Below are positions 1-20,000 of a stretch of DNA of 20,000 nt, piece by piece. Origin of the DNA: an uncultured virus (IMG/VR IMGVR_UViG_3300046808_000578) (Duplodnaviria; Heunggongvirae; Uroviricota; Caudoviricetes); IMG/VR virus record IMGVR_UViG_3300046808_000578, one strand, 5' to 3'. The notes under the pieces are model-generated. The model did not search any database and had not been told where the DNA came from. It saw nothing but the letters and a program-made list of their open reading frames with translations. Numbering within the stretch: the first letter of the stretch is position 1; each line of letters begins with the position of its first letter. A program made the position numbers and the translations under genes.

Positions 1-1693
1 TGGTGGTTGCCCCCATGATAGCAGGTCTATGAGCAGCCCCAGAAGCACCAAATCCAAACCGCGTCTGGCATAACAACACCAACATCAAAGCCGCATCCGC
101 CAAGTCTGGGGACTTACCGAAGTGAGACTTCATCTGTTCCTTCGGCTCCACACACAACTTGGAATTCCTCTCGTAGAATTTGCGAGCGCACAGTTCCTTG
201 GCAAGATCTGGAGAAATACCGCCGATCTGCCGCCCTCGTAACAACTGTTTGGCGGAGAACCAAATCTCAGATACCCGGTTGGTGTACCGTTCCTTGGAGG
301 GAGTGTTGTCACTGATGGATGCTGGACGCTCCGAAGCTCCACCTCCGAATGAAATGCGGTGCACTTTGTCTGACCAAACCACACGCACCACATCCCCGAA
401 GGTAATCCCCGCCCCAGTGGCATCAAACGCCGCATTCTCGGGACGCACTTCTCTATCCTCGCACAACTTCCGAAACTTCTTGGCAATTTGATACGACCTA
501 GGCTCGTGTTTGTTTGTTACGTCCTCGTTCAAAATCTCGTACCCGTCGAAATTGATGGCTGGAAGCCCGTCTTTGTTGGTTCCGTACGTTCCGAAATAGA
601 GCACCGACCTGTCCCCTCCGTTCGTAAACGCTGGATCCAAAGCAGCTACTTTCGTCCCCGGTGAGGCCCACACGATGGGTTTGTCCGCCTCGAACTTAAT
701 GAAATCCGACTCTGAGTAGATCCGATCTTCACTGGCTTCAGGGCAAAAGAACCCCCGCATCATTCGGAAAAACCTAGCCGAGTTTGGATCGTTCGCCTTC
801 AAAGCCTCATCGATCTTCTGTTGAGTCGGCAAGAACGGGAACAGTGTTTTCCCAGCTAGGACGTTCGGTGACTTCAGAGCATCAAAGTGTACCGCCACGC
901 CGAAATTCGTCTCCCACCGCTCAGAGTCCACATTGATGGATGCCCACCCTGCTTTGGGTTCAATCAACCTACCAAACGGATCGTAGTAAGACGCCGGGTT
1001 CGACAGCCCCACAAATTGGAAATATGGGTTGGACGTCAAGTTCCCCCCGGGAAACGCCACCTCTCCAATTGAGTCTGTGAGCTCCGACAACTCATCGGCG
1101 ATCAAAAACACTCTCTTGTTCTTGAGACCGATCATCTTCGAGATCGCGTCCTTCTCTTGGCTTCTCTCACAAGGCACCAGCACCAAACCGCACTTGTCGG
1201 AAAACTTGTTGCCACCAGTCCCATCGTCCAACCGGATCAATCCTTGGCTGTCCACAAGCTTGCCGGGTAGCCCCGGCACTGCCTGCCAGAACTGGACCAC
1301 ACTGCCCCAAATACGCTGCCGGGCGCTCTTCAGCGTAGTAGACACGAGGATCACCATCGTCGCATTGGGGGCGCACAGAAAATTAACGATCCCCCAGATC
1401 GCCGCCAACTCGGTCTTACCGGAGGACGCACACCCAGCGGCTCCAACATATCTCTCCGCGCACAATGCCTCCAAAAGCTCTTCAGCCCACGGGTGCCACA
1501 CGAACTTCTTAACTTTGTTGTGCTTACCCCAAAGGTAGTTCACCACATTCTTGAAATGCTGGGCTTTTCCAAGGCCCCCACTTTCAACGGTGAACCCTTC
1601 TCGAAAGGCGTACAGCTCGATGTTCAAAGGGTCGAACCCCTCTCGAAACACCCGCCCGTACTTTTGAGGTCGGTTATCTACGGGTTGCGTCAT
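1..1693 (-). CDS. terL: Terminase large subunit (3' end runs off the window; about 564 codons visible)
   Basis: Manual translation from ATG at 1693 (MTQPVDNRPQKYGRVF...) stays open to position 2. Walker A GCASSGKT, Walker B FLIADELSE, coupling motif GLSNP, RNase H-like nuclease motifs AALDPAFTNGGDRSVL and KSPDLADA. Confidence 0.9.
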   Translation of the reverse strand, partial: MTQPVDNRPQKYGRVFREGFDPLNIELYAFREGFTVESGGLGKAQHFKNVVNYLWGKHNKVKKFVWHPWAEELLEALCAERYVGAAGCASSGKTELAAIWGIVNFLCAPNATMVILVSTTLKSARQRIWGSVVQFWQAVPGLPGKLVDSQGLIRLDDGTGGNKFSDKCGLVLVPCERSQEKDAISKMIGLKNKRVFLIADELSELTDSIGEVAFPGGNLTSNPYFQFVGLSNPASYYDPFGRLIEPKAGWASINVDSERWETNFGVAVHFDALKSPNVLAGKTLFPFLPTQQKIDEALKANDPNSARFFRMMRGFFCPEASEDRIYSESDFIKFEADKPIVWASPGTKVAALDPAFTNGGDRSVLYFGTYGTNKDGLPAINFDGYEILNEDVTNKHEPRSYQIAKKFRKLCEDREVRPENAAFDATGAGITFGDVVRVVWSDKVHRISFGGGASERPASISDNTPSKERYTNRVSEIWFSAKQLLRGRQIGGISPDLAKELCARKFYERNSKLCVEPKEQMKSHFGKSPDLADAALMLVLLCQTRFGFGASGAAHRPAIMGATT

Positions 1694-1717
1694 GAATTAA
1701 GAACAACCTCATGTATA

Positions 1718-1777
1718 GAAACCCTCCAAAGGTTTCAACCCGAATGTAGAAACTGGTAAGATTTTTCTTCCAGTTTC
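1718..1777. repeat. Two inverted repeats in the divergent terL/integrase intergenic region (candidate attP core or operator)
   Basis: GAAACC-ctccaaa-GGTTTC (1718-1736, 7-bp spacer) and GAAACTGG...CCAGTTTC (1749-1777); both left arms read TAGAAAC. Confidence 0.45.
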
Positions 1778-1803
1778 GTTAAATTGGTCTATGGTGCTTG
1801 GAC

Positions 1804-2916
1804 ATGACAACATTCCCTATCATCCTGAAATCAAAGTTTGGAGAGGTAAAGATTTACCGTTGTAAGAACAAAGGAAACCTAGAAACCCACACCGTGTGTT
1901 GGAAGAGCCACGGTGGTCGTAAACGAGAAAACCACTCGGAAATCCAAGCAGCGCAGGCAAGGGCCAAGGAGATCATCGAAGACCTCAACAAGGGTAGGAT
2001 TGAACGATCCGAGACATCCACCGAGAAGTTTGTCTACTACCGAATGTGCGAAGACATGCTTGGTAACGTATCCCTGCTCGAAGCTGTGCAGTTCTACCTG
2101 AAGCACAACAGCTCAGATATCCGAGAAATCACCGTTCCACAGATCGTGGGCATGTTCTACTCGGCACAAGCCCAGAAAATTGGCACCGAAAACAGAAACC
2201 TGCTCACCATCCGCCACCATTTGAACCGGATCGAAAGGACATTCCTCGGAAGGTTCAACGGGGTAACCACTGAGGATCTTGATCATTACATCAACGCAAT
2301 CGGGAACTGTGGCCGCACCAAGATCAACCATAGGAGAACCCTCATCGCATTGTGGTCATGGGCGCAGGATAGAGGATACGCCCCGGCAGGAAAAACAGTG
2401 GCACAGGCCACAATGGTTCCGAAGGTGGGTGTAAAGAACCCGGGGATCATAACCCCTGATGCCATGCGGGAAGTGCTGTCCAAAGCGGGTGATGACATTC
2501 TACCTATGCTCGCACTGGGCGGGTTCGCAGGTATCCGCTCCGCAGAAATTGCGAGGCTCAGGTGGGAAGACTTCAACTGGTCGGAAGGGTTCATCGTGCT
2601 TTCGTCGGAGATCACAAAACGGCAACGCAGACGTATGGTCCCACTCACACCACAACTCGTGAAGTTGTTGGGAAAATTCAAGGAGTGCACGGGGCCCGTG
2701 CTGACCGTGGATCCCTACAAAGCAATATCGAAAATCACAGAGTCGTGGGTTCACAACGGACTGCGGCATTCGTACATAAGCTACGCGATGGCGCTGCACA
2801 AAAATGCCGCGATGATCGCCGAGTACTGCGGTAACTCGGAAGCCGAAGTGCAACGGTCATACAAGGCACTGGTTACCGAAAAACAGGCAAACGAGTGGTT
2901 TGACCTTGAAAAATAG
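1804..2916 (+). CDS. int: Tyrosine recombinase / phage integrase
   Basis: GGFAGIRSAEIARLRW (Arg I), ITKRQRRR (Lys), NGLRHSYISY (Arg II), CGNSE and C-terminal RSY tyrosine; N-terminal arm-binding-like and core-binding regions. Alternative TTG start at 1798. Confidence 0.9.
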   Translation: MTTFPIILKSKFGEVKIYRCKNKGNLETHTVCWKSHGGRKRENHSEIQAAQARAKEIIEDLNKGRIERSETSTEKFVYYRMCEDMLGNVSLLEAVQFYLKHNSSDIREITVPQIVGMFYSAQAQKIGTENRNLLTIRHHLNRIERTFLGRFNGVTTEDLDHYINAIGNCGRTKINHRRTLIALWSWAQDRGYAPAGKTVAQATMVPKVGVKNPGIITPDAMREVLSKAGDDILPMLALGGFAGIRSAEIARLRWEDFNWSEGFIVLSSEITKRQRRRMVPLTPQLVKLLGKFKECTGPVLTVDPYKAISKITESWVHNGLRHSYISYAMALHKNAAMIAEYCGNSEAEVQRSYKALVTEKQANEWFDLEK

Positions 2917-2944
2917 TGAAAATTCATGCCTACTCCGAATAGAA

Positions 2945-3298
2945 ATGCAACGGACTCCTAAAATCGTACTGCAAGCGAATGGCTCATTCCGAGTCACAGC
3001 TTTGCCGGATGGGAAAGTTCAAATCGAACTCGAAGAAGTAATCGGTGTGGACACCACCGTGCACGATACGATCTACGACAAACAGGGGGTAGCAAAACGC
3101 TTGCTTACTACCACTCGTAGTATCGACAACTTCATGCGGCAAAAGAATAACCCGCTGCCGTATAGCAAGGCGACCGGACACCCTAGGTTCCGGGAATCTG
3201 ACATTCAACGCTGGTTGCAGGAGGGGCAGTCGTTGAGTGCGAAGCGAAGCAAACATACCCTCACAAACCTCAACCCATATCCAGAAAATGCCTCTTAA
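2945..3298 (+). CDS. Excisionase-like winged helix-turn-helix protein
   Basis: IYDKQGVAKRLLTTTRSIDNFMRQ...LPYSK...PRFRESDIQRWL fits the Xis/MerR-like HTH pattern; directly downstream of the integrase; ATG at 2945 preferred over TTG at 2900. Confidence 0.7.
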   Translation: MQRTPKIVLQANGSFRVTALPDGKVQIELEEVIGVDTTVHDTIYDKQGVAKRLLTTTRSIDNFMRQKNNPLPYSKATGHPRFRESDIQRWLQEGQSLSAKRSKHTLTNLNPYPENAS

Positions 3299-3422
3299 AA
3301 AATCCGCATCAGCCAAAGCGTTCAAACAGAACATCAAAACTGAAATGCAACGCGGCAAACCCCAAAAGCAAGCTGTCGCAATCGCATACGCAACACAGCG
3401 TGCCGCGAAGAAAAAGAAGTGA
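3288..3422 (+). CDS. Small basic phage protein (44 aa, MPLKKS...GKPQKQAVAIAY type)
   Basis: ATG at 3288 overlapping the previous gene; very Lys-rich; I recognise the GKPQKQAVAIA motif from other phage hypothetical proteins. Confidence 0.75.
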   Translation: MPLKKSASAKAFKQNIKTEMQRGKPQKQAVAIAYATQRAAKKKK

Positions 3423-3637
3423 GCTCAATTGTCTTGAGAGGGGGTCATCCGATGAGTACCGTCCCAACTCCTATGACATTTGAGCAAGTACTGCAAAACG
3501 CCGAGCGGGCTTTCGAGAACAACGACCCGATCGATAAATTCACGGTGCTGCAGTTGATTCAAGAAATATACAAATTGAGATCTATAATCGAGCTTAGTAA
3601 TAAAAATGATAATTCTAGCAATCGACCCCGGAGCTAA
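3419..3637 (+). CDS. Hypothetical protein
   Basis: GTGA start/stop overlap with the upstream gene; fills the gap in the operon; the true start could be a downstream ATG. Confidence 0.55.
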   Translation: MSSIVLRGGHPMSTVPTPMTFEQVLQNAERAFENNDPIDKFTVLQLIQEIYKLRSIIELSNKNDNSSNRPRS

Positions 3638-4055
3638 CGGCGGTATCGCAATCGACGCAGATGGGGTAGTGGGGCATCAAAAACTCCCATCCACTGACGG
3701 GGATCTACTCAACCTGTTATCGGGGTATGGTGGTGAAAAGAAAAAGGCGTATCTAGAAAACATCGTAAAATACGCTGGTACAAATATGCCGTCATCGTCG
3801 ATGGCTGTGTACGCTTCCTCTTGGGGAGTGATCAAAGGGATGCTGATGGCGCTAGGGTTTGAACTGATCTTGGTCAAACCTCAAGATTGGCAGAAGGCTC
3901 TCGGGCTTGGAACTTCCAAGGGGATGAGTAAAACGGAGTGGAAGAACAAACTCAAAGGAGAAGCGCAAAGGTTGTACCCCGGAGCCGATGTAACCTTGGC
4001 TACGGCGGATGCGCTTCTGATGCTACGAGCAGCTAAGAACAACCGGATTGGATGA
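3606..4055 (+). CDS. RuvC-like Holliday junction resolvase
   Basis: N-terminal ILAIDPGANGGIA, AYLE, VKPQDWQK and C-terminal ADALLM acidic residues of the RNase H-fold RuvC family. Confidence 0.85.
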   Translation: MIILAIDPGANGGIAIDADGVVGHQKLPSTDGDLLNLLSGYGGEKKKAYLENIVKYAGTNMPSSSMAVYASSWGVIKGMLMALGFELILVKPQDWQKALGLGTSKGMSKTEWKNKLKGEAQRLYPGADVTLATADALLMLRAAKNNRIG

Positions 4056-6463
4056 AGTCGCTGTACCCGGTACAGGTTGCTCACGCCGATAAGCTAGAGC
4101 AAGCCCTGAGGCAGTGTCGCGCAGCATTGGACGCATCCGAGACTGGGTGCGGTAAAACGGTAGTAGCCGTAGAATTGGCGAACAGATTGAAGCTGCCGAC
4201 AGTGGTGGTTTGCCCAAAGGCAACTATCCCGGCATGGCGTAAAGAGCTCGATCAGAAAGGGCTCAAAGCCACAGTCATCAACTACGAGAAGCTCAAGACT
4301 GGTAATACCCATCTCGGTAGGTTCATGCAACGCCGATGGGAGTGGACCTTCGTCACCAACTCCGAGGCTCTGATTATCTGGGATGAAGTGCAGAGATGCA
4401 TGAGCATGTCGTCTCAGAACAGCAAGATGCTGGTTGGATCCAAGAAACTCTACAACCTGATGCTGTCAGCAACAGCGGCAGAAGATCCTACCGAGATGAA
4501 AGCCCTTGGGTACATCCTCGGGATTCATCAGATCAAGGACTACTGGAACTGGCTCAGAAAACACGGATGCAAACCCAACCCTTGGGGCGGCATGGAGTTC
4601 AAGGGAGGTCCGAAGGAGTTGATGAAAATCCACGATCAGATTTTCAACAACGGGAAAGGATCCCGACTCAAGGTCGAGAACATGCGGGAACACTTCGGGG
4701 AGTCGCAAGTGATCACCGAACCAATCGACTTCGGAGACGAAGGCGAAATCCAGAAGCTGTACGCGGCCATGGATGAGGAGATCACCGAACTGAACTCCCA
4801 GATGCAGGACGACAAGAACGGGGCTGAAGGGTTGGTGAAGCAGCTCAGAGCAAGGCAAGCCGTCGAACTACTCAAGATCCCGTACATCGTCGAAGCCGCC
4901 GAGGAGGCACTGAAGGAAAAACGCAGCGTTGCCATATTCGTCAACTTCAACGCCAGCGTAGACGCTCTGGCCGAAAGGTTGGGGACGGACTGCTTCATCC
5001 GAGGAGGGCAGTCGGACTGCGAACGCCAAAACGCGATACACCAATTCCAGTCAGGAACACGCAGGGTCATCATCTGCAACATCGCCGCTGGTGGTACTGG
5101 GGTATCACTCCACGACGAACAGGGCACCCACCCAAGAACGGCGCTTATCAGCCCAAGCTTCAACGCAAAAGAACTGCTGCAAGTCATGGGACGAGTTCAC
5201 CGGGCTGGGGGAAAAAGCACCTCATTGCAGCGGATCCTGTTCGCCGCAGGTACAATCGAAGAGAAGATTGAGGAGTCCATCCGAAAAAAGCTGAAAAACC
5301 TTGAAATCTTTAACCAAGGAGGCTTGACATCTTCCACTGAAGAACCTAATAAACAGGACACACAAATGCATAACATCGAGACAAAAACAGAACCTGATCA
5401 TCAAAGTAGAGCACACGCAAGGTACTCTCCGTCGAGCCTGACTTACCGCGAAATCTGCCCCGGCTGGGAGAACGACAACGACCCAGACAGAGACACGACT
5501 GCTGCGGACGAAGGTACCCGGTGTCACGAGGCAATGGAGAAAGAGTCCACGGTAGGTCTGACGGAGGAGCAAACGCTCATCGTCGAGATGTGCCTTGGTT
5601 ACATCAACGACTTGAAGACACCCACAACCAAAGTCTTCAAAGAAACCCGCCTGAAGATCTTGGATCAGTTTGGGACTGCTGACTGGGTGCTGCTCAACGG
5701 GACGAAGGCACACCTCGTAGACACCAAGTTTGGCAGAAGGTCTGTACCTGACGCTGAAGTCAACGCACAGCTTCAGGCTTACGCGATTGGAGTGTGGGAC
5801 AAATGGCCAGAGATTGACACCATTACGGTGCACATCCTGTTGCCTAGGAGAGACGAGGTAAGCACCCACACCTTCTCACGTGGTTCGGACTACTCAAATA
5901 TCCGCCTGCGCATTCAGACGATCATCGCCCGCGCAAAACAAGCCCTGCCAGAGTTCTTCAATCCAACCCCATCCGGATGCACCTACTGCGGAAGGAAAGG
6001 TAAGTGCGGAGCCCTTGCAGCCGTGGCCCTCAAAAAAGCAAAAGAGGCAACGCTGGAAAAAGATGAGATTCTGGACCCATCAAAACCAGAACAGATTTCG
6101 GAGTTCCTACGTATTGCGCCGATCCTTGAAGACTGGATCAAGAAGGTTCGAGAAGAAGCCCTGCGTGTGCACTTGTACGAAGGTGTGGAAATCCCGGGCT
6201 TTCGATGCGTAGATCGATCCACTCCGAGAACCATCACAAGCCCAATGGGGGCGTGGTCAATCCTTCAAGACAAGATGTCCTTGGACGACTTCATGGCATC
6301 TGTGTCGCGAGTTTCAATTACGGAGCTCGAAAAAAATTTCTCAGCGTCTGCTGAAAAAGGCCAGAAAGGCAAGAGTAAGCAGCAGCTAGAAAATCTTCTT
6401 AGAGATGCGGGTGTGCTCAAAGAAGAATCAACCATCAAATACCTGAAACCAATCAAAGACTGA
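4052..6463 (+). CDS. SF2 (SNF2-like) helicase fused to a Cas4-like/DUF2800-type PD-(D/E)XK exonuclease
   Basis: Residues 1-425: SETGCGKT, IIWDEVQ, LSAT, QVMGRVHRAG. Residues 439-803: YSPSS..ICPG, GTRCHE, GTAD..LVDTKFG, QLQAYA, CTYCGRKGKC (1+3 Cys pattern). Confidence 0.85.
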   Translation: MKSLYPVQVAHADKLEQALRQCRAALDASETGCGKTVVAVELANRLKLPTVVVCPKATIPAWRKELDQKGLKATVINYEKLKTGNTHLGRFMQRRWEWTFVTNSEALIIWDEVQRCMSMSSQNSKMLVGSKKLYNLMLSATAAEDPTEMKALGYILGIHQIKDYWNWLRKHGCKPNPWGGMEFKGGPKELMKIHDQIFNNGKGSRLKVENMREHFGESQVITEPIDFGDEGEIQKLYAAMDEEITELNSQMQDDKNGAEGLVKQLRARQAVELLKIPYIVEAAEEALKEKRSVAIFVNFNASVDALAERLGTDCFIRGGQSDCERQNAIHQFQSGTRRVIICNIAAGGTGVSLHDEQGTHPRTALISPSFNAKELLQVMGRVHRAGGKSTSLQRILFAAGTIEEKIEESIRKKLKNLEIFNQGGLTSSTEEPNKQDTQMHNIETKTEPDHQSRAHARYSPSSLTYREICPGWENDNDPDRDTTAADEGTRCHEAMEKESTVGLTEEQTLIVEMCLGYINDLKTPTTKVFKETRLKILDQFGTADWVLLNGTKAHLVDTKFGRRSVPDAEVNAQLQAYAIGVWDKWPEIDTITVHILLPRRDEVSTHTFSRGSDYSNIRLRIQTIIARAKQALPEFFNPTPSGCTYCGRKGKCGALAAVALKKAKEATLEKDEILDPSKPEQISEFLRIAPILEDWIKKVREEALRVHLYEGVEIPGFRCVDRSTPRTITSPMGAWSILQDKMSLDDFMASVSRVSITELEKNFSASAEKGQKGKSKQQLENLLRDAGVLKEESTIKYLKPIKD
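5324..5352 (+). promoter_or_regulatory. Candidate internal sigma70-type promoter in the helicase-nuclease linker
   Basis: Perfect TTGACA (5324-5329), 17-bp spacer, TAATAA (5347-5352); in-frame ATG at 5366 after an AC-rich leader. Confidence 0.4.
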
Positions 6464-6469
6464 TACATT

Positions 6470-7213
6470 ATGGCCATCACATCGTTCAAAAAAGCAACCG
6501 TTGAAGTAGACGCGGAAGTTGTTTCGCAGGAAACAGCCGTCGCAAAAACTCCAGAGCCGACTCCATCCACCGCATTGGTGGTGCAGCAATCCACAGCAAA
6601 CAACGGGATCGAGGGGGAGATTTCTCGGCACGACATCAAGCTGCCGCGCATCAACCTCGTGCAGAAGGTCGGAGATCTGAGCAACCTCTTCACACCGGGG
6701 ATGTTCCTCTTCAACAAAGAAGTCGTCCTCTCAAACGGTAAGACTCCGTTTCAAACCACCGTTCTTCGTCTGAAAAAGCAGTACCAGCAAGATCTGCCGT
6801 ACGGCTCAGAAGATATGCCACAGTCGTACGATACCGCTGAAGAAGTCATTTCTTCAGGTGGCTCCCTCAAATACGGTGATGACAACTACTACAAGGAGAT
6901 TGCCCACGTTCAGTTGGCGATCGAGAAACCCTCTGACTGCCCTGAGGAACTGGAAGGGTTGTTCCCACACGAACTGAACGACAAGCAGTACGGAGTGGCG
7001 ATCTGGACTCTCACAGGATCCGCATTCACTTCCGCTGGGAAAACGCTGATCACCGCAGGGTACACGCTGCTAAAAGCAGGTCTTCACCATGGGAAATTCT
7101 CGGTCACCAGCGAGATCAAGAAGAACGCCAAGAACTCGTGGTTTGCTCCAGTACTTAAGTTCGCTGGTAAACATACCCCGGAAGAAATCGCGTTCTTTGA
7201 ATCCATCAAGTAA
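6470..7213 (+). CDS. Putative ssDNA-binding/annealing protein
   Basis: Position between exonuclease and polymerase; DIKLPRINLVQ motif and beta-rich C-terminus (KKNAKNSWFAPVLKF) like phage SSB-type proteins; function inferred. Confidence 0.5.
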   Translation: MAITSFKKATVEVDAEVVSQETAVAKTPEPTPSTALVVQQSTANNGIEGEISRHDIKLPRINLVQKVGDLSNLFTPGMFLFNKEVVLSNGKTPFQTTVLRLKKQYQQDLPYGSEDMPQSYDTAEEVISSGGSLKYGDDNYYKEIAHVQLAIEKPSDCPEELEGLFPHELNDKQYGVAIWTLTGSAFTSAGKTLITAGYTLLKAGLHHGKFSVTSEIKKNAKNSWFAPVLKFAGKHTPEEIAFFESIK

Positions 7214-7773
7214 TGAACTCAACGCTCATGACTGACCAAATCAAAACGCTGGTTAGCTTGATGACTCAAGTGCGGGATAAGACTTGCGTGGAAGTACGAA
7301 ACAAATCCCTCATGGAGTTCGTACAGACGTATGGTCTAAGCGGACCTGAGTTCGATGAAGTACTCGCATCAGCTCTGGCAACAAAAGGCTTCGATAAGGG
7401 TAAGCCCTTTACCACTACGCTGAATCAGGAAACGCGAATAGTAACGTACTCGCAGAAAAATGACAGTGATTTGCTTCTCGACAAAATCTGTGAGGCATAC
7501 GATATCACCACAGACATGGGTCGATTGGCCCTTAAAGAAGCTCTGAAAAACCTGAATCTGTTTGACCGTAAACAACGGGATTACGGAAGTGGGAACATTG
7601 CAGACTTCGGTGAGATGGGTGTCTTGATTCGACTGAACGATAAGATCAATCGGCTCAAGAACCTTCTCAAATCGCAAGCATCGGCAAACTTCGAGTCCGT
7701 GTCCGATACTTGGGATGACATCTCGAATTACGGACTCATTGGTAAACTATGCAACCTGAAGTTATGGAAGTGA
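7213..7773 (+). CDS. Nucleotide modification associated domain 1 (Nmad1/DUF1599) protein with N-terminal extension
   Basis: C-terminal LFDRKQRDYG...GVLIRLNDKINRLKNL...ESVSDTWDDISNYGLIG is the characteristic DUF1599 pattern. Confidence 0.8.
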   Translation: MNSTLMTDQIKTLVSLMTQVRDKTCVEVRNKSLMEFVQTYGLSGPEFDEVLASALATKGFDKGKPFTTTLNQETRIVTYSQKNDSDLLLDKICEAYDITTDMGRLALKEALKNLNLFDRKQRDYGSGNIADFGEMGVLIRLNDKINRLKNLLKSQASANFESVSDTWDDISNYGLIGKLCNLKLWK

Positions 7774-8015
7774 TCATCGACTCCAACATCGAAATCCCGG
7801 CACAGGAAACTCGTGGCCGTTGGAAAAAGGCGCACGCCAAGTACCCAATGTCGAAGCTGAACGTCAAAGACTCGTTCTGGGTACCCAAAGCGCAGGGCCC
7901 CTCAATGCGGTGCACGGCATCTCGGTTTAAGCGGCAGAACCCGGGGTGGAACTACACCGTCCGGTCTGAACAGAACGCAGGAGAAGACGGTTGCCGTATC
8001 TGGCGTACAGCCTAA
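7764..8015 (+). CDS. Small conserved phage protein, possibly DNA-binding
   Basis: IDSNIEIP...KYPMSKLNVKDSFWVP...YTVR...GCRIWR pattern common in phage small proteins; ATG at 7764 overlapping the upstream gene. Confidence 0.7.
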   Translation: MEVIIDSNIEIPAQETRGRWKKAHAKYPMSKLNVKDSFWVPKAQGPSMRCTASRFKRQNPGWNYTVRSEQNAGEDGCRIWRTA

Positions 8016-8023
8016 ACAAATCC

Positions 8024-8157
8024 GGGGTTTGCTCGTATAGTGTCGTAGGAGATCTACGAACAGGTTACCTCAGTTGTGTTGTGCTGGGGTAGGGACGCGC
8101 GGAGTGGGTCCGCATAATCTCTTAACCGTTGTTAAATCGAGCAAACCCCCTTTTTTT
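8024..8157 (+). ncRNA. Putative multibranch structured small RNA or leader followed by a U7 tract
   Basis: Perfect 12-bp closing stem 8024-8035/8138-8149 enclosing four hairpins (8043-8059, 8065-8092, 8099-8113, 8122-8135); G-U pairs favour the plus-strand RNA. Confidence 0.6.
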
Positions 8158-8167
8158 ACCCTAATAC

Positions 8168-10057
8168 ATGAGTACTTACGCGATTGATTTTGAAACCTTT
8201 TATTCTAAAGAATATTCAGTTACTGATCTTGGATATTACCACTACGTAAATCACCCGGAATTCGATGCCTACATGGTTAGTATCGTAGGGGATGATGGCA
8301 ACGAATACGTAGGGCCCCCCAATGGGTTCGACTGGGCGTGCATAAACGGGACCGTGTGGCTCTCGCACAACGCGAACTTCGACGGCATGGTCTACCAGAG
8401 ACTCGTGGAAACCGGGGTGATCAGAGACTCGGTTCCATGCGAGTGGCACGACACAGCAGATTTGGTGGCTTACATGGGCGCACCAAGATCTCTCAAGGCC
8501 GCGATCGGCGCGTTGTATGGCGAGGAGGTCAGCAAGACTACCCGCGACAACATGGCAGGGAAGCAGTGGAACGACATGCCTGAGTCGTTCAGACAAGAAG
8601 TAGCCGAGTACGCACTCAAGGACTCACGGTACTGCTTGAAGATCTGGAAGGACCACAGCCACAAATGGCCCCTGCACGAGAGGAAGTTGTCGAAACTTAC
8701 CAGAGACATGTGCTGGGTTGGACTGCCTGTAGACCGCGAAGGTGTTGAGGAAGACATCCGCACACTGCAGCTTCTACTGTGGGAAACCCGCAAACGCATC
8801 CCGTGGGCAGATTCCGAAGACGCTGCGGTATTGAGCCCAAAGGCGTTGGCGGAAGAATGCCGTAAGCATGGGATCCGCGCCCCGCTGAGTCTGGCAAAAG
8901 ACTCTGAAGACTTCGACAACTGGAAGAACGAGTTCTCTGAAAAGCACCCGTTCGCACAGGCAATGAGCGACTACCGCCGAATCAATGCCCTGTTGCTGAA
9001 GTACAAGACGATGGAAATGCGAATTCGTTCAAACGGGTTCATGGGCTACGGAATGAAATACTTCGGTGCTCACACAGGACGATGGAGCGGAGACACAGGC
9101 TTCAACGTCCAGAACATGCCAAGAGCAGAACTGTTTGGTATCAACCTCAGAAACCGCATCAAAGCCCCAGAAGGGAAAACCTTGGTGGTGTGTGACCTGT
9201 CCAACATCGAACCACGGTGTCTGGCTGTGCTGTCTGAGGATACAGGCATGCTGACTGCCCTGCGTTCAGGGATGGACATCTACGAGGCACACGCCCGGGC
9301 GACTCTGAACTACACGGACAGCAGACCATTGAAGGAAGGAGACCCACTACTAAGGCAGGTGTCCAAAACACGGGTCCTCGGGCTAGGGTACGGGTGCGGA
9401 TGGCACAAATTCGTCACCTTTGCCGAACAGCTTCTACCGCCGGAAGTGTACGAAAGTGTGTTCGGAGCGGAAGTATCCAAATCCGACAGAGTGAAATTCG
9501 TGGCTGCTCTGTCCAAGAGTAAGAAAAACGCGGATAAGCTGGAGCTGTTTAAGAGACTGCCAGAACCAAAACAGCGGTACTGGGTGAACTCTTGGAAGCA
9601 GGTTGAGGCGTACAGGGAATCCAACCCTGCGATCACGGAGTTCTGGAAAATGCTGGAACGGGACTTCAAGGCATCCGATGGGAAGCCGAACTACACCATC
9701 GAACTCCCGAATGGGCGTGTGCTCAAATACACCTCCCCTAAAAGCTACGGAGGTTCCAGCGCCCTGATGCAGCGGATGGGGAAGATGATGCGTGTTGCAA
9801 TTCACGGAGGCATCCTCACAGAAAATGTTATTCAAGCAGTTGCACGTGATGTATTCGCAGACTGCTTACTGCGACTCGACCAAGCGGGTATTCAGGTGAT
9901 CATGCACGCGCACGACGAAGCGGTTTGCATGGTGGACACAGACAAAGCCGACGAGAAGCTCAAGCTCATCGTGGACATCATGAGCACCCCGCCAACGTGG
10001 ATGCCGGATCTGCCTCAAGCCGCAGAAGGAAAAACCACCGTCAGGTACGTAAAGTAA
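8168..10057 (+). CDS. polA: Family A DNA polymerase with 3'-5' exonuclease domain
   Basis: ExoI AIDFET, ExoII HNANFD, ExoIII YALKDS; HTGRWSG; motif A CDLSNIEPR, motif B RQVSKTRVLGLGYG, motif C HAHDE. Confidence 0.95.
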   Translation: MSTYAIDFETFYSKEYSVTDLGYYHYVNHPEFDAYMVSIVGDDGNEYVGPPNGFDWACINGTVWLSHNANFDGMVYQRLVETGVIRDSVPCEWHDTADLVAYMGAPRSLKAAIGALYGEEVSKTTRDNMAGKQWNDMPESFRQEVAEYALKDSRYCLKIWKDHSHKWPLHERKLSKLTRDMCWVGLPVDREGVEEDIRTLQLLLWETRKRIPWADSEDAAVLSPKALAEECRKHGIRAPLSLAKDSEDFDNWKNEFSEKHPFAQAMSDYRRINALLLKYKTMEMRIRSNGFMGYGMKYFGAHTGRWSGDTGFNVQNMPRAELFGINLRNRIKAPEGKTLVVCDLSNIEPRCLAVLSEDTGMLTALRSGMDIYEAHARATLNYTDSRPLKEGDPLLRQVSKTRVLGLGYGCGWHKFVTFAEQLLPPEVYESVFGAEVSKSDRVKFVAALSKSKKNADKLELFKRLPEPKQRYWVNSWKQVEAYRESNPAITEFWKMLERDFKASDGKPNYTIELPNGRVLKYTSPKSYGGSSALMQRMGKMMRVAIHGGILTENVIQAVARDVFADCLLRLDQAGIQVIMHAHDEAVCMVDTDKADEKLKLIVDIMSTPPTWMPDLPQAAEGKTTVRYVK

Positions 10058-10968
10058 TGAAAAAGATTCTGTTCTACATCCATAACGGATGGGTTTTTGG
10101 TAAGTACCACAACGAGTTAATCAAAGTACTATACCCAGAGTTCTACTGCGACATCATGTGCTGGACGCGGTCGATGAGCCGAGAGGAAGCCTCTATACTT
10201 TCTCAGAAGTATGACCTGATCGTATCCACCACTGATGGGGCGTTCTTCCTGAACCGAGAGTACGGCATCCCACTCGGCAAGTTGGTCGGCATCGCCCATC
10301 AGGACGTGGACATCTACGGCCCCTTGGAGCGAATGCACCTTCCGCCAGAGGCATTCAACGATCTGGGCGGGTACGCCGTGATCTGGCCGATGGGAGTCAA
10401 TATCTCGGTCAGTTATGGAATCCCTCGCATTCCCGATGTGCTTCGGATAGGGGTGTTCCCTGAGATGTATTCGAGATCGGCTCCAACCTCGGTCAAAAGC
10501 TTCGGCTACTTTGGACGCCTGACTCGTACAGACCGTGGGTCGCTTGACGTTAAACGCGGGCACTTGGCCGAAGAGGTCGCGAGATTAACGAACCTGCAAC
10601 TGAAGAAATGTGACTCGTTACACTTTCTTGCAGCAGATATGTTGTATAGAGATGTTGACTTCGTCATGTTTTGCTCTTTAATCGAAGGCAACCCGTACCC
10701 AGCTTTGGAAGCCATTGGGGCTGGAATCCCGGTGCTTGGCACCAATACAGGGATTTTCCCGGAGTACGCCAAAAACGGATGCGGGGTAGTGCTGCCGTTC
10801 AAGGAGAGTGACTTCATCCAAGAAGCCGTAAACACGATTAATGAGTGGAAAGAAAACCCAGAAGTTTTCAGAAAGGCGTGCAACAAGGCAGTGCTTGCGC
10901 GTAAACAACTGGACTGGGCAACTCTGAAACCCGCGTGGGTTGAATTCCTAACCAAGCTACTTAAATGA
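10057..10968 (+). CDS. GT-B fold (GT4-like) glycosyltransferase
   Basis: LYRDVDFVMFCSLIEGNPYPALEAIGAGIPVLGTNTG carries the EX7E motif; GYFGRL and KRG donor-binding segments; ATG at 10057 overlaps the polA stop (TAATG). Confidence 0.85.
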   Translation: MKKILFYIHNGWVFGKYHNELIKVLYPEFYCDIMCWTRSMSREEASILSQKYDLIVSTTDGAFFLNREYGIPLGKLVGIAHQDVDIYGPLERMHLPPEAFNDLGGYAVIWPMGVNISVSYGIPRIPDVLRIGVFPEMYSRSAPTSVKSFGYFGRLTRTDRGSLDVKRGHLAEEVARLTNLQLKKCDSLHFLAADMLYRDVDFVMFCSLIEGNPYPALEAIGAGIPVLGTNTGIFPEYAKNGCGVVLPFKESDFIQEAVNTINEWKENPEVFRKACNKAVLARKQLDWATLKPAWVEFLTKLLK

Positions 10969-11258
10969 CCGCGTTCGATGTAATCCTTGCGACATGTATT
11001 TCATGGGCAGCGATTATTGCTTTCGTCACATACCGCTTAACATCAAAAAGAATGAATACATACACTGAAGAAGACATGGCCGCAGCCTACAAGAAAGGGT
11101 TTGAAGCTAGTAACAATCACATGCTGATTCTGGTTACCCTGATCTGCAAAACAATCGATATCGGTATACGAATGAGGAAATGGTGTGTAGACGAAATTGC
11201 CTGCGAAGAGTTTGATAAACTGGCGAAGGACATCGAACAGGCAACATCCCCTAAGTAA
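10965..11258 (+). CDS. Hypothetical protein with N-terminal transmembrane helix
   Basis: Start overlaps the upstream gene end; hydrophobic residues 4-23; AYKKGFEA motif. Confidence 0.65.
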   Translation: MTAFDVILATCISWAAIIAFVTYRLTSKRMNTYTEEDMAAAYKKGFEASNNHMLILVTLICKTIDIGIRMRKWCVDEIACEEFDKLAKDIEQATSPK

Positions 11259-11539
11259 TGCAGGTAAATACCCGGTGGAACCACACCGTAAAACCATCCG
11301 TATTTGAAGTCGTCAAAGGAGGAGCCGTACTTCACAGCGGATCTTACAAGGACGGGGTACGCATCTACGAGGTAGAGCTCCGCAAAGAGCGGTTCAGGAA
11401 CAGCCTGTTCTGTCTTGTCTGCGGCACCCCATTCCAAATGCCGAAGTACTGGATTAAATTAACATGTTCTCCGAAATGCAGGGCGAAGCATGTCTCTAAT
11501 CTGATAACAGGTATACCGTTTAAGAAAGCCTACAAGTAA
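11258..11539 (+). CDS. Hypothetical protein with putative zinc finger
   Basis: TAATG coupling; CLVCGTPF...TCSPKC four-cysteine motif. Confidence 0.65.
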   Translation: MQVNTRWNHTVKPSVFEVVKGGAVLHSGSYKDGVRIYEVELRKERFRNSLFCLVCGTPFQMPKYWIKLTCSPKCRAKHVSNLITGIPFKKAYK

Positions 11540-11548
11540 CACAACGCA

Positions 11549-13681
11549 ATGCAAGTTCACACACTACCAAATCTGGTTTCGCAGACAGCGGGGAAAACAA
11601 CGACCCCTATTCAGGCGAACCCAAGACCTACGTTAGCAAATAAAGAAGCGTACCGCAAATGGTGTATTAACGCCAATACTCAGCACGTATTCTACTCCGC
11701 ATGGGAAGGCGTAAACCCCGGATTGCGGATCAGCAAAGCAAACCCGGCAAAACTGCTGCACGGGTTCGTGGCAGACTACGATGCTGACGTGACCGACCAG
11801 ATGATCCTAGACGTGGCAAACAGTGGTGGAATCCTTCCCACATGGAGCTCGCGCACGTTCTCCGGAGGGGCTCGACTCATCTGGGAGTTCGAGGAACCCC
11901 TGCTCATGGACAACCACATCCTTGCGGAACGGTTCATGAAGACCTTGGTCAAGGAACTGAAGGTCAAAAAGCTGCTTCCCGGGTTCGACGAATCCTCAAT
12001 GGAGAGCAGTCAATACTTTGAGGCAGGCACGAACTGGGCTGCTGTAGCTTCAGGGATGCCCATTCCCGTGGATTTGGTGGGTTTGTGGACCCTAGACAGC
12101 GCAACAGGCAAAATCGCGCAGCAGGGAGGCACCGAGATCCCAATCGAGGAGATCGCCGCAGAGGTCGAACGGCAATTCCCGGGACGGTGGGTGGGTGACT
12201 TTGTCGTCGGAGCCCGGGGACCCTTGTACTGGGTACCGGATGGAGTGCAAAGAGTCGGCTGTCAGGTCGGTGATTTTGGAATGATCTGCTACAGTAGCCG
12301 GGCAGACGCGGGTTTTCTCCCGTGGGATAAGATACTTGGTAAATCCTTCGTACAGAAATGGGAGGCAAAGCACATCGGGGGCTACATCGAGAACATGTGG
12401 TACGATGGGAAGATGTACTGGTGGAAGGTGGACGATGTCTGGGTACCCCGGAACAAGGACGACTCCATGATGCACCTCGCAAACCACGGGGTTTCGGTGA
12501 AAACCAACGGCAAAGAGGTCATTTCACGGGCAGGCAAGATCCTTTGTGGGGTGCAGGACGTGCGGAAGGTGGACTACGCCGCCCCGTTGCTGTTTGAAAG
12601 GAACGAGATCGTCGATATCAACGGAGAAAAGGTACTGAACATCGGTCGCCGTGAGGCCCTGATGGAGGCAAACGTGGCGGACCCCGAAAATACCGCGCAT
12701 TTCCCATGGATCTGGGAGTTTATTTCACGAATCTTCGTACAATCTGACGGAGATAACTCGCAGATGGACTATTTTCTCGCATGGTTTCAGCGTTTATGGG
12801 TCTCGGCGAGGAACAAACAGCTCTTCCAAGGGCAAATGCTGGTACTGGCCGGGTCGGCTGGACAGGGCAAAACCTTCATGAGCAGGTGCATCATCGGAGC
12901 CGCCTTGGGTGGGAGTGTGGACGCGAGCGACATCCTCCAAGGAAAGACGAATTTCAATAAGCAAGCTGCCGAAACATGTATATGGAGGGTCGATGACGCC
13001 GCCGGGGCAACGTCTAGGAACGATGCCCTGAAGTTCGGAGACACGTTAAAGCGGCACGTGGCAAACCCGATCGCGGTCTACCACCCAAAGTTCCGGGACG
13101 CAGTCGAATTCCCGTGGAGAGGGCGTATCGTACTGACCTGCAACACAGATCCGAACTCGCTGGCGATCCTGCCGAGCCTCGACAACACGTTCGAGGACAA
13201 GATCATGATGCTCAAGTTCGGGGACTGGATCCCTTCGTTCAAGACAAGCCATGAGCACGAGGCAATGGTGGCCAACGAGCTCCCCTTCTTCCTTGCATGG
13301 CTAAAGCAGTGGCAACCCCCGGCATACGTGATGGGGCAAAACAACAGGTTCGGAGTCCTGAGCTACCACCACAGGGAGCTCGTGGAAGCCTCACAGGAAG
13401 GCGACAGCGGCACGGGACTACTGGAGATCCTCGAGATGTGGAGGGAAGGAGAGGTGGAGGTGGCAAAGTGTGACCCTGAAATCCGGATATCGAGTAGCCA
13501 GCTTCTGGGTCGAATCCGAGACATGGTTTCTGGAGGGGCAGAGTTAATGAGAAATTATTCAACTATTCGGTTAGGGCGCGAATTACGAGCGATTAAGCAG
13601 AGATACAAGCCGCTTACGAAGATCAGTAAGGTTAATGGCATCACAACATACGTGTTCGCAATGAAGGCAAAGCTCGAATAG
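11549..13681 (+). CDS. Primase-helicase (N-terminal primase-polymerase-like domain, C-terminal SF3/D5-like NTPase)
   Basis: N-terminal FVADYD and SRTFSGGARLIW motifs; Walker A LAGSAGQGKT, Walker B WRVDD, motif C VLTCN. Confidence 0.8.
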   Translation: MQVHTLPNLVSQTAGKTTTPIQANPRPTLANKEAYRKWCINANTQHVFYSAWEGVNPGLRISKANPAKLLHGFVADYDADVTDQMILDVANSGGILPTWSSRTFSGGARLIWEFEEPLLMDNHILAERFMKTLVKELKVKKLLPGFDESSMESSQYFEAGTNWAAVASGMPIPVDLVGLWTLDSATGKIAQQGGTEIPIEEIAAEVERQFPGRWVGDFVVGARGPLYWVPDGVQRVGCQVGDFGMICYSSRADAGFLPWDKILGKSFVQKWEAKHIGGYIENMWYDGKMYWWKVDDVWVPRNKDDSMMHLANHGVSVKTNGKEVISRAGKILCGVQDVRKVDYAAPLLFERNEIVDINGEKVLNIGRREALMEANVADPENTAHFPWIWEFISRIFVQSDGDNSQMDYFLAWFQRLWVSARNKQLFQGQMLVLAGSAGQGKTFMSRCIIGAALGGSVDASDILQGKTNFNKQAAETCIWRVDDAAGATSRNDALKFGDTLKRHVANPIAVYHPKFRDAVEFPWRGRIVLTCNTDPNSLAILPSLDNTFEDKIMMLKFGDWIPSFKTSHEHEAMVANELPFFLAWLKQWQPPAYVMGQNNRFGVLSYHHRELVEASQEGDSGTGLLEILEMWREGEVEVAKCDPEIRISSSQLLGRIRDMVSGGAELMRNYSTIRLGRELRAIKQRYKPLTKISKVNGITTYVFAMKAKLE

Positions 13682-13709
13682 CACGTCTGTAATACGAGAT
13701 TATCTGGTT

Positions 13710-13741
13710 AAGCCCATCGCTAAGATGGGCTTTTCCTTTTT
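13710..13741 (+). terminator. Intrinsic terminator closing the replication operon
   Basis: AAGCCCATC-gctaa-GATGGGCTT stem followed by TTCCTTTTT, 28 nt after the primase stop. Confidence 0.8.
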
Positions 13742-13763
13742 CAGGGGAACAGGGTTTCGGGGT

Positions 13764-13996
13764 CCTACAGGCGTAAATGCGTGAAAATGAGGGACTTACG
13801 CCATTTGAGTAGGAAAGTAGGAGAAGGGGGGATTTTCCAGAAACCCTTCTCTGGCTGGCTGGCCCGCTGCTGGCCTGCTGCTGGCCCGCTGCTGCCCTCC
13901 TATATATATATATATACTACTACTACTAATTATACTATACCTACATCCCCTACTTCCCCTACTTATCCGCTCTGGTGGCGGGTTTGTCGGGTGTAG
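13764..13996. repeat. Putative replication origin: inverted GTAGG/CCTAC iterons flanking GC-rich tandem repeats and a (TA)8/(TAC)n tract
   Basis: AGTAGGA x2 (13808, 13816) versus CCTAC x3 (13940, 13949, 13958); CTGGCC(C/T)GCTG x3 (13859-13891); TA repeat 13901-13916; directly downstream of the primase-helicase. Confidence 0.6.
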
Positions 13997-14031
13997 ATGA
14001 AAAAACCGAACCCCTATATCGCCTACCCCAG

Positions 14032-14052
14032 AAGCCCCCTCCGGGGCTTTTT
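14032..14052 (+). terminator. Second intrinsic terminator-like hairpin
   Basis: AAGCCCC-ctcc-GGGGCTT followed by TTT. Confidence 0.55.
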
Positions 14053-14238
14053 GCCTTACGGTGATGGTAAATGTTATGCTTTTGGTTAATAGGTAAAAAA
14101 TACAAAAAATTTTTTCTGACCGTTATCGCAGGTCTGGGCGCACGCGCCCGCTCCCCCGCCCCCGCACCCGTGGTGGGCGCACGCGACAAACCAACCGCGC
14201 GCGACACTACAACGGCCCGGGGCCCCGGCATAGGGGTT

Positions 14239-14267
14239 TTGAGAAGAGGGTGCCGAGGGGCTAGTGA
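14239..14267 (+). promoter_or_regulatory. Candidate promoter for the large structured RNA and downstream gene
   Basis: TTGAGA-17 bp-TAGTGA; same TTGnnA-N16-CTA geometry as the sites at 5324 and 15822. Confidence 0.35.
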
Positions 14268-14274
14268 CCCTGAG

Positions 14275-14785
14275 GCGGCGCGGTGAAAGCGGTGCCTGAT
14301 CTTTGAAATTTAGACCCTGCAGGTAGAGCGGGGCGGCGAGTTGCGAGTGTGGCCAGAGCGCCCCGCCCGAAAGGGCACGAGGGAATAGTAAGTAGGCGCA
14401 CCCATAGCAGACCGCCCCGTGTTCGGACCCGCCGAACCTATCTGCAGACCCCGCTTTCTTGGGGGCGTAAAAGCAAGGAATGGCTCAGACTGGCCAAACG
14501 CTCATCCCGGCACCCATACAAGTTTTAGGTGCAACGGACCGCGAAGACGGGCCCCTAGCGAGGGGGCTTCTAGCGGGGATTCCCGGATGGCGCATTAGCT
14601 GCCCTCTGACAAGGCGCAAACCCTTAACCCTTAACCCGGACCGCGCAAGCGGTCCCTGCAACCTAGGATCAGGCAAACGCGAAGCGAACGCCCCTAGGTG
14701 CCATGCGTTGCATGGCGGCAGTCCGCCCATCCCCTTGGCAAACTGGCAATCCCGCCAGCCCCACGGTTTCCGTGGGCGGACATAC
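14275..14785 (+). ncRNA. Putative large (about 500 nt) highly structured non-coding RNA or leader
   Basis: Many nested and long-range helices, GNRA-capped hairpins (GCCC-GAAA-GGGC, GGACCGC-GCAA-GCGGTCC) and no credible ORF; ends are approximate. Confidence 0.6.
14277..14308 (+). promoter_or_regulatory. boxB-like hairpin plus boxA-like antitermination sequence
   Basis: GGCGC...GTGCC hairpin (14277-14296) followed immediately by TGATCTTTGAAA (14297-14308), resembling rrn leader boxA. Confidence 0.45.
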
Positions 14786-14789
14786 CGTT

Positions 14790-15215
14790 ATGAACATTCT
14801 TGCAAAATTCGACTCCTCCCGCATTCAGACCAACGTGACCAAGTCCGGGAGAATTTCCGGGCAGACCCTCCACCACACGGGGGACGGGTCTACCGGGTTC
14901 GGCACGTTGCGTGCCCAAGGCAAGGCCTTGGGACTCAGCGGGTCCGCTCTCAAGGAGTGGATCTACAGTCAGGCGAGCGGGGACCGCGCCCAAGCGGCGC
15001 GGGAGGAAGCCCGCATCCTGTTCAATCTGGGTCTCGACCGGGGGCTTGTCCCCCAGAAGACGCAGGTGAAGAGCAATGGGGGTGCCGTGTTCACGCTCAT
15101 TCCAGAGGCGAAAGCCCCGGCCACCCGTACCACCACCTGCGTGGACCCCGCCGCCATGGTGGCGGCGATGACGCCGGAACAGCGCGCCGCCCTTCTGGCG
15201 GCGCTGCAGGCTTAG
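14790..15215 (+). CDS. Hypothetical protein (141 aa)
   Basis: ATG at 14790 just after the structured region; protein-like composition, C-terminal AMTPEQRAALLAAL helix; followed by a hairpin. Confidence 0.7.
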   Translation: MNILAKFDSSRIQTNVTKSGRISGQTLHHTGDGSTGFGTLRAQGKALGLSGSALKEWIYSQASGDRAQAAREEARILFNLGLDRGLVPQKTQVKSNGGAVFTLIPEAKAPATRTTTCVDPAAMVAAMTPEQRAALLAALQA

Positions 15216-15220
15216 TCGAA

Positions 15221-15261
15221 TCGCCCCGAAAGGGGCGACTAGGGGAGTTGACCTACCCCTA
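15221..15261. terminator. Hairpins between convergent genes
   Basis: TCGCCCC-GAAA-GGGGCGA (15221-15238) and TAGGGG...CCCCTA (15240-15261); no clear U-tract. Confidence 0.4.
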
Positions 15262-15792
15262 CTGATGAGACAGGTCAACAGAGTCAGGGGAGCGGTTCTC
15301 CAAACCGTTCTCCGCGTAGGAGTCCGTCTCTGTCGGGACGGATTCGGGACGGATTTCTAGGACGGCGGGCTCCGCCTCCCCTAGGAGCGCAAGGTTGACG
15401 ATTGTACGCCCTTGGGCGTCCGCGTCCTCCAATCCGGCTGCCCGGCGTGCAATCTTGTCCGCCGTCTCCAAGTCCCGCCAGTTCTTCGGCGCGGGCACCT
15501 TTGCCTCCCCAATCGCTCGGGACGCGAGGTCAAACATGGCGGATCGGTGGCGCTCGCCCCGCTCTGCCCATGATTCCCGAACAAGGGCGGACAATTCCCT
15601 TGTCCGCTCGAGCTGGACTTTGTCCGGAAGCGGTTTTTCGGGAGCCCGCTCCCAGCCTTCCCTACGGGAACGCTTCTGGACGGCATCGTATTTGATGCCG
15701 AATTTCTCGGCGGCTTGTCCGATGGACAGTCCGCCCACCATCACGGCTGTCCGGATGGCTTGCCAGTCTACTGGTAAAGGTTTTCCTGCCAT
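15259..15792 (-). CDS. Terminase small subunit-like HTH protein
   Basis: VDWQAIRTAVMVGGLSIGQAAEKFGIKYDAVQKRSRREGW matches the N-terminal HTH of many TerS proteins; helical middle region ending ARRAAGL; acidic tail. Confidence 0.65.
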   Translation of the reverse strand: MAGKPLPVDWQAIRTAVMVGGLSIGQAAEKFGIKYDAVQKRSRREGWERAPEKPLPDKVQLERTRELSALVRESWAERGERHRSAMFDLASRAIGEAKVPAPKNWRDLETADKIARRAAGLEDADAQGRTIVNLALLGEAEPAVLEIRPESVPTETDSYAENGLENRSPDSVDLSHQ

Positions 15793-15821
15793 TGCACCCT
15801 TTTACCCTGTCACCCGGGTGC

Positions 15822-15850
15822 TTGGCAACCCCTTTGGGGGAAGCTAAGCC
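15822..15850 (+). promoter_or_regulatory. Candidate promoter for the small-gene cluster
   Basis: TTGGCA-17 bp-TAAGCC in the divergent intergenic region, followed by hairpin CTGTCCG-cttc-CGGACAG and an AC-rich leader. Confidence 0.3.
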
Positions 15851-15908
15851 CCCTCTGTCCGCTTCCGGACAGCCTTTGTCCGCAACAACCAACCAACCAA
15901 CACACACC

Positions 15909-16235
15909 ATGAACACCGACCGCTTTTTCACCCCTGAAGTTACGTGGGTCCATGAGTTAATCCTGCGTGGCCGCACCCTTGACGGGTGCCACTATCTGGT
16001 CTGCGACCAGTTCACACCAGAGGAGGTAAACTCCTTTTGTCAGCAACTTCCACGTCACCGGGCGCGCCGCGTGAAGCGGCTTCTGCGGAAGATGGCCAGA
16101 CCCGTGTGGGCATCCACACGGAGCGGCGTGTGCTCGCACGCCGAGGTTGCGGGGGATGACCTGATCGAGGTCATCCAGCCCGGGCTCACATACCTCCAAG
16201 CGGAGGAGAACTGGACGTCTATTCTGTACTCCTGA
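15909..16235 (+). CDS. Hypothetical early-region protein
   Basis: ATG at 15909 after a (CAAC)n-CACACACC leader. Confidence 0.65.
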   Translation: MNTDRFFTPEVTWVHELILRGRTLDGCHYLVCDQFTPEEVNSFCQQLPRHRARRVKRLLRKMARPVWASTRSGVCSHAEVAGDDLIEVIQPGLTYLQAEENWTSILYS

Positions 16236-16251
16236 GTTAACACAACCAACC

Positions 16252-16485
16252 ATGAACACAACCAACGCATACACAACCCCGACTACGGGGTTGTTTGTCA
16301 TCGTAACCGGGGGCGCTGCCCCACTGGAGTTTCCCCCGGGCTACCCGGCCCGTGTTGAGGATGGTCGCCTCATCGTCCATGACGAGGACCGTGGCGAAGC
16401 CCGTGTCGTCCTCGTCGTCCCTGAGGGGGGATGGTGCTCACCCTCTGCGTGGCGGAACCAACCAACACAACCAACACAACCATGA
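16252..16485 (+). CDS. Hypothetical early-region protein
   Basis: ATG after AACACAACCAACC leader; ATGA overlap with the next gene. Confidence 0.6.
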   Translation: MNTTNAYTTPTTGLFVIVTGGAAPLEFPPGYPARVEDGRLIVHDEDRGEARVVLVVPEGGWCSPSAWRNQPTQPTQP

Positions 16486-16715
16486 ACAAATACCAAAAGC
16501 GTATCACGTACCCAAACGGGTACACCGCATCCATCGTCTGCCACTCGTTCTCCTACGGAGGGCACGAGGGCCTCTTCGAGGTCGCCGTGCTCGTAGGGGA
16601 GTCCCTCCATTACGACAACCCTGTAGCCCGGGGAGACGTCCTCGGGAATCTGGACTTCGCCGAAGTCGCCGAAGTCCTTGCGAGGATTGCTGCCCTGCCG
16701 CCAGTCAACCCCTAA
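16482..16715 (+). CDS. Small conserved phage protein (YPNGYTASIV...SYGGHEGLFEVAVL type)
   Basis: ATG at 16482 after (CAACACAAC)x2; I recognise the motif from other phage hypothetical proteins. Confidence 0.8.
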   Translation: MNKYQKRITYPNGYTASIVCHSFSYGGHEGLFEVAVLVGESLHYDNPVARGDVLGNLDFAEVAEVLARIAALPPVNP

Positions 16716-16726
16716 CCCAACACGCC

Positions 16727-16897
16727 ATGAACACAACCCCATCGCCCACCGCATCCCGCCTCCTTGCCCTCATGGTCAAGGGGGGCCACCGGCTCACCGT
16801 ACACAGCAACAGGTTCCCCCGCCGGGGGAAGCACTACGTCCACGCCGTCGCAAAGGCGGCGGGCGTCCTGTCCCCCGCACCGAGGAGGGGCGAATGA
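16727..16897 (+). CDS. Small basic hypothetical protein (56 aa)
   Basis: ATG at 16727 after CCCAACACGCC leader; ATGA overlap with the next gene. Confidence 0.55.
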   Translation: MNTTPSPTASRLLALMVKGGHRLTVHSNRFPRRGKHYVHAVAKAAGVLSPAPRRGE

Positions 16898-17103
16898 GTC
16901 GCCCGAAACCAACGCCGCAGCAGGTAGCGGAGTGGGTAGTGGACGCCCTGCTGCAAGTCTCAAACGCCCCCGAGACGGGGGATCAAGACGAGTTCCTCCG
17001 GGGACTCGTCAACCTCGGAAGTTTGGCTTGGTACCTTGCCGGGCCGGATACGAGATACATCAACGAAACTTGGAACGTAGTAATGAAAGCTTATGAGAAG
17101 TGA
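16894..17103 (+). CDS. Hypothetical protein (69 aa, MSRPKPTPQQ...)
   Basis: ATGA coupling, preceded by GAGGAGG. Confidence 0.6.
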   Translation: MSRPKPTPQQVAEWVVDALLQVSNAPETGDQDEFLRGLVNLGSLAWYLAGPDTRYINETWNVVMKAYEK

Positions 17104-17236
17104 ATTGGTAGACGAACACAACGCCGCCCTACGAAGGGCAAGGGCCCTCGCCCGGTTTGACTGGTGTCTGGACCGAGTCCTGTGGATGGGACTCGGTATG
17201 TTGGCAATGGTGATCGCGGAGATTCTGTTCCTATGA
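17093..17236 (+). CDS. Small membrane protein (47 aa; not in ORF track)
   Basis: MRSELVDEHNAALRRARALARFDWCLDRVLWMGLGMLAMVIAEILFL; overlaps both neighbours; C-terminal hydrophobic helix. Confidence 0.55.
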   Translation: MRSELVDEHNAALRRARALARFDWCLDRVLWMGLGMLAMVIAEILFL

Positions 17237-17331
17237 TCGCCAACCTCTTCGCGTTGTCCGGCCCCATCGGGATCGCCGGACTCATCGTATTGGCAATGTG
17301 GCTCCGTGAAACCGGAGCCGCGTTACTCTGA
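17233..17331 (+). CDS. Small membrane peptide (32 aa; not in ORF track)
   Basis: ATGA coupling; MIANLFALSGPIGIAGLIVLAMWLRETGAALL; stop lies inside the CTGAAACCCTG repeat. Confidence 0.5.
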   Translation: MIANLFALSGPIGIAGLIVLAMWLRETGAALL

Positions 17332-17367
17332 AACCCTGAAACCTTGATTAGAAACAAAAAACATATG
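17328..17367 (+). repeat. Intergenic repeat copy 1 (CTGAAACCCTG plus 28-bp leader)
   Basis: AACCTTGATTAGAAACAAAAAACATATG at 17340-17367 is identical to 18119-18146. Confidence 0.9.
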
Positions 17368-17679
17368 GAAACACCACAAGCAATACCAACCGAACTCATG
17401 GAAAAACTCCGCGCCGCTGGCGTGGAATCCTTCACCCTCTCGTTCTGGGGAGGTTCGGACGAGGGATACCTGTACCTCGTCGGAATACCGTATGAACTGG
17501 AGAAGGCGGTCGAGGACTGGGCATGGCGGGCATACCAGTACTCCGGTGCCGGGGACGGAGAAAACTATGGTGACGACATCACCTACAACCTCAAGGATGG
17601 AACGGTTAAGTGCTCCGACTGGTACATGGAGAGGCAAGAGGGGGACACAGAAACCCATATGCTGGAGGGGCTGGAATGA
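17365..17679 (+). CDS. DUF6878-like acidic protein
   Basis: LRAAGVESFTLSFWGGSDEG motif; adjacent to a DUF6915-like gene, a pairing I recall from other mobile elements. Confidence 0.6.
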   Translation: METPQAIPTELMEKLRAAGVESFTLSFWGGSDEGYLYLVGIPYELEKAVEDWAWRAYQYSGAGDGENYGDDITYNLKDGTVKCSDWYMERQEGDTETHMLEGLE

Positions 17680-18044
17680 CTCCGTACAAACACGCTCAAA
17701 GCTCCGCCTCCAAGTGGGGCGGAGAACCGGAGGACTACATCCTCCTTCACGACTGGTTCGATGAAACCAAGTCGTACACCGGAGACTGGACTCACCGTGC
17801 CTTGCGTCACCATTCCGCCGGGGTGCAGTGGGCCATCGAAAAGTTCGGGCACACCATCCTGAACAGTCGAGGGCAGAAGATCCCCACCAAAGTGCTGGCA
17901 GAGCAGCACTTGATGGAAGACTGCGGATTCATACCTACCCCCGCGCATTGGCTGGGCGTCCTCAGCAAACACCCGGATGAGTGGATGCTGCGGGTTGGTA
18001 AGACCCGCACCACCACGCTGGAAGTGGGTGAGTCCAAGCCCTGA
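17676..18044 (+). CDS. DUF6915-like His-rich protein
   Basis: PYKHAQSSASKWGGEPEDYILLHDWFDETK...HRALRHHSAG...AEQHLMEDCGFIPT; ATGA coupling at 17676. Confidence 0.8.
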   Translation: MTPYKHAQSSASKWGGEPEDYILLHDWFDETKSYTGDWTHRALRHHSAGVQWAIEKFGHTILNSRGQKIPTKVLAEQHLMEDCGFIPTPAHWLGVLSKHPDEWMLRVGKTRTTTLEVGESKP

Positions 18045-18146
18045 AACCCTGAACCCCTGCATCCCTGCGGCCCAGTGTCACAGGGGTGCAGCCTTCAGGG
18101 CTTAGCTCATGGTGAGCTAACCTTGATTAGAAACAAAAAACATATG
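18036..18146 (+). repeat. Intergenic repeat copy 2 (long hairpin, short hairpin and 28-bp leader)
   Basis: AAGCCCTGAA/TTCAGGGCTT (18036-18045/18094-18103), inner CTGCATCCCTG/CAGGGGTGCAG, then TTAGCTCA-tgg-TGAGCTAA. Confidence 0.85.
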
Positions 18147-18485
18147 AAACCACTGAAACAACTCATCGAAGCCCGGGTCTGCCCGGCCACCACAGAAACC
18201 GGCGCCAGCGCCCGTGTCAGGGTCCGTGTCCGCGGGCCCAAAGGAATAAAATTCTACCCGTATACCTACGAGGTGGACGACGAAGCCCGCCATGCGGCGG
18301 AGAGGTACGCTGAGATGGTGCTGGGTGAAGAAGTCGTGGAGGAAGTGGACGCGCCCCACGTCCCGGGCGGCGTGCGGTACTTCACCGCCACCATAACGTA
18401 CGCAACGCCGGAATCGTTCGCGTCTGGGTTGCCGCCCAAGGTAGTGGCGGCGTTGCTGCATCAGATTATTAACGGTGAACCCTGA
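18144..18485 (+). CDS. Hypothetical protein (113 aa)
   Basis: ATG supplied by the repeated 28-bp leader; CPATTETGASARVRV motif; stop inside the next repeat. Confidence 0.7.
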   Translation: MKPLKQLIEARVCPATTETGASARVRVRVRGPKGIKFYPYTYEVDDEARHAAERYAEMVLGEEVVEEVDAPHVPGGVRYFTATITYATPESFASGLPPKVVAALLHQIINGEP

Positions 18486-18535
18486 AACCCTGTCGCCCTG
18501 TAACGGGGCGGCAGTCTTCAGGGCTTAACCTGAAA
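18480..18535 (+). repeat. Intergenic repeat copy 3 (long hairpin)
   Basis: CCCTGAA/TTCAGGG (18480-18486/18517-18523), inner CTGTCGCCCTG/CGGGGCGGCAG; same outer arms as copy 2. Confidence 0.85.
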
Positions 18536-18554
18536 CGCAACAACACAACAACCT

Positions 18555-19040
18555 ATGATCAGAAACCTTAAAGAGTTCTTGGCTTACCTCGACGCTGATA
18601 CCCCGTGGGACGCGGGGCTTATACTGTACGACAAGTACGAGTGCGGGCCGTGGTTGACATTCGTTGGGGGCTCGGTCCCCTTTGATTACAAGTGGGCCAG
18701 CAGCCTGACTGAGTGCGATGGAGTGCAAGTCGGATCCATCGTGGAAGGATCCGATGCCGAGGTGACTCGGTCTCCGCTTTGGTTTCCGTTCAGCCGCCAG
18801 CTTTTTGAAGCCTACGTGCAGGACATCAATGACGAGGCTTGCCAACTGTGGGATGAAGCGAATGAGTTGACAGAGGAGTCAACACCCAGTATTAGAAAAG
18901 AACTGAACAAGTACGCATTAACGTACCTGTTGAGTAACCTCGGAGCCCCCGGGGTGATGAAAGACCTGAAAGGGTACGCCCCCAATTCCACCCGGAAGGG
19001 TATTGAATCGGAGCTCTGGGGCATGATCAACGAAGCATAA
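18555..19040 (+). CDS. Hypothetical protein (161 aa)
   Basis: ATG after ACAACACAACAACCT leader; KYECGPW and VGSIVEGSDAEV motifs. Confidence 0.75.
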   Translation: MIRNLKEFLAYLDADTPWDAGLILYDKYECGPWLTFVGGSVPFDYKWASSLTECDGVQVGSIVEGSDAEVTRSPLWFPFSRQLFEAYVQDINDEACQLWDEANELTEESTPSIRKELNKYALTYLLSNLGAPGVMKDLKGYAPNSTRKGIESELWGMINEA

Positions 19041-19057
19041 AACAACAACAACACACC

Positions 19058-20000
19058 ATGGAAGAACACCAACAACCCGCCCTCGTGGCGGATAGCGTGA
19101 TGGTCCGCGTTACCTGCGGGTCATTCAACCCGCAGGTAAAACACAAAGGCGAGTCCGCCAAAGTCGTTGCATCAGCAGCGGCATCGAAGGACGCCGCCCG
19201 CGTCATCTGCAGCCCGATCCCCAAGGAATGGGCGCAACCCTTGGAGAACATCCAAGCCCGCGCCCGTGCTTGGCGTGATCGCCATGCCTCCCCGTGGGAC
19301 GGGGACTGGTACATCATGAATGCGGAACTCTTGCCGGAGTTCCTCGATGGCATGAATACCATCGTGGACGAGTTCAGGGCAGTGCTCGCCAATCAGATGG
19401 ATGAGTACCCGAACATCGTTGCTAAGGCAAAGGCCACCCGCATGGGGGGCCTGTACCGGGACGACCAGTATCCCTCCGCTGAGGTGGCAGCGGGGAGATG
19501 GGTTCTTGACTGGGGTGTGGAGCCCCTGAACCTGCAGAAACCGGACTTCAGGGTCCAGTGCTCTGCGTCCCAGCTAAACCAGTTGCGGACCAAGTACGAG
19601 ATCCGCATCAAGGACAGCCTCAAGGTTCTTGAGGCTAGTCTGTACGATAGGTTGGCCAAGGCAGCGGGGGCTTGTTGCATCCCGCTCCGCCCGGATGCCG
19701 AGCGAATAAAGTCTAGCGTGTTCGATACGCTAGGTGAACTGGTTGACATGGAGCCGCAGTTGAACCTCGGTAATGCTCCTGAGGTACATGAGGCTTACCG
19801 GAGGGCCGACAAGATTTTCTTGTCCCGCCCTGTGAACACCCTTCGGGACGACGACAATCTCCGGGCTTCGGTGTACCAAGCGGGCATCAAGTTCGTCACC
19901 AGTCTCCCGGGGTGGGAGGATGCCCTCTCCAATTCCAGATTCGTGCCCATCATGCCGGATCTGGTCAAGGTAGCGGGGCCCACCCCCGAGCCCACACCTG
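19058..20000 (+). CDS. DUF3150-like phage protein (partial, runs off the right edge; not in ORF track)
   Basis: Manual translation from ATG 19058 (MEEHQQPALVADSVMVRV...HASPWDGDWYIM...MGGLYRDDQYPSAE...DFRV) appears open to the window end; family recalled from the PW and G.LY....YP motifs. Confidence 0.65.
   Translation, partial: MEEHQQPALVADSVMVRVTCGSFNPQVKHKGESAKVVASAAASKDAARVICSPIPKEWAQPLENIQARARAWRDRHASPWDGDWYIMNAELLPEFLDGMNTIVDEFRAVLANQMDEYPNIVAKAKATRMGGLYRDDQYPSAEVAAGRWVLDWGVEPLNLQKPDFRVQCSASQLNQLRTKYEIRIKDSLKVLEASLYDRLAKAAGACCIPLRPDAERIKSSVFDTLGELVDMEPQLNLGNAPEVHEAYRRADKIFLSRPVNTLRDDDNLRASVYQAGIKFVTSLPGWEDALSNSRFVPIMPDLVKVAGPTPEPTP

Follow-up and report, generated by a model that had tools for sequence, protein, structure and literature searches.

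The window analysed here, a 20,000-nucleotide stretch of DNA from an uncultured virus of the Caudoviricetes, carries the gene set of a temperate phage, which includes an integrase, a Holliday-junction resolvase, a helicase-exonuclease, a DNA polymerase, a primase and the small subunit of terminase (TerS). The helicase and exonuclease domains are joined in a single 803-aa open reading frame (ORF) at 4052-6463, and identical 27-nt stretches at 17341-17367 and 18120-18146 end in the start codons of two early-type genes. The habitat was freshwater in all 19 of the sequencing runs that contain the stretch at a share of at least 0.37. Because a named primase homologue comes from an Opitutaceae genome and a TerS homologue was found in a genome from the phylum of a record titled Verrucomicrobiae, the host of this phage is probably a member of the Verrucomicrobiota.

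The subject of this study is a gene-free region of about 540 bases that lies directly before the first early-type gene, with the primase gene upstream and a convergent TerS gene downstream (Table 1). Directly after the primase gene, positions 13812-13958 contain three 11-nt tandem repeats, an AT-rich run and a 22-nt imperfect inverted repeat, an arrangement that is origin-like. The conserved DNA motif that precedes the gene-free region has a single match in the window and none in 200 shuffles, and TerS or primase was present in the locus for 13 of its 16 viral matches and for 4 of its 34 metagenome matches. Since TerS lies nearby, this motif is possibly a genome-end or packaging signal.

Table 1. 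Features of the locus between the primase and terminase small subunit genes, in window coordinates
Feature	Positions	Strand	Basis
Primase-like gene, upstream landmark	11549-13681	+	PHROG primase matches, DUF5906
Terminator-like hairpin after the primase gene	13710-13732		Terminator scan
Conserved DNA motif (A/T run, then GTGGTGG element), candidate signal	14106-14176	+	Common to many relatives near TerS
Leader 5' segment with small GAAA-capped hairpin (about 14274-14295) just before boxA, the rRNA order	14250-14295	+	Fold
boxA antitermination site	14296-14310	+	Host-phylum matrix and published consensus
Core domain 1, predicted stable nested multi-helix arm	14312-14450	+	z -4.6; pair probabilities 0.99-1.0
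Proposed crossing helices (14345-14364 with 14462-14503), candidate pseudoknot	14345-14503	+	Complementarity
Core domain 2, weakly defined	14451-14606	+	
A/C-rich single-stranded linker; relatives have similar linkers	14617-14637	+	
3' hairpin cluster, ending in start-codon-proximal hairpin 14721-14730/14772-14781	14638-14781	+	z -4.0
First early-type gene (141 aa), without a known family or fold	14790-15215	+	11 homologues at 57-99%
Predicted type II hammerhead, U15.1-A16.1 variant, with 8-bp loop I-tail pseudoknot	15215-15279	+	Stems and core letters checked
Terminase small subunit gene, transcribed towards the leader	15259-15792	-	phrog_1206, E 2e-07

The original prediction, which was made from the sequence alone, had described this region as a large, undescribed structured RNA devoid of a credible ORF, and its non-coding status is borne out. 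An overlapping ORF of 261 aa has a flat GC content by codon position (0.64/0.62/0.62 versus 0.62/0.53/0.81 in the 141-aa gene), has no Pfam match and undergoes changes of frame in relatives. RNase P, tmRNA and group I or group II introns gave no match with Rfam models or ARAGORN, searches that very divergent members of these families could escape. The Rfam covariance search of the stretch returned nothing near a gathering score, the GOLLD and ROOL models were without a match at E values up to 5 or 10, and ARAGORN reported no gene in the stretch and, across the window, no tRNA. The ends of the RNA contig described below were at one point read as alanine-tRNA-like or as tmRNA, an interpretation that was abandoned. 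A search for homologues of the core yielded none in any of the collections searched. For example, blastn against annotated phages found no homologue, 93 matches of the boxA pattern in viral contigs and 28 matches of a 3' hairpin pattern included none that extend into core homology, and none of 74 matches of the upstream motif was accompanied by a window-like RNA. A DNA search of 401 genomes of the host phylum gave only 10 short matches of 20-55 nt, and a covariance model of the window core (R3), run on 49 sources and 150 genomes, recovered neither a homologue nor a relative. A literature search, with supplementary tables of candidate RNAs and most subscription papers outside its scope, found no description of these RNAs.

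The helices named in the original prediction are indeed present in the sequence; eleven lie where stated or expected, and in addition GCCATGC/GCATGGC falls at 14700-14706/14710-14716. Their number is ordinary for GC-rich shuffles: Watson-Crick stems of at least 6, 7, 8 and 9 bp number 44, 16, 5 and 2 in 14250-14790 versus shuffle means of 41.1, 11.0, 3.1 and 1.0, and these counts were reached by 36, 12, 16 and 28 of 100 shuffles, respectively. As a whole, the region folds modestly better than its shuffles on the plus strand (z -2.41, with 0 of 100 shuffles as good) and has a z of -0.35 on the minus strand. When the window was divided into 133 tiles of 150 nt, all four that cover 14251-14850 ranked outside the top 15; the strongest local folds, with z about -5, are at 18901-19200 and 15751-15900, the first two of these tiles being mostly coding. 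Fold stability within the region is concentrated in 14312-14451 and 14592-14791. In a fixed-step scan of 140-nt segments the one starting at 14312 had a z of -4.6, three of the four with starts at 14592-14652 had z values of -4.15, -3.51 and -4.83 (the fourth, -1.85), and eleven segments starting at 14352-14552 ranged from -0.83 to +2.74, the middle thus folding no better than shuffles. The nested helices 14317-14447, 14328-14420 and 14421-14437 are those with the near-certain pair probabilities of domain 1. A helix closing the ends of the RNA (14255-14266/14593-14606) appears only when this piece is folded alone (z -1.89) and was rejected, its probability being below 0.02 in a longer context. 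Complementarity of the crossing set was confirmed in the sequence; the folding program scores nested pairs only, which places these helices outside its scoring, and a pseudoknot formed by them is possible. The label "pseudoknot-rich" that had been given to the stretch is unproven.

The most informative feature of the leader is a boxA, which is absent from the first reading. Using a matrix derived from 15 16S leaders of the host phylum, this site is the top site in the window at 19.1 bits versus 12.8 bits for the next. The leaders came from a search of 61 Verrucomicrobiota genomes, among which 15 of the 20 with a 16S gene have a boxA-like site no more than 700 nt upstream, with three surplus copies from a single genome and one fragment excluded. 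Because the seed pattern for the matrix was chosen from the phage site itself, the score is partly circular, and for the same reason the published Bacillus subtilis boxA consensus constitutes the independent support: 12 of 13 letters of the site agree with that consensus, which is shown to bind NusB in PMC13753749. A small hairpin is predicted directly upstream of boxA and is the small hairpin nearest to the site. Among 14 relatives the best leader boxA site ranks first to third in its own locus in 8, of which two have loci of less than 3 kb and five are close kin, and no top-three site is present in the remaining 6, which are L103, L106 and L110 of group B (defined below), L117, L120 and L126. 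Inspection by eye shows a boxA variant with an insertion behind a small hairpin in L103 and L110. The window has an 11-bp leader-trailer helix, which 5 of 200 shuffles equal and which was not seen in 9 of 10 relatives. The long helix over boxA beats shuffles in only 2 of 11 leaders, those of the window and L110, and does not appear to be conserved. The scan of the window for a promoter of the leader transcript found none. According to PMC10250234, the rRNA complex requires boxA and needs no other signal, and PMC4807359 states that boxA counteracts termination by Rho within a non-coding 5' insert of 567 bp. The latter source further contends that Nus factors have a main role at rRNA other than antitermination, and help with folding is therefore an equal candidate for the role of boxA here.

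A hint of a transcript comes from one of four runs, out of 21 listed, that were aligned to 12000-17500. This run, X14, is a lake metatranscriptome and the only RNA run among them; another run, X20, has a small share and was left out. X14 yielded 8 pieces, all at least 99% alike to the window. The contig at 14259-14603 has a depth of 53.9 versus 2.2-7.5 for the seven other pieces, a contrast that is a hint of high abundance of this RNA and not a measurement, as contigs cannot give level, strand or ends and DNA is possibly present. Two of the low-depth pieces lie inside the stretch that was used for choosing the run, so selection alone is insufficient to account for the contrast. The contig ends in adapter at 14603, and there is no joint in the run; positions 12000-13287 are without cover, and the uncovered stretch 14604-14731 was given no evidential weight. 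Additionally, a strain contig from run X16 differs from the window at 22 positions in 12394-14793, only 2 of which are in the RNA. These 2 differences fall in 14259-14793, as compared to 7 in 14020-14135, and both break predicted pairs: G14322A affects helix 14317-14447, and T14262C affects the helix that would close the ends.

Alignment of the primase identified 46 viral loci at 31-42% identity, 14 of which have TerS downstream on the opposite strand as in the window, and two further loci (L173 and L198) were added through the upstream DNA motif. Ten relative loci have the primase, the conserved motif, a long leader, a small first gene and TerS, as in the window. Their gene-free leaders measure about 680-920 nt from the motif to the small first gene and form two groups. 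Outside of these ten, the leaders of L119 and L120 are about 570-590 nt long and fit neither group model, and that of L117 is short.

Group B contains an RNA family of about 200 nt (L103:14030-14229, L106:14842-15045, L110:14240-14445, L173:630-827 and L198:736-937) with no Rfam match in the loci scanned and with a possible H-type pseudoknot at its end; in L106, L173 and L198 this core is preceded by a further 150-250 nt of apparent structure. Changes on both sides occur in 21 of the 50 pairs of this core, a level reached by 0 of 500 shuffles and approached by no slid control, where the structure was derived from the same five sequences and kinship inflates such tests. This covarying core folds at a z of only -2.1, so a modest z is normal for a real RNA at this position. 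Group A has a second candidate family of 300-430 nt (L105:15278-15600, L107:15969-16398, L108:13565-13870, L109:13500-13903 and L111:13472-13777) with invariant blocks, large variable inserts and no Rfam match in the three loci scanned. Its core aligns poorly; across 3 of its 5 sequences, 5 of the 25 pairs in the 3' hairpins covary. The cores of the relatives carry inserts of 100 nt or more as well as invariant unpaired letters. By eye they resemble RNase P T-loops and intron cores, a likeness without Rfam support. Rfam searches of six relative loci returned no match except for a tRNA.

The models of the group A and group B leader RNAs (R1 and R2) find only their own groups and do not match the window, for which the best scores were 3.4 and 6.3 bits with filters off; the models rest on 5, 3 and 1 distinct sequences, with which remote homology could be missed. 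Since the models from relatives do not match the window core, this position appears to be occupied by three or more distinct RNAs. The layout is thus common to these loci, and their core RNAs appear to differ. That the A/C-rich linker serves as a telomere-like template was considered and rejected, as G-poor runs of this kind lie ahead of many genes in the window.

In the window the leader is followed first by the 141-aa gene, and the same is probably true of one group of relatives, judging from a weak profile match. In group A the first gene has a weak match to the profile of the 141-aa family (E 0.0018, probability 15%), and that of group B has none (E 0.89). The protein lacks a PHROG or Pfam match, and no locus for it was found in viral, metagenome or genome contigs or in annotated phages. 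Fold searches gave no clear match (Z of 3.7 or lower, no E below 0.001), a result that does not by itself establish a new fold, and its atlas matches were 0.82 or lower. Upstream extensions of the homologous proteins read through the start-codon hairpin 14721-14730/14772-14781. One of 9 such extensions, P0021, is the sole one with changes in the 5' arm, and both of its forced changes face forced changes in the 3' arm that are compatible with pairing, as deduced from protein sequence only.

Taken together, these gene-free bases are most likely an uncatalogued folded RNA that begins with boxA, and we are confident that the stretch contains a real folded RNA. The proposal of an undescribed large phage RNA is likely to be right in view of the missing Rfam and ARAGORN matches, the abundance hint from one run and the covarying RNAs at the same place in relatives; the list of helices from which it started is itself no evidence. 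Our full reading, which we regard as evenly poised between true and false, is that an rRNA-style antiterminated early leader also yields a stable RNA of about 300-350 nt. Host RNA polymerase would start near 14250, and boxA, which is present in sequence and whose function is predicted, would load NusB and S10 with an rRNA-type antitermination complex. The polymerase could then escape termination by Rho while crossing about 480 untranslated bases and, later, the antisense strand of TerS, which is likewise untranslated. A folded RNA of about 300 nt behind boxA may outlast the mRNA as a discrete species, as X14 hints, with the linker and the hairpin cluster separating it from the first gene and the hammerhead presumably trimming the message after the 141-aa gene. 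Such a discrete RNA would most likely target machinery of the host or the phage in trans at an early stage of infection, a mode of action that is also suspected for other large phage RNAs. A more far-reaching version, which we put forward as speculation and think doubtful, is that in this phage family an exchangeable RNA cassette heads the first transcript, with an rRNA-style boxA placed before any of three or more large RNAs that are uncatalogued and unrelated to one another. Each of these would be made like ribosomal RNA, released in abundance as a free species and used early in infection as an effector consisting of RNA alone, directed for example at the ribosomes, Nus factors or defence systems of the host.

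Of the competing explanations, a purely cis-acting mRNA leader survives best and is a real, if rather improbable, possibility. According to this explanation boxA and the folds set the speed of transcription, shield the 5' end or control translation of the 141-aa gene, perhaps with the encoded protein bound to them, and the abundant fragment is a stable decay product, 5' fragments of structured leaders being known often to persist. It would account for a leader that is immediately upstream of the first gene, where the scan showed no intervening terminator, for a start-codon hairpin that is kept with matched changes and for the covariation of the group A equivalents of this hairpin. It does not sit well with relatives that have a probably related first gene and yet have non-matching cores, nor with cores that take inserts of at least 100 nt, nor with a length of 300-450 nt that far exceeds the approximately 65 nt of HK022 put (PMC8632103). 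We consider it unlikely that only boxA and the 3' hairpins are functional, with the core being a GC-rich spacer near the genome end that contains chance helices. Stem counts that equal those of shuffles, a middle that folds no better and the lack of a core homologue in any search are what such a spacer predicts, whereas the stability of domain 1, the excess contig depth over exactly this part and its fewer strain differences argue against it, and the group B core demonstrates that a modest z is normal. A core that is a ribozyme, or the relic of one, processing or capping the early transcript is very unlikely, for its size, possible pseudoknot, accompanying hammerhead and the invariant unpaired letters of the relatives' cores are set against the lack of an Rfam match (ribozymes and introns included), of an interrupted host gene and of a joint in the RNA run.

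The reading that we prefer, an antiterminated leader that also yields a stable RNA, has parallels in several known systems. Like the leader antiterminator of rRNA operons (boxB-boxA-boxC, Nus/rrnTAC), the window has a small predicted hairpin and then boxA at the head of a long untranslated RNA. It differs in being borne by a phage, in that boxA leads into an uncharacterised RNA plus mRNA, in that no boxC was identified and in that its leader-trailer helix does not appear to be conserved. Lambdoid nut/N and HK022 put are likewise cis signals in an early-operon leader with a small first gene behind, whereas in the window the hairpin precedes boxA, which is the rRNA order (PMC8632103). The leader is also approximately eight times the size of put, and in contrast to lambdoid N the 141-aa protein is predicted to be folded and has no family match. 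To our knowledge, only a small number of large orphan RNAs have been described from phages, and the function of each is still unsettled. GOLLD and ROOL, as portrayed in PMC12286853, share with the window RNA that they are large, folded, phage-borne, possibly abundant and without an assigned function. The window RNA differs from them in being about half their size, in matching no Rfam model, in having no tRNA in the window and in sitting in an mRNA leader. The locus would add up to three candidate RNA families that are tied to one genomic slot behind an rRNA-type boxA. It also opens two questions to experiment: can phages make use of the antitermination complex of host rRNA with no N protein, and is a functional RNA the earliest product of such a phage? 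The short leaders of L117 and L126 offer natural controls.

The predicted hammerhead overlaps the stop codon of the 141-aa gene and has all three stems, the core letters CUGANGA and GAA, and H17, with the canonical A15.1-U16.1 pair replaced by U-A; its predicted cut site is after 15239. It was not detected in the Rfam search. PMC3088659 describes type II hammerheads in prophages and reports that the U15.1-A16.1 variant is active, though slower. As in these prophage hammerheads, stem II is open, the core is full, a loop I-tail pseudoknot is present and a small phage gene is adjacent; they have A-U at 15.1-16.1 where the window has U-A. A loose end of X16 contains a related hammerhead sequence with the canonical letters. 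At the equivalent position after the first gene, a conserved hairpin with a fixed internal loop is found in L108 (about 14350-14390), L111 (about 14260-14300) and L120 (about 15705-15750).
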